Shown here: positions 1 to 64,000 of the stretch, piece by piece
How positions within the stretch are numbered: position 1 is the first letter of the stretch
How the letters are laid out: each line of letters opens with the position of its first letter
DNA from: an uncultured Chloroflexia bacterium
Lineage (GTDB): Bacteria; Chloroflexota; Limnocylindria; Limnocylindrales; CSP1-4
DNA: 64,000 bases
Assembly: GCA_963813535.1 (NCBI GenBank)
Contig: CAWEZH010000002.1
Span: 1,536,001-1,600,000, forward strand
Reading direction: 5' to 3'
The notes under the pieces: model-generated
Databases searched by the model: none
What the model was told of the DNA's origin: nothing
Seen by the model: the letters and a program-made list of their open reading frames with translations, nothing else
Translations under genes and position numbers: made by a program

Positions 1-1226
1 ACGCCCTGCAGGTAATGCCCGGGCACGGCCTCGTGGATGGTCAGGAGCCGAAGCATCCGGTCGTTGTCCTCGCGCAGGTAGGACTCACGCTGTTCGGGCG
101 TCCAATCGTCCGGTACCGGGGTGATCGCGAAGAAGCTCGTCAGACCCTTGTCGAGCGGCCCCGGCGCGATCAGCATCGCCCCGCCGTAGGCGCGCAGGAA
201 GACCGGCGTCCAGCGGATGTCGAGGGGTTCGTCGACGATCCCGATGAGGTCGCGCTCGGTGCAGAACGCCTCGATCCGGGCGTTCTCCTCGCGACAGAAC
301 GCGATCAGGTCGGCGGCATCCTGGTGGCGGTCGGCGATGGCGTCGAGTACACCACGGACCAGCGCGCCGGGTTCGTCCGGTCGCGGGTCAGTGGGCTTCC
401 AGGCCGACCACAGGTCGGTCGCGAGGCCGACCATCTCGGCCCGGATCGCATCGAACTCCCGGTCTGCCGCCTCGAGGATCCGCTCCGGCGTGAGCGACTC
501 GGAGCGCATGGTGTGGCGCATCTTCCGTGCGAAGAGCTCACGGCCGAGCCGGCCGTCGCCCTCACTGGCGGGCTGGACGACGTCGGTCAAGTGCCGCTCG
601 AAATCCGCGAGGGCCGTCCTGGCCGACGCAGCCGCCGCGTCCAACCGCGGTCGCATCGCCGCGACGTCGGCGTCGTCCGCCGCGGCTTCGGCAGTGGCGA
701 GCGCCTCGTCGATGAGGTCGACCACCCCGGGCAGCTGTTCCAACGCGGTCTCCGTCTGGAATCGGCCGACCGGCCGACCGGGCCCGGCGCCGACGAGGGT
801 CTCGCGCGCCGCACCCGTGATCGCCCCGATCGCCTCGAGTCGGGCCGCGACGCTCGTGAGCCGTTCGGCCAGCGGCGCGAACTCACGGGCCAGGAGCGTG
901 AACAGGCCGTCACCCAGGAGGTAGACCCATGTCAACGGGTCCCAGGCATCATCCCGCAGCTCGGTCTCGGCGAACCGCATCGCGTCGAGCTCTTCCAGCA
1001 CGAGATCGCGGTCGACCGACTCATCGACCGACAGGCTGGTCGGGTCGAGGCCGCTGAACGTCGCTTGCCATGCGTCGATGAACACGAGCCGCTGTCGGCG
1101 ACCCTCCGCCGACAGGTCCGGCCAGCGCCCGTCGTTCCGGTGGTCGCCGATGGCCGTTGCCGCGACCGGCTCGAGCTCGACGAACGCCTCGAGGAAAGCG
1201 GAAAAGGCATCTGAGAAGGCGGACAT
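1..1226 (-). CDS. DUF885-family protein (3' end runs off the window)
   Basis: Not in the ORF track because there is no stop in the window. Manual translation from ATG 1226 gives MSAFSDAFSAFLEAFVELEPVAATAIGDHRNDGRWPDLS..., resembling the DUF885 N-terminus (P..AT..G.H..D..L.D.S). A TAGACT -10 lies 6 nt upstream. The + ORF 15..1214 is its shadow. Confidence 0.8.
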   Translation of the reverse strand, partial: MSAFSDAFSAFLEAFVELEPVAATAIGDHRNDGRWPDLSAEGRRQRLVFIDAWQATFSGLDPTSLSVDESVDRDLVLEELDAMRFAETELRDDAWDPLTWVYLLGDGLFTLLAREFAPLAERLTSVAARLEAIGAITGAARETLVGAGPGRPVGRFQTETALEQLPGVVDLIDEALATAEAAADDADVAAMRPRLDAAAASARTALADFERHLTDVVQPASEGDGRLGRELFARKMRHTMRSESLTPERILEAADREFDAIRAEMVGLATDLWSAWKPTDPRPDEPGALVRGVLDAIADRHQDAADLIAFCREENARIEAFCTERDLIGIVDEPLDIRWTPVFLRAYGGAMLIAPGPLDKGLTSFFAITPVPDDWTPEQRESYLREDNDRMLRLLTIHEAVPGHYLQG

Positions 1227-1283
1227 CAGGGAAGTCTAGGGTCTACCGGGCCGCGTGCGGGCGCGTCCCGCTACCATCCGCGC

Positions 1284-1877
1284 ATGGGCCAGACCTGGGT
1301 GACACCGGTCGTCCTGACCGGTCGGCGGATCCGCATGGAGCCGCTCGAGGAGCGCCACCTCGAGGATCTCGCCCGGGTCGCGTCCGATCCGGTGGTCTTC
1401 CGATGGATCACGAACAGACCGATGGACGACGCGGCCCTTCGGGCCTGGTTCGAGCAGACACGCGCGAACGCCGACGATTCGGTCGAGGTGCCGTTCGCGA
1501 CGATCGACATCGCCTCGGACCGGGCGATCGGCAGTAGCCGCTACATGACGATCGCGCCGGAGCATCGTCGGCTCGAGATCGGGTGGACATGGCTGGGCAC
1601 CGCGTTCCAGCGGACCGGCGCGAACCGGGAGGCCAAGCTCCTCCAGCTGACCCATGCCTTCGAGGGCCTCGGCGCCGAGCGCGTCGAGTTCAAGACCCAC
1701 GCCCGGAACGTCGCCTCGCGAACGGCGCTGCTCGGGATCGGCGCCACCTTCGAGGGGGTGCTGCGCCACCACACGATCATGCTCGACGGGTCGAACCGGG
1801 ACTCGGCCTTCTACGGCGTGCTCGCCCCGGAATGGCCACGGGTCAAGACCCGTCTCGAGAGCCTGGTGGACCGATGA
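1284..1877 (+). CDS. GNAT N-acetyltransferase (RimJ/RimL family)
   Basis: LEIGWTW, QRTGAN.EAKLL.L.HAFE, RVEFKT, EGVLR motifs; TACCAT -10 lies 6 nt upstream. Confidence 0.9.
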   Translation: MGQTWVTPVVLTGRRIRMEPLEERHLEDLARVASDPVVFRWITNRPMDDAALRAWFEQTRANADDSVEVPFATIDIASDRAIGSSRYMTIAPEHRRLEIGWTWLGTAFQRTGANREAKLLQLTHAFEGLGAERVEFKTHARNVASRTALLGIGATFEGVLRHHTIMLDGSNRDSAFYGVLAPEWPRVKTRLESLVDR

Positions 1878-2920
1878 CCTCGGTCGATCCTGTCGCCGAG
1901 AGCACGACGGTCGCAAGCCAGCGCCCGATCAGGACCGTCGACTTCCACACCGCCGGCGAGCCGTTCCGGATCGTGACGGGCGGCGTCCCGGAACTCGAGG
2001 GGCGGAGCGTGATCGAGCGACGTCGATGGGCGCGGGACCACCTCGACGAGGTCCGTCGCCTGCTGGTCAACGAGCCGCGCGGGCACGCCGACATGTACGG
2101 CGCCTTCGTCACGCCGCCCGACGACGACTGGGCGGACATCGGCGTCGTGTTCTTCCACAACGAGGGCTACTCGACGGCGTGCGGCCACGGAACGATCGCA
2201 TTGGTCACGTGGGCCCTGGAATCCGGTCGCGTCGCGGCGGCGCCCGATGCCCGAACCGCCTCGGTCACGGTGGACGTACCGAGCGGCCGGCTGGTGTGCG
2301 AGGCCCGCCTCGACGAGGTCGGCGCCGTCGAGGCCGTGCGCTTCCGGAACGTGCCGTCGTTCGTACTCGCCCGGGACGTGACCGTCCGGGTGGCGCGTGG
2401 CCCCGTCACCCTCGACGTCGCGTTCGGCGGCGCCTTCTACGCCTCCATAGAGGCCGCCACATTGGGTCTCGGCCTCGTCCCCGCCGACCTGCCCCAGCTC
2501 ATCGCGCTCGAGCGCGAGCTCCGGCCAGCACTCGAACGTTCCCTGGATGTCGTGCATCCAGCAGAGGCCGACCTCGCCGGCATTTACGGGGTGATCTTCT
2601 GGGAGAGACTGGGCGCCGGGGAGCAGCGCAACGTGACGGTGTTCGCCGACGGTGAGGTCGATCGCTCACCGTGCGGTTCCGGTACGTCGGCGCGGCTGGC
2701 GGTCCTCCACGCGCGCGGCGAGCTGTCGATCGGCGAGCCGTTCCGCCATCGATCGATCGTGGATTCGGTGTTCGAAGCGTGGGTCGTCGACGAAGGACCG
2801 TCGATCGGCGGCCGCCCGTCGGTCATCACGGAGGTCGAAGGCTCCGCGTATCGGACCGGCGAATCGGTCTTCTCGCTCGACCCGCGTGACCCACTGGGCA
2901 CGGGGTTCCTGCTTCGCTGA
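1874..2920 (+). CDS. Proline racemase/hydroxyproline epimerase family protein
   Basis: DFHTAGEP, EPRGHADMYG, ACGHG and DRSPCGSGT (both catalytic Cys); ATGA overlap with the upstream GNAT stop. Confidence 0.9.
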   Translation: MTSVDPVAESTTVASQRPIRTVDFHTAGEPFRIVTGGVPELEGRSVIERRRWARDHLDEVRRLLVNEPRGHADMYGAFVTPPDDDWADIGVVFFHNEGYSTACGHGTIALVTWALESGRVAAAPDARTASVTVDVPSGRLVCEARLDEVGAVEAVRFRNVPSFVLARDVTVRVARGPVTLDVAFGGAFYASIEAATLGLGLVPADLPQLIALERELRPALERSLDVVHPAEADLAGIYGVIFWERLGAGEQRNVTVFADGEVDRSPCGSGTSARLAVLHARGELSIGEPFRHRSIVDSVFEAWVVDEGPSIGGRPSVITEVEGSAYRTGESVFSLDPRDPLGTGFLLR

Positions 2921-2965
2921 GCGGCTATCCTCGGGCTCACCACGCAACCTTGAGGGAGGGCCTGC

Positions 2966-3355
2966 ATGCGGGGATTCGTCGTCAGCACCGTCGTCACCGC
3001 GATCGCGTTCTACATCCTGGTCCAGCTCTTCCCGTCGATGTTCGGCTACGACGGTGGCCTGCTCGGCCTTGGCGTCGTCGCAGCGATCTTCGGGGTGGTC
3101 AACGGCCTGATCGGGCCGATCGTGAAGACCGCGGCGATCCCGGTGTCGTTCATGACGATGGGGCTGGTCGGGTTCGTGATCAACGGCGGGCTATTGCTGC
3201 TCACGGCGTTCATCTCGGACTACTTCGGGTTCGGACTGCAGGTCGGCGACTTCCCGCCGACGCTCTTCACGGCCGATACGATCGTCGCGGCGATCGTCGG
3301 AGCGGTCGTGCTCAGCCTCGCCTCGACCGTGATCCGGTTCGCGATCCCTGACTGA
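2966..3355 (+). CDS. 4-TM membrane protein, YvlD/'phage holin family' (superfamily IV)
   Basis: Four hydrophobic segments, G.VN..I.P.V...A.P...T.GL...VING motif; GGAGG SD. Confidence 0.8.
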   Translation: MRGFVVSTVVTAIAFYILVQLFPSMFGYDGGLLGLGVVAAIFGVVNGLIGPIVKTAAIPVSFMTMGLVGFVINGGLLLLTAFISDYFGFGLQVGDFPPTLFTADTIVAAIVGAVVLSLASTVIRFAIPD

Positions 3356-4604
3356 GCTCGCTAGCCAACTCCGGCACGCCGCCGCGCGGTACGGGACGCC
3401 CGCCTTCGTCACCGACCTCGCGACGCTCGACGCTGCGTGTGCGGAGGTCGCCGATGCGTTTCCCGACCCGATCATCCGGCAGTACTCGGTCAAGGCGAAT
3501 GATGTCCCGGCGGTGATCTCCGCTGTCGCGACGAACGGCTTCGGCGCCAACGTCGTGTCACGCGGAGAGTGGGCGCTCGCCTCCCGCGCCGGCGTCCCGA
3601 ACGAGCGCACGACGCTCGAGGGCGTCGGCAAGACCACGGCCGACCTGCGGGCCGCGGCCCGGGCAGCCGCCGATGGTCGGCCACTGCGCTGGATCGCGAT
3701 CGAATCGCCCGAGGAGGCGGACGCGCTCGCCGAGGAAGCCGCCAAGGCCGACGTGCGCATGGACGTCCTGTACCGGCTGAACCCGGACGTCGCCCCAGAG
3801 ACGCTCACCGGGCTGGCGGTCGGGGCCGGTGGCACGAAGTTCGGGATGACCGAGACCGAGATCGCGTCGGCCATCACGGCCGGTGGCGGCCCGGACGGCC
3901 GGTTGCGGCCGCGAGGGATCCATCTGCACGTCGGCTCGCAGCTCGGGGCGGTCGATGCCTGGCGTGACGCTGTCCGGAAGGCGCTCGCCCTGGCCGCCCT
4001 GTGGCGTGGTTCGATCGGGAGCTTCGACACGGTCGATCTCGGCGGCGGGTTCCCGGTCGGCCCGGCCGGTGAGCCGTCACCGAGCCCCGGGCGGTTCGCT
4101 CGCGAGCTCCAGCCGCTGCTCGACACGGTCCCGACGGATCGACGCCCGACGCGTCTCGCGATCGAGCCGGGCCGGGCCCTGGTGGCGCGCGCCGGGTGGC
4201 TCGTCGCGCGGGTGCTCCACGTCCGCGACCGGGCGGGCCGACAGGTGGTCCTCGACGCCGGCATGACCGAGCTGATCCGACCGGCGTTGTACGGCGCCCG
4301 CCATCCGATCCATGCACTGACGTCGCAGGGGCGACCAGTCGACGACCTCGGTGAACATCGACGACTCGACCTGTCCCCGGCCCGCGTCGAGGGACCGATC
4401 TGCGAATCGACCGACTCGCTCGGAACACACGACCTGCCGCCGCTGCGGCGTGGTGACCTGGTGGTCATCGCCGACGCTGGCGCCTACGCGGCGTCGCTCG
4501 CCTCGACGTACAACGGCCGCCCTCGTCCGCCCCAGCTCCTGCTCGGATCGGACGGGTCGCTGGTGGTCGGCCGCCGCCGCGGCTCGCTGGCCGGCCTGGG
4601 CTGA
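3348..4604 (+). CDS. lysA: Diaminopimelate decarboxylase (fold-type III PLP decarboxylase)
   Basis: YGTP.FV.D, YSVKAN (PLP Lys), TKFG, HLHVGSQ, DLGGG, EPGR, GPICESTD, GAY..S..STYN. The frame stays open upstream of the track start 3513 to a CTG overlapping the previous stop; start uncertain. Confidence 0.85.
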   Translation: MTELASQLRHAAARYGTPAFVTDLATLDAACAEVADAFPDPIIRQYSVKANDVPAVISAVATNGFGANVVSRGEWALASRAGVPNERTTLEGVGKTTADLRAAARAAADGRPLRWIAIESPEEADALAEEAAKADVRMDVLYRLNPDVAPETLTGLAVGAGGTKFGMTETEIASAITAGGGPDGRLRPRGIHLHVGSQLGAVDAWRDAVRKALALAALWRGSIGSFDTVDLGGGFPVGPAGEPSPSPGRFARELQPLLDTVPTDRRPTRLAIEPGRALVARAGWLVARVLHVRDRAGRQVVLDAGMTELIRPALYGARHPIHALTSQGRPVDDLGEHRRLDLSPARVEGPICESTDSLGTHDLPPLRRGDLVVIADAGAYAASLASTYNGRPRPPQLLLGSDGSLVVGRRRGSLAGLG

Positions 4605-4625
4605 CACCCGGCTATGCTGCCGCCC

Positions 4626-6836
4626 ATGCGCCCTGTCCACCGTCGCGCGGCCGTCGTGTCGGCCGTGCTGTTCGCGCTCGGTCTCGCCCTGCCGTCCCTC
4701 GTCGCCGCGGCGGGTCCGCCATTCCCCGATCCGGTCGATGGCCAGGCCGTCTATGACACGGCCGAGCTGTTCGAGCCGGCGACGCGCGAGCAGGCCGAGC
4801 TGATCATCGACGCCATCGAGGCGCAGACCAAGGCTGAGGTGGTCGTCTACACGCAGGCGGTCGGGCGCGACGACATCACGACCGAAGAGGCCGAGTCCCA
4901 CGCCCGCGCCCTCATGGACCAGTGGGGCGTCGGTCGGGTCGGCATCGACGACGGGCTGGTCATCCTGTTCGACCTCGACACGACCGGGATCCACGGCGAG
5001 GTGCAGCTGTTCGCCGGTCCGGGCTTCTCACGCCACCTGTCGGACGACGAGCGTCAGGCCATCTACGAGGGCACGATGTTGCCGCTGCTCGCCGAGCAGC
5101 AGTTCGACCAGGCACTCCTGGCGGCCCTGGCGGAGATCGTGAACGGGACCTTCGACGGCGCCCCACCCGAGCCGTCGGGTGGACCGGCCGACACGCCCGG
5201 ACCACCCTTCCCCGATCCCGAGGTCGACCGCGCGGTCTACGACAACGCCGGGATCTTCTCGCCAGAGGCGATCGTCCGCGCGGAGTCGACCATCGACCAG
5301 ATCGAGGCGAGGACGGCCGCCGAAGTCGTCGTCTACACCCAGTCGGTCGACTACGGCGTCACGGAGGACGAGACCGAGGCGCGCGCCATCGCGTTGATCG
5401 ATCAATGGGGCATCGGACGGCGCGGGTTCGACGACGGGATGGTCGTGTTCTTCGATATCGACCCGTCCGGCGAGCACGGTCAGGTCCAGCTGTATGCCGC
5501 GCCAGGTTTCCGGGCGACATACCTCACCAACGAGCAACGGCAGCGCATCTTCGAGGACGACATGGTCCCGTTCCTGGAGAACGCGGACTTCGACGGCGCC
5601 CTCGACATCGCGATGCGACGGATCGACGAAGCCGCGACGCCGGAGCACGCCAGCCTGCTCCAGCTCGGGCGTCAGATCGACGCCGTCCTGGGCCTGCTCG
5701 TGGCACCGCTCGTCTTCCTGGGGCTGTCGGGCTGGGCGTTCTTCTCCTGGCGCCGCTTTGGCAAGGACCCGGTCTACCTGGACGATCCTTCGATCCTCAT
5801 GCCGGCGCCGCCGCCGGACCTCACAGCGGCATCGGGTGCGTTCGTGATGGACGGCCATTCATCGCGCCGGGCCTTGACGACGGCCATGCTCGACCTCGCG
5901 TCGCGCGGCCAGATCTCGTTCCGCGAGGACAAGGGCCTGCTCGGGCTGTCGAACAAGGTCGGCGTCGAGACGGACCCGGCCGCCGGCGATGCCGTGGAGG
6001 AGGCGCAGCGAGCGCGCAACGCCCGCCGGCCGATCGGACCTGCCGAGCAGTACGCCCTCGGCGAATTGCGGTCGATCGGGAAGTCCGAAGGCTTCATCGA
6101 GCCCGACGAGCTGCCGAAGTTCGGAACCTCGGTGTCGGACTTCGACTCGAAGCTCGAGAACCACGTCGTCAAGGGCGGCTGGATGGTCGAGAAGCCGAGC
6201 AAGGTCGTCGCCCGCTGGATGATGAAGGGGACGCTCGCGGTGGTCGTTGGGATCGTCGCGATCGTGATCGGCGCCAACGTCCCGATCTCCGGGTTGGTCG
6301 CCGTCGGCGCAGCCGCGATCGGCGGCGGTGTCGTGATCATGCTGTTCGCCCGGAGCATGCCCCGGGTGACGATGCCCGGCGCGATGGTCCGGGCGATGCT
6401 GGCCGCCTACCGTCGGACGCTGCAGAAGACGATGGAGCAGGCGCGTTCGATGCAGCAGGTGGTCGATCAGGCCGGGCTGGCCTGGCTCGAGACGCCGGAC
6501 CAGGCGGTCGTGTGGGGCACGGCCCTCGGATTGCAAGGGGACATCGAGGGGGTGCTCAAACGCTCGCTCGATGACGTCCGCGACGCACCGCAGCTCGCAT
6601 CGTCGACCTACTTCCCGACCTGGTATCGGACGTCCGACGGATCATCGTTCGCGAGCGGCGTCGCGGGCGGCGGCGGATCGATCTTCTCGGGCTCGGCCAT
6701 GCCCGACCTCGGGGGGATGATGTCGGCGCTGGGCACGATCGGGAACTCGCCCGCGTCGTCGGGCGGCAGCGGCGGAGGCGGCTTCAGCGGCGGCTCATCG
6801 GGCGGCGGCGGAGGCGGCGCCGGCGGCGGCTTCTAG
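4626..6836 (+). CDS. Membrane protein with two tandem TPM domains, a DUF2207-like C-terminal region and a Gly-rich tail
   Basis: Signal peptide; duplicated GPPFPDP...AVYD.A..F...WG.GR...DDG unit; TM helices; GGGFSGGSSGGGGGG tail; TATGCT -10 lies 7 nt before ATG 4626. Confidence 0.85.
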   Translation: MRPVHRRAAVVSAVLFALGLALPSLVAAAGPPFPDPVDGQAVYDTAELFEPATREQAELIIDAIEAQTKAEVVVYTQAVGRDDITTEEAESHARALMDQWGVGRVGIDDGLVILFDLDTTGIHGEVQLFAGPGFSRHLSDDERQAIYEGTMLPLLAEQQFDQALLAALAEIVNGTFDGAPPEPSGGPADTPGPPFPDPEVDRAVYDNAGIFSPEAIVRAESTIDQIEARTAAEVVVYTQSVDYGVTEDETEARAIALIDQWGIGRRGFDDGMVVFFDIDPSGEHGQVQLYAAPGFRATYLTNEQRQRIFEDDMVPFLENADFDGALDIAMRRIDEAATPEHASLLQLGRQIDAVLGLLVAPLVFLGLSGWAFFSWRRFGKDPVYLDDPSILMPAPPPDLTAASGAFVMDGHSSRRALTTAMLDLASRGQISFREDKGLLGLSNKVGVETDPAAGDAVEEAQRARNARRPIGPAEQYALGELRSIGKSEGFIEPDELPKFGTSVSDFDSKLENHVVKGGWMVEKPSKVVARWMMKGTLAVVVGIVAIVIGANVPISGLVAVGAAAIGGGVVIMLFARSMPRVTMPGAMVRAMLAAYRRTLQKTMEQARSMQQVVDQAGLAWLETPDQAVVWGTALGLQGDIEGVLKRSLDDVRDAPQLASSTYFPTWYRTSDGSSFASGVAGGGGSIFSGSAMPDLGGMMSALGTIGNSPASSGGSGGGGFSGGSSGGGGGGAGGGF

Positions 6837-6880
6837 GTTCGCATCCCGGCACGGGCCCCGGCCGGCGGTCGGCAGCCTGC

Positions 6881-7119
6881 TCGGTCATGGGGTGACCGAA
6901 CGGACCGATGAGCCGCGGTCCGATGGCCTCCGCGAGCCGTTCGTTCGCCGGTTCGGTCATGGGGTGACCGAACGGACCGATGAGCCGCGGTCCGATGGCC
7001 TCCGCGAGCCGTTCGTTCGCCGGTTCGGTCATGGGGTGACCGAACGGACCGATGAGCCGCGGTCCGATGGCCTCCGCGAGCCGTTCGTTCGCCGGTTCGG
7101 TCATGGCGTGACCGAACGG
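6881..7119. repeat. 72-bp-period repeat-spacer array: 37-bp repeat GTTCGTTCGCCGGTTCGGTCATGGGGTGACCGAACGG with three identical 35-bp spacers
   Basis: Partial repeat 6881-6903; full repeats at 6939, 7011 and 7083. Each contains the hairpin GTTCGGTCA-N5-TGACCGAAC. Lies between convergent genes. Confidence 0.95.
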
Positions 7120-7126
7120 ATAGCCG

Positions 7127-7795
7127 TCAGAGCCCGAACATCTCCCGGCAGGCCTCGAAGCCATCGATGACCACCTTCGGCCGGGGCCGCGAGCGCCAGG
7201 CCTCGGCCGTCATCCGGAAGCGCTGCGTCTCGCGTGACACGCCGCGCGGGGCCAGCACGCCGCGGCCGTCGTCCTCGTAGCCGAGCGACCGCGACACCGC
7301 GATCGACGCGCTGTTGTCGAAGAAGGCCGACGACGTCGCCGCGCGCGCCTCCAATGCGTCGAACGCGAAGGACAGGACGGCGGAGCGCATCTCCTTGCCG
7401 AAACCCTGGCCCTGGTGGGCCAGTCCGAGCCACGAACCGGTGTCGACGACGCGATGGACCGCGAAGTCCTCACCTGAGATCGTCTGCGCGCCGATCGGGC
7501 GGCCGTCCCGCTCGACCATGAGGTTGAGCCACCACTCATCGCGCCGCCAGATGCCGCGCCACCGCCAGTGGTGCTGGACGTAGCCGCGGTCGAAGTCCGC
7601 GCCCTTCGCATCGGTCCAGGCGACACCGAACGGCATCTCGTCGGGTGGGTGGATGCCGCCCTTCGCGAGCTCGAGCATCGCGGTCAGGTCGTCGTCGGTC
7701 GGCAGGCGTAGAACGAGGTTCTCTGAGCGGATCCGTAGCCCGAAGAGCGGCCACGCGGCCTCGAGCGGAGTCGCTGGCGGTCCGGCGGCGGCCAT
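7127..7795 (-). CDS. GNAT acyltransferase (RimJ/RimL, Rv0802c-like)
   Basis: WPLFGLRI, GIHPPDEMPF, TGSWLG..HQGQGFGKEMR.AVL.FAFD, N.AS..VSR.LGY. Confidence 0.88.
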   Translation of the reverse strand: MAAAGPPATPLEAAWPLFGLRIRSENLVLRLPTDDDLTAMLELAKGGIHPPDEMPFGVAWTDAKGADFDRGYVQHHWRWRGIWRRDEWWLNLMVERDGRPIGAQTISGEDFAVHRVVDTGSWLGLAHQGQGFGKEMRSAVLSFAFDALEARAATSSAFFDNSASIAVSRSLGYEDDGRGVLAPRGVSRETQRFRMTAEAWRSRPRPKVVIDGFEACREMFGL

Positions 7796-7820
7796 GGGCG
7801 GCCGACGCTACACTCCGGCC

Positions 7821-8150
7821 ATGGGTGCTGTCGAGACGATGGAAGATTTCTTCGAGAAGCTGAACGCGGGCGACCGTGAAGGCGCGGTGGCGCTGATGGA
7901 CGAGAAGACCGAGATGCGCGTTCACGTCGGCGACAACGTCCAGACGCTCCGCGGCGTCGAGCGTGTCGGTGGCTGGTTCCTGCGCAGCGACACCGGCCTG
8001 CGCATGATCCCTGGCGATATCCGGGATACGGGCAACACCTACGAAGCAGACCTGCTCGTCGTGCGTCCGGGCGCCCCGACCCAACACATCGACGCGACGT
8101 TCCGGGTCGAGGCTGGACGGATCACCGCGATCAACATCGCGCCCCGCTAG
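7821..8150 (+). CDS. Small NTF2/SnoaL-like protein
   Basis: F..LNAGD......L...., terminal F.V..G.IT.I pattern; TACACT -10 lies 6 nt upstream. Confidence 0.65.
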   Translation: MGAVETMEDFFEKLNAGDREGAVALMDEKTEMRVHVGDNVQTLRGVERVGGWFLRSDTGLRMIPGDIRDTGNTYEADLLVVRPGAPTQHIDATFRVEAGRITAINIAPR

Positions 8151-8200
8151 GCGCGCCCGACGACGCAGCCGCGGGGACGCCGCGTACCGCGCGCAAACGC

Positions 8201-9472
8201 TCAGCCCGACGGCGACGCTTCGGCGGGGACCTCTTCGGTCGGCGGCACCGGGATGATGATCTCATCGCCGACCTTGATCCGGTTCGGGTTCGAGATACGG
8301 TCCTTGTTCGCCTCGAGCAACGCATCGAGCGAGACGTTGAACTGGCGAGCGATGCGCGACAGCGTGTCGCCGGACTTGATCACGTAGGTCTGCGGCGTCG
8401 GCGCGGGGACCGCGGTGGGTGACGGGATGGGCGTCGATGCTGCGGCGGACGGGCTCGCGCTCGACGCGGCGCCGGGTGTACCACGGCCGCCGACCCCGAG
8501 GATGCCGGGCAGGAAGAACAGGATCAGGGCGGCCAGGATGACGCCGCCGAACAGGATGCCGACCGTCGGCACGGCGGGGATGCCCGACAGCCCGGCCCGC
8601 GTCTTGATCGACGGGTAGGCCTCGTTCCGACGCTGGCGTTCCCACGACGGACCATCGTCCCGCTTGCGCTCCGCAGCGGCCCGCTCGCGGTCGCGATCCC
8701 GGGTCGAGCTGACCGCCGGTCGTCGAGGTGGTCGCGTCGGCGGACGGACCTCGGCGAGCAGCTCGGCCGCCTTGTCCACGAGCGCGGCGCCACCGACAAG
8801 GCTGGCCAGCTCCGGATCGGCCGGCGACGCGGGGCTGTCCTCCTGCGTGGACTTCGATCGAGTCGACGACCGATGGCCCCATTCCTCGCTGATGTCCGCA
8901 CCACGCGCCAGGCGGTCCGCGGCACTGCCGGCCAACCCACGCGCCTCCTCGGGCGTCGCGTCGAGGGACCCTGGTGCCTCGTCAGCACCGCCCTTCCCGC
9001 GGGGACCGCCCGCCGTGCCGGCTGCCCCGGCCGCGCCCGCCGACGCCCATGGTGGCGGCGCCGCCCAGTCGCGCGGCGGATTGCGCCGTGGGCGTTCCTC
9101 GATCGGCGGCTCGGGGCGTGGCTGGCTCCACAGGTCCTCGGCGTCGTCGTCCTCGTCGAGCGACGCGGCCGCCGACCCCGCCGCGGCTGCGCTGACGGCG
9201 ACCTGCTCATCGGTGTCTTCCGGCGCCTCTGCCACCGGGATGGCGTGCGCAGCTTCCCGACGAGCCCACTCCTGGAACGTCGGACACACGGGGAACGCCG
9301 ACGAGAGGCAGTAGGCCTCCTGGTGGGCGAGGGCGCGCGGTGCCGGCTCGGCCTCGGCAAAACAGCGGTGGCGGTGGTCCGGTCGATCGGCACGCTCGTC
9401 GCGATCGTCTTCGAACGCGACGAACGGGCAGGCCGGTGAACCGTCCGCGCTGGGCAGGCCACGGTCCGTCAT
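8201..9472 (-). CDS. LysM peptidoglycan-binding membrane protein with N-terminal Cys/His domain
   Basis: C-terminal YVIKSGDTLSRIARQFNVSLDALLEAN...NPNRIKVGDEIIIP LysM; one TM; N-terminal CPF..HRC..H..YC..CP. Confidence 0.88.
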   Translation of the reverse strand: MTDRGLPSADGSPACPFVAFEDDRDERADRPDHRHRCFAEAEPAPRALAHQEAYCLSSAFPVCPTFQEWARREAAHAIPVAEAPEDTDEQVAVSAAAAGSAAASLDEDDDAEDLWSQPRPEPPIEERPRRNPPRDWAAPPPWASAGAAGAAGTAGGPRGKGGADEAPGSLDATPEEARGLAGSAADRLARGADISEEWGHRSSTRSKSTQEDSPASPADPELASLVGGAALVDKAAELLAEVRPPTRPPRRPAVSSTRDRDRERAAAERKRDDGPSWERQRRNEAYPSIKTRAGLSGIPAVPTVGILFGGVILAALILFFLPGILGVGGRGTPGAASSASPSAAASTPIPSPTAVPAPTPQTYVIKSGDTLSRIARQFNVSLDALLEANKDRISNPNRIKVGDEIIIPVPPTEEVPAEASPSG

Positions 9473-9625
9473 CGCTGCCGATGATACCCAAGCGGAAGCG
9501 CGCGTCCCGCCCATCGGCCGCCACTCGTACGGCGTTTGACACGGCAGATGCGCGCTCGGAGACTTCGAAGCGCGTCCCGAGACGATAGGGTGGATGGCCC
9601 TCGACCCAGTGTGAGAAGGAGTCCC

Positions 9626-10057
9626 ATGTCTCGACTGACCCGTTGGTTCGCGCCGACGACGACCGCCCGGGCCCACTGCGACCTGCCGTGCGGCGTGTAC
9701 GACCCCGAGCAGGCTCGCATCGAAGCCGAGTCCTGCCACAAGATCCTGGAGAAGTACGCCGCGAACGAGGATGCGACGTTCCGCGACCGGGCGATCCTGA
9801 TCAAGGAGCGCCAGGCGGACCTCGTCAAGCATCACCTCGACGTCCTGTGGCACGACTACTTCAAGCCCGAGCACCTCGAGGCCGTGCCGAACCTGCACGA
9901 GCTGTTCTGGAACGCGAACAAGCAGGTCTCGAAGGTCAAGGCCTCGACGGACACAGCCGATAGCAAGAAGCTGCTCGAGATGATCGACGAGGTCGACGCC
10001 GCCTGGAAGGCGACCGGCGGACCGGACAAGACACGCGTCGCCGGTCGGCCCGGCTGA
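9626..10057 (+). CDS. sodN: Nickel superoxide dismutase precursor
   Basis: Ni-hook HCDLPCGVYDP after a 16-aa leader; KHHL.VLW.DYFKPEH; AAGGAG SD. Confidence 0.97.
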   Translation: MSRLTRWFAPTTTARAHCDLPCGVYDPEQARIEAESCHKILEKYAANEDATFRDRAILIKERQADLVKHHLDVLWHDYFKPEHLEAVPNLHELFWNANKQVSKVKASTDTADSKKLLEMIDEVDAAWKATGGPDKTRVAGRPG

Positions 10058-10068
10058 ACTCAGTCCTG

Positions 10069-10554
10069 ATGCGCATCCCGAGGCCCCGCCGAACGGCGGG
10101 GCCTCGTCGCAGGGAGCGTCTCCGTCACCGCTTGCGCGGCCCGTGGCGCATCGCGATCCAGCAGGCCAGCATGGAGCCGACGATCCGCGAGGGTGACTGG
10201 CTGCTGGTCGACCCCACGACCGCTCGGTGGCCGAGGCGCGGGTCGATCGTGGCGTTCCACGAGCCGGATACCGGTGCGCTCGCCGTCAAACGCGTCGCTG
10301 GTACGCCGGGCGACCGCGTCCCGTTCAGGGACGGTTATCTCGAGCTGGCCGACGATGAAGCCTGGCTCGTCGCGGACGCCGACCCCGAGACCGCGGCGGC
10401 CACGGGACACGGCGACCCGATCGACTCGAACCGCTTCGGCCCGGTCCCGGTCGAGCTGCTCGTCGGGCGGGTGTGGTTCCGCTATGCGCCGCTTGGTCGT
10501 GTGGGACCGCTCAGGCGACGACCGGTGCCGCCCGACCTTCCGTCGTCAGGCTGA
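10069..10554 (+). CDS. sodX: Ni-SOD maturation protease (S26 family); true start may be further downstream
   Basis: SMEPTIREGDWLLV, VKRV (Ser-Lys dyad), DS..FGPV; adjacent to sodN. Confidence 0.85.
   Translation: MRIPRPRRTAGPRRRERLRHRLRGPWRIAIQQASMEPTIREGDWLLVDPTTARWPRRGSIVAFHEPDTGALAVKRVAGTPGDRVPFRDGYLELADDEAWLVADADPETAAATGHGDPIDSNRFGPVPVELLVGRVWFRYAPLGRVGPLRRRPVPPDLPSSG
10080..10105 (+). terminator. Strong hairpin downstream of sodN (terminator or mRNA-stabiliser)
   Basis: GAGGCCCCGCC-GAAC-GGCGGGGCCTC, 11-bp perfect stem 22 nt after the sodN stop; no U-tract. Confidence 0.5.
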
Positions 10555-11425
10555 TCCCCGCCGCGCGGCAGTCCTCGGCGAAGGCCGTCTGCGCCTCGAG
10601 CGTCGGTGACCAACGCGTCGGGAAGGCGACGAGCCGGTCGAGCCCGATCTCGGCCATCCGCGCCAACCGATCGACCCGCGCCTGCCCGGCGTCGCGCATG
10701 CGCTCATCGCGCTCGTACAGCGAGAACCGCAGCGTGGCCGGATCGCGCCCCTCGGCTTCGCAGCGCTCACGGACGTCGCGCATGCGCGCGACGATGTCGT
10801 CTGGCTCGATGAACACGAAGTTCAGCTCGTCCGCGTAACGGATGGCGTAGCCGGCTGTCCGCTGGCGGCCGTTGCCGCCGACGATGATCGGGATCCGCGG
10901 CTGCTGGAGACCTTGCGGTTCGTTGATCGCGCCGCGAACGTGCGCAAGGCGCCCTTCGAACGTCGACCGACCGGGCTCGAACATCTCGCTGATCACCTCG
11001 AGATGGTCCCCAAGGGCGTCGAGGCGCTCCGCGAGCGGTGGGAAGCCATACCCGTAGGCGACCCACTCGTCCTCCTTCCAGCCCGCCCCGATGCCGAGCT
11101 CGAAGCGCCCGCCGCTCATCACGTCGATGGTCGACGAGAGCTTGGCGGTCAGGGCCGGGTTGCGGAAACCCGTACACACGACCATGTGGCCCAGGCGCAC
11201 GCGGGTCGTGACCATCGCCAGCCCAGCGAGCACGGAAAACGACTCGAACGTGATCTCGTCGGTCGGGGCGGGAACCGTATGGAAGTGATCGAACACCCAC
11301 AGCGACTCGAAGCCGAGCTCCTCCGCCTGGCGTGCCAGCTCGACGGTCCGTGCCCAGGCCTCCGCCGGCGGCCAGCCGTCGTAGTCGCCCTTCCAGCCCT
11401 GCGGCGCCATGAGCCCGACCTGCAT
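10511..11425 (-). CDS. LLM-class (probably F420-dependent) oxidoreductase
   Basis: AEELGFESLWVFDHF, RVRLGHMV.C..FRNPAL.AK..STID.MSGGR.ELGIGAGW...E...YGY. Confidence 0.92.
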   Translation of the reverse strand: MQVGLMAPQGWKGDYDGWPPAEAWARTVELARQAEELGFESLWVFDHFHTVPAPTDEITFESFSVLAGLAMVTTRVRLGHMVVCTGFRNPALTAKLSSTIDVMSGGRFELGIGAGWKEDEWVAYGYGFPPLAERLDALGDHLEVISEMFEPGRSTFEGRLAHVRGAINEPQGLQQPRIPIIVGGNGRQRTAGYAIRYADELNFVFIEPDDIVARMRDVRERCEAEGRDPATLRFSLYERDERMRDAGQARVDRLARMAEIGLDRLVAFPTRWSPTLEAQTAFAEDCRAAGISLTTEGRAAPVVA

Positions 11426-11543
11426 CCGGATCCTCCTCGATGACATTCGTAGCCGAATCCTGCCACGTTCGACCGTTCGACCCGTGCGCCGCGGTGTGAG
11501 CCGACCCGACGTGCGGTCCTGCGCGGCCCGTATCCTCGGGACC

Positions 11544-12764
11544 ATGGAGACGACCGCGTTCGACCCGGCTGCCCGGCTCCCCGACATGCCCGACCCGTGG
11601 GTCTCGAGCTCACAGCCGAGCATGCGCTCCGGCCCGCCGTACCACATGACCGAGATGATCGAAGCCGAGCCGGCCCTTTCGGCCCGCGTCCTCGAACGGC
11701 ACGAGGCGGTCGGCAGTGGCGCAGCCGAGCTCGCCCGCGTCATCCGCCGAACGGTGCGGGCCGGCGACCCGGTCGTGGTCACCGGCTGCGGCACATCGGA
11801 GCACGCCGCCCTCGGCGTCGCCGACATCCTGCGCGCAGCCGTCCGGGAGGCCGAGGTCCGGGCCACGGGCCATGGCACGCGCCACGAGCCGCTCGCCGTA
11901 CAGGCTTTCGAGCTGTCGCTCGATCCGCCAGCCTCGGGCCTGGTCATCGGGATCTCACACGAGGGCGGGACGACGGCCACCAATGCCGCCCTCGAGGCGT
12001 CCCGGGCGGCGGGTGCCCGGACGGCGATCATCACGGTGAGCGAGCGATCGCCCGGCGCCGAGTCGGCCGACATCGTCGTCGAGACGGGCGAACTCGACCA
12101 GAGCTGGTGTCACACGGTCGGCTACCTCAGCCCGCTCGTGGCGGCCGCCGCGAGCGGAGCACACCTGACCGGACGACCGGTCGATGCGGCCTTCCGTGAC
12201 AGCGTCCAGGAGCTCGTCGCCTCCGGCGTCGATCGCGCGAGCATCGCCGAATCCGTCGCCGACCGCCTCGCCGAGCGCAGCTCTGTGCTGGTCATCGCGT
12301 CGGGCGCCGACCGGACGGCGGGTCGCGAGCTCGTCCTCAAGATCGAGGAGGGGACGTGGGTGCCTGCCGCCTATCGCGACCTCGAGACCTTCCTGCACGG
12401 CCACCTCGCCGCGGCCGAGGAGTCCCACGGGCTTGTCGTGATCCTCGCCGACCGCGACGGCCGCGATGCGCGACTGGCACGGGCGACCGGCGCGCTGCGG
12501 GCGGCGCGCGGCGTGGGCATGGAGGCCGCGGCGATCATGGCCGCCGACGCCGCCGCCGACCTACCGACCGACCTGACGCCGGCGGGGCGGATCGTCATCC
12601 CGGAGGCGCCCGCACTCCCCTCCCCGGTCGCGGCGCTGCTCGGGACCGCGACACCGCTGCAGATGCTCACGGAGCGCCTGGCTCGGGCGCGTGGCGTCAA
12701 CCCCGATGCGATCCACCGCGACGTCGACCGCTATCGCGAGGCTGCCGAGGCCGCCGAAGGTTGA
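11544..12764 (+). CDS. SIS-domain sugar-phosphate isomerase (GlmS C-terminal-like, two SIS domains)
   Basis: M..MI.AEP, VTGCGTS.HAA, ISHEGGT..T, E.VLKIEE, E.FLHG, QML...LA.ARGVNPD. Confidence 0.85.
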   Translation: METTAFDPAARLPDMPDPWVSSSQPSMRSGPPYHMTEMIEAEPALSARVLERHEAVGSGAAELARVIRRTVRAGDPVVVTGCGTSEHAALGVADILRAAVREAEVRATGHGTRHEPLAVQAFELSLDPPASGLVIGISHEGGTTATNAALEASRAAGARTAIITVSERSPGAESADIVVETGELDQSWCHTVGYLSPLVAAAASGAHLTGRPVDAAFRDSVQELVASGVDRASIAESVADRLAERSSVLVIASGADRTAGRELVLKIEEGTWVPAAYRDLETFLHGHLAAAEESHGLVVILADRDGRDARLARATGALRAARGVGMEAAAIMAADAAADLPTDLTPAGRIVIPEAPALPSPVAALLGTATPLQMLTERLARARGVNPDAIHRDVDRYREAAEAAEG

Positions 12765-12855
12765 CGAGGGCCCGGGGCGGTTGGCGCCCGCGTTCCGGCG
12801 GATGCTGCCGTTGCACCCCACGCACGGAACGGGGCGACTCGGTGGGACCCGGCCC

Positions 12856-13842
12856 TCAGAGGCGCCCGACGAGCTCCTCGCCCGCGACATCGACCATGTC
12901 AAGGTCCCATGGGATGAAGTCCTGGAACATGATCCGCTGGATGCCCGCATCGGCGAACCGCTCCACCTGGGCTCGCGCCTTGTCCGGCGTCCCGTAGACC
13001 CATCTGAGCCGACGCTCCTCGAGCCACGCCTCCCCAGTCTCAGCATCGGCGCCGAATGCCGCCAGGAGCGTCCGCTCGCGCTCGACGACCTCATCCTCGG
13101 TCCGCCCGACGAGCACGCCGGCCATCGTTGAGCGCGCAAGGGTCGACGGGTCGCGGCCGATCGCCCGGCACGCCTCGTCGAGCTTGACCCGGACCTCGGC
13201 TGCCCGGTCGGGTGACGCCGAGCTCAGGTTGTACTCGTCCGCGTACTTCGCCGCGAGCCGGTACGACCGAGGCGAGCCGCCGCTCCCGACGATGATGCGC
13301 GGGCGCTTGCCACCTGCCGGCGTCGTGGGCCGGCCGGGGACGTCGACGGGCCGGGGCCGGAACAGAGCGCCCTCGACCCGGATGCCGCTGATGCCCTCGA
13401 ACGACCAGCCGTCGGGCTCGCCCCACAGCCCGTGCAGGATGGCCAGCTGGTCCTCGAGCAGGTCGGCCCGCTCCTCGATCGGCGGGAAGACGAGGCCCAG
13501 CTGCCGGTGTTCCTCATCGTTCCAGCCGGCACCGACGCCCACCTCGATGCGGCCGCCGCTCATCTCGTCGACCGTCGCCACGACCTTGGCCAGGACCCCG
13601 GGGTGGCGGAACGTGACCGGCGATACGAGCGCCCCGAGCCCGATGCGCTCGGTCTCACGAGCGAGCCCCGCAAGGACGCTCCAGGCGTCAGTCGTCGGCT
13701 GGCCGGACTCGCCGGGGAAGCTCGCGAAATGGTCCGACCGGAAGAACGCGTCGAAGCCGTTCGCTTCGGCACGCTTCGCCGAGGCCAGCTGGTCCGCGTA
13801 GCTCATCCCCTGCTGGGGCTCGAGCATCAAGGCGTACTTCAT
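12856..13842 (-). CDS. LLM-class F420-dependent oxidoreductase
   Basis: EPQQG, GFDAFFRSDH, TDAW..LAGLARET.RI.LG.LVSPVTFRHPG, VDEMSGGR.E.G.GAGW. Confidence 0.92.
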   Translation of the reverse strand: MKYALMLEPQQGMSYADQLASAKRAEANGFDAFFRSDHFASFPGESGQPTTDAWSVLAGLARETERIGLGALVSPVTFRHPGVLAKVVATVDEMSGGRIEVGVGAGWNDEEHRQLGLVFPPIEERADLLEDQLAILHGLWGEPDGWSFEGISGIRVEGALFRPRPVDVPGRPTTPAGGKRPRIIVGSGGSPRSYRLAAKYADEYNLSSASPDRAAEVRVKLDEACRAIGRDPSTLARSTMAGVLVGRTEDEVVERERTLLAAFGADAETGEAWLEERRLRWVYGTPDKARAQVERFADAGIQRIMFQDFIPWDLDMVDVAGEELVGRL

Positions 13843-13875
13843 CGGTGCTCCTGTACGTCGCGTCAATCATTTGCC

Positions 13876-13903
13876 TTGACGCGATGGTCCATTCGATTAT
13901 GAT
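13876..13903 (+). promoter_or_regulatory. Sigma70-type promoter of marR-MFS
   Basis: TTGACG-N16-TATGAT, 7 nt before in-frame GTG 13911; palindrome TCACGTGA overlaps the start. Confidence 0.7.
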
Positions 13904-13910
13904 AGTTCAC

Positions 13911-14498
13911 GTGACACGAATGATTCCGACCCCGTCGCCCGCGCGACGGGCGACCACCCCCAGCGATCCGTACGCGCCAATCATCGCCGACTTCCGGTCG
14001 GCCATGACGATGCTGAAGTGCGCATCGAGTGAGCGCGTGCTGCGGCTGGGTATCAGCATGGCCCAGCTCCACATCCTCTACACGCTCCAGCGGAACGGCC
14101 AGATGACGATGAGCCACCTCGCGGAGGTGCTCAACGTGTCCCTGTCGAATGCGACCGGGCTCATCGACCGCATCGAGGAGCGCGGCTTCGTCGAACGCAC
14201 CCGCGTCCCCGAGGACCGCCGGATCGTGCTGATCCGCGTGACACCCGATGGCGAGCGGATGCTCGGAGATATCGATGCGCTGAGCGATGAGCTGCTGCGA
14301 TCGGTGCTCGGGCATCTCGACCGATCCAAGCTCGCCGGCGTCGGCCAGGCGGTCGCGGCACTCCGGGTCGCGCTCGCGGAGACGACCGGCGGGATGCCCG
14401 CCGATCGCCACACGGCCTCCATCCCTGCTCCACGATCCTCGTCGACCCTCCGGGGTGTCGAGCGTCCCGCGTTGCCACAACCCACACGGAAGGACTGA
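13911..14498 (+). CDS. MarR-family transcriptional regulator
   Basis: IS.AQLHIL..L, MS.LAE.L.VS.SNATGLIDRIEERGFVER.R.PEDRR.V.I..T. Confidence 0.93.
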   Translation: MTRMIPTPSPARRATTPSDPYAPIIADFRSAMTMLKCASSERVLRLGISMAQLHILYTLQRNGQMTMSHLAEVLNVSLSNATGLIDRIEERGFVERTRVPEDRRIVLIRVTPDGERMLGDIDALSDELLRSVLGHLDRSKLAGVGQAVAALRVALAETTGGMPADRHTASIPAPRSSSTLRGVERPALPQPTRKD

Positions 14499-14502
14499 AC
14501 CA

Positions 14503-16197
14503 ATGGAAGCATTCCCCGAGGCGAGCGGGAGGACTCCGTCCCTCGCCGAGGATCCGGCACTGGGCCTGAGCCATCGCGCGAAGATGGAGATCCTCTTCGC
14601 GGTCCTGCTCGGCCTGTTCCTCGGCGCGCTCGATCAGACCATCGTCGGGCCGGCCCTGCCGACCATCGTGACCCAGCTGTCCGGCAACGACTACTACGTC
14701 TGGGCGATCACGATCTACCTGCTGACCAGCACCATCAGCGTCCCGTTCTGGGGAAAGCTTTCGGACATCTACGGTCGCAAGCCGATCTTCATGATCGGCA
14801 TCGTCATCTTCCTGATCGGCTCGGCGCTGTCCGGCCTGAGCCAGAACATGGGCATGCTCATCCTGTTCCGGGGCATCCAGGGCATCGGTGCCGGGTCACT
14901 CTTCCCGGTGGCACTCGCGGTCATCGGTGACTTGTTCACACCCCAGGAACGCGGCAAGTACCAGGGCCTCTTCGGTGCCGTCTTCGGGATCGCGTTCGTC
15001 GTGGGCCCGCTCGTCGGGGGCTTCCTGACCGAGAACGTGGGCTGGCACTGGATCTTCTACGTCAACATCCCGATCGGGATCGTGTCGCTCATCGTCATCC
15101 AGCGACTGCTGCCGACGGTCAAGACCGCCTCGGCGACTCGAAACTTCGACCTGATCGGCGGAGCGATCTTCACCGTCGCGATGGTGTTCCTGCTGGTCGG
15201 TCTGACCAATAAGCAGTTCGGCGAATGGACCGATCCGACGGTGGGCGGCTTCATCCTCGTCGGTCTCGTCGGCACGGTGCTGTTCATCCTCGCGGAGGCG
15301 CGCGCGAAGGAGCCGATCGTCCCGCTCGACCTGTGGAGGAACCGGACGTACTCCGCGTCCATGGTCTCGACCTTCTTCGCGGCGTTCGCGTTCTTCGGCG
15401 CCATCGTCTTCCTGCCGCGCTGGTTCCAGGTCGTCGAGAGCTTCTCGCCGACCAACTCCGGCCTGGCGGCCCTGCCGCTCATGGTCGGCCTCATCGCCAG
15501 CTCGATCGGCTCCGGGTTCTTCGTTTCGCGGACCGGCCGGTACAAGTGGCTGCTGGTCGCGGCGATCGCGCTCATGGGCTTCGCGACCCTGCTGATGACG
15601 CAGCTCACCAAGGACACCCCGGTGCCCATCGTGTGGCTGTGGATGTTCATCGCCGGACTTGGCGTCGGCCCGACCTTCTCGGTGTTCACGATCGTCATCC
15701 AGAACGCCGTGCCGTTCCGGCAGCTCGGCGTCGCGACCTCCAACCTGACGTTCTTCCGTCAGATCGGCGGCACGATCGCGCTGGCATTCGTCGGGACGAT
15801 CTTCGGGACGACGTTCCAGGAGCAGCTGACCCCTTCGCTGGTCGCCCAAGGGGTGCCGCAACCGGTGGTCGACGGGTTCACCCAGGCCTCCTCCGGAGGT
15901 GGGCTGGACTTCAATCAGCTGACCGGCGTCGGCGACCTCGGGGCGATCATCCTCGCCCAGATCCCGGAACAGTTCCGGGCAGCAGTGGAGCCGTTCGTCC
16001 CGAACATCGTCGAAGGCATCCACGCGGCGTTCAGCATCGCCACCGCCCAGACCTTCTGGCTCGGCGTCTTCGGCTCCGTCGCGGCGGCCATCGCGGCCGT
16101 GGCGATCAAGGAGATCCCACTGCGGGCCACGAACGAGATGCCGGTCCCGGCCGCTGCATCCACGCAGGGCGCACGCCCCGCGCCGATGACCGACTGA
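14503..16197 (+). CDS. MFS DHA2 (EmrB/QacA-type, 14-TM) efflux pump
   Basis: LDQTIVGPALPTI, WGKLSDIYGRK, FRGIQGIGAG, GPLVGGFL....WHWIFYVNIPIG. Confidence 0.94.
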   Translation: MEAFPEASGRTPSLAEDPALGLSHRAKMEILFAVLLGLFLGALDQTIVGPALPTIVTQLSGNDYYVWAITIYLLTSTISVPFWGKLSDIYGRKPIFMIGIVIFLIGSALSGLSQNMGMLILFRGIQGIGAGSLFPVALAVIGDLFTPQERGKYQGLFGAVFGIAFVVGPLVGGFLTENVGWHWIFYVNIPIGIVSLIVIQRLLPTVKTASATRNFDLIGGAIFTVAMVFLLVGLTNKQFGEWTDPTVGGFILVGLVGTVLFILAEARAKEPIVPLDLWRNRTYSASMVSTFFAAFAFFGAIVFLPRWFQVVESFSPTNSGLAALPLMVGLIASSIGSGFFVSRTGRYKWLLVAAIALMGFATLLMTQLTKDTPVPIVWLWMFIAGLGVGPTFSVFTIVIQNAVPFRQLGVATSNLTFFRQIGGTIALAFVGTIFGTTFQEQLTPSLVAQGVPQPVVDGFTQASSGGGLDFNQLTGVGDLGAIILAQIPEQFRAAVEPFVPNIVEGIHAAFSIATAQTFWLGVFGSVAAAIAAVAIKEIPLRATNEMPVPAAASTQGARPAPMTD

Positions 16198-16220
16198 CGA
16201 CCGCCTGTCTCCTCTGGGTA

Positions 16221-16250
16221 CGGCCCTGGTGCTCCGCACCGGGGCCGTTC
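16221..16250 (+). terminator. Putative intrinsic terminator after the MFS gene
   Basis: CGGCCCTGGTGC-TCC-GCACCGGGGCCG hairpin followed by a weak TTCCTC tail. Confidence 0.45.
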
Positions 16251-16275
16251 CTCGTTCAGGGCTAGGATGGCGTCC

Positions 16276-16767
16276 GTGACATCCGCCGCCGAGATACGAC
16301 CCGCGCCCTTCCCCCCGCGACTCCAGGCCGTGGGGACGGCCGATGCGCCGTTCCGCCCGATGCTCGAGGCGGACGCGCTGGCGGAGGGCACGATGCAGCG
16401 CGTGACCGTCGGCGAGCTCGACATCCTGCTCGTCAACACAGAGCGTGGGATCTTCGCGACGGACGACCGCTGTCCACACATGTCCGCCCCGTTGTCCATC
16501 GGCGAACTCGACGGCTGCATCGTGGCCTGCCCGCTGCACGACGGTCGATTCGACCTGGCCAGCGGCGACACCGCACAGATGCCGACGACGGGTGGCCTCG
16601 ACGCCGACGGCGTGTACCACCCGACCTGGTCGCCTGCCGGCAGGGACCCCAAGGTCGACCCACCTGGCAAGAAGGCCGAGGCGCGACGGTTCACGCGGGT
16701 CCGACGACTCCGCTACTACCCGGTCCGCATCGTCGACGGCGTGATCGAGGTGGCGATCCCCGGCTGA
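16276..16767 (+). CDS. Rieske [2Fe-2S] ferredoxin-like protein
   Basis: DRCPH...CPLHDGRFDL.SG; TAGGAT -10 lies 7 nt before GTG 16276. Confidence 0.88.
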   Translation: MTSAAEIRPAPFPPRLQAVGTADAPFRPMLEADALAEGTMQRVTVGELDILLVNTERGIFATDDRCPHMSAPLSIGELDGCIVACPLHDGRFDLASGDTAQMPTTGGLDADGVYHPTWSPAGRDPKVDPPGKKAEARRFTRVRRLRYYPVRIVDGVIEVAIPG

Positions 16768-16782
16768 GCCGGCGGTCTGCGA

Positions 16783-17631
16783 CTACGTCTGGGCCTGATC
16801 CGGTTTCGCGGCCGGTTTCTTGACGTCCTTCTTCCCGATCGGCTTCGTCTCGGGTTTGACCGCGGCGGCCGCCTTGCGTTGCGAGCGCTGATATGCCCTA
16901 AGGATCTTGACGGCTTCCTTCGGGTCATCGGTCAGCCGCAGCAGATCGACATCCTCGGCGTTGATCGCCGCCTCCGCGAGGACCGAGCCGCGGATCCAGT
17001 CGAGCATCCCGGTCCAGTAGTCGGTGCCCATCAGGATCACCGGGAAGTCCTGGACCTTGTGGGTCTGGATGAGCGTCAACGCCTCGAACAGCTCGTCGAG
17101 CGTGCCGTAGCCGCCGGGGAAGATGACGAACCCGTCGGCGTACTTCACGAACATGACCTTGCGCGTGAAGAAGTAGCGGAACTCGACGCCGAGGTCGACG
17201 TACGGGTTGAGACCCTGCTCCATCGGCAGCTCGATGTTGCAGCCGATCGATAATCCGCCACTCTCCTGGCAGCCGCGATTGGCCGCCTCCATGATCCCTG
17301 GGCCTCCGCCGGTGATGACGGCGTAGCCGGCCTCGGCGAGGCGCCGCCCGAGTTCTCGAGCCTGCTCGTAGTAGGGGTGGTCCTGCTTCGTCCGCGCCGA
17401 TCCGAACACGCTGACCGCCGGTCCGACCTCGGCCAGCGCATCGAACCCATCGACGAACTCGGACAGGATGCGCAGCGACCGCCACGGGTCCGAATCCAGG
17501 AAATCGGGACGAGCAGAGGTCTGGAGGAGCGCCTCGTCCTCCGTGCGCATCATGCGGCCGCCGGCGAGCTTCGTCGCTTCGCGTCGGATCGTGATGCGGC
17601 CGCGTCGGCGTCGATCGGGTTTGTCGGTCAC
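16783..17631 (-). CDS. LOG-family (TIGR00730) Rossmann-fold protein
   Basis: VFGSAR, TGGGPGIMEAAN, YFF.RKVMFVKY, PGGYGTLDELFE. Confidence 0.93.
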   Translation of the reverse strand: MTDKPDRRRRGRITIRREATKLAGGRMMRTEDEALLQTSARPDFLDSDPWRSLRILSEFVDGFDALAEVGPAVSVFGSARTKQDHPYYEQARELGRRLAEAGYAVITGGGPGIMEAANRGCQESGGLSIGCNIELPMEQGLNPYVDLGVEFRYFFTRKVMFVKYADGFVIFPGGYGTLDELFEALTLIQTHKVQDFPVILMGTDYWTGMLDWIRGSVLAEAAINAEDVDLLRLTDDPKEAVKILRAYQRSQRKAAAAVKPETKPIGKKDVKKPAAKPDQAQT

Positions 17632-17673
17632 GATGGGAAGGATGCCACCCGACGACGTGACCCGAGGGCCCGG

Positions 17674-17859
17674 ATGCGCGGCCGCCTGATCGCCGGGATC
17701 GCGCTGGCCCTGGTCGGGGCCGTGTGGGTCGGCCAGGGCCTCGGGTTGCTGCGCGGATCCAGCTTCATGGTCGACGACATCCGATGGGCCCTGGCCGGCG
17801 TGGGCGCGATCGCCGTCGGGCTGGCCCTGCTCATCAGCGCGCGTCGGAGCCGGCCCTGA
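17674..17859 (+). CDS. Small two-TM membrane protein
   Basis: G.VW.GQG.G...GSSFM..D..W pattern between two hydrophobic helices. Confidence 0.7.
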   Translation: MRGRLIAGIALALVGAVWVGQGLGLLRGSSFMVDDIRWALAGVGAIAVGLALLISARRSRP

Positions 17860-17866
17860 CGCCTAT

Positions 17867-19162
17867 TCAGGACGCGGTCAACGCGTAGATCCCAGGTTTC
17901 GTCTCATCGCCACTGCTCGTTCCGACGAGCAGGAGCGTACCGCTCACGGGATCTCGACGCAGGACCCGCCTTCGAATTCGGTCGAGACGTCGAGCCGCGT
18001 CCCCGACCATGTGCCATCACCAGATCGTGTCACATAGCGGACTCCGCTTCGATCGTTGTAGGTCGCGTGGAGGCGTCCGGCGTCGACATCGAGGACAAGT
18101 GAGGCCGAGCCGATGTCTTTCGACAGTCGCGTCGATTCCCAACCTCCATCGACGTCGGTCGCGAACCAGGTGCCCTCATTCGAGGGCGTCGGAACGTCCG
18201 AACAGCCGCCCTCGTCGCTGCTCGGGATCGCCGACCACGAGACGAAGGCGTGGTCACCACGACCGAGGACCAACATGGGGGACTGCATCCAGACATCGCG
18301 GGCAGAGAAGACGGTGGTCGTCGAAAGGCGGCCCGTCGCCGACACGACCGCGTAGCGGATGGAGTGCCGAGTCGTGTAGCCGATCCTCGGACGGCCGTCG
18401 TCCCCGATGCGCAGGGATGCCTCTTCGGCCTCCGGGATCAGGGTCCCGCGGAACCTTGAGCCGTCCTGCGACGCATAGGACACGCCGCCATCCTCGGCCA
18501 TGACGGTCTCGTGGATGACCCCGTCGACGACCCGGAACGACTGGAGGTATCGCCCGCCTGCCCGATCCGAGTCGCTGCCGACCATTGCCGACGGGCAATT
18601 CGCGGGTTCGGTAGTAGGCGCCGACGACGCCCTGCGGGCGGCGATCGTCGCCGCTGCACGTGTCCGGTTCGATCGGCCGCATGCGGGTGAACGCGAGATA
18701 GAGCGTGGAGCCGTCCACGGTCAACAGCGGGTCGATGTCGAACCGGTCCGCCGGCGTCGCGAGTGTCGATGTCTTCCAGGATCGACCGTCGGGCGATGAC
18801 GCATACCGGATCCGCAGCCCACACGCTGCCGCGACGTGGAAACGACCGACGGCATCCACGGTGGCGCCGACTCCCAGACAAGCGCCGTTGAAGATCGGGC
18901 GCGGTGTCGTCGTCCATCGTGCGACCTGTTGCACCGCCTGTGACGTCGATGGGCGAGACGGAGGCGATGCGCTAGCGGTGACGGACGCATCCGGCGACGA
19001 ACCGATCGTCGGTTCCTCGACTGGCGATGGCAGACCAGACCCTGCTGCCTGCACCGACGGCGTGGCCGTCATCGACGAGGGGGGCGCTGCCTCGCCACAC
19101 GCAAGGAGACTCCCGGCTGACACCAGCAGCCCGAGCCATGCGAAAGTCCGGCGCTGGGTCAT
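17867..19162 (-). pseudogene. Secreted lipoprotein with beta-rich repeats, broken by ~3 frameshifts (pseudogene or sequencing error)
   Basis: Lipobox LLAC and S/P/T linker. The reading continues across frames near 18595, 18550 and 17965, ending ...PGIYALTAS* at 17867. Confidence 0.6.
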
Positions 19163-19269
19163 TGCTCCCCTCTGCTGTGTCGCCGACCGCGCCGATCGGC
19201 TTGCGGTGTGTCGAGCGTCGATCGACCTCGATGTGACGGTGCTTGCTGACGCGCCAGGCCGGGCAGCGT

Positions 19270-19650
19270 CTAGAGCCACGCCCTCCAGGTCTGTTCGGCC
19301 CTGCCAGCGGTCACCTCGTTTCCGTATCGCACGAGCGGCAGACGCAACAGCGTCTGGTCCGCCAGGAGGCGTACCACGACCTCTTCGTCGTCCATCCGCA
19401 GATAGCCGAGACCCGCATCACGGTACGCCCTCGATGTCTCGTCGAGGAGCGCGGCGACCGCCGAGCCGCTCGACGAACCACCGCAGTTCGGCCGGAGCGA
19501 GCCGACGCTTGCGCAGGTCGACGAAGGAGACGACGATCCGGCGCTCCCGAAAGAACCGTTGCGCCGCGCGGGTGGCGGGATCCTTCTCGACGCCGAACGC
19601 CTGGATGTCGGCAACCTCTTCGTCGGGGTCCGACCCAAGGGCGCTGGCAT
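19270..19650 (-). CDS. ArsC/Spx-like protein with apparent compensating frameshifts
   Basis: Alternate frame gives DIQAFGVEKDPATRAAQRFFRERRI..SFVDLRKR.LAPAELRWF; the track frame gives LLRLPLVR.G.EVT.G. TAGGCT -10 lies 7 nt before ATG 19650. Confidence 0.75.
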   Translation of the reverse strand: MPAPLGRTPTKRLPTSRRSASRRIPPPARRNGSFGSAGSSSPSSTCASVGSLRPNCGGSSSGSAVAALLDETSRAYRDAGLGYLRMDDEEVVVRLLADQTLLRLPLVRYGNEVTAGRAEQTWRAWL

Positions 19651-19712
19651 GGCCGCGAGCCTATCGCACGGCGCCGACCGGGTACCATCGACAGACCACA
19701 GGAGGTGCCCGC

Positions 19713-20000
19713 GTGACGGTCTGGTTCACGGTCCAGCTCGCCGATCAGCCGGGTTCGCTTGCCCGAGTCGCCACTGCGCTCGGGGAGCGCAACGTGAACA
19801 TCACCGGCATCGTCGGCGTCGCCGAGGACACCGATGGCGCGCTCATGCTCACGACGTCCGATGCGGCCGCGACGCGCCAGGCATTCGAGAGCCTCGGGCT
19901 CGCCTTCGAGGAGCACGACCCGATGGGCGAGCTGCGACCGGAATCGATGACTGTCGGTGACATGCGACCCGGCACGACCGGGCGCGGCTCGATCCCCTGA
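19713..20000 (+). CDS. Stand-alone ACT-domain protein
   Basis: L.DQPGSLARVATALGERNVNI; GGAGG SD before GTG. Confidence 0.85.
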   Translation: MTVWFTVQLADQPGSLARVATALGERNVNITGIVGVAEDTDGALMLTTSDAAATRQAFESLGLAFEEHDPMGELRPESMTVGDMRPGTTGRGSIP

Positions 20001-20017
20001 CCGGCGACCGGGACGCG

Positions 20018-20695
20018 ATGCCCCGACGCCAGGCAGCCTCGACCGCCGCGATCCGCTTCGACATCGTCGATGGGCCCGATGCGCAATCCTCCATCGCGGC
20101 TGCGACGGCGGCGATCGGTGGACGCATCCGAACGCTGTCGACGGTGCGGCCCATCGACGGCGAGCCGCCCCTCGTCGAGATCGAGCTCGAGGTCGAGGGT
20201 GTCGGCGAGGATGCGCTGGTCGCTGCGCTCGAGGGCGTCGGTGACGTGCGTCGGATCCACCGGACGCGGGCCCTCGGGACGGTGTTCGGCAAGCGGATCA
20301 TCGTCGTCGGCGGCGGGGCGCAGGTCGCCCAGGTCGCGCTCGGGGCGGTGAGCGAAGCCGACCGTCACAACCTACGCGGCGAGCGGATCTCGGTCGACAC
20401 CATCCCGCTGGTCGGCGAGGCCGACATCGCCGCCGCGGTCCGGGCGGTCGCGGACCTGCCCCGCGCCCGCCTGCTGGTCCTGGCCGGTTCGATCATGGGC
20501 GGTGACATCAGTGCGGCCGCCGATGAGCTCCGCGAGGTCGGTATCCCGATCATCGCGCTGAACATGGTCGGATCCATCACCGAGCACGTGGATCTGGTCG
20601 TGTCCGATCCCGTCCAGGCCGGGACGATGGCCGTCATGGCCGTCGCCGACACCGCCACCTTCGACCTCGACCGCCAACGCGGCCGACGATACTGA
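20018..20695 (+). CDS. ACT-like plus DUF5612-like protein
   Basis: GKRIIVVGGGAQVAQVALGAVSEADRHNLRGERISVDTIPLVGE...LAGSIMGG...DPVQAG matches my recollection of DUF5612. Confidence 0.8.
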   Translation: MPRRQAASTAAIRFDIVDGPDAQSSIAAATAAIGGRIRTLSTVRPIDGEPPLVEIELEVEGVGEDALVAALEGVGDVRRIHRTRALGTVFGKRIIVVGGGAQVAQVALGAVSEADRHNLRGERISVDTIPLVGEADIAAAVRAVADLPRARLLVLAGSIMGGDISAAADELREVGIPIIALNMVGSITEHVDLVVSDPVQAGTMAVMAVADTATFDLDRQRGRRY

Positions 20696-20703
20696 GACGA
20701 CCG

Positions 20704-21654
20704 ATGCGGATCGCGACGTGGAACGTCAACTCGCTGAAGGCGCGCACCGACGCGGTCGACAAGTGGCTCGAGCGCGCCGACCCGGACATCCTGCTGATGC
20801 AGGAGACGAAGCTCTCGGACGAGGATGCTCCGGTCATGCAGTTCCGGATGGCCGGCTACCAGCTCATCCATCACGGCGAGGGTCGCTGGAACGGCGTGGC
20901 CATCGCGGCCCGCGAGGCGCTCACCGTCGACGACATCGTCACGAACTTCGGCGACGGCCCGGTGCGCGATAGCAGCGCCGGCGCCGGCGGTCTCGACGAG
21001 GAGGATTTCGATCCCTTCGATGAGGCACGGATGCTCTCGGCGGTCGTCGACGGGGTCAGGTTCGTGGCGCTCTATGCGCCGAATGGGCGGGTCGTCGGCA
21101 GCCCGTTCTACGAGGGCAAGCTGCGCTGGTTCGAGCGGGTCCGGCGATGGCTCGACGAGACGCGATCCGCTGACGAGCCGCTCATCCTCGCGGGCGACTA
21201 CAACGTGACCCCAGCCGACGAGGACGTGTGGGACCCGGTGAAGGCGCACGGCGGGACGCACGTGTCGGAGCCGGAGCGCGAGGCACTGGCCCGGCTGCGC
21301 GAGTGGGGCCTCACCGACGCCTACCGGTCGCAGGAGCAGCGCGGCGGCCGATTCAGCTGGTGGGACTACCGGGCCGGCATGTTCCATCGCAACGAGGGCA
21401 TGCGCATCGACCTGCTCTACGTGACGGAGCCCATCGCGAAGCGCGTCGTCTGGGCCGAGATCGACCGCGAGGCGCGGAAGGGCCCACCCGTCCCATCGGA
21501 CCATGCGCCCGTGGTGGTCGACCTCGATGACAAGGGGACGCCGTTCGATGCCGGCTGGGACGCGGCACTCGCCCGGATCCAGGCTCGGACGAAGCCCGGC
21601 GCGCGCAAGAGCCCCGCCCAGGTGCGGTACGAGAAGGAGCACCGACCAGGCTGA
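20704..21654 (+). CDS. xth: Exodeoxyribonuclease III / AP endonuclease
   Basis: MRIATWNVNS, QETK, NGVAI, YAPNG, GDYN, SWWDYR, RID, SDHAPV. Confidence 0.96.
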   Translation: MRIATWNVNSLKARTDAVDKWLERADPDILLMQETKLSDEDAPVMQFRMAGYQLIHHGEGRWNGVAIAAREALTVDDIVTNFGDGPVRDSSAGAGGLDEEDFDPFDEARMLSAVVDGVRFVALYAPNGRVVGSPFYEGKLRWFERVRRWLDETRSADEPLILAGDYNVTPADEDVWDPVKAHGGTHVSEPEREALARLREWGLTDAYRSQEQRGGRFSWWDYRAGMFHRNEGMRIDLLYVTEPIAKRVVWAEIDREARKGPPVPSDHAPVVVDLDDKGTPFDAGWDAALARIQARTKPGARKSPAQVRYEKEHRPG

Positions 21655-21792
21655 CGGCCGGGGAGCTCGTTGCCGTGGGACGAGAACCGCGCCCCGATCC
21701 GTCGCGACAGGTCCGACCGGCCTCTCGCCTCGTTGCGGATGCCGAGACGCCGTGCACCGGGTCCCGAGGGGCGAACGTAGGCTCGCCGCCGG

Positions 21793-22914
21793 ATGACGGT
21801 CCCCAGCGACACCTCGGCTGAGATCCGCCTCATCGACCTGGAGAAGCGGTTCGGCGCGGTCCGGGCCGTCGACGGCGTCTCGCTCGACGTCCGGGCCGGC
21901 GAGTTCTTCTCTCTGCTCGGACCGTCCGGCTGCGGCAAGACCACGACCTTGCGGATGATCGGCGGGTTCGAGCTGCCGACCGCTGGTCGGATCCTGCTGC
22001 GCGGCCGCGACATCACCCACGAGCCGCCCGACAAGCGGCCGGTCAACATGGTGTTCCAGCAGTACGCCCTGTTTCCGCATCTCGACGTGGCCGGCAACGT
22101 CGGTTTCGGCCTGCGCCGCAAGAACGTCGATCGCGCCTCGATCGCCCGGCGCGTGGACGAGGCGCTCGAGCTGGTCCGCCTGCGGGGCTACGAGCGGCGG
22201 AGACCTCGTGAGCTGTCCGGCGGCCAGCAGCAACGCGTCGCCCTCGCCCGGGCCCTGGTCAACCGCCCGACGGTGCTGTTGCTCGACGAGCCACTGGGTG
22301 CGCTCGACCTGAAGCTCCGCCGCCAGCTCCAGATCGAGTTGAAGCGGATCCAGGCGGAGGTCGGGATCACCTTCGTGTACGTGACGCACGATCAGGAGGA
22401 GGCGCTCACCATGAGCGACCGCATCGCCGTGATGCAAGCCGGACGCGTGGAGCAGCTCGGCACGCCCGAGGAGCTGTACGAGCGACCGGCGACCAGGTTC
22501 GTGGCCGACTTCATCGGCACGACCAACCTGCTGACCGGGTCGGTCGAGTCGATCGACTCGGGCTCCGCCCTCGTCCGCCTGGAGGGCGGCGACGCGTGCC
22601 GAGTGGCCGGCCCGGACCTGCCGCCAGGACGCGCCGTCGAGCTGTCCATCCGGCCGGAATCGATCGTGATGCGACCCTCGAACGGCACCGCCCCGAGCGA
22701 CGACGAGCCGCTCCGAGCCCAGGTCGAGCAGGTCGCCTATCTCGGCGGCAGCGTCCAATACCAGGTCCGCACCCGCGGCGGGCTGTCCATCACCGTGCTG
22801 GCATCGAAGGCCGGCGAGCGCCACCCGGTCGGGAGCGACGTCGACATCGCATGGTCGCCGAGCGAGGCACTGATCCTCGCGCCGTCGACCGTCGAGGAGG
22901 AGGAACTGACATGA
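21793..22914 (+). CDS. potA: Polyamine-type ABC transporter ATP-binding subunit
   Basis: [37 protein letters not shown]-terminal TOBE. Confidence 0.9.
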
Positions 22915-24125
22915 CGGATCCGTACGACGGCTCGAGCATCGATCTCGAGAAGTCCCTCGTCCGCTACATGGTCGAGCGGCGCGTCACCCGCCGCGAGGTG
23001 CTGGAGCGCATCGCCGCCGTGGGCAGCGTCGCGGCGCTGGCGCCGATCATCGCGGCGTGCACGTCCAGCAGCGCAAGCCCGTCCGCCTCGGCCGCCGCCA
23101 GTGCGTCCGGGGCACCGGCAGGATCCGCCCCGGCCTCAGCCGGCCCGACCGCCGTCCCATCGCCCGAGGGTGAGCTCAACATCCTGAACTGGACCGACTA
23201 CCTGGCGGACGACGTGGTCGCGAGCTTCGAGGAGACGTACGGGGTGAAGGTCACCCAGAGCTACTTCTCGAACACCGACGAGATGTACACCAAGCTCGGC
23301 GACGACGGCGGCGACTACGACATCAGCTTCCCGATCTCGGTCGACGTCCCGAACATGATCGAGCGGGGCGTCATCGCCAAGCTCGACAAGTCGCTCCTGA
23401 CGAACATCGGCAATCTCGGCGAGGAGTGGGCCAACCCGGGCTACGACCCGGGCAACGAGTACACCGTCCCGTACATGTGGTGGACGACAGGCGTCGGCTA
23501 TGACCCCGCCCGCATCAAGGAGGAGCCCAGCAGCTCGAAGGCCCTCTGGGATGAACGCTGGAAGCAGCACGTCTCGATGCTGGATGACTGGCAGGAGGTC
23601 TTCGGGCTGACGCTGATCCAGCTCGGTCATTCGGCGAACACCGCGAACCCGGCCGAGCTCGATGAGGCCCTCGCGCTCCTCGAGCAGCAGAAGCCGCTCG
23701 TGCGCACCTACTCGACCGACACGATCGGCACGATGACGTCGGGCGACGTGTGGATCGGGCAGATCTGGGGCGCCGACCGCTTCGCGATCCAGGAGACGAT
23801 CCCCGACTTCGCCTACTACATCCCCGCGGAAGGCGGCGTGAAGGGGTCCGACACGGTCGCGACGTTCAGCGGATCGCCGCATCCCATCGCGTCACAGCTG
23901 TTCATCAATCACCTGCTCGAGGCGCACAACAGCGCGCTCAACACGAACCTCATCTACTACATGGGCCCGAACGCGGCCGCGAAGGAGTTCATCGATCCGG
24001 CGATCCTGGCCGACCCGACCATCAACCCGGAGCAGGAGATCGTCGACAAGCTCGAGGAGCTCCTGAGCCTCGACCAGGCGGTGCGCGACGAGTACCTATC
24101 GCGCTGGCAGCAGCTGCGAGGCTGA
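22911..24125 (+). CDS. potD: Spermidine/putrescine-type ABC substrate-binding lipoprotein (Tat signal)
   Basis: TRREVL twin-Arg, lipobox IAAC, NWTDY, YDPGN.Y.VPY.W.T.G, IP.EG. Confidence 0.85.
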   Translation: MTDPYDGSSIDLEKSLVRYMVERRVTRREVLERIAAVGSVAALAPIIAACTSSSASPSASAAASASGAPAGSAPASAGPTAVPSPEGELNILNWTDYLADDVVASFEETYGVKVTQSYFSNTDEMYTKLGDDGGDYDISFPISVDVPNMIERGVIAKLDKSLLTNIGNLGEEWANPGYDPGNEYTVPYMWWTTGVGYDPARIKEEPSSSKALWDERWKQHVSMLDDWQEVFGLTLIQLGHSANTANPAELDEALALLEQQKPLVRTYSTDTIGTMTSGDVWIGQIWGADRFAIQETIPDFAYYIPAEGGVKGSDTVATFSGSPHPIASQLFINHLLEAHNSALNTNLIYYMGPNAAAKEFIDPAILADPTINPEQEIVDKLEELLSLDQAVRDEYLSRWQQLRG

Positions 24126-24133
24126 CCCGACCG

Positions 24134-25045
24134 ATGGGGGCCGCGGCCCAGCCCGCAGACACACCCGCGGCCACGGTCGTACCGGTGCCCGGACGGCTCG
24201 GGCGGCTGCGGGCGGCGGCGCTGGTGTTGCCGGGCGTCACGTGGCTCGCGCTGTTCTTCATCGTGCCGCTCGGGATCATCTTCGTGGTGAGCCTCGGCTC
24301 ACGCGACGCGCTGAACCGGATCAGCCTGGCCCAGCCGACGCTCGACAACTACCTGCGCGTGTTCGATCCGGTCTTCCTGCCGACGTTCCTCAACTCGCTC
24401 AAGTACGCCGGGATCACCACGATCCTGTCGCTCGCCATCGGCTATCCGATCGCGTATTGGATCAGCCGGTACGGCGGGCGTCAGAAGGTGCTGTTGATCA
24501 TCCTGGTGATGCTGCCGTTCTGGACCAGCTACCTGATCCGGACCTACTCGTGGATCATCCTCCTGCGCGACAACGGCGTCGTGAACTCCCTGCTCCAGGC
24601 GATCGGGCTCACCAGCGAACCGATCATCCTGATGAACACCGACATCTCGGTCATCCTCGGCATGACGTACGGGTTCCTGCCGTTCGCGATCCTGCCACTG
24701 TTCGTCTCGATCGACCGGCTCGATCCCGATCTCGTCGCGGCGGCACGTGACCTGTACGCGTCGGGTCGCGGCGCGTTCCTCAACGTGACCCTGCCGCTGA
24801 CGATGCCCGGCATCATCGCCGCCGCGCTGCTGACGTTCATCCCGGCCCTCGGTGATTTCGTCACGCCCGACCTGCTCGGCGGCCCGCAGACAACGACCAT
24901 CGCCAAGAACATCCAGGAACTGTTCCTTGCCGGACGCGACTGGCCGTACGGCGCGGCGCTCGGATTCGTCTTGATGATCGTCACCCTCAGCGGGACGCTG
25001 CTCGCCCTCCGGACGCTTCGTCGGGAGGTCGTCGGTGGCGACTGA
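24134..25045 (+). CDS. potB: Polyamine-type ABC permease
   Basis: LPFWTSYLIRTYSW, AAA.DL.AS, DFVTPDLLGG, DWPYGAA. Confidence 0.88.
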   Translation: MGAAAQPADTPAATVVPVPGRLGRLRAAALVLPGVTWLALFFIVPLGIIFVVSLGSRDALNRISLAQPTLDNYLRVFDPVFLPTFLNSLKYAGITTILSLAIGYPIAYWISRYGGRQKVLLIILVMLPFWTSYLIRTYSWIILLRDNGVVNSLLQAIGLTSEPIILMNTDISVILGMTYGFLPFAILPLFVSIDRLDPDLVAAARDLYASGRGAFLNVTLPLTMPGIIAAALLTFIPALGDFVTPDLLGGPQTTTIAKNIQELFLAGRDWPYGAALGFVLMIVTLSGTLLALRTLRREVVGGD

Positions 25046-25066
25046 GCGCCTGGGCGGGCACTGACC

Positions 25067-25876
25067 ATGGTCCGTGAGCGGAACCGCTGGCTGACCGCGT
25101 ACGCGATGCTGGTCTACGCGTTCCTGTTCGCCCCGATCGTCGTGCTGATCGTCTACTCGTTCAATAAAGCGCGGCGAGGCCTGGTGTGGCAGGGCTTCAC
25201 GTTCGACTGGTACCCGAAGCTGTTCGCCAACGACGAGCTGCTCGACTCCCTGGTCGTGTCTCTCCAGGTCGCGGTCGTCGCCGTCATCGTGTCGACGGTC
25301 CTTGGCGCGCTGCTCGGTCTGGGCCTGGCGCGACTCCGGTTCCGTGGTCGCGGCGCGACCGAGACCCTGCTGCTCGTGCCGATGATCACGCCGGAGATCG
25401 TGATGGGCCTGTCGTTGCTGCTGTTCTTCCTGCAGGCGTTCGACGCGCACGGCTCGGTCGCCCAGCTATGGGTCGCCCACATCACGTTCTGCGTGTCGTA
25501 TGTGGCGGTCATCGTCCGGGCCCGGGCGGCCAACATGGACCCGCATCTCGAGGAGGCGGCCCGCGATCTCGGCGCGTCGGCGATGGGCGCCTTCCGGTAC
25601 GTCACGCTGCCGCTGATCGCGCCGGCGGTACTCGCCGGGGCGTTGCTGGCGTTCTCGCTGAGCTTCGACGACTACGTCGTCACGACGTTCAACGCGGGCG
25701 TCGGCAGCTCGACGCTGCCGCTCTACATCTACGGCGCCATCAAGTTCGGCGTCACGCCCGAGATCAATGCCATCTCGACGATCATCGTGGCCGTCACCGC
25801 GGTGGCCATCCTCATCGCGTGGCGGGCCGGGGCGTTCAACACCGCGACCGGTCGCCGGGTCACGGACGAGGGCTAG
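25067..25876 (+). CDS. potC: Polyamine-type ABC permease
   Basis: YSFN, GFT..WY, PEIVMG, LEEAARDLGA, FSLSFDD, TPEINA. Confidence 0.88.
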   Translation: MVRERNRWLTAYAMLVYAFLFAPIVVLIVYSFNKARRGLVWQGFTFDWYPKLFANDELLDSLVVSLQVAVVAVIVSTVLGALLGLGLARLRFRGRGATETLLLVPMITPEIVMGLSLLLFFLQAFDAHGSVAQLWVAHITFCVSYVAVIVRARAANMDPHLEEAARDLGASAMGAFRYVTLPLIAPAVLAGALLAFSLSFDDYVVTTFNAGVGSSTLPLYIYGAIKFGVTPEINAISTIIVAVTAVAILIAWRAGAFNTATGRRVTDEG

Positions 25877-27174
25877 CTCCCGGTCGCTGCCCTGGTCCTG
25901 GCCGCGGAGCGGGACGAGGTCGTCCCGCGGGGCAGGCGAACGGCGGCGACGTCTCCCTCGAACGTGTCCTCGTCGCCGTCCTTCGGCGTCGGGACGTCGT
26001 AGCGCAGCCGGACGGTGCGCTGCGAGTTCGTGCCATCGTTCGCGTAGCGGTCGACCGCCATGAGGTCGAAGGCATGGACGCTCGGCTCCTGGTTCGAGAA
26101 GCGACCCGCGCGCCAGCTCTGCGAGCGCGTGCCGCGCTGCTGGAGCTCGCAGACATGCCAGTCCTGGCGGTTGGTCAGGTCCCAGAACGCGATGGCATCC
26201 GAGGGATCGAAGTCGGACGCGGCGATCGTGTCGGGCTCGAACAGCCACTCGCAGATGATGCGCGTGTGATCCGGACCTGCCGGTTCGAGGCGATGGACGA
26301 GCAGGTAGTCCGGGTGGATCGACAGGAACGTCAGCGGCCAGACGAGGTAGTAGTAGATCCGCCGTTCGTCGATCGGCGTCATCCCGGGGATGGCCGGTCG
26401 GCCGCCGCGGTGGCCGCCGTCGACCGCCATCGTCTCAGCGCTCTCGACGAGCTCCATCCAGCCACCCTGCCATGGGCCGGTCGGGGCGAAGTCGCCGCCG
26501 AGGTCGTACGGCGTCAGCTTGTTCAGTTGAGGATGGATGCCCGGGCAGTGGTAGCACTCGCTGTAGTTCTCAGCCACGAACTTCCAGTTGGTCTCGACCT
26601 CGTACGTGACGGTGTGCGCGACGCGCAGACTGGCGAAGTCGAACCGTGCGAGGTGTGGCGGCAGATCGCCGAGCCACTCGATGAGCGGCGGCGTCTCCGG
26701 GGAGAGGCAGACGAACACGAAGCCCTGCCAGGTCTCCATCCGCACCGAGACCAGGCCGAAGTCCTTCATCTCGAAGTCCTCGAGGTCATCGGTGTGCTTG
26801 GCCCGGACGAGGTTCCCCTCCAGGTCGTAGATCCAGGCGTGATACGGACACTGGAACCGGACCGCAGAACCGCACTGCTCTTCGACGACGGCGGTGCCAC
26901 GATGGCGACACACGTTGTAGAAGGCGCGCAACTCGCCGTCGCGTCCGCGAGCGACCAGGAGTGGCTCGTCGTCGATCGCGGCCAGGAAGTACGTGCCGGC
27001 AGAGGGCGCGTCCTCCTCGCGCCCGACGACCATCCAGTCGCGCCGGAACCATTCCCGCTTCTCGAAGTCGTGGATCGCCGCGTCGTGATACGCGCGTCCG
27101 GGGAGCAACGACGCAGCCCGGTACGGCTTGCGGACGGCCGCGATCTCCTGCGCGGTCAGCGGACCCGTGGTCAT
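25873..27174 (-). CDS. Rieske non-heme iron oxygenase alpha subunit (GbcA/Stc2/choline monooxygenase-like)
   Basis: NVCRHRG, CPYHAW.Y.L.G, NWK...EN..ECYHC...HP, QDW..CE.QQ.G..S. Confidence 0.92.
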   Translation of the reverse strand: MTTGPLTAQEIAAVRKPYRAASLLPGRAYHDAAIHDFEKREWFRRDWMVVGREEDAPSAGTYFLAAIDDEPLLVARGRDGELRAFYNVCRHRGTAVVEEQCGSAVRFQCPYHAWIYDLEGNLVRAKHTDDLEDFEMKDFGLVSVRMETWQGFVFVCLSPETPPLIEWLGDLPPHLARFDFASLRVAHTVTYEVETNWKFVAENYSECYHCPGIHPQLNKLTPYDLGGDFAPTGPWQGGWMELVESAETMAVDGGHRGGRPAIPGMTPIDERRIYYYLVWPLTFLSIHPDYLLVHRLEPAGPDHTRIICEWLFEPDTIAASDFDPSDAIAFWDLTNRQDWHVCELQQRGTRSQSWRAGRFSNQEPSVHAFDLMAVDRYANDGTNSQRTVRLRYDVPTPKDGDEDTFEGDVAAVRLPRGTTSSRSAARTRAATGS

Positions 27175-28343
27175 GATTTCGGGACGTCCTTCTTCGGGTC
27201 GAGGAACGGGATGGCCGCGGTGCGTGCCGGCCAGCGTCCGCCGTCGGGTGCCTCGATCTCGAGGGGCGTGCCAGGCCCGGCGAGACCGATCGGCATCCAC
27301 ACGTAGCCGATGTTGCGTTGCAAACGAGGCGACCAGATCAGGTCGGTCACGGTCCCAACGTGTTCGCCGTCGTGGAATGCGCGGCACTTGCGGGACAGCT
27401 CGAAGGGCAGGGCCTCGCCGTCCATCTCGATGCCCACGAGCTTGCGATCGACGCCCGCGACGCGGATCCGCTCGAGCGCCGCCTTGCCGATGTAGTCGGC
27501 CTCCTGAGGCTCGACGAGGCGCTCCAGACCCATGACGTGGAATGGCGTGTCGGCGATCGTGATGTCCGACCCGTAGTTGAAGATGCCGGCCTCGATCCGG
27601 CGCGCCTCGCAGGGCGCGATCGGGCGGATGCCATGCGGGCGGCCGGCGTCCATGATCCGGTCCCACAGCTCGGCGCCGCGCGCCGGGTCGCGCAGGTAGA
27701 TCTCGTAGCCGACCTCGCCCGTCCAGCCGGTGCGCGAGATGACGACCGGGATACCGTCGAGCTCGGTCGTCAGCGTCCAGTAGTACTTGATGTCGAGGAT
27801 CTCGGGCCCGAACAGCGCGAGCAGCGTGTCCTTCGACTTCGGACCCTGGACCTGGACCGGGTAGACCTCCGGCTCACGGACCTTGACGTCCATGCCGCTG
27901 TGGATCGCGACGCCTCGTGCCCACAAGCCGGCATCGCTGTCGGCGAGTGCCAGCCACCAGCGGTCGGCCTCGACGCGGAGCAGCACCGGGTCGTTGACGA
28001 TGCCGCCGTCCTCGGCGGTGATCAGGACGTACTTGCCCTGGCCGACCGCACACTTCGTCAGGTCGCGGCAGGTCAGGGTGTTGACGAATGCCGAGGCATC
28101 CGGCCCGCTGATCTCGACGATCCGCTCGACCGAGACGTCCCACAGCGTCACGTCGTTGAGCAGCGCCCAATACTCCTCGATGGGGTCGGCGTAGTAACCC
28201 GGGAGGTACATGTGGTTGTAGATGTCGTAGGCGCTGCAACCCGCCTCGAGGGTCTTCTCGAAGAAGGGGGAGCGGCGATACCACGGGCCGAAGTAGAGGG
28301 TCGAGGATTCGGTCGTCGCGGGCGTCGCGAGCGGCGTGGTCAT
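27171..28343 (-). CDS. GcvT-family aminomethyltransferase (DmdA/demethylase-like)
   Basis: YNHMYLP, LWDVSVER..EI.GPDA, NDPVLLR, QVQGPKS, SRTGWTGEVGYEIY, RRIEAG; no gcvH/gcvP nearby. Confidence 0.88.
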   Translation of the reverse strand: MTTPLATPATTESSTLYFGPWYRRSPFFEKTLEAGCSAYDIYNHMYLPGYYADPIEEYWALLNDVTLWDVSVERIVEISGPDASAFVNTLTCRDLTKCAVGQGKYVLITAEDGGIVNDPVLLRVEADRWWLALADSDAGLWARGVAIHSGMDVKVREPEVYPVQVQGPKSKDTLLALFGPEILDIKYYWTLTTELDGIPVVISRTGWTGEVGYEIYLRDPARGAELWDRIMDAGRPHGIRPIAPCEARRIEAGIFNYGSDITIADTPFHVMGLERLVEPQEADYIGKAALERIRVAGVDRKLVGIEMDGEALPFELSRKCRAFHDGEHVGTVTDLIWSPRLQRNIGYVWMPIGLAGPGTPLEIEAPDGGRWPARTAAIPFLDPKKDVPKS

Positions 28344-28606
28344 GTGACGGGTGCCTCCCAACACGGCGGCGGACGGTCAGCCGATCGTGCAGCCTCCCCG
28401 TTCTATTGCCTGTCGTGTTCCGTCTGATGGCCCGCCCGGTGCGTCAGGCGCGACCGCGTGGCTGACGGGGCGCTGACGCGTGCCAGCGGGGCCGTCGGCA
28501 ACGGATCCAGGACCCTCGATAACGTCCTGGTGCCAGACGTGGCGATGCCCGGCTGGGATATCCCAACCGGGCATCTGTTCGGCCGATCTCCCCCCGGATG
28601 AGGCCA
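28344..28606 (-). ncRNA. Candidate structured 5' leader / cis-regulatory RNA of the GcvT-like-Rieske operon
   Basis: About 260 nt between the promoter and the ATG; at least three stems, one with a G-U pair only on the minus strand; no family recognised. Confidence 0.4.
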
Positions 28607-28612
28607 AAGCGA

Positions 28613-28641
28613 ACGTTACCCGGTACCTCGGTCCTATGCAA
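28613..28641 (-). promoter_or_regulatory. Sigma70-type promoter TTGCAT-N17-TAACGT
   Basis: -35 at 28641-28636, -10 at 28618-28613; palindrome GGTGCGA-TT-TCGCACC at 28661-28676 just upstream. Confidence 0.6.
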
Positions 28642-28706
28642 TACCCCGGACCTTACAACTGGTGCGATTTCGCACCTCCCAGCGGGTTCGGTGACCCGCG
28701 GCGGGG

Positions 28707-30404
28707 CTAGTCGAGCGTCACCCGTTGATGCCAGTGCGGCACGTGGGTCTCGAACCCGAGCGCCCGCACCTTCGGTTCCAGGGCGACCTGCGCATCGGGG
28801 TCCCCGTGGACCAGGAAGACCCGCCTGGGGAAGCCGGGCTGGCCCGGCTGTTTTCCCTCCGCGAAGCGCCCGATCCAGTCGAGCAGCTCGTGCTCGTCGG
28901 CGTGGGCCGAGAACCCCGCGATCGAGCGGATCGTGCAGCGCACCTCGCGCGGCTGTCCGTCCAGCCGGACGGTGGTCGCCCCGGCCTGGAGGTGCGCGCC
29001 GAGCGTGCCCTCGCCCTGGTAGCCGACGAACAGGAGCGTCGCCTTCGGGTCGTCGATGAGGTTGCGCAGGTGGCCCACGACGCGGCCACCGGTGAGCATC
29101 CCGTTGGAGGCCACGATCATGTACGGCCGCGTGGCGAACTGGATCTGCTGCGACTCCTTTGGCGTGTTCGTCTCGATCTGGGCCGGGTAGTCGAGCGGCG
29201 TGTCCCCGCTCTGTAGCAATGCCGATGTCTCCTCGTCGAAGTACTGCGTATAGCGGCGGTAGATCTTCGAGGCCTTCTGCGCCATCGGCGAGTCGAGGTA
29301 GAGCGGCAGCAGCGGGATCTCGCCACGGTCGATGAGCCGGTCGAGCTCCCACACGACCTCCTGCGTGCGGCCGATCGCGAACGAGGGCACGAGCAGGACG
29401 CCCTCGGCATCGGCGACGAGCCGGACGGTCTCGGCCAGGATCCGGATCGCTTCGTGCTGCGGCTCGTGTTCGCGGCCGCCATACGTCGACTCGACGAGCA
29501 CGTAGTCCGCGGCGGTGAGGTAGGTCGGGTCACGGATGATCGGGGTGCCGGGGCGACCGAGGTCGCCCGAACAGACGATGACCCGCTCGACATCGCCGTC
29601 CCTGACACGTAACCGGATGATCGCCGAGCCCAGGATGTGCCCCGCATCGAGGAATGTCGCCCAGACGCCGGGCGCGACCTCGCGCTCCTCGTCGTACTCG
29701 ATCGGCCGGAAGTGCTCGATGGCTCGCTCCGCATCCTTGACCGTGTAGAGCGGCTCATCGAGGTCGATCTCGAGCGCGGGCGGCTGGGAGCGCAGTTCGA
29801 CTTCGGGGTCGCTCGTCGACCAGTCGTGCGGCGGCTCGGGCTCGATGCTGGTCTCGACGTGTTCGCCGCCGCCCGACACCTGCGCTGGCTCGGCCGTCAT
29901 CGCTTCCGCCGCAGCCGTCGCTGCCGCCACCGATCCGGCCGGGGCGCTCGCGGTCGCGACCGCACCCTCCTCGGACCCGCCGGCCGCGGCAAGGTCGATC
30001 GCGGCCTGGTACGCCTCGGCCTCGGCCTTGTCGTCCGCCTCGACCAGATCGGGGTGGCGCTTCTCCCAGCGGGCCTCGCGCTTCGCGAACTCCTCGTGCA
30101 GGTGACCGGAGTCGAGGAGGACGAGGGCCGCCAGCTCGACCGTCCCGGCCGTGGCATGGATCTTGCCCTGGTAGCCGGCCCTGACGAGCATCGGCAGGCG
30201 GCCGCAATGGTCGAGGTGGGCGTGGGTCAGGACGACGGCATCGAGCTCGCCCGGGTCGAACCCGAACGGCACCCGGTTGCGGACCGATTCATTCGGGCTG
30301 CCCTGGAACATCCCGCAATCGACCAGGACCTTCGAACGACCGGTCTCGAGGAGGAACTGGGAGCCCGTGACGGTCGTTGCGCCGCCGAGGAACGTGATCT
30401 GCAT
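28707..30404 (-). CDS. MBL-fold beta-CASP RNA-metabolising metallo-hydrolase
   Basis: [53 protein letters not shown]. Confidence 0.93.
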
Positions 30405-30473
30405 GCCGGGCATGGTGACAGGCCGAGTGGCGCGTCGGACGTCGCGTCCGGCTGACCCGGCGTGCCGGGCTCG

Positions 30474-32319
30474 TTACGGAAGCAGGACGAGGGCGTCGAT
30501 GGCGATGGCCACGAACAGCAGCGACAAGTAGCTGATCGAGTACTTGTAGAGGCGGATGGCACCTTGCGTCGATGCCTCCTCCGACGAACCCCGGCGCCAC
30601 AGCGAGATCGCCTGCCAGATGAACACCGCACCGAGCCCGACCGCCGCACCGAGGTACACGAGGCCCATCCGCGCGACCGGCCAGAGCACCAGCGAGATGG
30701 CGACCATCAGGAGCGTGTACAGCGCGATCTGGCGCGTGGTCTCGGGGATCCCCCGAACGACCGGCAGCATCGGCACGCCCGGCTGCAGCGTAGTCCTTGC
30801 GGATCCGCAGCGACAGCGCCCAGAAGTGGGGCGGCGTCCAGTAGAAGACCAGCGCGAACAGGATCAGTGCCGGGATCCCGACGTCGCCGGTCACGGCCGC
30901 CCAGCCGATGACCGGCGGGAGGGCCCCTGCGGCCCCGCCGATGACGATGTTCTGCGGTGTCGAGCGCTTGAGCAGCATCGTGTAGACGACGACATAGAAC
31001 GCGATGGCCAGCAGCGTCAGGAAGGCCGCCAGCAGGTTGATCGTCCACGCCATCAACCCGAACGACAGCACGCCGAGCACGATGCCGAACACGACCGCGT
31101 TCGCGGGCTCGACCTGGTGGGCCGGCAGCGGACGGCGTCGCGTGCGCGCCATGAGCGAGTCGATGTCGCGATCGAGATAGCAGTTGATGGCGTTGGCGCT
31201 GCCCGCGGCGAGCGTTCCGCCGACCATGGTCCAGAGGACGAGCCAGCCCCATTCGCCCCAGTCGAGACCGGGCACCCAGCGCGTTGCCAGGACCATCGCC
31301 GGGACGGTCGTGACGAGGAGCAGCTCGATGATCCGTGGCTTCGTCAGCGCGACGTAGGCACGCACGCGGTCCCCGGTCGAGGGTGAGACCTGCGGGGGCG
31401 AGCCGGTCGGCGCTTCGTCGCCGCTCCCGGCCGGCACCGAGCGCGCCGCGTAGTAGCTCGTGACGCTCAGTCCGACGAGCATCGCGAAGGTCACCGCCCC
31501 GAGGGAGAGGTGGAGCGTCTGGGTCCAGGCCGACAGACTGGTCAGGACCTGGAGCCCGCCGACGACGACCTGGATGGCGAAGAGGGCGGCCGCGCCGACC
31601 GCCAGTCGCACGATGACAGGCTGATCGCGCTGCGTGCGCCACGCGACGATGGCCACTCCCGCGACGATCGCACCGACCAGCGCCGCGACCCAGCGATGCA
31701 GCACATGCGCGGCGGTCAGCTCGGTGAGTGCCGGGACGAGCGACCCGTTCATGAGCGGCCAGTCAGGGAAGACGAGCGCGGAGTCGGTCGCGGTGACATT
31801 CGATCCGAAGAGCAGCAACGCGAACGTGGCAAGGGTCGCGAACGCGGCCAGCAGGGTGAACCGCTGGTTCGCGCCGGACCCGCCGAGGCGAGCCGGGTAC
31901 CCGGCACGGACGGTCACATACACCAGCAGTGCGACGAGCAGCATCGCCGCGGCGAGGTGGGCGGTCACCAATTCGCCGCTGTTCCCGAGCCTGACGGTCT
32001 CGCGCCCGAGCCATGCCTGGAAGCCGACCAGCACGACCGCCCCGACGGACGGCCAGAGCAGCGATCGGCGGTCGCGATGATCGACCCAGGCAAGGATCGC
32101 CAGCCCGACGATCTCGAACCCGATGATCGCCGCGACCGTGCGGTGCATCCACTCGATCCATGCCTGGACGTCGTCCAGCGGTGGCAGCAGCTGGCCATGG
32201 CAGAGGGGCCAATCCGGACACCCGAGGCCGGAGTCGGTGGCGCGGACGATGACCCCGATCGTCACGAGCAGCACGGCTGTCCCGAGGGTGATCGCGGCCA
32301 GTCTCTGGAAGCGGGTCAA
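30474..32319 (-). CDS. ctaB: Heme A synthase (CtaA/COX15)-heme O synthase (CtaB) fusion; one frameshift near 30780
   Basis: N-terminal [16 protein letters not shown]; C-terminal [32 protein letters not shown]|VPMLPV. TTG start with AGGAG SD. Confidence 0.9.
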
Positions 32320-32445
32320 CGGTTCTCCTGGGGGCGCGGTACACCGGGTGGGCATTGGGACGGGGCGCGGCCGCAATTCTAGCGCGAGCCCGCTCCGACT
32401 CGGTCATCGGCGACCCGGAACGGACGCCTCCGCTACGCTTCCGCC

Positions 32446-33438
32446 ATGACCCGAATCCCCAGTCTGGCGATGGCCTGTGCGCTGTTACTCGTGTCGGCCG
32501 CCTGCACCGCAGGCCCTGGCGGCACGAGCTCGACAGCCCCGTCGCCATCGGTGTCGGCCGTGGCCGGCGAGTGCGCGACGACGCCGGCACCGGCGGCCGC
32601 GCCCGAGGGCTGGGACCTCGGTTCGCAGCGACCGTCTGTCTTCCCGCAGGTGATCAATCCGCCGGGCACCGTCGTCTGCGGCGCGAACCGACTGGTGTTC
32701 TCGTTCCTGGACGACCAGAACATCCCGGTCGCGAAGCCCGACCTGGCGGTCGAGGTCAAGATGTTCGACCTCGGAGCGGATCCGTCGAAGCCGGTCGCCG
32801 AAGGCCCCGCGACGTTCATCTGGGCGCAGGAGCCCGAGGTCGGCGTGTACGTGATCGACCTCGACCTGCCGACCGCCGGAGGCTATGGGATCGAGTTCAC
32901 CACGACGCCGGCAGGCGGCTCACCCGAGGCCATCCGGATGACGCTCGACGTGCAGCCCAGCACGGATGTGATCTCGATCGGCGACAAGGCCCCATCGTCC
33001 GACACCCCGACGCTCGATGACGTCGGCGGCGACGTGCAGCAGATCTCGACCGATCCCGATCCGGTGCCGGCGTTCTACACGACGTCGATCGCGGATGCGG
33101 TCGCCGCCGAGAAGCCGTTCGTGGTCGCCTTCGCAACGCCGAAATTCTGCGTCAGCCAGCAATGCGGTCCCACGCTCGATCGGATCAAGCCGATCGCCGA
33201 ACGCCATCCCGGCGTGACGGTCATCAACGTCGAGCCCTACCAGCTCGAAGATGTCGACGGGCAGCTCCAGCCCGTGCTGACCAACGACCAGCTGACACCA
33301 GCTGCCGTGACCGACGAGTGGCATCTGCCCACCGAGCCGTGGATCTTCGTGGTCGATCGGAACGGCGTCGTCACCGCGTCCTACATGCTGATCTTCAGCG
33401 ACCAGGAGCTGGAGGCGGCGATCTCCGCCGTCGAGTAG
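32446..33438 (+). CDS. Lipoprotein with thioredoxin-like fold (CxxxxC)
   Basis: Lipobox SAAC; FATPKFCVSQQCGP; W.LPTEPW.FVVD.NG. Confidence 0.75.
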   Translation: MTRIPSLAMACALLLVSAACTAGPGGTSSTAPSPSVSAVAGECATTPAPAAAPEGWDLGSQRPSVFPQVINPPGTVVCGANRLVFSFLDDQNIPVAKPDLAVEVKMFDLGADPSKPVAEGPATFIWAQEPEVGVYVIDLDLPTAGGYGIEFTTTPAGGSPEAIRMTLDVQPSTDVISIGDKAPSSDTPTLDDVGGDVQQISTDPDPVPAFYTTSIADAVAAEKPFVVAFATPKFCVSQQCGPTLDRIKPIAERHPGVTVINVEPYQLEDVDGQLQPVLTNDQLTPAAVTDEWHLPTEPWIFVVDRNGVVTASYMLIFSDQELEAAISAVE

Positions 33439-33456
33439 CCGAGAGCCTCGGCCCGA

Positions 33457-33834
33457 TCAAGTACTCGGCGATGCGCGCGGAGCATCCTCGAGACGGAGCG
33501 CAAGGTGTTCGCCGCCCTCCGTGCGGAACCAGACGTTGATGGGCTGTGACGTTGCCTGGTGCTCGGCCAGGTGACCGGGTGGGAACTGTGACCCGTTCTC
33601 GAACGCGCGCAGGCTGAAGTCCACGATCTCGCCGCCGGGGCGCCGTAGCACGAAGCCGCGCACGTCACCGAGACCCGCGCTGTCGATCGCGACGACGACA
33701 CCGGTCATCTGCTCAGCGTCCGGAGGAGCCTGACCGTTGGTGTCCGGCCCGCCGAGCAGCAGCGCAGCCGATGCCGTGCCGACGACGATCGCGACGAGCA
33801 GGATGGCGAAGAGCGTGCGTGTGCGCCGATCCAC
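33457..33834 (-). CDS. Membrane-anchored hypothetical protein (possible OB-fold, HLxEH motif)
   Basis: N-terminal TM; GVVV.ID...; PGHLAEHQAT..P..V. Confidence 0.65.
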   Translation of the reverse strand: MDRRTRTLFAILLVAIVVGTASAALLLGGPDTNGQAPPDAEQMTGVVVAIDSAGLGDVRGFVLRRPGGEIVDFSLRAFENGSQFPPGHLAEHQATSQPINVWFRTEGGEHLALRLEDAPRASPST

Positions 33835-33836
33835 CG

Positions 33837-34541
33837 TCAGCCGCCGGCAGGCGCGCCAGCGACCGTTCCGGTGCTGCCCGGGGCCTGGAGCGGGTCTCCT
33901 GCGGCGCATCTCGGGCACGTCGACTCTGTGGGTTCGTAGGTCGGAAGGTCGAGCTGCCACAGCGCCCGGAGCGGGTACGTCCGGCCCGTCGTCGGTGAGG
34001 TCAGCGTCTCCCGACCACCACTTCTATCGACGAGGACCACGCATTCGACGATCTCACCGCCGAGCGCCTCGACCGCTGGGATCATCGCCAGCAGCGAGCC
34101 CCCGGTCGTGAGGATGTCATCGACCAGCAGGACCCGCTCGCCGGGTAGGATCGAGAAGCCGCGCCGGAATTCGCGGCGAGTGCCACCCGCACCGTCCGGC
34201 ACCTCCTCCGCGAAGATCCCGAGGGTCCCCAGTTGCCGCGCCGTCTCGAAGGCCAGGATGACGCCTCCGGTCGTCGGCCCGGCGACGAGGTCGACCGGCC
34301 GCCGGTCCTCATCGCCGCGTCCGAGAGCGCGGATCCAGGCGGCCCAATAGCCGCACAGCTCGCTCGTCGCGGCCGGATCCGACAGGACGGCGAACTTCTC
34401 GACATAGGCGTCACTGTGGCGGCCGCTCTTGAGAAGGAAGTGGCCCTCGCGGAAAGCGCCGGATGCGCGGAACAGCTCCTCGGTCCGGGCCGCCACGACT
34501 GCCCGGGCGGCCAGGTCGACCGCGGGTTTGATCGTCGTCAC
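33837..34541 (-). CDS. pyrE: Orotate phosphoribosyltransferase
   Basis: GHFLLKSGRHS, VLLVDDILTTGGS PRPP loop; adjacent to pyrD. Confidence 0.93.
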   Translation of the reverse strand: MTTIKPAVDLAARAVVAARTEELFRASGAFREGHFLLKSGRHSDAYVEKFAVLSDPAATSELCGYWAAWIRALGRGDEDRRPVDLVAGPTTGGVILAFETARQLGTLGIFAEEVPDGAGGTRREFRRGFSILPGERVLLVDDILTTGGSLLAMIPAVEALGGEIVECVVLVDRSGGRETLTSPTTGRTYPLRALWQLDLPTYEPTESTCPRCAAGDPLQAPGSTGTVAGAPAGG

Positions 34542-34566
34542 GCCCGAAGTGTAGGTCGGACGGCCG

Positions 34567-35685
34567 TCACGGCCGGTATTCGACGCCCTTGGCCGAAGGG
34601 GAGGCAGCTCGCTTGGGGAGTGCCGACCCGATCAGGTCGCGGTGCGACTCGACGCCCCGCCGGCGACACTCGGCCTCCAGCTCGCCGACCAGGCGGACCG
34701 GGAGCAGCGGGTCGGCGAAGATCGCGGTCCCGACCTGGACGGCGACCGCACCGACGGCGAGGAAATCGAGGACATCGGCGAGCTCGGTGACGCCACCGAT
34801 GGCGATGACCGGGATGCGGACCGCCTGGGCCGCCTCGTACACGATCCGGAGCGCCACCGGCTTGACGGCAGGCCCGCTCAGACCGCCGTAGATGTTGCCG
34901 AGCAGCGGCCTGGTGCGATCCGGGGCGACGGCGATGCCCGACAACGTGTTGATCGCGGTCAGGGCGTCCGCGCCGGCATCGGCGATGGCCTTGGCGATGG
35001 GACGGATGTCCGCCACGTTCGGTGAGAGCTTCACGAGTAACGGCAGGTCCGTCGCGCGCCGGACCGCCGCGGTCACCTCACCGGCGGCACCGGGATCGAT
35101 CGCGAACTGGAGTCCACCACGGCCGACGTTGGGACACGAGATGTTGAGCTCGATGCCGGCGATGCCGGGCACGCCCTCCAATCGACGCGTGACCTCGACA
35201 TAGTCAGCCACCGACTCGCCCGCAACGTTGACGATCACGGGCACGTTCCACCCGGCCCAGGTCGACGCGTACTTCTCCACGACCACGTCGACCCCCGGGT
35301 TCTGGAGACCGATCGAGTTCAGCATCCCGCCCGGCGTTTCGGTGACGCGCGGCGTTGGGTTGCCGATCCGCGGCTTCAGCGTCGTGCCCTTGCAGCAGAT
35401 CGCGCCGAGCAGGTCGACGTCGACGACGTCGCCGTACTCGACTCCATAGCCGAATGTCCCCGATGCCACGAGGACCGGGTTCGGCAGCACGAGCCCGCGT
35501 CCGAGGTCGACCGTGAGATCGATGTCGCTCGCTGATCCGGCTTCGATGGGCGCCGCAGGTACGGCTTCGACCCGCGGTCGAGCCGAAACCGGCGCGATCG
35601 CCGGGCGGATGCGGCGAGGCGTCGGCGTTCGCTTGGCGCCGGCCGGACGCCCCGATGTCGTCACGACGCGCCGCTTGGCCTTCAC
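34567..35685 (-). CDS. pyrD: Dihydroorotate dehydrogenase family 1B catalytic subunit
   Basis: ASGTFGYG, GNPTPR..ET..GMLNSIGLQNPG, ELNISCPN, VKLSPNV, GGLSGPAVKP. Confidence 0.95.
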   Translation of the reverse strand: MKAKRRVVTTSGRPAGAKRTPTPRRIRPAIAPVSARPRVEAVPAAPIEAGSASDIDLTVDLGRGLVLPNPVLVASGTFGYGVEYGDVVDVDLLGAICCKGTTLKPRIGNPTPRVTETPGGMLNSIGLQNPGVDVVVEKYASTWAGWNVPVIVNVAGESVADYVEVTRRLEGVPGIAGIELNISCPNVGRGGLQFAIDPGAAGEVTAAVRRATDLPLLVKLSPNVADIRPIAKAIADAGADALTAINTLSGIAVAPDRTRPLLGNIYGGLSGPAVKPVALRIVYEAAQAVRIPVIAIGGVTELADVLDFLAVGAVAVQVGTAIFADPLLPVRLVGELEAECRRRGVESHRDLIGSALPKRAASPSAKGVEYRP

Positions 35686-36551
35686 GACCAGGCCGCCTCC
35701 CAGGCCACTTCCTCGCTCGCGAAGACCGGCCCCTCCCGGCAGACACGCTGGGGCGTGCCCGTCACGCTCATCACGACGCAGCCCAGGCACGCGCCGACGG
35801 CACAGCCCATGTTCTGCTCCATCGAGACCTGCAGGAACGCCTTGCGCCTGGCCCCTGGCGAACCGAGCGGATCGGCCCGACCAGCGCCTCGTTTTCGACC
35901 GAGGGCCGCCACACCGAGCCGTCCGCGGCGGCCCTCCGCGAGCCGGGCCAGCGCTCGGAGCATCGGGGTCGGACCGCAGGCAAAGGCCTGGTCTGCCCAG
36001 CTTTCGTACTGCGGGACGAGCTCCGTCACGAAGCCGCGGTGGCCGAGGGAGCCATCGTCTGTGGCGACGACGTACTCCACCTCGTCGGGCAGCAGGTTCG
36101 ACGGGTAGACCTCCCGCGCGGTGGTGGCGCCGAACAGCAGCGTCACCTGGCGACCGGCCTGGATCGCCTCGTCGGCCAGCATCCGGACACCGGCCATGCC
36201 CAGACCGCCCGCGATCAGGAGCAGGTGCCGACTCCGCGGATCGACCTCGAACGGCCGGCCGAGCGGCCCCAGCAGGTCGATGGCATCTCCCGCACGGAGC
36301 CGCGCGAACCACTCGGTGCCCCTGCCGATGACCCGGAAATGGATCGTGACGATGCCCGTCACTGGATCCGCCGTATTCAGCGAGAACGGCCGACGCAACA
36401 CCATCCCGGAGTAATCGCCGGTGCGGACATGGACGAACTGCCCGGCCCTCGAGCCGGTGGCCAGCTCGGGCGCGTGATAGGCCTGCAGCCACTGGCCGGG
36501 AAGGATCTCGCGGCTATCGACGAGCTCGGCGGCGGCGAGCCGCATGGTCAA
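35682..36551 (-). CDS. pyrK: Dihydroorotate dehydrogenase electron-transfer subunit
   Basis: LRRPFS, GPLG, IAGG.G, TDDGS.G, CGP..M, SME..MGC.VGAC.GC...RVC.EGPVF. Confidence 0.93.
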   Translation of the reverse strand: MTMRLAAAELVDSREILPGQWLQAYHAPELATGSRAGQFVHVRTGDYSGMVLRRPFSLNTADPVTGIVTIHFRVIGRGTEWFARLRAGDAIDLLGPLGRPFEVDPRSRHLLLIAGGLGMAGVRMLADEAIQAGRQVTLLFGATTAREVYPSNLLPDEVEYVVATDDGSLGHRGFVTELVPQYESWADQAFACGPTPMLRALARLAEGRRGRLGVAALGRKRGAGRADPLGSPGARRKAFLQVSMEQNMGCAVGACLGCVVMSVTGTPQRVCREGPVFASEEVAWEAAWS

Positions 36552-37621
36552 GCGGTCGGGCGGCCCTCCGCGCCCTCTCCTTCCTCGCGGTCCTCGGTAT
36601 CGCCGTCATCGGTGCCGTCCTCGGCTTGCTCTGTCGCTTCACCGTCGTCGTCGGCGACCGCGACCTCGACATCGCCCTCGACCGGATCCGTGGACGCGGT
36701 CTCCTCGCTGGGACCCGCGCCGTCGCCCTCCGTGGCCAGCTCGGGCGCGACCGCTGGATAGGCCTCGGCCAGGGCGTCGGCCAGGTCGCCGAACACATCC
36801 GTCGGGTCGTAGAACTCCACGAGCTGGTCGGGGCCGGTCAGGCTCCGCCACTGTCCGTCGGCCTCCTCGGGGATCACCTCGGCTCGGAACTCCCCGGCCG
36901 AGGTCAGGACGAGTCGCTCGTCGTCGTCGTCGACGATCACCAGCTCCCCGAGCAGGCCGGATGCCGGCCCCGCGGCGACCTCGAACTCGTCGAGCAGCCG
37001 TGATTCGCTGCGCTGGCTGCGCTCCTGGTATTCGAGCGCGAGGTCGTACAGCCGCCGGGCAGCCGCATCGTCGTCGTCGAGGTCCACCTGCTCCGGTTGG
37101 CCGGCGGCCCACGAGTCCGCGGCAGCCGCATACGGGTCCTCGCCGAGCGCCACCGTCTCTTCGGGCGAGATACCGGCGGCCTCGAGCATCTCGTCGCTCG
37201 CGGTCGGGGACTCGCCCATCCCGGCGGCCTCCTTGGCCGCTTCACTGAACGCGGAGAAGATGTCGGCCGGGTTGTAGAGCTCGACCAGCTCGGACGCCGA
37301 CTCGATGACCTCGGTCTCGCTCACCCAGTCGCCGGTCAGGTCGTCGAGGAAGCGCGTGCGGCTGCGGAACGTGCTGTCGGGTGCGATCGAGAGGTAATCG
37401 GGCTCCTCATCGATCAGCGTCAGCCCGCCGTAGGCGGCGATGCGCTCCTTGTGGCGGTCCAGGAACCGGCGCAGCTGGTCGGTCGACTGGACAAGGAAAT
37501 CGGACCGCTCGAGGGCGGCGTCCGCCGCGATCTCGCCGAGCAGGTCGTTGCGGCCCGTATCCATGGTTCGCCTCCTGTTCGGTTCGTCGCCGGGTGGCAG
37601 GACTTCGCGTCGGATGCTCAT
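36548..37621 (-). CDS. Acidic hypothetical protein with an internally duplicated domain
   Basis: Long GC3-biased ORF; stop overlaps the pyrK start; two related blocks ending LVELYNPADIF and LVEFYDPTDVF. Confidence 0.8.
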   Translation of the reverse strand: MSIRREVLPPGDEPNRRRTMDTGRNDLLGEIAADAALERSDFLVQSTDQLRRFLDRHKERIAAYGGLTLIDEEPDYLSIAPDSTFRSRTRFLDDLTGDWVSETEVIESASELVELYNPADIFSAFSEAAKEAAGMGESPTASDEMLEAAGISPEETVALGEDPYAAAADSWAAGQPEQVDLDDDDAAARRLYDLALEYQERSQRSESRLLDEFEVAAGPASGLLGELVIVDDDDERLVLTSAGEFRAEVIPEEADGQWRSLTGPDQLVEFYDPTDVFGDLADALAEAYPAVAPELATEGDGAGPSEETASTDPVEGDVEVAVADDDGEATEQAEDGTDDGDTEDREEGEGAEGRPTA

Positions 37622-37639
37622 CGTCTTGGGTCGTTCGGG

Positions 37640-37966
37640 TCAGCGATGGTATTCGAGGTTGGGTCCCATGCGCTCACGCAGGAACATCGAGTGGTGGCGT
37701 TCGAAGATCCACTCGCCGGCCCGATGGCCAAGCGCCCTGGTCGCCTCGTCGGCCTCGAGCTTGTCGAGCGTCCCATAGTCGGGCAGGTCGAGCAGGATGA
37801 CGTTGTCGAAGTCCCAGCCATGGGCGACGTTGTACCAGCCGATGAACCGGATCCCGAACCGCTCCTCGTATTCCTTCACCTGGCGCGGGAAGATCGTGCG
37901 CATGAAGAACTTGAAGAACGGGTCGCGGCCTCGGCGGACGGAGAAATAGGTCGCGAGAACGGGCAT
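37640..37966 (-). CDS. Small hypothetical protein (possible NIPSNAP-like dimeric alpha-beta barrel)
   Basis: GIRFIGWY....GW.FDNVILLDLPDY..LDKL; strong codon bias; CACAAT -10-like element upstream. Confidence 0.75.
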   Translation of the reverse strand: MPVLATYFSVRRGRDPFFKFFMRTIFPRQVKEYEERFGIRFIGWYNVAHGWDFDNVILLDLPDYGTLDKLEADEATRALGHRAGEWIFERHHSMFLRERMGPNLEYHR

Positions 37967-38048
37967 GGGGCCATTGTGTCATGGGGTCGCGGCCGGGGCG
38001 GGGTCGCTGGTGCGGAGAGTGACCCGGCGGGGCGGGAGTCGCGAGCCC

Positions 38049-38215
38049 TCGGTCACCCGGTGACCGAACGGGCGGTCAAGCGCTCGCCGCTGGCTCGATC
38101 CCGCTGGTTCGTTCGACGGTTCGGTCACGGGTTGACCAAGACGGTGCCTATACCTCAGCCGGAGGGTCGTCGGGTCCCGTTCGTTCGTCCATTCGGTCAC
38201 CCGGTGACGCGCCGG
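38049..38215. repeat. Second 72-bp-period repeat-spacer array (same repeat family as 6881-7119, distinct spacers)
   Basis: Partial repeat 38049-38071; repeats at 38107 (GTTCGTTCGACGGTTCGGTCACGGGTTGACC) and 38179 (GTTCGTTCGTCCATTCGGTCACCCGGTGAC); unrelated 35-bp spacers at 38072-38106 and 38144-38178. Confidence 0.85.
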
Positions 38216-38600
38216 CCGCCGAGCGACTCTCATCCTCGAGCTCGCCGACGGTCTTGCTGCCGCTCGCCATCGGTCGGCGGCGGCTGCGACGGTCGGCCGC
38301 CACCAATCGAAGCAGGAAGATGATCGTCTGGCCGGTCGTCAGCAGGAGCCCGATCACGACGAACAGCAGGATGGCGCTGACCGCCTCCGGCCAATGCCAC
38401 ATCGCGCTCAGTGGCGTCAGGACGATGAAGATCGCCAGCACGATGAGCTGGAACCGGAAGCAGCCGAGGCCGGGGCCGCGTTCAGCCTCGAGGTCGGCGC
38501 CTTTGTACTGGACGGGCCCCGTCGAGCGGGGCGGCCGTGGCGGCGTCGGGTCGGCGTCCGGGCCTGTCGGCGGGTCGGCGCTGGATTCGGGTCCGGTCAC
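38148..38600 (-). CDS. Small two-TM membrane protein
   Basis: Two hydrophobic helices after GPGLGCF; TATCGT -10 before GTG 38600; 3' end runs into the repeat array. Confidence 0.7.
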   Translation of the reverse strand: MTGPESSADPPTGPDADPTPPRPPRSTGPVQYKGADLEAERGPGLGCFRFQLIVLAIFIVLTPLSAMWHWPEAVSAILLFVVIGLLLTTGQTIIFLLRLVAADRRSRRRPMASGSKTVGELEDESRSAAGASPGDRMDERTGPDDPPAEV

Positions 38601-38626
38601 GAGCCGGAACGATACGGGAGGTCGCG

Positions 38627-39154
38627 TCAGGCTGTCGGCGGGTCGATGGCCAGGCCCTCGACGACCTCGACGCGCTGCAGCGCCGACAGGATCGACGGCG
38701 CCGCCAGCACCTTCCACGACCGCGATCCGCCGCCGAGGATGATGCGCTCCCGCCGCATCACTCGGCCGTCGACCCAGATCGGCAATCCGGCGGGCAGCCC
38801 GAACACGGTGACGCCGCCGATCTCCATGCCGGTGATGTCGCGGGTCGATTCGGCCGGAGCGAAGGACGCCTTTCGTGTCCCGAGGCGGTCGCGAACCGTT
38901 CGGTTCACGTCGAGCCGGTTCGGCGCGAGCACCACGCAGGCGGCATAGCGAGGCGGATCGCCCTTGCCGATGACGACGATCGTGTTCGCCGAATCCTCGG
39001 GCTCGAAGCCGTACGCGGCGCAGAACGCGGCCGTGTCAGCGAGGGCCGGGTCACACGGAAAGAGCTCGTAGTCGACGCCCAGCGCGTCGAGCGTGGCCAC
39101 CAGCCGCTCCCGGCCTTCGGGGTCGTGGCTGGTCGGGTCGATCTCGTCGGACAT
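38627..39154 (-). CDS. YbaK/EbsC-family aminoacyl-tRNA editing domain protein
   Basis: DP.LADTA.FC..YG....SAN, ITGM.IGGVT.FGLP, GGGSR..K. Confidence 0.88.
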   Translation of the reverse strand: MSDEIDPTSHDPEGRERLVATLDALGVDYELFPCDPALADTAAFCAAYGFEPEDSANTIVVIGKGDPPRYAACVVLAPNRLDVNRTVRDRLGTRKASFAPAESTRDITGMEIGGVTVFGLPAGLPIWVDGRVMRRERIILGGGSRSWKVLAAPSILSALQRVEVVEGLAIDPPTA

Positions 39155-39187
39155 GGCCCGAAGCGTAGTCGGTACCATCGACCCCGG

Positions 39188-40815
39188 ATGGCCGACCGAA
39201 CGACGCTCCAGTCCCCGACCGCACCGATGGACATCGACGCGTACCTAGAGCGTTTTGACTGGCACCCGGAGCCGGAGCTGATCGGCTACCGCGACGAGGC
39301 AGCGTCGCGGGCGGCGCTCGCATCGCTCGGGCAGCGGACGTGGCACGAGGCATTGGAATTCCTGTACGGCATCGCGACCGAGCGCGCGATGGGCGATCCA
39401 TCGACGTACGCCGAAGCCCGCCGACGGTATTACGCATCCGATCCAGCCGGCCCTCGGGATGGTCCTGGCCCGGCCCCGTCGGCGCCCATGCGCGCGACCG
39501 ACGTCGTCGACGAGTTCTCCGCCCGCCTGTCGCGCGGCCTGATGAATGCCCAGCACCCGCGCCAGTTCGGGTACTTCACGCCACCCCCGCTACCGATGTC
39601 GATCATGGGCGAGCTGCTCGCACAGATGACCAACCAGGGCGTCGACGTGTGGCATGCCGGTCCCTTCGCCGCCTTCGCCGAGGAAGAGGTCGTGTGCTGG
39701 CTGTGCGACCTGGTGGGCTACGGGCCGGACGGCTTCGGGCTCCTCACCAGCGGCGGCGTGATGGCCAATTTCATGGGGATGACGCTGGCGCGCGACCTGC
39801 GTCTCGGTCGCATCCGCGACCTGCCGGGGCCGCCGCGCGGGAAGGATCTCGAGGGCGCCCGGGTCTATACCAGCGACCAGACGCATTTCTCGATCGCGCG
39901 GGCGCTCGATGAGCTCGGGTTCCCGCCCCAGACGCTGGTCGTCCTCCCATCCGACGACGACTTCCACCTGCGTGGGGCCCCGGTCGCTGATGCCGTGACC
40001 CGCGACCGAGCGGCCGGTCTGACGCCATACGCCATCGCGGCTGTCGCGGGCTCGACCAACACGGGTTCGGTCGACGCCGTCGGCGAGCTGGCCGACGTGG
40101 CCGGGGCGGAGGGCCTGTGGCTGCACGTCGATGCGGCATACGGCGGCGGCGCACGGCTGACGGAACGGGACCGGGATCGCGTCCCGGACCTCGACCGCGC
40201 CGACTCGGTGACCGTCGACCCCCACAAGTGGTTCTTCCAGGCCTACGACATCGGCGGTCTGCTCGTCCGCGACCGCAGGACGTTGAGTGCCGTCTTCGGC
40301 GGTCGCGCGCCGGAGTACTACCGGGGTGGCGAAACGCCGGGCAGTGGCGTGCCCGACTACCTCCGCGACGGCGAGCACGACCCGTCGCACGACGACCAGC
40401 TCAACTTCTACAAGCTGTCGTTCGAGGGGACACGGCGCTGGCGTGCGCTGAAGCTGTGGATGACCTGGAAGCATCTGGGGACGCCGGGCTTCGGCCGGTT
40501 GATCGAGGCCAACGACGATCTCGCCGCGTACCTGGCCAGCCTGCTGCGCCGAGGCGGACGACTTCGAGGCCATACCCGAGAAGCCCGAGTTGTCGGTGGT
40601 CTGTTTCCGGCATGTGCCGGCGGGGCTCGATGGGCGAGGCACTCGACGCCCACCAGGATCGGCTGCAGGCGGCGCTCGAGCTCTCCGGCGACGGCTGGCT
40701 GACGACGACCCGCCTACGCGGCGCGACGTGGCTCCGCGCCGGGATCGTCAACTACCTCTCGACCGAGGCCGACATCGACCGGCTGCTCGACACCCTGCGT
40801 CGACTCGCCGTCTAG
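39188..40815 (+). CDS. Group II PLP-dependent amino-acid decarboxylase; frameshifts near 40541 and 40633
   Basis: HPR.FGYF, TSGG..AN, HFSI, AGSTNTGSVD, LHVDAAYGG, DSVTVDPHKW; the C-terminus (LSVVCFRH...WLR..IVNY) is in other frames. Confidence 0.88.
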
Positions 40816-41903
40816 GCCCGAGGCGACTCCAGGGGCGCGGGGCGGTCGCAGCGCGACGCCACCGACTCCGCCTGCCCCGACGTGGTCGCCCGCTCGATCG
40901 CCAGCAGGACGTCGAGCACATGGAACGCGAGCTCGCCACTCGCGCGATGCGGCCGACCCGAGCGGATGCCGGCGATCAGGTCGGCCAGCCCGATGCCACG
41001 GCCCACCGTGCCGTCGAACCGGAGTGGCACGTCCTCCCAGCGGCCGGCGCCGAGCGGGCGGTAGCGCACCGCCCCGTCGAACCGATTCGGGTCGCCGAGG
41101 ATCAGCGACCCGGCCGTCCCGTGGATCTCGAAATGCGGTGCCTCGCTCGCGACGACGTCGAATGACGCGGTGAGGCCGCCCACGGCGCCTGAGGCGAAGT
41201 CGAGGGTCGCGAGGACCGTCGTCGGAACCTCCGCCGCGACCGTCGAGCCGGCCAGGGGCCCGGACCCGATCTGCCTTTCCGACCCGACGCCACGCCCGAT
41301 CGCCGCCACCGACGCGATCGGGCCCAGCAACGACACGAGCGCCGTCACGTAATACGGCCCGACATCCAGCAACGGCCCGCCACCGCTCGCGTAGAAGATA
41401 CCGGGGTTGGGATGCCACGACTCCGGCCCGAGGTGGGCCACCGACGCTGTGGCCGCGAGCGGCGTCCCGATCGCCCCTTCATCGATGAGCGCCCGCGCCG
41501 TCTGCAACCCGCCGCCGAGGAACGTGTCCGGCGCGGCGCCGACGCGGACGCGGACGCCACGCGCCTCTTCGAGGACCGTCCGCGCATCGTCGAGATCGGT
41601 CGCGAGCGGCTTCTCCGAGTACACGTGCTTCCCGGCCGCGATCGCTGCCCGTGAGACCGCCACGTGCGCGACCGGTGGCGTCAGCACGAGGACGACCTCG
41701 ATCGACGGATCCTCGATGAGCTGTTCCGGCGAAACGGCCGGGAACCCGCCGACCGCCGACAGCGCCGCGGCTCGCCCGCTATCGAGGTCGGCGCACGCCG
41801 CGAGCTCGATCGAGGCGAATGACGCACAACCGGGCAGGTACAGACTCGTCACGTCGCCGCAGCCGACGATCCCGACCCGGGCCGGCGGCGCGTCGGTGAT
41901 CAC
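40812..41903 (-). CDS. Gfo/Idh/MocA-family oxidoreductase
   Basis: VGIVGCG, AGKHVYSEKPLA, APDTFLG, WHPNP..FY..GGGPL.DVGPYY. Confidence 0.92.
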   Translation of the reverse strand: MITDAPPARVGIVGCGDVTSLYLPGCASFASIELAACADLDSGRAAALSAVGGFPAVSPEQLIEDPSIEVVLVLTPPVAHVAVSRAAIAAGKHVYSEKPLATDLDDARTVLEEARGVRVRVGAAPDTFLGGGLQTARALIDEGAIGTPLAATASVAHLGPESWHPNPGIFYASGGGPLLDVGPYYVTALVSLLGPIASVAAIGRGVGSERQIGSGPLAGSTVAAEVPTTVLATLDFASGAVGGLTASFDVVASEAPHFEIHGTAGSLILGDPNRFDGAVRYRPLGAGRWEDVPLRFDGTVGRGIGLADLIAGIRSGRPHRASGELAFHVLDVLLAIERATTSGQAESVASRCDRPAPLESPRA

Positions 41904-42718
41904 GAGGGCCGCGCGCGGCCGAGCCCTCGCCCGACCAGGTTCGCGACGCTCTCGCGCACGCCGTCGATCGGCGCGCCGTCGATATGGTCGAACTCGACGA
42001 TCAGCCACTCGACGGACCCGGCGGCCTGCGCGGCCTCGATCGATGCAGCAGGATCCACGACGCCGCTGCCTACGGGCACGTTCACGAACGTCGCGTCGTC
42101 GTACGCCGATGCAGGCAGGTCTGTGCCGTCCTTGATGTGCAACGACACCACCCGCCGACCCAGACCGGTGATGATCTCGGCCGGGTCGGCGCCCCCGACG
42201 ACGGCCCAGAAGATGTCGACCTGGAAATCGACCGCATCGCCGAGACCGGCCGCCAACCGATCGATGACGCGCGCGCCGTCGACCGGCGCCATCTCCCGGT
42301 CGTGGTTGTGCAGCCCGAGCCGCAGTCCATGGTCGGCGGCCACCCGCGCCGCGCCCCCGAGCCGATCGATCAGCGACGCGACCGCGTCGAGCGTGTCGCT
42401 CACCCGTGGACTGACGATGATCCGGCCCGCCCCGAGCTCGGCGATCGACCCGGCCGCCCGGCCGAACGCGTCGGCATCATCGATGTCCGCCCAGCTGTGG
42501 GCACTCGTCACGGCCAGGCCGAGGTCGTCCAGCACGCGCCGAGCCGCGGCGGGGTCGCCGCCGGGTACGTCGACCGTCTCGACACCGAGCACGCCCGCCT
42601 CGGCGATGGAACCGAGCGTCGCCGGGTCGAGCCCGAGACCCGCCCCGCCGAAGCGTGCGGGATCGCGGAAGGTGTAGAGCTGGACGCCGAGCGGGAGCGG
42701 CCTCGACGCCTCAGCCAC
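41900..42718 (-). CDS. Sugar phosphate isomerase/epimerase (xylose-isomerase-like TIM barrel)
   Basis: GVQLYT.R, HNH..E, QVD.FW...GG, LHIKDG, PVG.G, IVEFD. Confidence 0.9.
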   Translation of the reverse strand: MAEASRPLPLGVQLYTFRDPARFGGAGLGLDPATLGSIAEAGVLGVETVDVPGGDPAAARRVLDDLGLAVTSAHSWADIDDADAFGRAAGSIAELGAGRIIVSPRVSDTLDAVASLIDRLGGAARVAADHGLRLGLHNHDREMAPVDGARVIDRLAAGLGDAVDFQVDIFWAVVGGADPAEIITGLGRRVVSLHIKDGTDLPASAYDDATFVNVPVGSGVVDPAASIEAAQAAGSVEWLIVEFDHIDGAPIDGVRESVANLVGRGLGRARPS

Positions 42719-43115
42719 GCCCGTGCAGCAACCCGCCGACGTGCTCGAGCAGCTTCCAGGCGACCTCCGCGTCGCCCTTCACGAACGCTCGGAAATCCCA
42801 GAAGGTCATCACGAGCGTGCGCAGGTCGGTGGTCGCCGTCACGGTCGCCGTCCGAACTCGATCGCTGATCAGCGCGACCTCGCCGAAGTAGCTTCCCGGA
42901 CCGACCTTGTCGACCTCCTTTCCGCCGACGGTCACGACCCCCTCGCCTTCGACGACGACGAAGAAGCCCATGCCGTGGCTATCGCCCTCCCGGACGACCT
43001 CGCTGCCGGCTGGGAACGTGCGTTCAGAGAAATCACGGGCAAGGCGTTCCAGATCCTTCTTGTCAAGGCTGGAGAGCAGCGGGACCTTGGCCAGCAGCTC
43101 GGTGGTCTCGGACAT
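42711..43115 (-). CDS. Stand-alone cyclic-nucleotide-binding domain protein
   Basis: VVREGD....FFVV.EG, GPGSYFGEVAL....RTATV. Confidence 0.92.
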   Translation of the reverse strand: MSETTELLAKVPLLSSLDKKDLERLARDFSERTFPAGSEVVREGDSHGMGFFVVVEGEGVVTVGGKEVDKVGPGSYFGEVALISDRVRTATVTATTDLRTLVMTFWDFRAFVKGDAEVAWKLLEHVGGLLHGRG

Positions 43116-43142
43116 GACGGTCTCCAGTGCTGTCGCCGACTA

Positions 43143-44468
43143 TCAGCGCGAACTATCACCGTTCCGCGTTCGCGCGGCGAGCCGGTCCTGCAGGCGGAAC
43201 CACTCCCCGGCGAACGGCATGAACCATGGCCGCCCCTCGTAGGGCGCCGGAACCAACGGGAAACGCAGGCGCGTGAGTGCCGGCGCCTCGCCGCCGGAAA
43301 GCCATGACCCGACCTTGGTGCCGAGGTTCGTCATCAGCGCGACGCCGGTCCCGCAGCAGCCCATCGCGTAGGTCACGCCATCGTTCGTCCGGCCGACGTG
43401 CGGCATCCGGTCGAACGTGAAGCCCACGTTGCCACCCCAGGCGTACTCGATCCGGTGATCGGCCATCTGCGGATGGACCTCGATCAGCCCGCGCCACAGG
43501 ATCTCGGCGGTCCGGTCGATGGTGGTCGGCATGAACGACGCGCGACCGCCGAACACCATCCGCCGGTCCGCTGACACATGCCAGTAGTAGAGGAAGTTCT
43601 TCGTGTCGAAGAATGCCCGGCCCTTCGGCGACAGCTCGCGCGCGAGGGCGTCGGGCAGCGGCTCGGACGCGATGATGTACGAGCCGATCGGGATGATCCG
43701 GCGGCGGAGCGATGGGACGACGCCGTCGGTATAGCCGTTCGTCGCGACGAACACGTCGCGGGCGCGGATGTCGCCCCGCTCCGTCGCCACGACGAAGGCA
43801 CCGTCCCGGCGCCGTATCGAGCGCGCCCTGACACCCTCGTGCAGATCGGCACCGGCCGTGTCGGCGGCGGCGGCCAGCCCCGCGAAGTAGCGACCCGGGT
43901 GGAGCAGTCCGCTGCCCTCGACGGCAAGCGCCCCGAAATAGGCGTCACTCCCGATCTCTTCCCGGATCCGATCGCGGGGCACGACCGTCGAGCTGACGCC
44001 GACCGATGCGAGGCTCTCGCGCGCATGCTCGAGCTCGGGCGCGTGCGCCGGGGCATAGGCGAGCTCGAGATGGCCGACCTCGCGGAAGTCGCAATCGATC
44101 GCCTCCTCGACGATCAACCGCTTCACGAGCTCGTACGAGTCGAGCGTCTCCTGATAGAGCGACTTGCCGGTCTCCGGTCCGTAGCGCTTGATGAGCTGGC
44201 GGGCGCTCCACTTGTAGCCGCCATGGACGATGCCACCGTTCCGTGTCGACGCACCCCAACCGAGGGTACGTGCCTCCAGCAGCGTGACCCCCACTCCCCG
44301 GCGTGCGAGCTCTCGCGCGGCGGTGATCCCGGCATAGCCCCCGCCGACGACCACGACATCGGTACTCGCCGGGAGCGGCCGCCCAGAGCGATCGGGCAGC
44401 GCCGCCATCGACGCCTGCCAGAACGGACGGCGCTCGAAGTCGTCGTTGAGTGGTGGTGTGGCCGCCAT
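43143..44468 (-). CDS. FAD-dependent oxidoreductase (DAO family, PuuB-like)
   Basis: VVGGGYAG, GWGASTRNGG, LHP, ATNGY, FGGR, W.G...FT.DRMPH.G, GCCG.GV. Confidence 0.9.
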   Translation of the reverse strand: MAATPPLNDDFERRPFWQASMAALPDRSGRPLPASTDVVVVGGGYAGITAARELARRGVGVTLLEARTLGWGASTRNGGIVHGGYKWSARQLIKRYGPETGKSLYQETLDSYELVKRLIVEEAIDCDFREVGHLELAYAPAHAPELEHARESLASVGVSSTVVPRDRIREEIGSDAYFGALAVEGSGLLHPGRYFAGLAAAADTAGADLHEGVRARSIRRRDGAFVVATERGDIRARDVFVATNGYTDGVVPSLRRRIIPIGSYIIASEPLPDALARELSPKGRAFFDTKNFLYYWHVSADRRMVFGGRASFMPTTIDRTAEILWRGLIEVHPQMADHRIEYAWGGNVGFTFDRMPHVGRTNDGVTYAMGCCGTGVALMTNLGTKVGSWLSGGEAPALTRLRFPLVPAPYEGRPWFMPFAGEWFRLQDRLAARTRNGDSSR

Positions 44469-44535
44469 CGCCGCGAGCGTACCGGAGCCGTTCGTCCGTC
44501 ACCGCGGCACCGCGCACGCGCGACGCCCGGCGGCG

Positions 44536-45912
44536 TCAGGTTCGGATGAGCGCCGGAGCCTCGTACGCGACCCTTCCGGCCGCCATCGTCAACAGGACTC
44601 GGCCCGACAACTGCATCCCGAGCAGTGGCGAGTTCTTGCCCTTGGACGCGAGCGCCTCGGTCGTCACCGTCCAGCGCTCGGATCGGTCGAAGATCACGAG
44701 ATCGGCCGGCTCGCCCTCGACCAGCTCGCGACGACGACCGATCACCGACGCCGGACCGACCGTGAGCGCCCTGATCGCCTGTGCGAGTGTCAGGCGGCCG
44801 GCGTCCACCGCGGCGAGCACCAGGCCGAGTGCCGTTTCGATGCCGCTGATCCCGCTCGACGCGAGGCCGAACTCGACCGCCTTGTCGACCTCCGTGTGCG
44901 GGGCGTGGTCGGTGGCGATCGCGTCCGCCGTTCCGTCGGCGAGGGCGGCGATGCACGCGAGGGCGTCGATCGGCGTGCGCACCGGCGGATTGACCCGTAG
45001 CGACGTCCCGTACGGGGCCGCGACGATCGCCCCGTCCCCCCACGGATCGCCCTCGGGCCCCGCATCCCACGAGAAGCGCCGCGCCCCGGCGACCCACTCG
45101 TCGCTCAGTGCGAGGTGATGCGGCGTGACATCGCACGACACGGGGAGCCCGGTGGTCTTGGCGCGGCGCACGAGTTCCAGCGAGCCGGCCGTCGAGATAT
45201 GCGTCAGGTGCAAGCGTGCGCGTGGCACGTCGCGGACGACGTCGGCGAGGATCGCCACGTCCCGAGCGACCGCCGTCTCCTCGGCCGAGGCCGGCCAGCC
45301 GCGGAGACCCAGCACGGTCGCCACGAGGCCGTCGTTCGCCTCGGCCCCGTCGGTCTGGGTCGCATCCTCAGCATGATCGACGATGGGCAGCCCGAACGCC
45401 CCCGCGTATGCCAGCGCGTTGCGCAGGATGCCCGCGGTTCGGACGGGCGCCCCATCGTCCGAGTAGCCGACCACGCCGGCATCGGCCAGCTCGCCCAGGG
45501 CGGCGAGGGTCTCGCCCGCCCGCCCGGTGCTGACCGCGCCGTAGGCCAGCAGTTCGACCGGCGAGCCGGACGCCTCGGCAGCGGCTCGGACCGCCGCCAG
45601 GACACCGGGCTCATCGAGCGCGGGCGTCGTGTTGGGCATGGCACAGACCGTCGTGAACCCGCCATGTGCCGCGGCCGCCAGCCCGCTCGCCACGGTCTCG
45701 GCATCCTCGTTGCCTGGCTCCCGGAGGTGGGCGTGCAGGTCGAGGAACCCCGGCGCGACGACGACGCCGCCCGAATCGACCTCTGCCGCGTCGTCACCCT
45801 CCAACCAGGTGATCGCCTCGAGGACCCCGTCACGGACGACGATTTCGGCAGGACCCTCCCTGCCGCCGGCCGGGTCGACCACCCAGACGCGGCTCAGGTC
45901 GAGATCGGTCAT
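44536..45912 (-). CDS. pyrC: Dihydroorotase
   Basis: PGFLDLHAHLREPG, AAHGGFTTVCAMPNT, SDDG, DVTPHHL, ATDHAPH, SKGKNSP. Confidence 0.95.
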   Translation of the reverse strand: MTDLDLSRVWVVDPAGGREGPAEIVVRDGVLEAITWLEGDDAAEVDSGGVVVAPGFLDLHAHLREPGNEDAETVASGLAAAAHGGFTTVCAMPNTTPALDEPGVLAAVRAAAEASGSPVELLAYGAVSTGRAGETLAALGELADAGVVGYSDDGAPVRTAGILRNALAYAGAFGLPIVDHAEDATQTDGAEANDGLVATVLGLRGWPASAEETAVARDVAILADVVRDVPRARLHLTHISTAGSLELVRRAKTTGLPVSCDVTPHHLALSDEWVAGARRFSWDAGPEGDPWGDGAIVAAPYGTSLRVNPPVRTPIDALACIAALADGTADAIATDHAPHTEVDKAVEFGLASSGISGIETALGLVLAAVDAGRLTLAQAIRALTVGPASVIGRRRELVEGEPADLVIFDRSERWTVTTEALASKGKNSPLLGMQLSGRVLLTMAAGRVAYEAPALIRT

Positions 45913-45916
45913 CGCC

Positions 45917-47605
<1,689 letters not shown>

Positions 47606-47646
47606 CCGCGGCCCACGCCCCGAGCGGGAGCGTCGCTCAGTGAGCG

Positions 47647-48204
47647 TCAGTAGACGTGAACGGTGACCTTCGTCACGCCGCTCCAGGAGGGGCAGCCACA
47701 GATCGCGAAGAAGTCCGGGCGATAGAGGTCGACGATGCGCTCCGGAGCCTGCGGCCCGTAATCGGTCACCACCCGCTCGACGCAGCCGCCGTCGCCACAG
47801 ATGACGACGACCGTTCCCCGCGGGAGGCGCATCGCGGTCGTCCCGTGGTCGTAGAAGGTCGCCTCGCCCGTGATCGAGTACTTCGGTGGCTTGCGGGCGG
47901 ACGCAGCCGCGCTCTCGGGCTGATCCACGTTGACGCGGTCGGCCGGTCCACTCTCAGGTGCCTCGCCCGGTTCGAAGAACGTCGTCTCGGCGTCGACGAT
48001 GCCACCCGATCGATCGGCACGGTCAAGCCCCGCGATCATGATCGGCGATCGCGAGTCGGACGCGGGGATCGAATACGGCTGGAACGCTCCGGCGGGGACT
48101 GGTTCCACCGCGCTGGGGACGCGGGAACCGGCCAGACCCGGTAGCGATACCAGGGCGAGGGCGGTGCTGATCACCGACCCTACGACCAACCATCTTGGTC
48201 GCAC
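47647..48204 (-). CDS. Secreted protein with C-terminal RlpA-like/DPBB domain
   Basis: Signal peptide; G.ATFY...A.RLPRGT.V..C....C....V.DYGP....RIVDL. Confidence 0.7.
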   Translation of the reverse strand: MRPRWLVVGSVISTALALVSLPGLAGSRVPSAVEPVPAGAFQPYSIPASDSRSPIMIAGLDRADRSGGIVDAETTFFEPGEAPESGPADRVNVDQPESAAASARKPPKYSITGEATFYDHGTTAMRLPRGTVVVICGDGGCVERVVTDYGPQAPERIVDLYRPDFFAICGCPSWSGVTKVTVHVY

Positions 48205-48272
48205 GATAGGGCGGGAACGATACGACGCCCGGGGGCCTTATGCCAACCCCGTCGACCCGATGGGACCGCAGA

Positions 48273-50030
48273 TCAGCGGATGACGACGGGATCCTCGCCT
48301 GGACTGCTCTCGACGATGCCGACGTCGGTCTTGGACCACGCGGCGATCTGGACGCGGCTCCCCTCGCCGCCCTGACCGCGCGGCGTCGCCCAGGCCAGGC
48401 GGCCGTCGCCGATCGAGAAACCGGGCAATGCCGGCACATCGTCCGGGGCGCCGTCGACGTGCTCGAGGCGCGTCTGCTCCCGGTCGACGTGGAACAGCGT
48501 CAGCCGGCCGACCACCGGATCGTCCCGGTCGGCCAGCCACACGGCGACCCACTCACCGGTCTCGTCCCAGCGGACATCGAAGTCGCCCGGCGCGGCGTCG
48601 GTCACGACGCGGGACAGGTCGGCGCCGTCCGCCGGACCGGGGCCTTCGGCAGACCACGTCCGAAGCTCGAGTGCACCGTCCGCGGGCGCCCAGGTCGCCC
48701 CGTCCCTGGCCCGGGTCAGCCGCCCGTCCCAGACGATCGCCAACTCGCTGGTGGGGTCGACGGCCGGCCGCCAGACGTAGCCTGCGTCCGTCTCGTCACC
48801 GCTCGCCGGGTCGATCGAGACGCTCATCGCATCCGGCTCCGCGGTCGACGCATCGTCGGGTCGACTGACGATGAGCCTGTCGCCGGCCCACGAGGCGAAG
48901 TACGAGTCGCCATCGTCGGTGATGGCCTGTGCCTTCTCGTCCCCGACCCGCCAGGTGTAGACGTCCGTTCCCTCGGAGGCATCCGCCAGGCGTGCCGTGA
49001 AGGCGAACCAGTTGCCGTCGGGCGAGAACGCCGCCGATTCCCCGACGACCTGGATGCCGCTTGCGATGGCGAGCACCGCGGCGGCCGTCTCGGTCGGCGT
49101 CGCACTCGGCTCGATCGAGGCGACCGGCGACTCCGCCGGAGCGCTCGGGACTGCGGCAGTGTCGGTCGGCTCCGCGGACGACGATGCCGCGGCACTTGGC
49201 GGCGGCTCGGACGTTGCCTCGGCTGTGGGGACTGCAGACGCCGACGCCGCAGCGCTCGCGTTGGCGGCCGGCGTGGGTCGTGCGGTGCGTTCGGGCAGGG
49301 CGACGACGACGACCTCATCGCCGGCATCGGCGGTCCTGGAGATGGCGATCGCCTGGCGCTGGGTGGGCGAACCGACGATCGACTTCGGCGTGTTGTCGAG
49401 CGCCAGGAGTCGGCGGTCGGCATCGCGCACGGCCGGGCAATCCGCCGCGCCGTCGGATGGGCACACCTCGTCCACCGCAACGCGGTAGTAGCGACTGTCC
49501 CGTCCGTCGATCCAGCCGACGTCGCCGACGTTGGGGACGACGATCGGGGTGGGCTGGACCGGGGTCGGCTGGGTGGGCGCCGCCGATACGTCACTCGATC
49601 CTTCGCTCCCTGGCTGCCCCTCGCCTGTCACGCCGCCCTGGTAGACGGGGATGCTCCCGGACATCAGGCTGACGCCGACCACGATGGCGACGACGGTCAG
49701 CCCGGACAGGGCGCCGACCGGAAGGCTCCGCAGGCCCCTTCGGGAAGCAGTCGCCCCGGATCCGGCCTCGATCGCGGCGGCCGTGCGTGCCCACATGTCG
49801 CGGGGCGGTTCCGGTGCCGATTCGCGGAGAGCACGGAGCGCGAGACGATCATCGTCGTAGCTCGAGGCGATCGCGGAACACGACGTGCAGCCGGCGAGGT
49901 GCTCGTCGAGCCACGCCGACTCACTCGGCGCCAGGACCATGTCCATCCGCTCCGCGAGCCGAGTCTTGGCACGTTCGTGCGCGTCGGAGCGATCATCGGG
50001 CCGGCGCCGCAACCGGGAGAACCGGCTCAC
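48273..50030 (-). CDS. Zinc-binding anti-sigma factor (HxxxCxxC) with TM and extracellular TolB-like propeller
   Basis: LDEHLAGCTSC, TM helix, FSPDG.WFAFT; coupled to the ECF sigma gene. Confidence 0.85.
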   Translation of the reverse strand: MSRFSRLRRRPDDRSDAHERAKTRLAERMDMVLAPSESAWLDEHLAGCTSCSAIASSYDDDRLALRALRESAPEPPRDMWARTAAAIEAGSGATASRRGLRSLPVGALSGLTVVAIVVGVSLMSGSIPVYQGGVTGEGQPGSEGSSDVSAAPTQPTPVQPTPIVVPNVGDVGWIDGRDSRYYRVAVDEVCPSDGAADCPAVRDADRRLLALDNTPKSIVGSPTQRQAIAISRTADAGDEVVVVALPERTARPTPAANASAAASASAVPTAEATSEPPPSAAASSSAEPTDTAAVPSAPAESPVASIEPSATPTETAAAVLAIASGIQVVGESAAFSPDGNWFAFTARLADASEGTDVYTWRVGDEKAQAITDDGDSYFASWAGDRLIVSRPDDASTAEPDAMSVSIDPASGDETDAGYVWRPAVDPTSELAIVWDGRLTRARDGATWAPADGALELRTWSAEGPGPADGADLSRVVTDAAPGDFDVRWDETGEWVAVWLADRDDPVVGRLTLFHVDREQTRLEHVDGAPDDVPALPGFSIGDGRLAWATPRGQGGEGSRVQIAAWSKTDVGIVESSPGEDPVVIR

Positions 50031-50695
50031 CGATCCAACCCCGCCGTGCGACCGGTTTCGCGCGCGGCATCCCTGGCCGTCTCCGCGGCGGCATCAGCTT
50101 CCCGTTCCGCGGCGAGCGCCTGGCGCAGGGACTCACGGGCTCGTGTGAGCAGGGCCCGCGCCGCCACGTGGCTCACGCCCAGGGCTGCAGCGAGCTCGAG
50201 CCCCGTCAGGTCGTGGAGCTCGGCGAGCAGCAACGCGGCGCGCTGGCGCTCCGGGATCCTGGCGAGTGCCCGCTGGAGATCGCCGGACAGGCGCGTGTCC
50301 ATGACCAGATGCTCGGCAGAGGGTGCGGATCCACGCGACTCGCCGGTCCACGGCAGGAACCGGACGATCTTGCGTCGGCGGATCTCGTCGAGCGCGACAC
50401 GATGGGCGATCTGGTACAGCCACGCCCGGGCGTTCTCGGGCTTCTCGAGCGTGTCGTAGTTCTTGTACGCCTTGACGAATGCGTCCTGCGTCATGTCCGC
50501 GGCCACCTCGCCGTCGCGCATCATGCGGAAGAGGTATGCGTAGATCTCGCCGTGGTGCTTGGCGAACAACTCTTCGATGAAGGCGCCGGCCTCGTCGCGA
50601 TCCCAGACGCCGCTCATGGCGCGGCCCCGGTCGAACCCGATGGCAGGGCGGCCGAATGTGTCGTGGATCTTCGTCGTGGATCGGTCGATGGCCAC
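50027..50695 (-). CDS. ECF (sigma-70 family) RNA polymerase sigma factor
   Basis: A.D.TQDAF.KAY, AWLYQIA....LD..RR, IPERQR.ALLL, ELAAALG. Confidence 0.93.
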   Translation of the reverse strand: MAIDRSTTKIHDTFGRPAIGFDRGRAMSGVWDRDEAGAFIEELFAKHHGEIYAYLFRMMRDGEVAADMTQDAFVKAYKNYDTLEKPENARAWLYQIAHRVALDEIRRRKIVRFLPWTGESRGSAPSAEHLVMDTRLSGDLQRALARIPERQRAALLLAELHDLTGLELAAALGVSHVAARALLTRARESLRQALAAEREADAAAETARDAARETGRTAGLDR

Positions 50696-50813
50696 GGTCG
50701 CTCCGGGCGGGCTAGATCAGGGAACGCACGGTGGGGGGTACGCACGCTCGATGCGCCAGAGACGAGGCATCTCCCCCCGTTGTGACGCTCATCGCGCCCA
50801 GGCCCGGCCCACG

Positions 50814-51815
50814 TCAACCCGATCCACCTCCCTCGGGACCGGCGCGGCCGAGTAGCTCCTCCACCGCGTCCTCCGGTGAGACGGGGTTCACGGGGAGGCC
50901 GGTTCCCAACTCGAGACCGGCGATCTCACGCAACCGAGGATGGATCTCCCAATGCCAGTGATAGGTCCCGTCGACCTGCTCGCGGAGCGGCGCAGTGTGG
51001 AGCACCAAGTTGTAGGGCGGTCCGTCGAGCGCACGTGCGAGGTTAGCGAGGACCTGTCGCAGGGCCTCGGCCGTGGCCTTGATATCGGCGCTCGTGGCGC
51101 GCGCGAAGTCGGCGTCGTGCCGGCGGGGCACGATCCAGATCTCGAACGGCGAGCGCGACGCGTACGGGGCGAAGGCCACGCTGGCGTCGTCCTCCCAGAC
51201 GAGCCGATCCGAGCGCACGGTCTCTTCCCGAACAAGCCGGCAGAACGGACACTCCCCCTCGCGGATCACGAACCTCGCCGCCCCGCCCAGCTCCTCGGCG
51301 ATGCGGTGCGGGATCTGCGGCAAGTCGTAGAGGTCCAGGCAGAGGTGATTGGTCCTGGCGCCGGCCTGGATCCCCCAGTTCTGGACGACCGTCAGGTACT
51401 CGGTCTGCGGGTCGTTCTTCGCCTCGGCAAGCGCGTCGCGAGCACCGGTGATCAGCCCCTCGATCAGGTCGGTGCCGACGGTATGGAGCGGTCGGTGCTC
51501 GGTCGTCGGGGCGATGACGGTGCGCCAGGAGCCGGTCGCGCGCGCCTGCGCCAGCGACACCTGGGCGAGCCCGTGCTCACGATCGAGCTCGCGGGCCTGG
51601 TCGTCGGTACCGACCACATGGAACGCGAATTCCTTGAGCATGCGCGTCCGAACGCCGTCACCCGGCACGGCGCAGTTGCTGCAGCCGAACAGGCGGTCGT
51701 CGACCGGTTCGGCCGCCCGTGCGAAGCGATCGCGGTGGAACGCCCGATCGACCACCGTGGCGACCCACCAGCTCGTGATCGGATCCTTGCGCAGCTCGAA
51801 CAGGCCGCTCGCCAT
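50814..51815 (-). CDS. GalT-like (HIT superfamily) nucleotidyltransferase with atypical active site
   Basis: ELRKDPIT..WV, QNWG..AGA, CPFC, PYASR.PFE.WI.P..H, YHWH.EI.PR....AG.ELGTG...NPV.PE; HxHxQ replaced by HLCLD. Confidence 0.8.
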   Translation of the reverse strand: MASGLFELRKDPITSWWVATVVDRAFHRDRFARAAEPVDDRLFGCSNCAVPGDGVRTRMLKEFAFHVVGTDDQARELDREHGLAQVSLAQARATGSWRTVIAPTTEHRPLHTVGTDLIEGLITGARDALAEAKNDPQTEYLTVVQNWGIQAGARTNHLCLDLYDLPQIPHRIAEELGGAARFVIREGECPFCRLVREETVRSDRLVWEDDASVAFAPYASRSPFEIWIVPRRHDADFARATSADIKATAEALRQVLANLARALDGPPYNLVLHTAPLREQVDGTYHWHWEIHPRLREIAGLELGTGLPVNPVSPEDAVEELLGRAGPEGGGSG

Positions 51816-51821
51816 GGCCGG

Positions 51822-52559
51822 TCAGTCGCTGATGAGGGGCGCGTCGATCACGCCGGCGAACGCTCGGGCGAAGATCCAGGCCGCACGCTCCACGGTCTCG
51901 GTGGTCGGCGGCTCGTCGCTGCGGCCGACCTCGCGGGCGATCGACGTCGACGTCACGCCCGGCATCCCGCACGCATCGATGAGCGCGAAATCGTCGAGGT
52001 CGACGCTGACGTTGAGCGCGATGCCGTGATAGCTCACGCCCCGCTCCACGCGAAGTCCGAGCGCCCCGATCTTGCGAGGCTCGGGCCCAGCGGCGTCGCA
52101 CCAGCAACCCGGGTGACCGTCGCGGCGAGCCGACTCGACGCCCAACGCCCGGCACGTCTCGACCAGGGCCGCTTCTAGGGCGCGGACGAACGGCCGGAGC
52201 AAGAGGCCGCGCTCGTGCATCCGGACGATGGGATAGGCGACCAGCTGACCCGGGCCGTGGTAGGTGACCTCGCCGCCGCGCTCGATCCGCTGGACCTCGA
52301 TGCCTCGAGCCGCGAGTTCCTCGGTCGTCGCCAGGATGTGCGCCGGGTCGGAGTTCTTGCCGAGGGTCAGGACCGCCGGGTGTTCGAGCAGCAGCAGCTG
52401 GTCCCCGATGCGCGCGTCGGATCGGTCATCGACGAGCCGCTTCTGGAGCGCGTGCGCCTCGCGGTAGTCGATGCGACCGAGCCACCTCGCGCGCAGCGGC
52501 GCCATGCGTTCGGAGGGCGCGCGCAGCGGGGTACCCGGATCGATGAGAGAGGCCTCCAC
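51822..52559 (-). CDS. lipB: Lipoyl(octanoyl) transferase
   Basis: LLEHP.V.TLG, RGGEVTYHGPGQLVAYPI, KIGALG, HG.ALNV, CG. Confidence 0.95.
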   Translation of the reverse strand: MEASLIDPGTPLRAPSERMAPLRARWLGRIDYREAHALQKRLVDDRSDARIGDQLLLLEHPAVLTLGKNSDPAHILATTEELAARGIEVQRIERGGEVTYHGPGQLVAYPIVRMHERGLLLRPFVRALEAALVETCRALGVESARRDGHPGCWCDAAGPEPRKIGALGLRVERGVSYHGIALNVSVDLDDFALIDACGMPGVTSTSIAREVGRSDEPPTTETVERAAWIFARAFAGVIDAPLISD

Positions 52560-52720
52560 GCCCGCACGATAGCAGGGGTACGGCCCGATCCCGGCGGGCC
52601 GCCCGGGTGACCCAGTGGTACCGGCCCGGGACCGCCGACCGGGTCGCTGCAGATTCGTTACGAAACGGGTAGGTTACCCGGGCTCACCGTCACGACACGA
52701 AGATCGGATCCACCTAGCGA

Positions 52721-52939
52721 ATGTCTGCCTACCTTCTGCGCCCGCGCTCGTCGATCGCCGACCCGGAGCTCGCACGAGCCGCCACGGTCGACCTGCCCAC
52801 GGGCCGATCGATCCCCGTCTCGGTCCCACGTCCCCCCCAGGCACTCCTCGACGCCGTCGCCTCCCTGCGACGGCCAGCCGAGCCGGAGATGCCGATCGTG
52901 CTCACGCTCGCGCCCGTCCCTGCTCGCTCCCAGCGCTAG
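52721..52939 (+). CDS. Small hypothetical protein
   Basis: Fills the gap between lipB and the hydrolase gene with plausible codon usage; no recognisable motif. Confidence 0.35.
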   Translation: MSAYLLRPRSSIADPELARAATVDLPTGRSIPVSVPRPPQALLDAVASLRRPAEPEMPIVLTLAPVPARSQR

Positions 52940-53723
52940 CCCCTGGCGCGGCCTGTGCGCGACGGATCGGCGCGACGGTCGCGATCGGGTCGTTCAGCAG
53001 GAAGTCCAGGATGATCGCGTTGCAGAGCGCTGCCTTCTCCTGGAGCAGGAAATGCGACGTCCCCGGGACGATCGCCAGCTCGGCATTCGGAAGCGCGCGA
53101 TAGAAGTCGAGCGCGTGCTCGAGCGGGGTGATGTCGTCGTCGGCGTACATCACGAGGGTCAACACCTCGAGGGCGCTGAGGTCCTGGACGCTGAGGCGCG
53201 GTTCCCTGGAGCTCAGCTCGAAATCCTTTCGGACGACGACCGGGAAGTGCGCCTCGCCGTCGGGTGACACCTCGCCATAGGTCTTCCCGAGGAAGGCCAC
53301 GGTCTGCGCGACCATGTCGTCGATCGAGCGACTCTGCGCACCGACATCGGCCTCGATGTCGTAGCCGCCGCTGATCTCGATCAGCTTCCGGACGAGCTCA
53401 GGACGCCGCAGCGCAAGCATGAGCGCCACCGCCGCGCCGATGCTGTGGCCGAGCACGTGGGCCGGCCCGCCGGCGACCCGCTCGATCAGCTCGGCGACGT
53501 CGGTCGCGAACGATTCGAGCGTGAAGGGACCAGCGCGGTCGGCCGTCCGGCCGTGCCCCCACAGGTCCGTCGTGATGACCCGGTAGTGCTCCGCCAGCGG
53601 CGCGACATTGTGCTCGAAGAAGCGCGCGTCCACGGCGCCGCCATGGATGAGCACGAGCGCTTCGCCCTGCCCCTGCTCGTCGTACCAGATGCTGCCGTTG
53701 GTGAGCTCGATGTAGCCGGCCAC
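52902..53723 (-). CDS. Alpha/beta hydrolase
   Basis: LVLIHGG, D..GHGRT, GHSIG nucleophile elbow, DDD, PGTSH. Confidence 0.92.
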   Translation of the reverse strand: MAGYIELTNGSIWYDEQGQGEALVLIHGGAVDARFFEHNVAPLAEHYRVITTDLWGHGRTADRAGPFTLESFATDVAELIERVAGGPAHVLGHSIGAAVALMLALRRPELVRKLIEISGGYDIEADVGAQSRSIDDMVAQTVAFLGKTYGEVSPDGEAHFPVVVRKDFELSSREPRLSVQDLSALEVLTLVMYADDDITPLEHALDFYRALPNAELAIVPGTSHFLLQEKAALCNAIILDFLLNDPIATVAPIRRAQAAPGASAGSEQGRARA

Positions 53724-53781
53724 GCCCGAATGGTATCGGCCGGTGCTATCGAGGCTCAGCCCACTCCGGCATGCACACCGA

Positions 53782-56700
53782 TCAGGTCGACGGTTCCGCC
53801 GCCGGCTCGAGGGTCGTGCTCCTCCGCCCGATCCGTGAGACGCGCACCTTCAGACCGTCGATCAGCGAGTACACGGCAGGGATGACGAGCAGGGTCAGGA
53901 ACGTCGCACTCAGGAGTCCGCCGATCACCACGGTCCCGAGCTCCGCGGCGATGATCGAGCCCTCGTTGAAGCCTGCAGCGAGGGGCACGAGCGCGAGGAT
54001 CGTGGCGATCGCGGTCATGAGGATGGGCCGGATCCGTGTCCGGCCGCCCTCGATGAGCGCGTCCTTCGTCGAGTGGCCGTCGGCACGCAACCGCTCGACC
54101 AGATCGAGCAGCACGATGGCGTTGGTGACGACGATCCCGATGAGCATCAGGAACCCGATGAGGGCGCTGAGCCCGATGGGGCGGTTCGTGACCAACAGGG
54201 CCGGGAAGGCACCGATCGTCGCGAGCGGCAGCGTGAACAGGATGACGAACGGGGTGACGAGCGAGTTGAAGGCGAGGACCATCATCAGGTAGACGAGCAG
54301 GATCGCGACGCCCATGGCGGCGAAGAGGCCGCCGAACGCTTCACTCTGCTGCGCCGTCACGCCGGCAAGCTCGACCTGCGCGCTTGGCGGGATGGTGCCG
54401 TCGGCGCGCAGGTCGTCGATGACGCCCTGGACCGCGACCGACGTCGCGCCCGTGTCGCCGCTGGTGATCTCGGCCGAGATCGTCGCCGATGGGGCCTCGT
54501 CGATCCGGGTGATCCGTCCCTGGACGTCGGCCTGATCGACATCGGCGACGGTGTCGAGCGGGACCTTGCGCGTCATGCCGACGGGCAGATCGCGCAACGC
54601 GTCAACGGACGTGACGCTGGCGGGATCGACGCGGACGACCAGGTCGACGGGATCCGCGTCCTCGAGCTGCACGCGACCGAGTGTCTGCGGCGTCAACGCG
54701 TTGCGGACTTCACCGCCGATCTGGGCGGCGGTAGACCCGACACCGATGGCGCGACTCGGATCGACTCGCACCTGGACCTCCGGAGCGGCCTTGACGAGAT
54801 CGCTCGACAGGTTGGTCAGACCGGGCTCCTGCTCGAGTGCCACGAGGACGGCGTCGGAGGTCTCGGCGACGACGTCCGCGTCCTCGGCGCTCACGATCAG
54901 GCTGAGACCGTTCGAACTGAAACCACCCTGCTGCCCGACGGTCACTTCGAAGCCGTCGGTGCTCACGGGTGCCAGCTGATCGGCGAGCTGCTGCGTCTTC
55001 GCCTCAAGGTCGACCGACGGATCGAGGCGCACGATCATCCGGGCGCTGTTGGCGGCACGACCCTGCTGTGCGGCGAGGACGGTCTGGAAGCCGGTGTCGC
55101 CTTCGCCGGGCACGGTCGTGGCGACGAGGTCGACATCGGGGTCGGCCAGGAGGATCTCTTCAGCCTTCGCGGCCTGCTCGAGGACCTGCTCGGAGCCGGC
55201 GCCGGTCGGCGGTGCGACGGTGACCTGCAGGATCTTCTCCGAGCCCGAATCGATGAACGAGGTCGGGAGGAGCGGCACGAGTGCCAGCGAGGCAACGAAC
55301 AGCACCGCGGCGACGACGACCGTCCCGACTCGGGTCCAACGGTTGCGAAGCACGACCCGGATGGCCGGGTCGTACAAGCGCACCCAGAACGAGTTCTTGG
55401 GTTCACCGGTCTCGTCCACGGCGCCACTGACGTTCTTGACCAGGAAGTACGCGAGGACGGGGACGACCGTCAATGCCACGACGAGCGATGCGAGCAGCGC
55501 GAACGTGACGGTCAGCGAGAAGGACAGGAAGAACTGGCTGACGAACCCGCCGGCGAACCCGAGTGGCAGAAAGACAGCAACGGTGGTGAACGTGCTTGCG
55601 GTGATCGCGCTGGCGACCTCGCGCGGCCCCTCGATGACAGACGTCATCCGGTCGTGCCCGAGCGCCCGATGGCGATAGATGTTCTCGAGGACGACGATCG
55701 AATCGTCCACCACGCGCCCGATTGCCACCGCCAGGCCGCCGAGGGTCAGGATGTTCAGGGTGATCCCGGCGGCCTGCATGATCACGAGCGCTGCAAGGAT
55801 CGAGAGCGGGATGCTGACCGCCGCGACAAAGGTCGATCGCACGTTGGCCAGGAACAGGAAGATCGTGATCACGGCGAAGACGGCCCCGAGACCGCCCTCG
55901 CGCAGCAGCCCCTCGCTCGATTCGAGGATGAAGGACGACTGATCGGCGATGGTGACGATGGCGATCTCGCCGGGGTGACGCAGCGCGATCTCGTCGAGCT
56001 TGGCCTGGACCGCCTCGGCAACGGCGACGGTGTTGGCGGCGCTGGTCTTGCTGACCGAGATGGTGACGGCCGGTTGGCCGTTGGTTCGCGCATAGCCGGT
56101 CGTCGCGACGTCCGCGAGCTCGACCGACCCGAGATCGCCGATGGTGATGGGCTGGGGCACGACCGGGGTCGGGGGTGTGGTCGGGGTGGTCGGCGTCGTC
56201 GGGTGGTCGGCGTGGTCGGCGTGGTCGGGGTGGTCGGCGTCCGGACGCCGACGACGAGGTCCTCGATCTGCGCGACGGACTCGAAGCGACCGATCGTCGA
56301 TACCGGGATCTGCTCGCCGTCGACCGACAGCTGGCCACCCGGCAGCGTCAGGTTGTTGGCCTGGAGGATCCCGGTCACCTGCTGGACCGAGACGCCGGCC
56401 TCCGACAGCTTGTCTGGGTCCAGCGTGATCTCGAGTCGTGTCTCCAGGCCACCCGCGAGGTCCGCCGATGCGACGCCCGGGAGCGAGAGGATCTCGGGGA
56501 TGAGCTCTGTCCGGGCGATCTCGGCAGCCTGGTCCAGGCTGGTCTCGCCCTGGGCCGAGACCGAGGCGACGACGACCGGCGCCGCGTTGAAGTCGAAGGA
56601 GCCGACGGTCGGCTCGACGCCGTCGGGCAAGGGCGTGCTGCGGAGGTTCTCCTCGATCGTCGCGACCGCCTCGTCGAGGTTCGTGCCGTAATCGAACTGG

Positions 56701-56981
56701 GCGACCGCGAATGCGAGCGAGTTCGCCGACGTGGTCTGCAGCTGGGTCAGGCCGGGCACGCCGCTCATGGCCCGCTCGATGGGCTTGGCCACCTGCTCGG
56801 TCACGTCCGACGCGCCGGCACCGGGATACGGGGCGATGACCGAGACGACGGGGAACGAGACGTCGGGCAGGAGCTCCTGCTTGAGGCTTCCCCAGGCGGC
56901 GATGCCGGCGATGAAGAAGGCCGACGCCAGGAGGAGGGTGACGCTCCGCCGTGCGACGGCGAATCTCGTGAGGCGGCTCAT
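53782..56981 (-). CDS. RND (AcrB/SwrC-like) efflux permease; frameshift near 56200 inside a (PTT)n repeat
   Basis: ELLPD...P, YPGA, AIGRVVDDSIVVLENI, GIVVTNAIVLLD, R.RPILMT; joined from ORFs 55869..56981 and 53782..57051. Confidence 0.92.
56160..56254. repeat. Imperfect 9-bp tandem repeat (CCGACCACN on the minus strand) encoding a Pro-Thr-Thr linker
   Basis: Roughly 9-10 units; one unit is 1 nt short and causes the frameshift. Confidence 0.8.
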
Positions 56982-57472
56982 TCGGTACTCCTGGGGGTGT
57001 CAGAGGGAAGGGCGGAGGCGTCGACGGCGCGGCCCATGATCCGGGCGGCACGCACGATGACCTTCAGCTCGGCGTCGGTCATCGCGTCATACAGCGCACG
57101 GAGCTGGCGGGTGCCGAGCTCACGCAGCTGCTCGAGGCGCTCGAGTCCGAGGGCGGTGACGGAGACGTGGACCTGGCGCCGGTTGGCCGGGTCGTCGACG
57201 CGGCGCAGCAGGCCCAGGGCGACCAGGTGATCGACCGACCCGCTGGCGGTCGACACAGTCACGCCGAGTCGCTGGGCGATGTCGGACATCGTCAACTCGC
57301 GAGAGGCGGTGACCACGTACAGCAGCTTCGCCTGGGCCATCGTGATGTCGAGCGCCGCGAAATCGGGCGCATGAAGGCTCATCAACCGCCGCTGGAGGTC
57401 CTCGAACGCGTCGAGCGCGTTCTGCACCGCGGGGCGCACGTCAGGATTCGGCTTGACCATACTGTTCGGCAT
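56978..57472 (-). CDS. MarR-family regulator
   Basis: ITMAQ.K.L, MSDIA.RLGVT.ST.SG.VD.LV..GLL.R..DP.NRR.V. Confidence 0.92.
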   Translation of the reverse strand: MPNSMVKPNPDVRPAVQNALDAFEDLQRRLMSLHAPDFAALDITMAQAKLLYVVTASRELTMSDIAQRLGVTVSTASGSVDHLVALGLLRRVDDPANRRQVHVSVTALGLERLEQLRELGTRQLRALYDAMTDAELKVIVRAARIMGRAVDASALPSDTPRSTE

Positions 57473-57496
57473 TTCCGTAGTGTTTGGGATAGCCGA

Positions 57497-57525
57497 ATGA
57501 TGGGGAGTCGCCGAAGAAACGTCAA
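57497..57525 (-). promoter_or_regulatory. Sigma70-type promoter of marR-RND
   Basis: TTGACG-N17-CATCAT followed by two imperfect TTCGG...CCGAA-like palindromes (candidate MarR operators). Confidence 0.6.
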
Positions 57526-58847
57526 CTCACCCGAAGGTCCTGGGTCGTCCGGTGCTCTTCGGTGGTCGGGAGATCCTCAGTGATCGGCAGATCGCGGATG
57601 CTGTGGGGATCCCGCAGACCGAGGAGATACCACGTCTCCATGTCGCCTTTGCCCTTGATCGAAACGTTCCCCCGAGGCTCGCAACGGAACTCATCCTTGA
57701 GCAGCTCGTACGTCGCGCGCGTGATCTGGATGCGTCCGGGCGTTCCGTGCGACTCCATCCGGCTGGCGGTGTTGACCGCATCCCCCCACAGGTCATAGAG
57801 GAACCGCTTCCGGCCGATGACGCCGGCCACGACGGGGCCTGAATTGATCCCGATCCGGAGCTCGAGGCCGAGGTCGCCCATAGCCCCGACCGTCGTCATG
57901 CCGTCCAGCATGTCGAGCGCCATGAGGGCGAGCGCCTGGGCGTGATCCGGCCGAGGCGTCGGCACGCCCGCAGCCACCATGTAGGCGTCGCCGATCGTCT
58001 TGATCTTCTCCAGCTGGTATCGCTCCGCCAGGGTGTCGAAGTGGCTGAACAGGTGGTCGAGCAGACCGACGACCTCGGCCGGCGAGAGGTGCTCCGACCG
58101 TGGCGTGAAGTCGACGACGTCGGCGAACAGGATCGATGCCGCGGTGAACTGGTCGGCGATGGTCTCGGGTTGGGCCTTCAGCTTCTCGGCGATCGAGCGG
58201 GGCAGGATGTTGAGGAGCAGGTTGTCGGCCTTGGCCTGTTCGCCTCGAAGCGCGAGCAGCGCGTCCTCGCGCTGCTTTGCGAAGAGCGCGAGCAATGTGA
58301 AGACCATCGTCCCGCCGACCGTGATGTTGAGTGCCAGCATCGTGCTGAGGAACCAGGCCGGCAGCGTCGTGGTGATGCCGGACGCCTCGCCGACGATGCC
58401 CGACCCGAGGAAGACGACCAGGAAGGCGACGTACCAGCGGACGCCCGATCGCGTGTCAGCGAAGACGAGTGCGCCGAGTGGGGCGATGATCCCCCACAGG
58501 CCGACGCCGCCGGACGCAAGGAAGCCTCCCAGCGGGATCATCGAGATCGTCGGCGCGAGCACGATCGCCAGGAGCTGCACACGCAGCAGATGCGTGACGT
58601 TTCGCGTGCGTGTGAAGACGACGATCCCGCCCACGACGATCGCGAAGTACAGGTAGGCGATGTAGCCAGCCTGAGTCCCGAACGCCAGGTAGAGCGTCCC
58701 CCAGATCAGCGAGATCGGCAGGATCAGGACGCAGATCAGCAGGAGGAGCGCCTTGCGGAGGCGGGTCTCCTCGTCGTCCTCGGGGTCGGCACCCACCTGC
58801 GCCAGCCGTGCCAGCGCGGTGTCGATCAAGGTTCGAAGGGACGTCAC
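57522..58847 (-). CDS. Membrane-bound class III adenylate/guanylate cyclase
   Basis: About 6 TM; LLLNILP, LFADVVDFT, KIKTIGDAYM, RIGINSGPVVAGVIG, YDLWGDAVNTASRMES. Confidence 0.94.
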   Translation of the reverse strand: MTSLRTLIDTALARLAQVGADPEDDEETRLRKALLLLICVLILPISLIWGTLYLAFGTQAGYIAYLYFAIVVGGIVVFTRTRNVTHLLRVQLLAIVLAPTISMIPLGGFLASGGVGLWGIIAPLGALVFADTRSGVRWYVAFLVVFLGSGIVGEASGITTTLPAWFLSTMLALNITVGGTMVFTLLALFAKQREDALLALRGEQAKADNLLLNILPRSIAEKLKAQPETIADQFTAASILFADVVDFTPRSEHLSPAEVVGLLDHLFSHFDTLAERYQLEKIKTIGDAYMVAAGVPTPRPDHAQALALMALDMLDGMTTVGAMGDLGLELRIGINSGPVVAGVIGRKRFLYDLWGDAVNTASRMESHGTPGRIQITRATYELLKDEFRCEPRGNVSIKGKGDMETWYLLGLRDPHSIRDLPITEDLPTTEEHRTTQDLRVS

Positions 58848-58958
58848 CGCGCGAGGATATACACCGGGCACGAGACATTCACGAAATCGTCAGGCTGCCG
58901 AGCGCGAGCGATGCCGAGGCGATCGAAGCCGTGATGCGCGGCAGACTCCGGCTGGTTC

Positions 58959-59408
58959 CTAGAGGCGGCGGCGGTACTGGATGAACCCAGGGCGCTCGGC
59001 GAGCGTGTCGTACAGCGCGCGGGCGGTCGCGTTCGACTCGTGCGTCAGCCAGTACACGCGGCTCGCGCCAGCCGCCCGGGCCTGTTCGCACACCGCCTCG
59101 ATGAGGGCGCGACCGGCTCCCAGGCCCCGCGCCTCAGGCGATGTGAACAGGTCCTGCAGGTAGCAATAGTCGCCGATCGTCCACGTCGTTCGATGGAACA
59201 GGTAGTGGACGATGCCCACCAACCGGCCGTCGATGAACGCGCCGAGCACATGCATCGGCTCGGCGGGGTCGTGCAACCGTCGCCAGGTCGTTTCCGTGAC
59301 ATCGGCAGTCACGGCAGTCTCGTAGAAGGTGAGGTAGCCCGACCACAGCGGCTCCCACGCCTCGCGCTCATCGGGCCGCAGCGGGCGGACGTCGATCGGC
59401 CGCTTCAT
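58959..59408 (-). CDS. GNAT N-acetyltransferase
   Basis: W..LW.GYL.FY, YLQDLF...ARG.G.GRALIE, YWLT.ESN..ARALYD. Confidence 0.92.
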   Translation of the reverse strand: MKRPIDVRPLRPDEREAWEPLWSGYLTFYETAVTADVTETTWRRLHDPAEPMHVLGAFIDGRLVGIVHYLFHRTTWTIGDYCYLQDLFTSPEARGLGAGRALIEAVCEQARAAGASRVYWLTHESNATARALYDTLAERPGFIQYRRRL

Positions 59409-59500
59409 GTCATCGCTCAGTCTGCGCTAGCGGACGAAGAAACCGGGTGGAGCACCGCTTGGCGATACCACGGCCTCTCGATACACTGCCATCCTGCCGA

Positions 59501-59576
59501 GCGGGAGTAACTCAGTTGGCAGAGTGTCTGCTTCCCAAGCAGGATGTCGCGGGTTCGAGCCCCGTCTCCCGCTCCA
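59501..59576 (+). tRNA. tRNA-Gly (anticodon CCC)
   Basis: Acceptor stem GCGGGAG/CTCCCGC, anticodon arm with TTCCCAA loop, GGTTCGAGCCC T-arm, encoded CCA; 76 nt. Confidence 0.97.
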
Positions 59577-59697
59577 AGCCCCTCCATCGTGGGGGCGTGT
59601 CGAGTCCCTAGCCGTCCTGGCTACGGTCCCACTGGATAGGTCGTTTCGGCCCTTCTGGGTCATGGTGGGTCCCGGAGCGCGAGCGCAGTCTCGGGTC

Positions 59698-60378
59698 ATG
59701 ACGATCGACCCACGTGGCGAGGCGTTCCTCAACGAGCGTCTCGCGACCGCCTACATGCTCCCCGTGGCGGATCTGGCCGTCGGTCGGCGGTTCGCGCCGA
59801 AGACCGACTTCATGTACATCGCGCCGTCGCCCCGGCACGCCGGTGGCTGGCCCGGCCCGGTATGGCGCGTCGGTTCGCTCGAGGGTGTACGCACCCAGTA
59901 CCGGTGGCTGGTGACGGCCGACGCGCTCGTCCCCCTCGAACGGCTCGAGCCGTGGGAGTCGTTCGGGCCCAACGGTCGACGGGTCGTCGACATCATCGAG
60001 CGCCTCTATCGATTCGATCCCAATGACCTCATCCGCGTGCGCCGACGGCTGGGCGACGGTCGGCGGCGGCCGATCGCGCGAGCCAGGATCAAGGTGCCGG
60101 CCGGCATGCAGGCCGGGTCGCCGGAGACCGCGATCCGGGGGTTGGTCCTCTGGGCGGCCGAGCGGTTGGATCCCGAAGCGGTCGCCGATGCGTCGTGGGA
60201 GAACGGATATCAGGGCGATCCGCGACGCCTTGGATCGCCCATGTGGGAAGGCCTCCTGACGATCGCGAACGACGCGGCCGCCGGCCTGTTCGTCGATGCC
60301 GACCCCAAGAAGACCGCGCGGCTCGAAGGTCGGTTCTGGCGACTCCTCGAGGCGACCGCGGCGCAAAAGGGCTCCTGA
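59698..60378 (+). CDS. Hypothetical protein
   Basis: 226-aa ORF with reasonable codon bias; no motif recognised. Confidence 0.6.
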   Translation: MTIDPRGEAFLNERLATAYMLPVADLAVGRRFAPKTDFMYIAPSPRHAGGWPGPVWRVGSLEGVRTQYRWLVTADALVPLERLEPWESFGPNGRRVVDIIERLYRFDPNDLIRVRRRLGDGRRRPIARARIKVPAGMQAGSPETAIRGLVLWAAERLDPEAVADASWENGYQGDPRRLGSPMWEGLLTIANDAAAGLFVDADPKKTARLEGRFWRLLEATAAQKGS

Positions 60379-60442
60379 CCGGCACACGCCCGCGACACGA
60401 GGCGGCGGCGGTGGCACGCTTGTCGCCGACAGGAGGTGTCCG

Positions 60443-61009
60443 ATGAGGATCGTGGGGCGAATCATCGCCGTTTTGTGGGTCGCACTGATGGTGTCGATGG
60501 CGGGTGCCGCCATCGCCGCGCTCAACATGAAGCGGCGGATCGTGCCGAAGGCTGAGCCCGACGCCGACGATGTCCGCCTGGCCGCCATCTTCGAGCCGAT
60601 CGCCTTCGAATCGAGGGCCACGTCGTTCCGCGGCGGAGAGGTCGACCTCTGGTTCGGTGGTGGGATCATCGATCTACGCAAGGCCACGCTCGACCCGGCC
60701 GGTGCGCGGCTCGAGGTCCGGGCGATCTTCGGCGGGTGCCAGATCCTCGTGCCGGCCGATTGGCAGGTGACGACCAACGTCGTGGGCGTGGGCGGTGCCG
60801 GCGACGGCCGTCCGAAGGCCGAACGGGCACTCGATGCTCCGCATCTGACGGTCGAGGGGATCGCCTTCCTCGGCGGGATGGGGATCACCTCGGACATCCC
60901 GGACGAGGCCGTCCGGTCCGTTCGTGAGGCCATCGCGAAGCGACACCCGGAGAGTGGCGCCGGCGTGCCCGTGATGGAGGAGGCTCAGCCGGAACCCGTC
61001 AGCTTCTGA
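60443..61009 (+). CDS. LiaF/DUF2154-like cell-envelope-stress protein
   Basis: N-terminal TM; F.GG.....FGG..IDLR.A, AIFGG..I.VP.DW.V; AGGAGG SD. Confidence 0.8.
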   Translation: MRIVGRIIAVLWVALMVSMAGAAIAALNMKRRIVPKAEPDADDVRLAAIFEPIAFESRATSFRGGEVDLWFGGGIIDLRKATLDPAGARLEVRAIFGGCQILVPADWQVTTNVVGVGGAGDGRPKAERALDAPHLTVEGIAFLGGMGITSDIPDEAVRSVREAIAKRHPESGAGVPVMEEAQPEPVSF

Positions 61010-61024
61010 TCGCAGGCGCGACGA

Positions 61025-62227
61025 CTAGGCCTCGCGCATCCCCCACGGCGAACCGTAGTCGGTCAACAGGTCGAGGAACGGGCGGGCCGGGAACGCCTCC
61101 GGGCCGAGCACGCCGGTGCCCTGCCACGACCCGGCGGCCAGCAACTCCAGCCCCACGACCGGATTGATCGCCGTCTGCCAGACGACCGCCTGTGACCCGT
61201 ATTCGCGCATCGACCACTCGTTGTCGACCACGTGATACAGGTACACCTCGCGCCGCCGGCCGTCCTTCATGCCGGTCACCCAGGTCCCGGCGCAGGTCTT
61301 GCCCCGCATCCGGTCGCCGAGCGTGGCCGGGTCGGGCAGGACGGCAGCGACGACGTCCCGCGGCGACACCTCGGCGCCACCGACACGCACCTTGTCGGTG
61401 CGGTCGAGCCCGAGTTTGTGCAGCGTCTTCAGGACCTCGATGAACTCGTCGCCCAGCCCGTACTTGAACGTCACCCGCTTGGCGGTCACCCAGCGCGGGA
61501 TGAGGAGCACTTCCTCGTGCTCGACGTTGACGCACTCGACCGGCCCGATCCCCTCCGGGAAGTCGAACGTCTCGGGTTCCGAGAACGGCGGGGTCGTGTA
61601 CCAGCCGCGGCCCTCCTCCCACACGACGGGCGGGTTCAGGCACTCCTCGATCGTCGTCCAGATCGAGAACGACGGCGCGAAGTCGTAGCCCTCGACCGTG
61701 AGGTTGGCCCCGTCGCGCACGCCGACATCGTCGATCTCGTCGAACAGCTCGTCGGCGGCGTGTCGGGCGAACACGTCCGACAGGCCCGGCTCGACGCCGA
61801 TCCCGACAAGGGCCAGGCGGCCGGCTTCCTCCCAGGCAGGGGCCTTGGCGAACTGCTCGTCACCGAGCTTTACCCCAGGTTCTTCGTGCGGCCGGTCGGG
61901 ATGCGGTCGCGACAGCGACATGGCCATGTCGATGTAGTCGGCGCCGGCGGCGAAGGCCCCATCGAAGATCGGCATGACGAACCGCGGATCGACGGCATTC
62001 AGGACGTGTGTCGCGCCATGCGCGCGGGCGAGGGCAGCGACATCGTCGGCCTTGGAGGCGTCGACCCGTGCCGCGATGAACCGCGCATCACCCAGCCGGT
62101 CGACCACCCGCTCGGCTCGCCCGAGGTCGTAGTCGGCCATGACGATCGCCTCGAAGAAGTCACGTCGCGCCGCGATCGGGGCGACCGCACTACCGACGCC
62201 GCCGCTGCCGACGACCAGGATCCTCAT
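61025..62227 (-). CDS. Saccharopine dehydrogenase-family protein (carboxy(nor)spermidine dehydrogenase-like)
   Basis: ILVVGSGGVG, NAVDPRF, YIDMA, G.EPG.SDVFA, VEHEE, GVLGPEAF; GGAGG SD. Confidence 0.88.
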   Translation of the reverse strand: MRILVVGSGGVGSAVAPIAARRDFFEAIVMADYDLGRAERVVDRLGDARFIAARVDASKADDVAALARAHGATHVLNAVDPRFVMPIFDGAFAAGADYIDMAMSLSRPHPDRPHEEPGVKLGDEQFAKAPAWEEAGRLALVGIGVEPGLSDVFARHAADELFDEIDDVGVRDGANLTVEGYDFAPSFSIWTTIEECLNPPVVWEEGRGWYTTPPFSEPETFDFPEGIGPVECVNVEHEEVLLIPRWVTAKRVTFKYGLGDEFIEVLKTLHKLGLDRTDKVRVGGAEVSPRDVVAAVLPDPATLGDRMRGKTCAGTWVTGMKDGRRREVYLYHVVDNEWSMREYGSQAVVWQTAINPVVGLELLAAGSWQGTGVLGPEAFPARPFLDLLTDYGSPWGMREA

Positions 62228-62296
62228 TTCCACCTCCATGGGCGAGACTCGGTCCAGTGTCGCCGGGTCGGCGCGACCGCGCGTATCACGACCTCG

Positions 62297-63370
62297 TCAG
62301 CTACTCCATCCTGCGCGAGGATCTCTGATCCGAGGACGCGCCCGGGCCCGCTTGCCCATCCGTGACAGGAGCACGACGAGGACCACCCCGAGTCCGGCGA
62401 CGACCACCGCCAAGAGATCGGCCACCGGTAACCGCGGCGCGGTGTCAGGCGCCTGGACCGTTACGGCCGAGGTCGCCGAGGAGGTACCCGGCGCCGAGGC
62501 TGCAGCGCTTGGCGCGACCTGCTCGGCGCCTGCGGCGGGAGCCGGCGCGACCGACCCAGCGGCCGGTGTCGGCGCGGACGAGGGCGCCGGACTGACAGGC
62601 TGCACCGGGGCTGCGGCCGGGGCCGCGCCCGTCGACTCCGTCGACGCCGACGTCGACGTCGACGTCGTGAGGGGCTGGATCGAGACGAACTTGTTGTCCC
62701 AGATCATCCGCTTCGGCGAGTACCACCACTTGGTGAAGAACCGCTTGAACTGGGTGACCGAGAGCTTCGTGTTCGGCCGCATGTCGTAGCCGAACGTGCG
62801 GTTCTGGAGACCCCACAGCGGTCCGGAGACCCGAACGCTGGTGACCGTGAACGTCGAGGTCTTGGCCGGGTCGGCAGTAGCGGTGAAGCCGTGGAGCACC
62901 CAGCCGTGGTTGCCGCGCGAGACCGCCACGGCCACAGGCAGGTTCGTTCGGCGCATCCGGGCCGCGGCCAGCTTCAGTGCCTTGGCGAACGTGTCATGCG
63001 CCTGGACGCGGTAGCGCGGATCGACGTACCGGCGAAGGCCCATCTCCCAGCCCTTCGGGTCGACCCCGGCGGACACCGGCAGGCTGTACCGGTTGTGCCC
63101 GCGCATGTAGTTGAAGTAGCGGCTCTGCGTCGTCCGGCTGTGGTCGTTGCGGTCGTACTTGATGTTGCGCATGATCTGGACGTCGGCAGCCGTGCACCAC
63201 AGCCACGTCTTCTGCGTCGAGAACACACCGGTGCGATACAGGTTGATGCCGCCGTTCCAGGTCGGCAGCGCGGCGTCGGCGGGGGCGGGCGTGGCCACCC
63301 AGCCGATGGAGATGAGGAGCGCGACGACCAGCCCGAGGACCGGCCGGAGGCGTCGATCAGGTCCGGCCAT
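62297..63370 (-). CDS. Secreted papain-like (C39-like) protein with P/A/S/T linker and C-terminal TM anchor
   Basis: Signal peptide, QKT..WCTAA, HGWVL.G, low-complexity linker, terminal hydrophobic helix and basic tail. Confidence 0.7.
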   Translation of the reverse strand: MAGPDRRLRPVLGLVVALLISIGWVATPAPADAALPTWNGGINLYRTGVFSTQKTWLWCTAADVQIMRNIKYDRNDHSRTTQSRYFNYMRGHNRYSLPVSAGVDPKGWEMGLRRYVDPRYRVQAHDTFAKALKLAAARMRRTNLPVAVAVSRGNHGWVLHGFTATADPAKTSTFTVTSVRVSGPLWGLQNRTFGYDMRPNTKLSVTQFKRFFTKWWYSPKRMIWDNKFVSIQPLTTSTSTSASTESTGAAPAAAPVQPVSPAPSSAPTPAAGSVAPAPAAGAEQVAPSAAASAPGTSSATSAVTVQAPDTAPRLPVADLLAVVVAGLGVVLVVLLSRMGKRARARPRIRDPRAGWSS

Positions 63371-63441
63371 GCCTCCATCGTGCCCCACCGGGCAGGATCT
63401 CGCCACCGAGGACGGTGGCGCTCGGGCACCACGCGCGCTGG

Positions 63442-64000
63442 TCACGCGCCGACGGCCAGCGCCCCCAGGCGTTCGGTCAGCCGCAGGTTCTCGGCGTAGT
63501 CGATCGGCACCTCGACCAGCGATGGACCGTCGACATCGAGTGCTCGCATCAGCGTCGGATACAGCTCGTCCGCGCTCGTGGGCCGGAATCCGGCCATCCC
63601 GAACGACTCGGCATAGGCGACGAAGTCGGGGTTGCCGAACTCCACACCGAACGGCCGGCCGAACTCGTTGCGCTGCTTCCAGTCGATCAGTCCGTAGCCG
63701 TCGTCGCGCCACACGACGACGCAGATCCCGGCCCCCACGCGCTTGGCTGTCTCGAGCTCCTGGCTGTTCATCAGGAAGCCGCCGTCACCGCACAGCGCGA
63801 CCACCTTGCGATCCGGGTGGACGAGCTTGGCCGCGATCGCTCCCGGGATGGCGATGCCCATCGCAGCGAAGCCGTTGGAGATGATCACGGTGTTCGGTTC
63901 GTACGCCTGGTACATGCGGGCGACCCAGATCTTGTGCGCACCGACGTCGGACACCACGATGTCTGACGGGCCGAGCGCCCGCCGCAGGTCGACGATCGCT
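63442..64000 (-). CDS. Acetolactate synthase-like TPP enzyme (3' part; start lies beyond the window)
   Basis: DVGAHK.W, ISNGFA.MG, GDGGFLMN.QELET, YGLI.WKQ, NPDFV.YAESFG. Confidence 0.92.
   Translation of the reverse strand, partial: AIVDLRRALGPSDIVVSDVGAHKIWVARMYQAYEPNTVIISNGFAAMGIAIPGAIAAKLVHPDRKVVALCGDGGFLMNSQELETAKRVGAGICVVVWRDDGYGLIDWKQRNEFGRPFGVEFGNPDFVAYAESFGMAGFRPTSADELYPTLMRALDVDGPSLVEVPIDYAENLRLTERLGALAVGA

Follow-up and report, generated by a model that had tools for sequence, protein, structure and literature searches.

The window (the whole stretch of DNA analysed here, 64,000 nt from an uncultured Chloroflexia bacterium) contains two tandem arrays of one palindromic repeat, named array A and array B, located ~31 kb apart (Table 1). 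Array A lies between two convergent genes, encoding a TPM-domain/DUF2207 membrane protein and a GNAT acetyltransferase, and would fall in the 3' UTR of the latter. Array B is flanked by two minus-strand genes. The remaining window is ordinary chromosome, with genes for pyrimidine synthesis, transporters and regulators, and a tRNA.

Table 1. Coordinates of the repeat arrays, their parts and the adjacent genes in the window.
Feature	Position	Strand	Description
TPM-domain/DUF2207 membrane protein gene	4614..6836	+	Stop 44 nt upstream of array A
Array A	6881..7119	+	Hairpin-only first copy and three full 72-bp units (box, hairpin, linker); Tandem Repeats Finder, sequence, covariance-model matches of 54-69 bits
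A0	6881..6903	+	First hairpin, with post-hairpin CGG and without the upstream GTTCGTTCG box; left boundary of the element
Array A linker, first copy	6904..6938	+	35 nt; identical copies at 6976-7010 and 7048-7082
A1	6939..6975	+	Full 37-nt repeat (box GTTCGTTCG, N4, hairpin), 0 mismatches
A2	7011..7047	+	Full 37-nt repeat, 0 mismatches
A3	7083..7119	+	Full 37-nt repeat, 1 mismatch (G to C at 7107, hairpin loop)
GNAT acetyltransferase gene	7127..7795	-	Convergent with the TPM gene; stop 7 nt from array A
108-aa gene	37640..37966	-	Without Pfam family; directly follows array B in the minus-strand direction
Array B	38049..38215	+	B0, B1 and B2; period 72; linkers differ; B1 and B2 hairpins decayed
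B0	38049..38071	+	Hairpin only, without box
B1	38107..38143	+	Box and hairpin
B2	38179..38215	+	Box and hairpin
Conserved small membrane protein gene	38148..38600	-	150 aa (P0014); last ~22 codons are repeat B2 and the B1-B2 linker

A first-pass annotation, made from the sequence, had described array A as a CRISPR-like mini-array of three full copies and one partial copy of a 37-bp repeat, separated by identical 35-bp linkers in an exact 72-bp period. Its structural description was confirmed by Tandem Repeats Finder (6881-7120, period 72, 3.3 copies, 99% matches, score 473) and by direct inspection. Among the 70 Tandem Repeats Finder rows for the window, this was the sole array with a 72-bp period. 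The 37-nt repeat, GTTCGTTCGCCGGTTCGGTCATGGGGTGACCGAACGG, was matched three times in the window and never in 100 shuffles, and its copies agree at 36-37 of 37 nt. The hairpin with a 9-bp stem and a 5-nt loop was also found as annotated, as was the location of the single variant in the loop. The linker of array A carries a second hairpin (CGGACCG...CGGTCCG); a linker hairpin at a conserved position across loci was not found by RNAalifold.

The recurrence of the repeat 31 kb away, with the same period and different intervening DNA, was likewise correct and corresponds to array B, whose repeats are 90% and 77% identical to the reference repeat of array A. Its hairpins have predicted energies of -15.1 (B0), -7.0 (B1) and -8.2 (B2) kcal/mol. 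The start-to-start spacings of the window copies are 72, 72, 72, 31024 and 72, and relaxed repeat patterns gave 5 and 6 window matches, against 0.00 and 0.01 expected. A covariance model of the box and hairpin (R1) detected no further copies in the window beyond the two arrays, the next-best match being at 56777-56862 (22.8 bits, E=0.057). Rfam models at the gathering threshold identified only a tRNA (59501-59573) in the whole window, and a permissive Rfam search of both loci gave nothing above chance. The small-RNA array that the first-pass annotation put forward as an alternative has no matching Rfam family.

The 3' end of the small membrane protein gene overlaps array B. A search with this protein (P0014) yielded 4726 homologues; from the 120 listed, the eight best and seven others were aligned, 15 in all. 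The tail SPGDR[T/M]D.R, which is the translation of loop, arm and box of B2, was present in 9 of the 15, down to 74% identity, and in these nine the stretch encoded by B2 was better conserved than the surrounding tail residues. In two of the homologues (P0019 and P0020) a second copy, SPRDRI[D/E]E, was found exactly 24 residues further on, while the six remoter aligned homologues had unrelated tails. Since array B encodes a conserved C-terminal tail, it is an old, vertically inherited part of the 3' end of a gene.

Further members of the family were detected by scanning the pattern GTTCGTTCG-N4-TTCGGTCA-N5-TGAC against 185,579 species genomes, a search in which diverged copies are missed. Six loci were found, five of them from three MAGs that bear the title 'uncultured Chloroflexia bacterium'. 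The sixth (L005, in a Clostridia MAG) was discarded as a chance match, being a single copy in an apparent coding sequence, with no second hairpin and a score of 22.1 bits. None of the loci shows the triple match of the window, so the source genome is absent from the scanned collection. L002 and L006 correspond to one locus on two contigs of one bin, with the gene order HflX-MiaA-radical SAM-TerC-[array]-PHP-RNase Y-RecX; the two contigs differ in macro-repeat spacing (223 vs 522 bp) and in the copy number of a 23-bp satellite (17.3 vs 15.8 copies). Apart from this pair, the loci share no flanking genes, indicating that the family is dispersed rather than syntenic. This fits the first-pass view of a dispersed, REP/BIME-like family that is locally amplified, as the copies in the other genomes lie at non-homologous intergenic sites.

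Hairpins are spaced by 72 bp in both window arrays, in L001 (three hairpins; Tandem Repeats Finder period 72, 84% matches) and in L003 (two hairpins). The first-pass annotation had named the lack of further copies and of 72-bp spacing elsewhere as the observation that would speak against it; further copies do exist, and the 72-bp spacing recurs in L001 and L003. L004 has spacings of 61+61 bp and L002/L006 of 61+71 bp, and the number of units varies between loci.

Some members of the family were recovered as predicted proteins. The minus-strand open reading frame over array A had one protein match, P0001, among 7999 scored candidates. It reads ...MTEPANERLAEVIDPRLVGPFGHP / TNEPENERLAEATDPPLVGLFGHP... 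and ends in an arginine-rich stretch that is the antisense of the glycine tail of the TPM gene, indicating that P0001 is the syntenic array of a relative. This partial ORF has the same linker as array A, and its units have diverged from each other, while those of array A are identical. A plus-frame translation profile gave 12 matches among 1.84 billion representative proteins, seven of which were judged to be translated arrays of the family (P0003-P0007, P0011 and P0013) and five unrelated repeat proteins. Six of the seven translated arrays showed a 24-residue period, a count biased by the 24-residue period of the query profile itself, and their linkers resembled each other within an array but changed from one array to the next. 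A word-indexed search of 5.8 billion proteins produced 5 matches and added only P0134 to the family, so that eight translated metagenome ORFs carry the core besides P0001. With so few matches (1, 12 and 5) in these searches, the hairpin-repeat family is apparently rare among predicted proteins in public data. In the literature searched, no description of the motif or of such repeats in Chloroflexi was found, and the 15-nt hairpin string had 0 occurrences in the papers retrieved.

Comparison of six 72-nt units from four loci (13 between-locus pairs) showed that the unit of ~72 bp is composed of four segments. These are a conserved box, CCGTTCGTTCG-N3/4; a hairpin with a 9-10-bp stem, (G)TTCGGTCA-YNNNR-TGACCGAA(C); ~15 semi-conserved nt, CGGACSGNTGAGC; and ~20 unconstrained nt. 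Between-locus identity was 0.82 in the box and 0.78 in the hairpin, and fell to 0.51 in the post-hairpin segment (the first ~15-17 nt of the linker) and to 0.34 in the middle 19 nt of the linker, against a background of 0.28 +- 0.11 from random 19-mers. The true repeat/spacer boundary that the first-pass annotation had drawn at the edge of the 37-nt repeat does not survive this comparison, the first ~15 linker nt being well above background, and the 35-nt "spacer" is ~15 nt of conserved unit followed by ~20 nt of free sequence.

In every array the first hairpin lacks the outer arm and the box, and the outer arm of the last hairpin is decayed beyond TGACCGA. TCGGTCA and TGACCGA are thus the two limits of the element, and as it starts and ends on a hairpin, its minimal form is two hairpins 72 bp apart. 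These ends are inverted, each being half a palindrome. Direct repeats in the flanks, the target-site-duplication criterion of a MITE, were not seen by eye at any of the six loci.

The stem of array A, GTTCGGTCA/TGACCGAAC, can be drawn as 9 bp with a 5-nt loop or as 10 bp closed by a U.G pair over a triloop, and its predicted energy as RNA is -15.9 kcal/mol on the plus strand and -13.4 on the minus strand. In 19 aligned hairpins the arms GGTCA/TGACC are invariant or nearly so. With respect to the box, the loop is found either way round (TGGGG in the window, CCCCA in L001, CCCGG or CCGGG elsewhere), and for this reason G.U evidence does not pick a strand. Stem pairing was not above that of controls (78.5% of cells paired vs 76.3% in shuffles, 51/500 of which reach it), nor were double-sided stem changes (7 pairs vs 5.2, 53/500). 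The palindrome is conserved mainly as sequence, a pattern as compatible with recognition by a protein as with RNA structure.

The arrays have a consistent position relative to genes. At each of the six independent loci, the element borders, on the side of its last hairpin, the 3' end of a gene encoded on the opposite strand to the box, often with 7-25 nt between the last hairpin and the stop; as an orientation bias this comes from 6 loci only and amounts to ~0.03 two-sided by a coin-flip argument. The opposite side of the element faces a 3' end in three loci. In the other three it lies directly upstream of a gene start, which leaves room for a role on the 5' side.

The array hairpins do not qualify as intrinsic terminators (hairpin and U tract), as no T run follows them on either strand and the terminator scan lists none of them. 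Canonical U-tract terminators were not enriched in the 1-20 kb region (4 vs 4.3 in shuffles). The 70 nt after stops fold more stably than gene interiors (-27.8 vs -25.2 kcal/mol; 46 genes, Wilcoxon p=0.027). Directly after stops, the window also has several unique GC hairpins that lack a U tract.

The absence of a cas gene, reported in the first-pass annotation, was borne out in a Pfam scan of 74 window ORF translations, among which no Cas protein, transposase or integrase was identified. The same was true of the 34 ORFs scanned up to 5 kb on either side of L001-L004 and L006. Of the co-occurring genes that the annotation had proposed to look for, no RAYT or other transposase was thus found among the ORFs scanned in the window and near these loci.

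By its organisation, the hairpin family joins the interspersed palindromic minisatellites of REP/BIME and MIRU type. Parts of PMC3733652 and PMC3184786 describe REPs as mostly located downstream of coding regions and between convergent genes, where they affect mRNA stability, with termination and mRNA stabilisation among their proposed roles; in the definition given by PMC3733652, one stem end carries a tetranucleotide tag, GTAG or CGTC. Arrays A and B share with the REP/BIME elements portrayed in these sections the form of short, G+C-rich extragenic palindromes arrayed with fixed-length linkers, and a conserved motif on one side of the stem. The 9-10-bp stems are clustered, and all six independent loci are intergenic or at a gene 3' end. 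There are also clear differences. BIME copies alternate in orientation, whereas all copies here are in direct orientation. No GTAG/CGTC tag was present in the 19 hairpins, which have CCGTTCGTTCG-N3/4 as flank and stems that begin with GTTCGG. For a REP family, of which a genome holds tens to hundreds of copies, the copy number looks low, with two loci in the 64 kb window and one or two exact-pattern loci per related MAG. The ORFs scanned in the window, and up to 5 kb on either side of the five related loci, included no RAYT gene; where a RAYT exists, it is usually encoded only once, in another part of the genome.

The resemblance to mycobacterial MIRU is one of organisation only, not of sequence, and crosses phyla. 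According to sections of PMC3184786, MIRU are 40-100-bp tandem units at several dozen or fewer intergenic loci, placed between co-directional genes of one transcript and with ends overlapping ORFs. The family described here likewise has a 72-bp tandem unit at dispersed intergenic loci (A, B, L001 and L003, with variants in L004 and L002/L006). It also matches the MIRU of those sections in its G+C-rich internal inverted repeats, in open frames that run through the units, in a copy number that varies between loci, and in the overlap of array B with the 3' end of the membrane protein gene. It differs from MIRU in its sharply bipartite conservation (core vs free linker) and its strong, perfect hairpin, and no tetranucleotide direct repeats were seen at its ends.

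We therefore consider it very probable that arrays A and B are an interspersed hairpin minisatellite of the REP/MIRU type and not CRISPR. The fuller reading, in which they are lineage-restricted, non-coding interspersed minisatellites, kin in kind to REP/BIME and mycobacterial MIRU, and have a 3'-end role, is the one we prefer overall, with somewhat better than even confidence. The 21-bp hairpin repeats would let the arrays grow and shrink, by slippage during replication or by unequal recombination between them, and the three identical units of array A are probably the product of a recent expansion or homogenisation. The core is probably under constraint, because it is ~80% identical between loci while the middle of the linker is at background.

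As for the function, the element would belong to the transcript of the gene on the opposite strand to the box, as the 3' untranslated end, and its hairpins could be terminators lacking a U tract or structures that act as a barrier to 3' exonucleases; between convergent genes they would serve both. This 3'-end role, as terminator or mRNA stabiliser, is favoured by the combination of a hairpin of -13 to -16 kcal/mol after the stop, a number of U-tract terminators no higher than in shuffles and the REP-like placement, and is proposed tentatively, at rather less than even confidence.

The strongest alternative, although in our judgement an unlikely one, is a neutral or selfish minisatellite without host function, spread by means that are now silent or act in trans, in which the core would be conserved through gene conversion or recent common origin and not through selection. 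The low, patchy copy number, the rarity in public data and the failure to find an associated gene are all compatible with it, and so are the decayed hairpins of B1 and B2, the stem covariation no higher than in controls and the 23-bp-unit minisatellites that were spawned from the same sequence in L002/L006. However, a box and hairpin ~80% identical between loci and genomes, next to a mid-linker at background, would not be expected of such an element. Neither would the near invariance of the B2-encoded stretch in nine homologues of the membrane protein, whose neighbouring residues vary, nor the consistent orientation at all six loci.

In a more speculative version of the functional reading, to which we give a small probability, the core would be a selected recognition module for a dedicated, clade-specific RNA- or DNA-binding protein, arranged in phased direct arrays past stops. 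It would explain the ~80% identity of the core despite the randomised linker, the 72-bp phasing at four loci and the fixed tail of the membrane protein.

A related possibility, rather improbable, is that the arrays act at the DNA level as a protein-binding site, the palindrome TTCGGTCA-N5-TGACCGAA and the GTTCG direct repeats in the box being bound by a dimeric protein. Candidates would be a nucleoid-associated protein, a segregation protein or a regulator, and 72 bp (~7 helical turns) would place the sites on the same face of the helix. The arms are kept as sequence and not by covariation, with GGTCA/TGACC near-invariant in the 19 hairpins and a loop free to vary and to flip; the low copy number, and an exact 72-bp period in four independent loci despite saturated linkers, point in the same direction. 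Against this, L004 and L002/L006 have other spacings (61 or 71 bp), all loci are at gene 3' ends and not at promoters, no candidate binding protein linked to the arrays was present among the scanned ORFs, and the types of closing pair (C-G, U.G and U-A) suggest that pairing matters.

Two further explanations are very improbable. The first is a protein-coding tandem repeat, that is, small proteins with 24-residue repeats (FGHxVTE motif) encoded on either strand. Array A is open on both strands (126 aa and 92 aa), metagenome gene callers predicted such ORFs (P0001, P0003-P0007, P0013 and P0134), four loci have a period divisible by 3 and B2 is translated as the tail of the membrane protein. However, open frames are expected anyway at ~70% G+C, the 61- and 71-bp spacings of L004 and L002/L006 do not keep the frame, and the minus-type frame of L001 contains a stop. 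Conservation is, moreover, symmetric about the palindrome, and the residues encoded by the linker are not conserved.

The second would regard the arrays as ORF-less attC-like sites of ~67 nt, with the right arm ACCGAAC and the next left arm GTTCGGT as R''/R' boxes. The R-box consensus of attC sites is RYYYAAC/GTTRRRY, which the arms resemble with one departure each, and in the RNAalifold structure the right arm is paired with the left arm of the following hairpin, as is TGAGC with GTTCG. Integrons occur in Chloroflexi, as stated in part of PMC4889954. Such complementarity between one arm and the next is nevertheless automatic in any tandem palindrome array, and the inner pairing requires G.T pairs, without compensatory change. 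The single-stranded DNA between hairpins folds no better than shuffles (4 units, both strands, z -1.14 to +0.35), no cassettes lie between the sites, and no tyrosine recombinase was found among the scanned nearby ORFs.

It is barely credible that the arrays are CRISPR mini-arrays, orphan or degenerate, whose processing depends on a cas system elsewhere. The likeness that led to the first-pass label consists of the 37/35-nt geometry, the partly palindromic repeat, the exact period and the unique linkers of array B and L001. The label fails on the behaviour of the linkers, which are repeated within arrays (the three "spacers" of array A are identical, and linkers are alike within six other arrays, among them P0003-P0007), conserved between loci in their first third, and vertically inherited in the syntenic P0001. 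The repeats of array B are decayed, and their 77-90% identity to the array A reference departs from the near-identity criterion; array B also lies partly inside a conserved gene, and no Cas family was present in the 74 window and 34 locus ORF translations. Searches for protospacers gave no match above chance, either in phages (array A, chance level only, 26 nt, E about 0.9; array B, none) or in plasmids (array A, none; array B, two at E=0.05).

Removal of this false CRISPR lead leaves a REP/MIRU-type family documented in a poorly studied, uncultured lineage of Chloroflexia, in which constrained core and free linker are set apart with unusual clarity. For the typing of strains in metagenomes, the arrays offer natural VNTR markers, and they are a likely cause of assembly breaks. 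They are also a source of spurious 'hypothetical proteins', and one of the translated arrays, P0003, carries the annotation 'transaldolase'. If the core were a recognition module, it would represent a 3'-end or chromosome-organising cis-element system not previously described, and no passive repeat. If it is a terminator or stabiliser, it would provide a handle on transcript ends in high-G+C bacteria without U-tract terminators.

In array B (window 38148-38215) the repeat specifies the final ~22 codons of a small membrane protein that is widespread, with 4726 homologues. The repeat-derived tail, SPGDRTDER, is kept in close homologues and missing from distant ones, and the C-terminus of this protein is supplied by the repeat element. 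The N-terminal region (window about 38540-38600) differs in length among close homologues (P0014, the protein of the window, and its homologues P0015-P0020); these differences are Pro/Asp-rich insertions, such as DPTPVPDAHADPTPG. The metagenome protein P0003 is a spurious ORF translating an array of the hairpin family, and its source annotation, 'transaldolase', is probably an error due to the repeat.

Comparison of the family hairpins revealed loops that are exact reverse complements while the orientation of the box is unchanged, namely TGGGG/CCCCA (window 6955-6969 versus 5000-5014 of L001, a locus carrying the element in another uncultured Chloroflexia genome) and a second pair, CCCGG/CCGGG. 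These reverse-complement loops are the signature of loop inversion inside a hairpin or cruciform.

L002 and L006 carry a 23-bp minisatellite that arises directly from the hairpin of the family, namely from its right half. As both contigs represent the same locus of a single bin, their different copy numbers look like strain-level or haplotype VNTR variation. When the L002 TerC protein was compared with L006 by tblastn, the match was broken into three segments, a sign of frameshifts or errors in the assembly. In L004, another locus with the family element, a 52-bp tandem repeat lies directly after the element.

Repeats were also located inside genes of the window. The 158-nt direct repeat of the TPM/DUF2207 gene probably reflects two TPM domains, because the Pfam TPM matches of the encoded protein fall in two stretches.

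Coordinates of repeats, hairpins and associated genes
Feature	Location	Details
Ni-superoxide dismutase gene	window 9536-10057	
Near-perfect GC-rich hairpin GAGGCCCCGCC...GGCGGGGCCTC	window 10058-10127	after Ni-superoxide dismutase gene, without U tract
9-bp repeat GTGGTCGGC	window 56177-56240	7.2 copies, within AcrB/MMPL-type transporter ORF
AcrB/MMPL-type transporter ORF	window 53782-57051	minus strand
158-nt direct repeat	window 4870-5027 and 5353-5510	71% identity, within TPM/DUF2207 gene
23-bp minisatellite ATGGGATGACCGGGGCGCGACCG	L006:5021-5384	15.8 copies
23-bp minisatellite ATGGGATGACCGGGGCGCGACCG	L002:4614-5010	17.3 copies
52-bp tandem repeat	L004:5064-5214	2.9 copies, 94% matches, unrelated to hairpin family

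Several other genes of the window are, like the Ni-superoxide dismutase gene, followed by similar unique hairpins on their 3' side, suggesting that terminators without a U tract are the norm here. Intergenic regions bearing the family element seem prone to further minisatellites.

Follow-up and report, generated by a model that had tools for sequence, protein, structure and literature searches.

Palindromic repeat arrays in uncultured soil Chloroflexia with core-to-core distances in steps of about 10.5 bp

Mycobacterial minisatellites of the MIRU type are built of head-to-tail units of 40-100 bp, occupy intergenic sites by housekeeping genes, vary in copy number and fall into discrete length classes. 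They are not known to be built round a perfect palindrome and are described with small ORFs overlapping the flanking genes. Plasmid iterons and the sopC centromere are arrays of phased protein-binding sites. The passages on REP elements cited here describe REP dimers that are mainly head-to-head and BIMEs whose units alternate (PMC2817692, PMC3733652), with more than 100 copies per genome by one account (PMC2817692) and 20-100 or fewer allowed by another (PMC3733652). Dimers of Ss-LrpB, in the cited part of the source, bind regularly spaced 15-bp palindromes and wrap the DNA (PMC4046817). Finally, the IESs of Paramecium are described, again in the cited passages, as having a size step of about 10 bp, the first class lying at 26-28 bp and the second being nearly empty; this ladder is explained there by end proteins that need the same helical face (PMC3464196).

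The window, that is, the whole analysed stretch of 64,000 nucleotides, corresponds to C2:1536001-1600000 of the source genome (G000; 3.28 Mb, 3 contigs, 69.5% G+C, 92.9% complete). It contains two arrays, A and B (Table 1). The three evenly spaced repeats reported by a first-pass annotation are real: the cores of array B start at 38049, 38121 and 38193, with a step of exactly 72 bp each time, and follow the 19-bp palindromic pattern TCGGTCAC-SSS-GTGACCGA. The claim that arrays A and B belong to one repeat family with a 72-bp period also holds, as the 19-mer with at most 3 mismatches gave 11 strand-matches at 7 sites in the window, four in array A and three in array B. The expectation from dinucleotide shuffling is 0.08, and none of 100 shuffles reached 11.

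The cores of array B differ from one another at 2-4 of the 19 positions, and the flanking blocks differ more. Core 1 is the first module and is without the left-hand block (nhmmer E 2.9e-6 to 1.3e-5). The module of core 2 scores E 5e-8, and core 3 contains a 16-nt exact repeat of core 1. In linker 1 a conserved right-hand block, ACGGGCGGTCAAGC, is followed by about 21 variable bp and by the conserved left-hand block of the next module, GGTTCGTTCGACGGT. The two 35-nt spacers proposed earlier lie within linker 1 (38072-38106) and linker 2 (38144-38178) and are both present as quoted. However, they are not wholly unrelated to each other, as the ends of the linkers, about 14 and about 18 nt, are family consensus.

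The start of the 108-aa ORF is 82 bp from core 1, so that array B lies between two co-directional genes. Core 3 overlaps the 3' end of the minus-strand membrane-protein ORF, whose last ~20 codons (..SPGDRMDERTGPDDPPAEV and stop) are read from core 3 and linker 2. The small membrane protein and its SPGDR-DER tail are conserved in three related genomes (G024, G088 and G135). In one RNA run, available as contigs that are silent on transcript ends or absence, the 108-aa gene was covered to 38043, and array B and the membrane-protein gene were uncovered; shares in the sequencing runs used were at most 0.33.

Table 1. Features of arrays A and B and the ORFs beside array B (window positions).
Feature	Positions	Strand	Description
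Array A	6881..7115	+	4 cores, 72-bp period, identical linkers
108-aa ORF	37640..37966	-	no Pfam match
Array B core 1	38049..38067	.	perfect 19-bp palindrome TCGGTCACCCGGTGACCGA; 0 mismatches
Array B linker 1	38068..38120	+	53 bp; family consensus at both ends
Array B core 2	38121..38139	.	degenerate copy TCGGTCACGGGTTGACCAA; 3 mismatches, - strand
Array B linker 2	38140..38192	+	53 bp; 3' end is CCCGTTCGTTCGTCCAT
Array B core 3	38193..38211	.	TCGGTCACCCGGTGACGCG; starts TCGGTCACCCGGTGAC, right side divergent
Small membrane protein ORF	38148..38717	-	no Pfam match

The anatomy of the repeat was derived from an alignment of 28 linkers of the 72-bp class. The linker consensus begins, over its first ~14 nt, with ACGGACGG..GAGC and ends, over its last ~18 nt, with GGCCGTTCGTTCGTCCGT; the middle ~21 nt are free, and about 32 of the 53 linker positions are family consensus. 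Since both linker ends are consensus, what repeats is really a module of about 51 bp containing the palindrome, which leaves about 21 bp of free spacer instead of 35. The module consists of a left block (..GTTCGTTCGTCSGT), the 19-bp palindrome and a right block (ACGGRCGG..GAGC). Within an array 2-5 modules follow one another head to tail, with free sequence between them, and all modules of an array have the same orientation wherever the asymmetric blocks allow it to be read. The array formula is core-(linker-core)n, with a bare core at both ends of every array. As the first-pass annotation had noticed for arrays A and B, arrays start with a truncated repeat: all seven arrays of the source genome open with a bare core, the left-hand block being present on internal cores only. 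In oriented modules the bases abutting the core are mostly GGT or CGT on the left and mostly ACGG on the right, and the centre triplet is all G/C in 89 of 98 distinct cores (summed over the tabulated cores).

Two further observations concern the linkers. GATC occurs in 11 of 49 linkers, against a shuffled mean of 6.0 and maximum of 12, and is not significant. A 16-mer of the first spacer of array B recurs 64 bp upstream of array C1a; given its different register there and a further copy at C2:365543, it is ascribed to chance.

Collecting the arrays of the genome, a check proposed with the first-pass annotation, gave seven by motif scans (C1:185975; C2:750201, 981368 and 1090527; array A at C2:1542881; array B at C2:1574049; C3:44397). 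The nhmmer matches of a 34-module profile at E<0.01 were confined to these seven arrays, with 26 modules and no solo modules. The modules are intergenic, except for a last module that overlaps a gene 3' end. Array A (6881-7120), in which a 72-bp unit is repeated in tandem 3.3 times with 99% matches, is a recent tandem duplication; it is flanked by convergent genes for a TPM/DUF2207 protein and a GNAT acetyltransferase. Since the spacers are identical or near-identical in arrays A and C3a, both are plain tandem duplications. A weak match at C3:331004 and loci L023-L026 and L028, considered as solo cores, lie within conserved protease-like coding sequence and were dropped. The GC skew of the source genome is too weak for placing the origin or terminus.

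The core pattern was found in 12 of the 130 other genomes of the genus and in none of 16 from the neighbouring family. True arrays, after removal of single matches inside the protease gene, are present in about 10 of the 131 genus genomes, the relatives compared being MAGs throughout and many of them incomplete. A scan of 185,579 species (one genome each) yielded 59 loci, and multi-core arrays among them were seen only in MAGs labelled 'uncultured Chloroflexia', in one contig under another name matching G053, and in one Patulibacter contig. The latter, from a MAG, has a pair of modules with a spacing of 61 bp; a tRNA-Ser gene lies 80 bp upstream of them. A scan of metagenomes added 13 loci with at least two core-like matches, most of which look like arrays; one locus (L122) is probably due to chance. 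Array B is a member of a lineage-restricted, non-coding family of palindromic repeat arrays from a few uncultured soil Chloroflexia.

The core-to-core distances of this family form a ladder of 29, 50/51, 61/62, 71/72, 81-83, 92/94 and 103 bp. The data set comprises 86 adjacent core pairs, with 70 distinct linkers (at most 80% alike). These are distributed as follows: four at 29 bp, one at 48, three at 50, four at 51, one at 58, 13 at 61, two at 62, seven at 71, 25 at 72, one at 75, one at 81, three at 82, and one each at 83, 85, 92, 94 and 103 bp. No more than 1.25 bp separates 62 of the 70 from the series 29+10.5k, whereas a uniform spread would place 16.7 there; the ladder was recognised post hoc, and these counts overstate independence, as the arrays are related within and between genomes. 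The Rayleigh peak is at 10.5-10.8 bp for the 70 linkers and at 10.4-10.7 bp for an earlier set of 49. For the six class means the null fraction is 0.005.

Lengths agree within 1 bp among the 25 distinct 72-bp linkers and among the 13 distinct 61-bp linkers, whereas flanks vary by tens of bp. Different classes are mixed inside single arrays (71/83/61; 62/61/51; 61/51; 94/103), and the class differs at one orthologous locus, C2a, with 72 bp in G000 and G024 versus 58-61 bp in G088. It follows from these differences that the length probably changed at least six separate times, each time by 9-12 bp. Two observations count against helical phasing. Firstly, eight of the 70 linkers are off the ladder (48, 58, 62, 62, 75, 83, 85 and 94 bp). 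Secondly, no whole number of 10.5-bp turns makes up the distances (72/10.5 = 6.86); it is the step alone that fits.

The first-pass annotation had seen in the even spacing and free sequence of the linkers a length constraint, which it ascribed to acquisition machinery, RNA processing or phased protein binding. The constraint stood up, and its ruler is probably the DNA helix, the periods being quantised at the helical-repeat step. Acquisition machinery is unsupported, and the option favoured by the ladder is phased protein binding. Freely varying spacer lengths had been named as an observation that would speak against the interpretation as a whole; the periods do vary, between 29 and 103 bp, but in quantised steps.

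Phased protein binding to double-stranded DNA is the most likely explanation in view of the helical-repeat step, the lack of an RNA-specific signal and the dimer-sized palindrome. In full, this would be a REP/minisatellite-like family whose palindromes are bound as double-stranded DNA by a putative dimeric protein, with helically phased spacing, an account to which we give about an even chance. The palindromes would then act as double-stranded DNA, each of them bound by a dimer of a putative DNA-binding protein. Adjacent dimers would have to touch, and only the lengths that keep the same rotational setting would survive, giving distances of 29 + ~10.5k bp. Such a complex could serve the host, in regulation or DNA organisation, or only the spread and maintenance of the repeat itself; the presence of the family in no more than about 10 of 131 genomes speaks against a role of importance to the host. 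A more specific proposal is possible, although we lean somewhat against it. The arrays may be phase-locked platforms, on which a putative dimeric protein binds each 19-bp palindrome and bridges its neighbours in a wrapped Lrp-like or a transpososome-like complex, selection on the contact keeping the ladder.

Once present, arrays are vertically inherited. Orthologues of array B with the same flanks were found in G024 (4 cores; 72/72/75) and in G088 and G135 (3 cores; 72/72). The linkers of these three other species are still recognisably homologous but strongly diverged by substitution: linker 1 is about 70% like its G024 orthologue (judged by eye), and linker 2 has its orthologue in the last linker of the G024 array, a linker with 3 additional bp. 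The flanks to the next gene are 82, 55 and 78 bp, yet the periods stay 72 bp, which is the part of the claimed length constraint that comparison of species upholds. The 'spacers' are a free stretch decaying by point substitution, not acquired DNA. Comparison of the spacers with viral, plasmid and self sequences, another of the proposed checks, produced no protospacer: 50,697 phage records yielded nothing, the matches in plasmids all had E>=0.04, and self matches were limited to chance matches of 12-16 nt and one of 22 nt with 2 mismatches.

Presence and absence at orthologous loci, also among the checks proposed, were observed. The array A site is empty in G088, where 9 bp separate the two stop codons, and in G138, where the stop codons overlap; in G017 it consists of 76 bp without a core. 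In G024 half of the first core survives next to the left flank, beyond which a deletion has taken out the GNAT gene. At the C2c site four cores are present in G000, one in G024 and none in G138 or G017, where the site is empty. At C2a the core counts across relatives are 3 vs 2 vs at least 5, the G088 array consisting of at least five near-identical units. In one metagenome DNA contig 25 other letters stand between 38015 and 38156 in place of 38016-38155, so that two cores are lost; a second contig spans the whole of array B with no indel inside it. No target-site duplication is visible at the filled versus empty sites of arrays A and C2c, and the array A insertion brought non-repeat DNA along. 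From one related species to another, arrays appear, grow, shrink and disappear; the sites are ordinary intergenic ones, with gene 3' ends favoured over starts.

No gene recurs beside the arrays among the 66 flanking ORFs (17 at the arrays of the source genome and 49 elsewhere), and the gene-family association that was to be looked for was not found. The flanking ORFs are unrelated housekeeping genes, e.g. FtsH, ETF, GNATs, ribosomal protein S9, SecD, MraZ and ligase, and Cas, integrase and transposase domains are absent from all 66. The genes on either side of an array may be convergent or co-directional, and at three loci the array separates two divergent starts. By our own tally, in which orthologues are not independent, about 36 stops and about 20 starts flank the arrays. 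Four of the seven arrays of the source genome end 10-20 bp past a stop codon; array B, a fifth, overlaps a gene 3' end. Three transposase models were searched in this genome. Y1_Tnp (PF01797), the RAYT domain, gave no match there, while the control search matches 6 of 14 genomes. DDE_Tnp_1 gave none, and the one match of rve has an internal TAG stop and is far from all arrays. Cas1 (PF01867), the one cas family searched genome-wide, also had no match in this 92.9%-complete genome, with matches in 7 of 14 known genomes in the control search.

One possibility is that no protein is involved, and that the family is a neutral or selfish minisatellite that spreads by rare insertion and grows by local slippage or unequal recombination. 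Its length classes would be inherited, and the ~10.5-bp step would be a coincidence or the result of an indel bias. In favour of this are the patchiness of the family, the lack of associated genes among the flanking ORFs and the poverty of the genome in transposases, as judged from DDE_Tnp_1 and rve. Arrays A and C3a are near-identical tandem copies, and copy number varies among close relatives and among metagenome alleles. On the other hand, the cores and flanking blocks are conserved, whereas the linker middle is saturated with change. The distinct linkers of two classes keep their length within 1 bp, whereas the flanks at the same loci differ by tens of bp, and each of the at least six class changes falls within 9-12 bp. 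We consider this explanation rather unlikely, but it deserves serious attention.

Another possibility, in our opinion a distinctly poorer one, is that the element acts at the RNA level. In that case transcribed hairpins in 3'-UTRs or intergenic regions would stop transcription or shield the mRNA upstream of them from 3' exonucleases; this has been proposed for REPs, many of which, according to the passages cited here, are plausibly transcribed and act as RNA (PMC3733652). The location of arrays close to stop codons and the stem, a G+C-rich 8-bp helix, agree with this. Moreover, although most changes among the 98 distinct cores are one-sided, four internal pairs have changed on both sides and are still complementary (e.g. 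TCCGTCA..TGACGGA and GGTCGC..GCGACC). These compensatory double changes hint at selection for pairing, in a hairpin or a cruciform, and count against the protein-phasing reading. However, transition mismatches in the stem, read on the unit-oriented strand, show no strand bias, with 36 of the G.T type vs 42 of the A.C type (orientation is ambiguous in 10 of 36 arrays). The three loci between divergent gene starts do not fit a 3'-UTR element. No terminator-like site with a T-tract and no sigma-70-like site was found at 37900-38300, and a scan of 36000-40000 with Rfam 15 at E up to 10, the comparison suggested with the first-pass annotation, gave six weak matches, none of which, CRISPR-DR or other, overlaps 38049-38215. 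Folding of array B is weakly exceptional against shuffles (z -2.3 as RNA of the minus strand, -1.15 as DNA). Finally, a hairpin offers no reason for a 10.5-bp spacing ladder.

Two candidate long stems were considered and rejected by three permutation tests; neither paired better than permuted or shuffled partners, a result that also speaks against an RNA element. For the linker ends as a covarying stem, duplexes within the same linker had -11.4 kcal/mol vs -12.4 across arrays. For the blocks flanking the core, the values were -9.9 and -10.3 for the same core vs -12.4 and -12.2 across genomes and -10.1 for shuffled sequences.

The reading preferred in the first-pass annotation, a CRISPR-like adaptive array of an undescribed kind with a 37-bp repeat, 35-bp spacers acquired by a ruler and an effector elsewhere, can point to the evenly spaced palindromic repeats, the two different spacers of array B and the truncated first repeat of all arrays, but it is contradicted on most defining features and extremely improbable: repeats within an array are not identical, each 'spacer' is partly family consensus, the same spacer is repeated within arrays A and C3a, the same spacers are inherited in four species with point changes, protospacers, Cas1 and a recurrent neighbour were not found, and the periods range from 29 to 103 bp.

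Binding of the palindromes as double-stranded DNA remains the reading that we prefer. The ladder would then be a purely genomic signal of selection on the geometry of double-stranded DNA, not RNA, in a REP-like repeat, and the 19-bp palindrome together with the allowed and forbidden spacings provides a handle for finding the protein that reads it in an uncultured lineage. If, on the contrary, the ladder arose as a by-product of descent, this is just another intergenic repeat confined to one lineage, and of little consequence. In either case, such loci are a typical 'orphan CRISPR' false positive, and the feature-by-feature reasons given here help in the triage of similar finds.

Among the known systems, the family resembles CRISPR arrays in its regularly interspaced, partly palindromic repeats, dissimilar intervening sequence and degenerate terminal repeat. 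It differs from them in the non-uniform repeats, in having 2-5 units per array, and in a spacer length that is quantised across the family rather than fixed. Unlike MITEs, it shows no target-site duplication at arrays A and C2c. It does not pass as CRISPR; it combines a REP/BIME-like palindrome with minisatellite-like changes of copy number.

The likeness to REPs and BIMEs, as far as these are described in the cited passages, includes an extragenic palindrome that is short and rich in G+C and has an 8-bp stem, restriction to a lineage, clustering at regular spacing, location mostly at gene 3' ends and variable number. However, modules within arrays are head to tail only, and there are 26 of them in seven arrays of the source genome with no solo copies, a number below the hundreds usual for REPs but within the range of 20-100 or fewer that PMC3733652 allows. 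There is no invariant GTAG or CGTC abutting the stem, the tag given in the cited part of PMC3733652; CGTC is seen only inside the left block of some copies. No RAYT was found, but some REP classes (the CGTC type) are likewise described there as being without a dedicated transposase (PMC3733652). The ~10.5-bp ladder is a further difference: in full-text literature outside subscription journals we found no report of such a ladder in REPs or other bacterial intergenic palindromes, nor of this repeat family.

With minisatellites and VNTRs the family shares head-to-tail units and variable copy number, array B having three cores in G000 vs four in G024. Unlike in MIRUs, conservation is confined to the core and flanking blocks, and the units, of 51, 61, 72 and 82 bp, are mostly not multiples of 3 in length. 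The dimer-size palindrome, the 2-5 repeats and the distances tied to the helical repeat are similar to the situation in Ss-LrpB boxes and are consistent with cooperative binding or wrapping. However, the arrays bound by Ss-LrpB, the iterons and sopC belong to one regulatory, replication or partition locus beside the gene of the binder, whereas here seven arrays are scattered among housekeeping neighbours.

The ladder itself is most similar to that of the Paramecium IESs, with a step of about 10 bp, free sequence between conserved ends, a first class near 26-29 bp and a next class that is nearly empty. IESs are eukaryotic, are excised, have TA ends and a known domesticated transposase, whereas the arrays show no sign of excision. 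If the arrays indeed are phase-locked platforms, this would be a bacterial repeat family with the helical length signature so far described for Paramecium IESs, and a sign of a protein-DNA system still to be discovered in uncultured soil Chloroflexia.

The C-terminal tail of the small membrane protein whose gene overlaps array B (SPGDR-DER..) is encoded by the repeat and is kept in four species. Within the part of this ORF that encodes the G/P-rich N-terminal region, 24 nt are missing from two metagenome DNA contigs. This absence looks like an in-frame length polymorphism.

A second coding sequence touched by the core is a conserved, protease-like one (..AAAGNELHDLGHPVTDE..), which holds the exact 19-bp palindrome in six or more congeneric genomes, some of them without arrays. 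Here the palindrome encodes the peptide LGHPVTD. It may be a coincidence, or it may be the origin of the array core.

Two array sites differ in relatives. The orthologue of array A in G024, another genome of the genus, is severed halfway through its first core (TCGGTCATGGG), approximately 80 nt beyond the TAG of the TPM/DUF2207 gene, and the adjoining GNAT gene is deleted together with the rest of the array. This places a deletion breakpoint at the centre of the palindrome. The intergenic region of G135 orthologous to array C2c of the source genome has 232 bp instead of an array, and contains two copies of a different palindrome of about 22 bp (GATGCGACGAAATCG.CGCATC).

Other observations concern the array ends. 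Six arrays of the congeneric genome G071 end on one side in a pair of cores spaced 29 bp (10-bp gap); no such pairs were seen in the other genomes. Short tandem repeats of other kinds, of approximately 21-29 bp, occur immediately past the last core of arrays G024c, G071i and G145a, e.g. GACCGAACCTGGCGGTTC in two copies.

As regards mobile elements, the source genome has a single match to rve (integrase core), with an in-frame TAG inside, and no match to DDE_Tnp_1 or the Y1 transposase was found in it. Therefore this genome looks poor in insertion sequences.

Coordinates of the features (window positions, or contigs and fetched loci)
Feature	Position	Method	Remark
Small membrane protein gene	window 38148-38717 (-)		no Pfam match; takes in core 3 of array B and a portion of its linker 2
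24-nt absence	window 38559-38587
9-bp tandem repeat (GTGGTCGGC, 7.2 copies)	window 56177-56240	Tandem Repeats Finder
rve match	C2:285302-285613 (L184)
Palindrome in protease-like sequence	source genome C3:331004-331022; L023-L026 and L028, near position 1000
Severed array A	L170 (G024:C1:283278-287268)
Array C2c site in G135	L179/L183
G071 arrays with 29-bp core pair	L029, L106, L108-L111
Tandem repeats past last core	right flanks of G024c (L013), G071i (L110), G145a (L030)
Patulibacter modules	L076 434-700

The sole array found beyond the Chloroflexia genus is a pair of modules, 61 bp apart, on a contig of a Patulibacter MAG, 80 bp downstream of tRNA-Ser(GGA). Their 19-bp core is of the same type as in the Chloroflexia arrays, and their flanking blocks differ.
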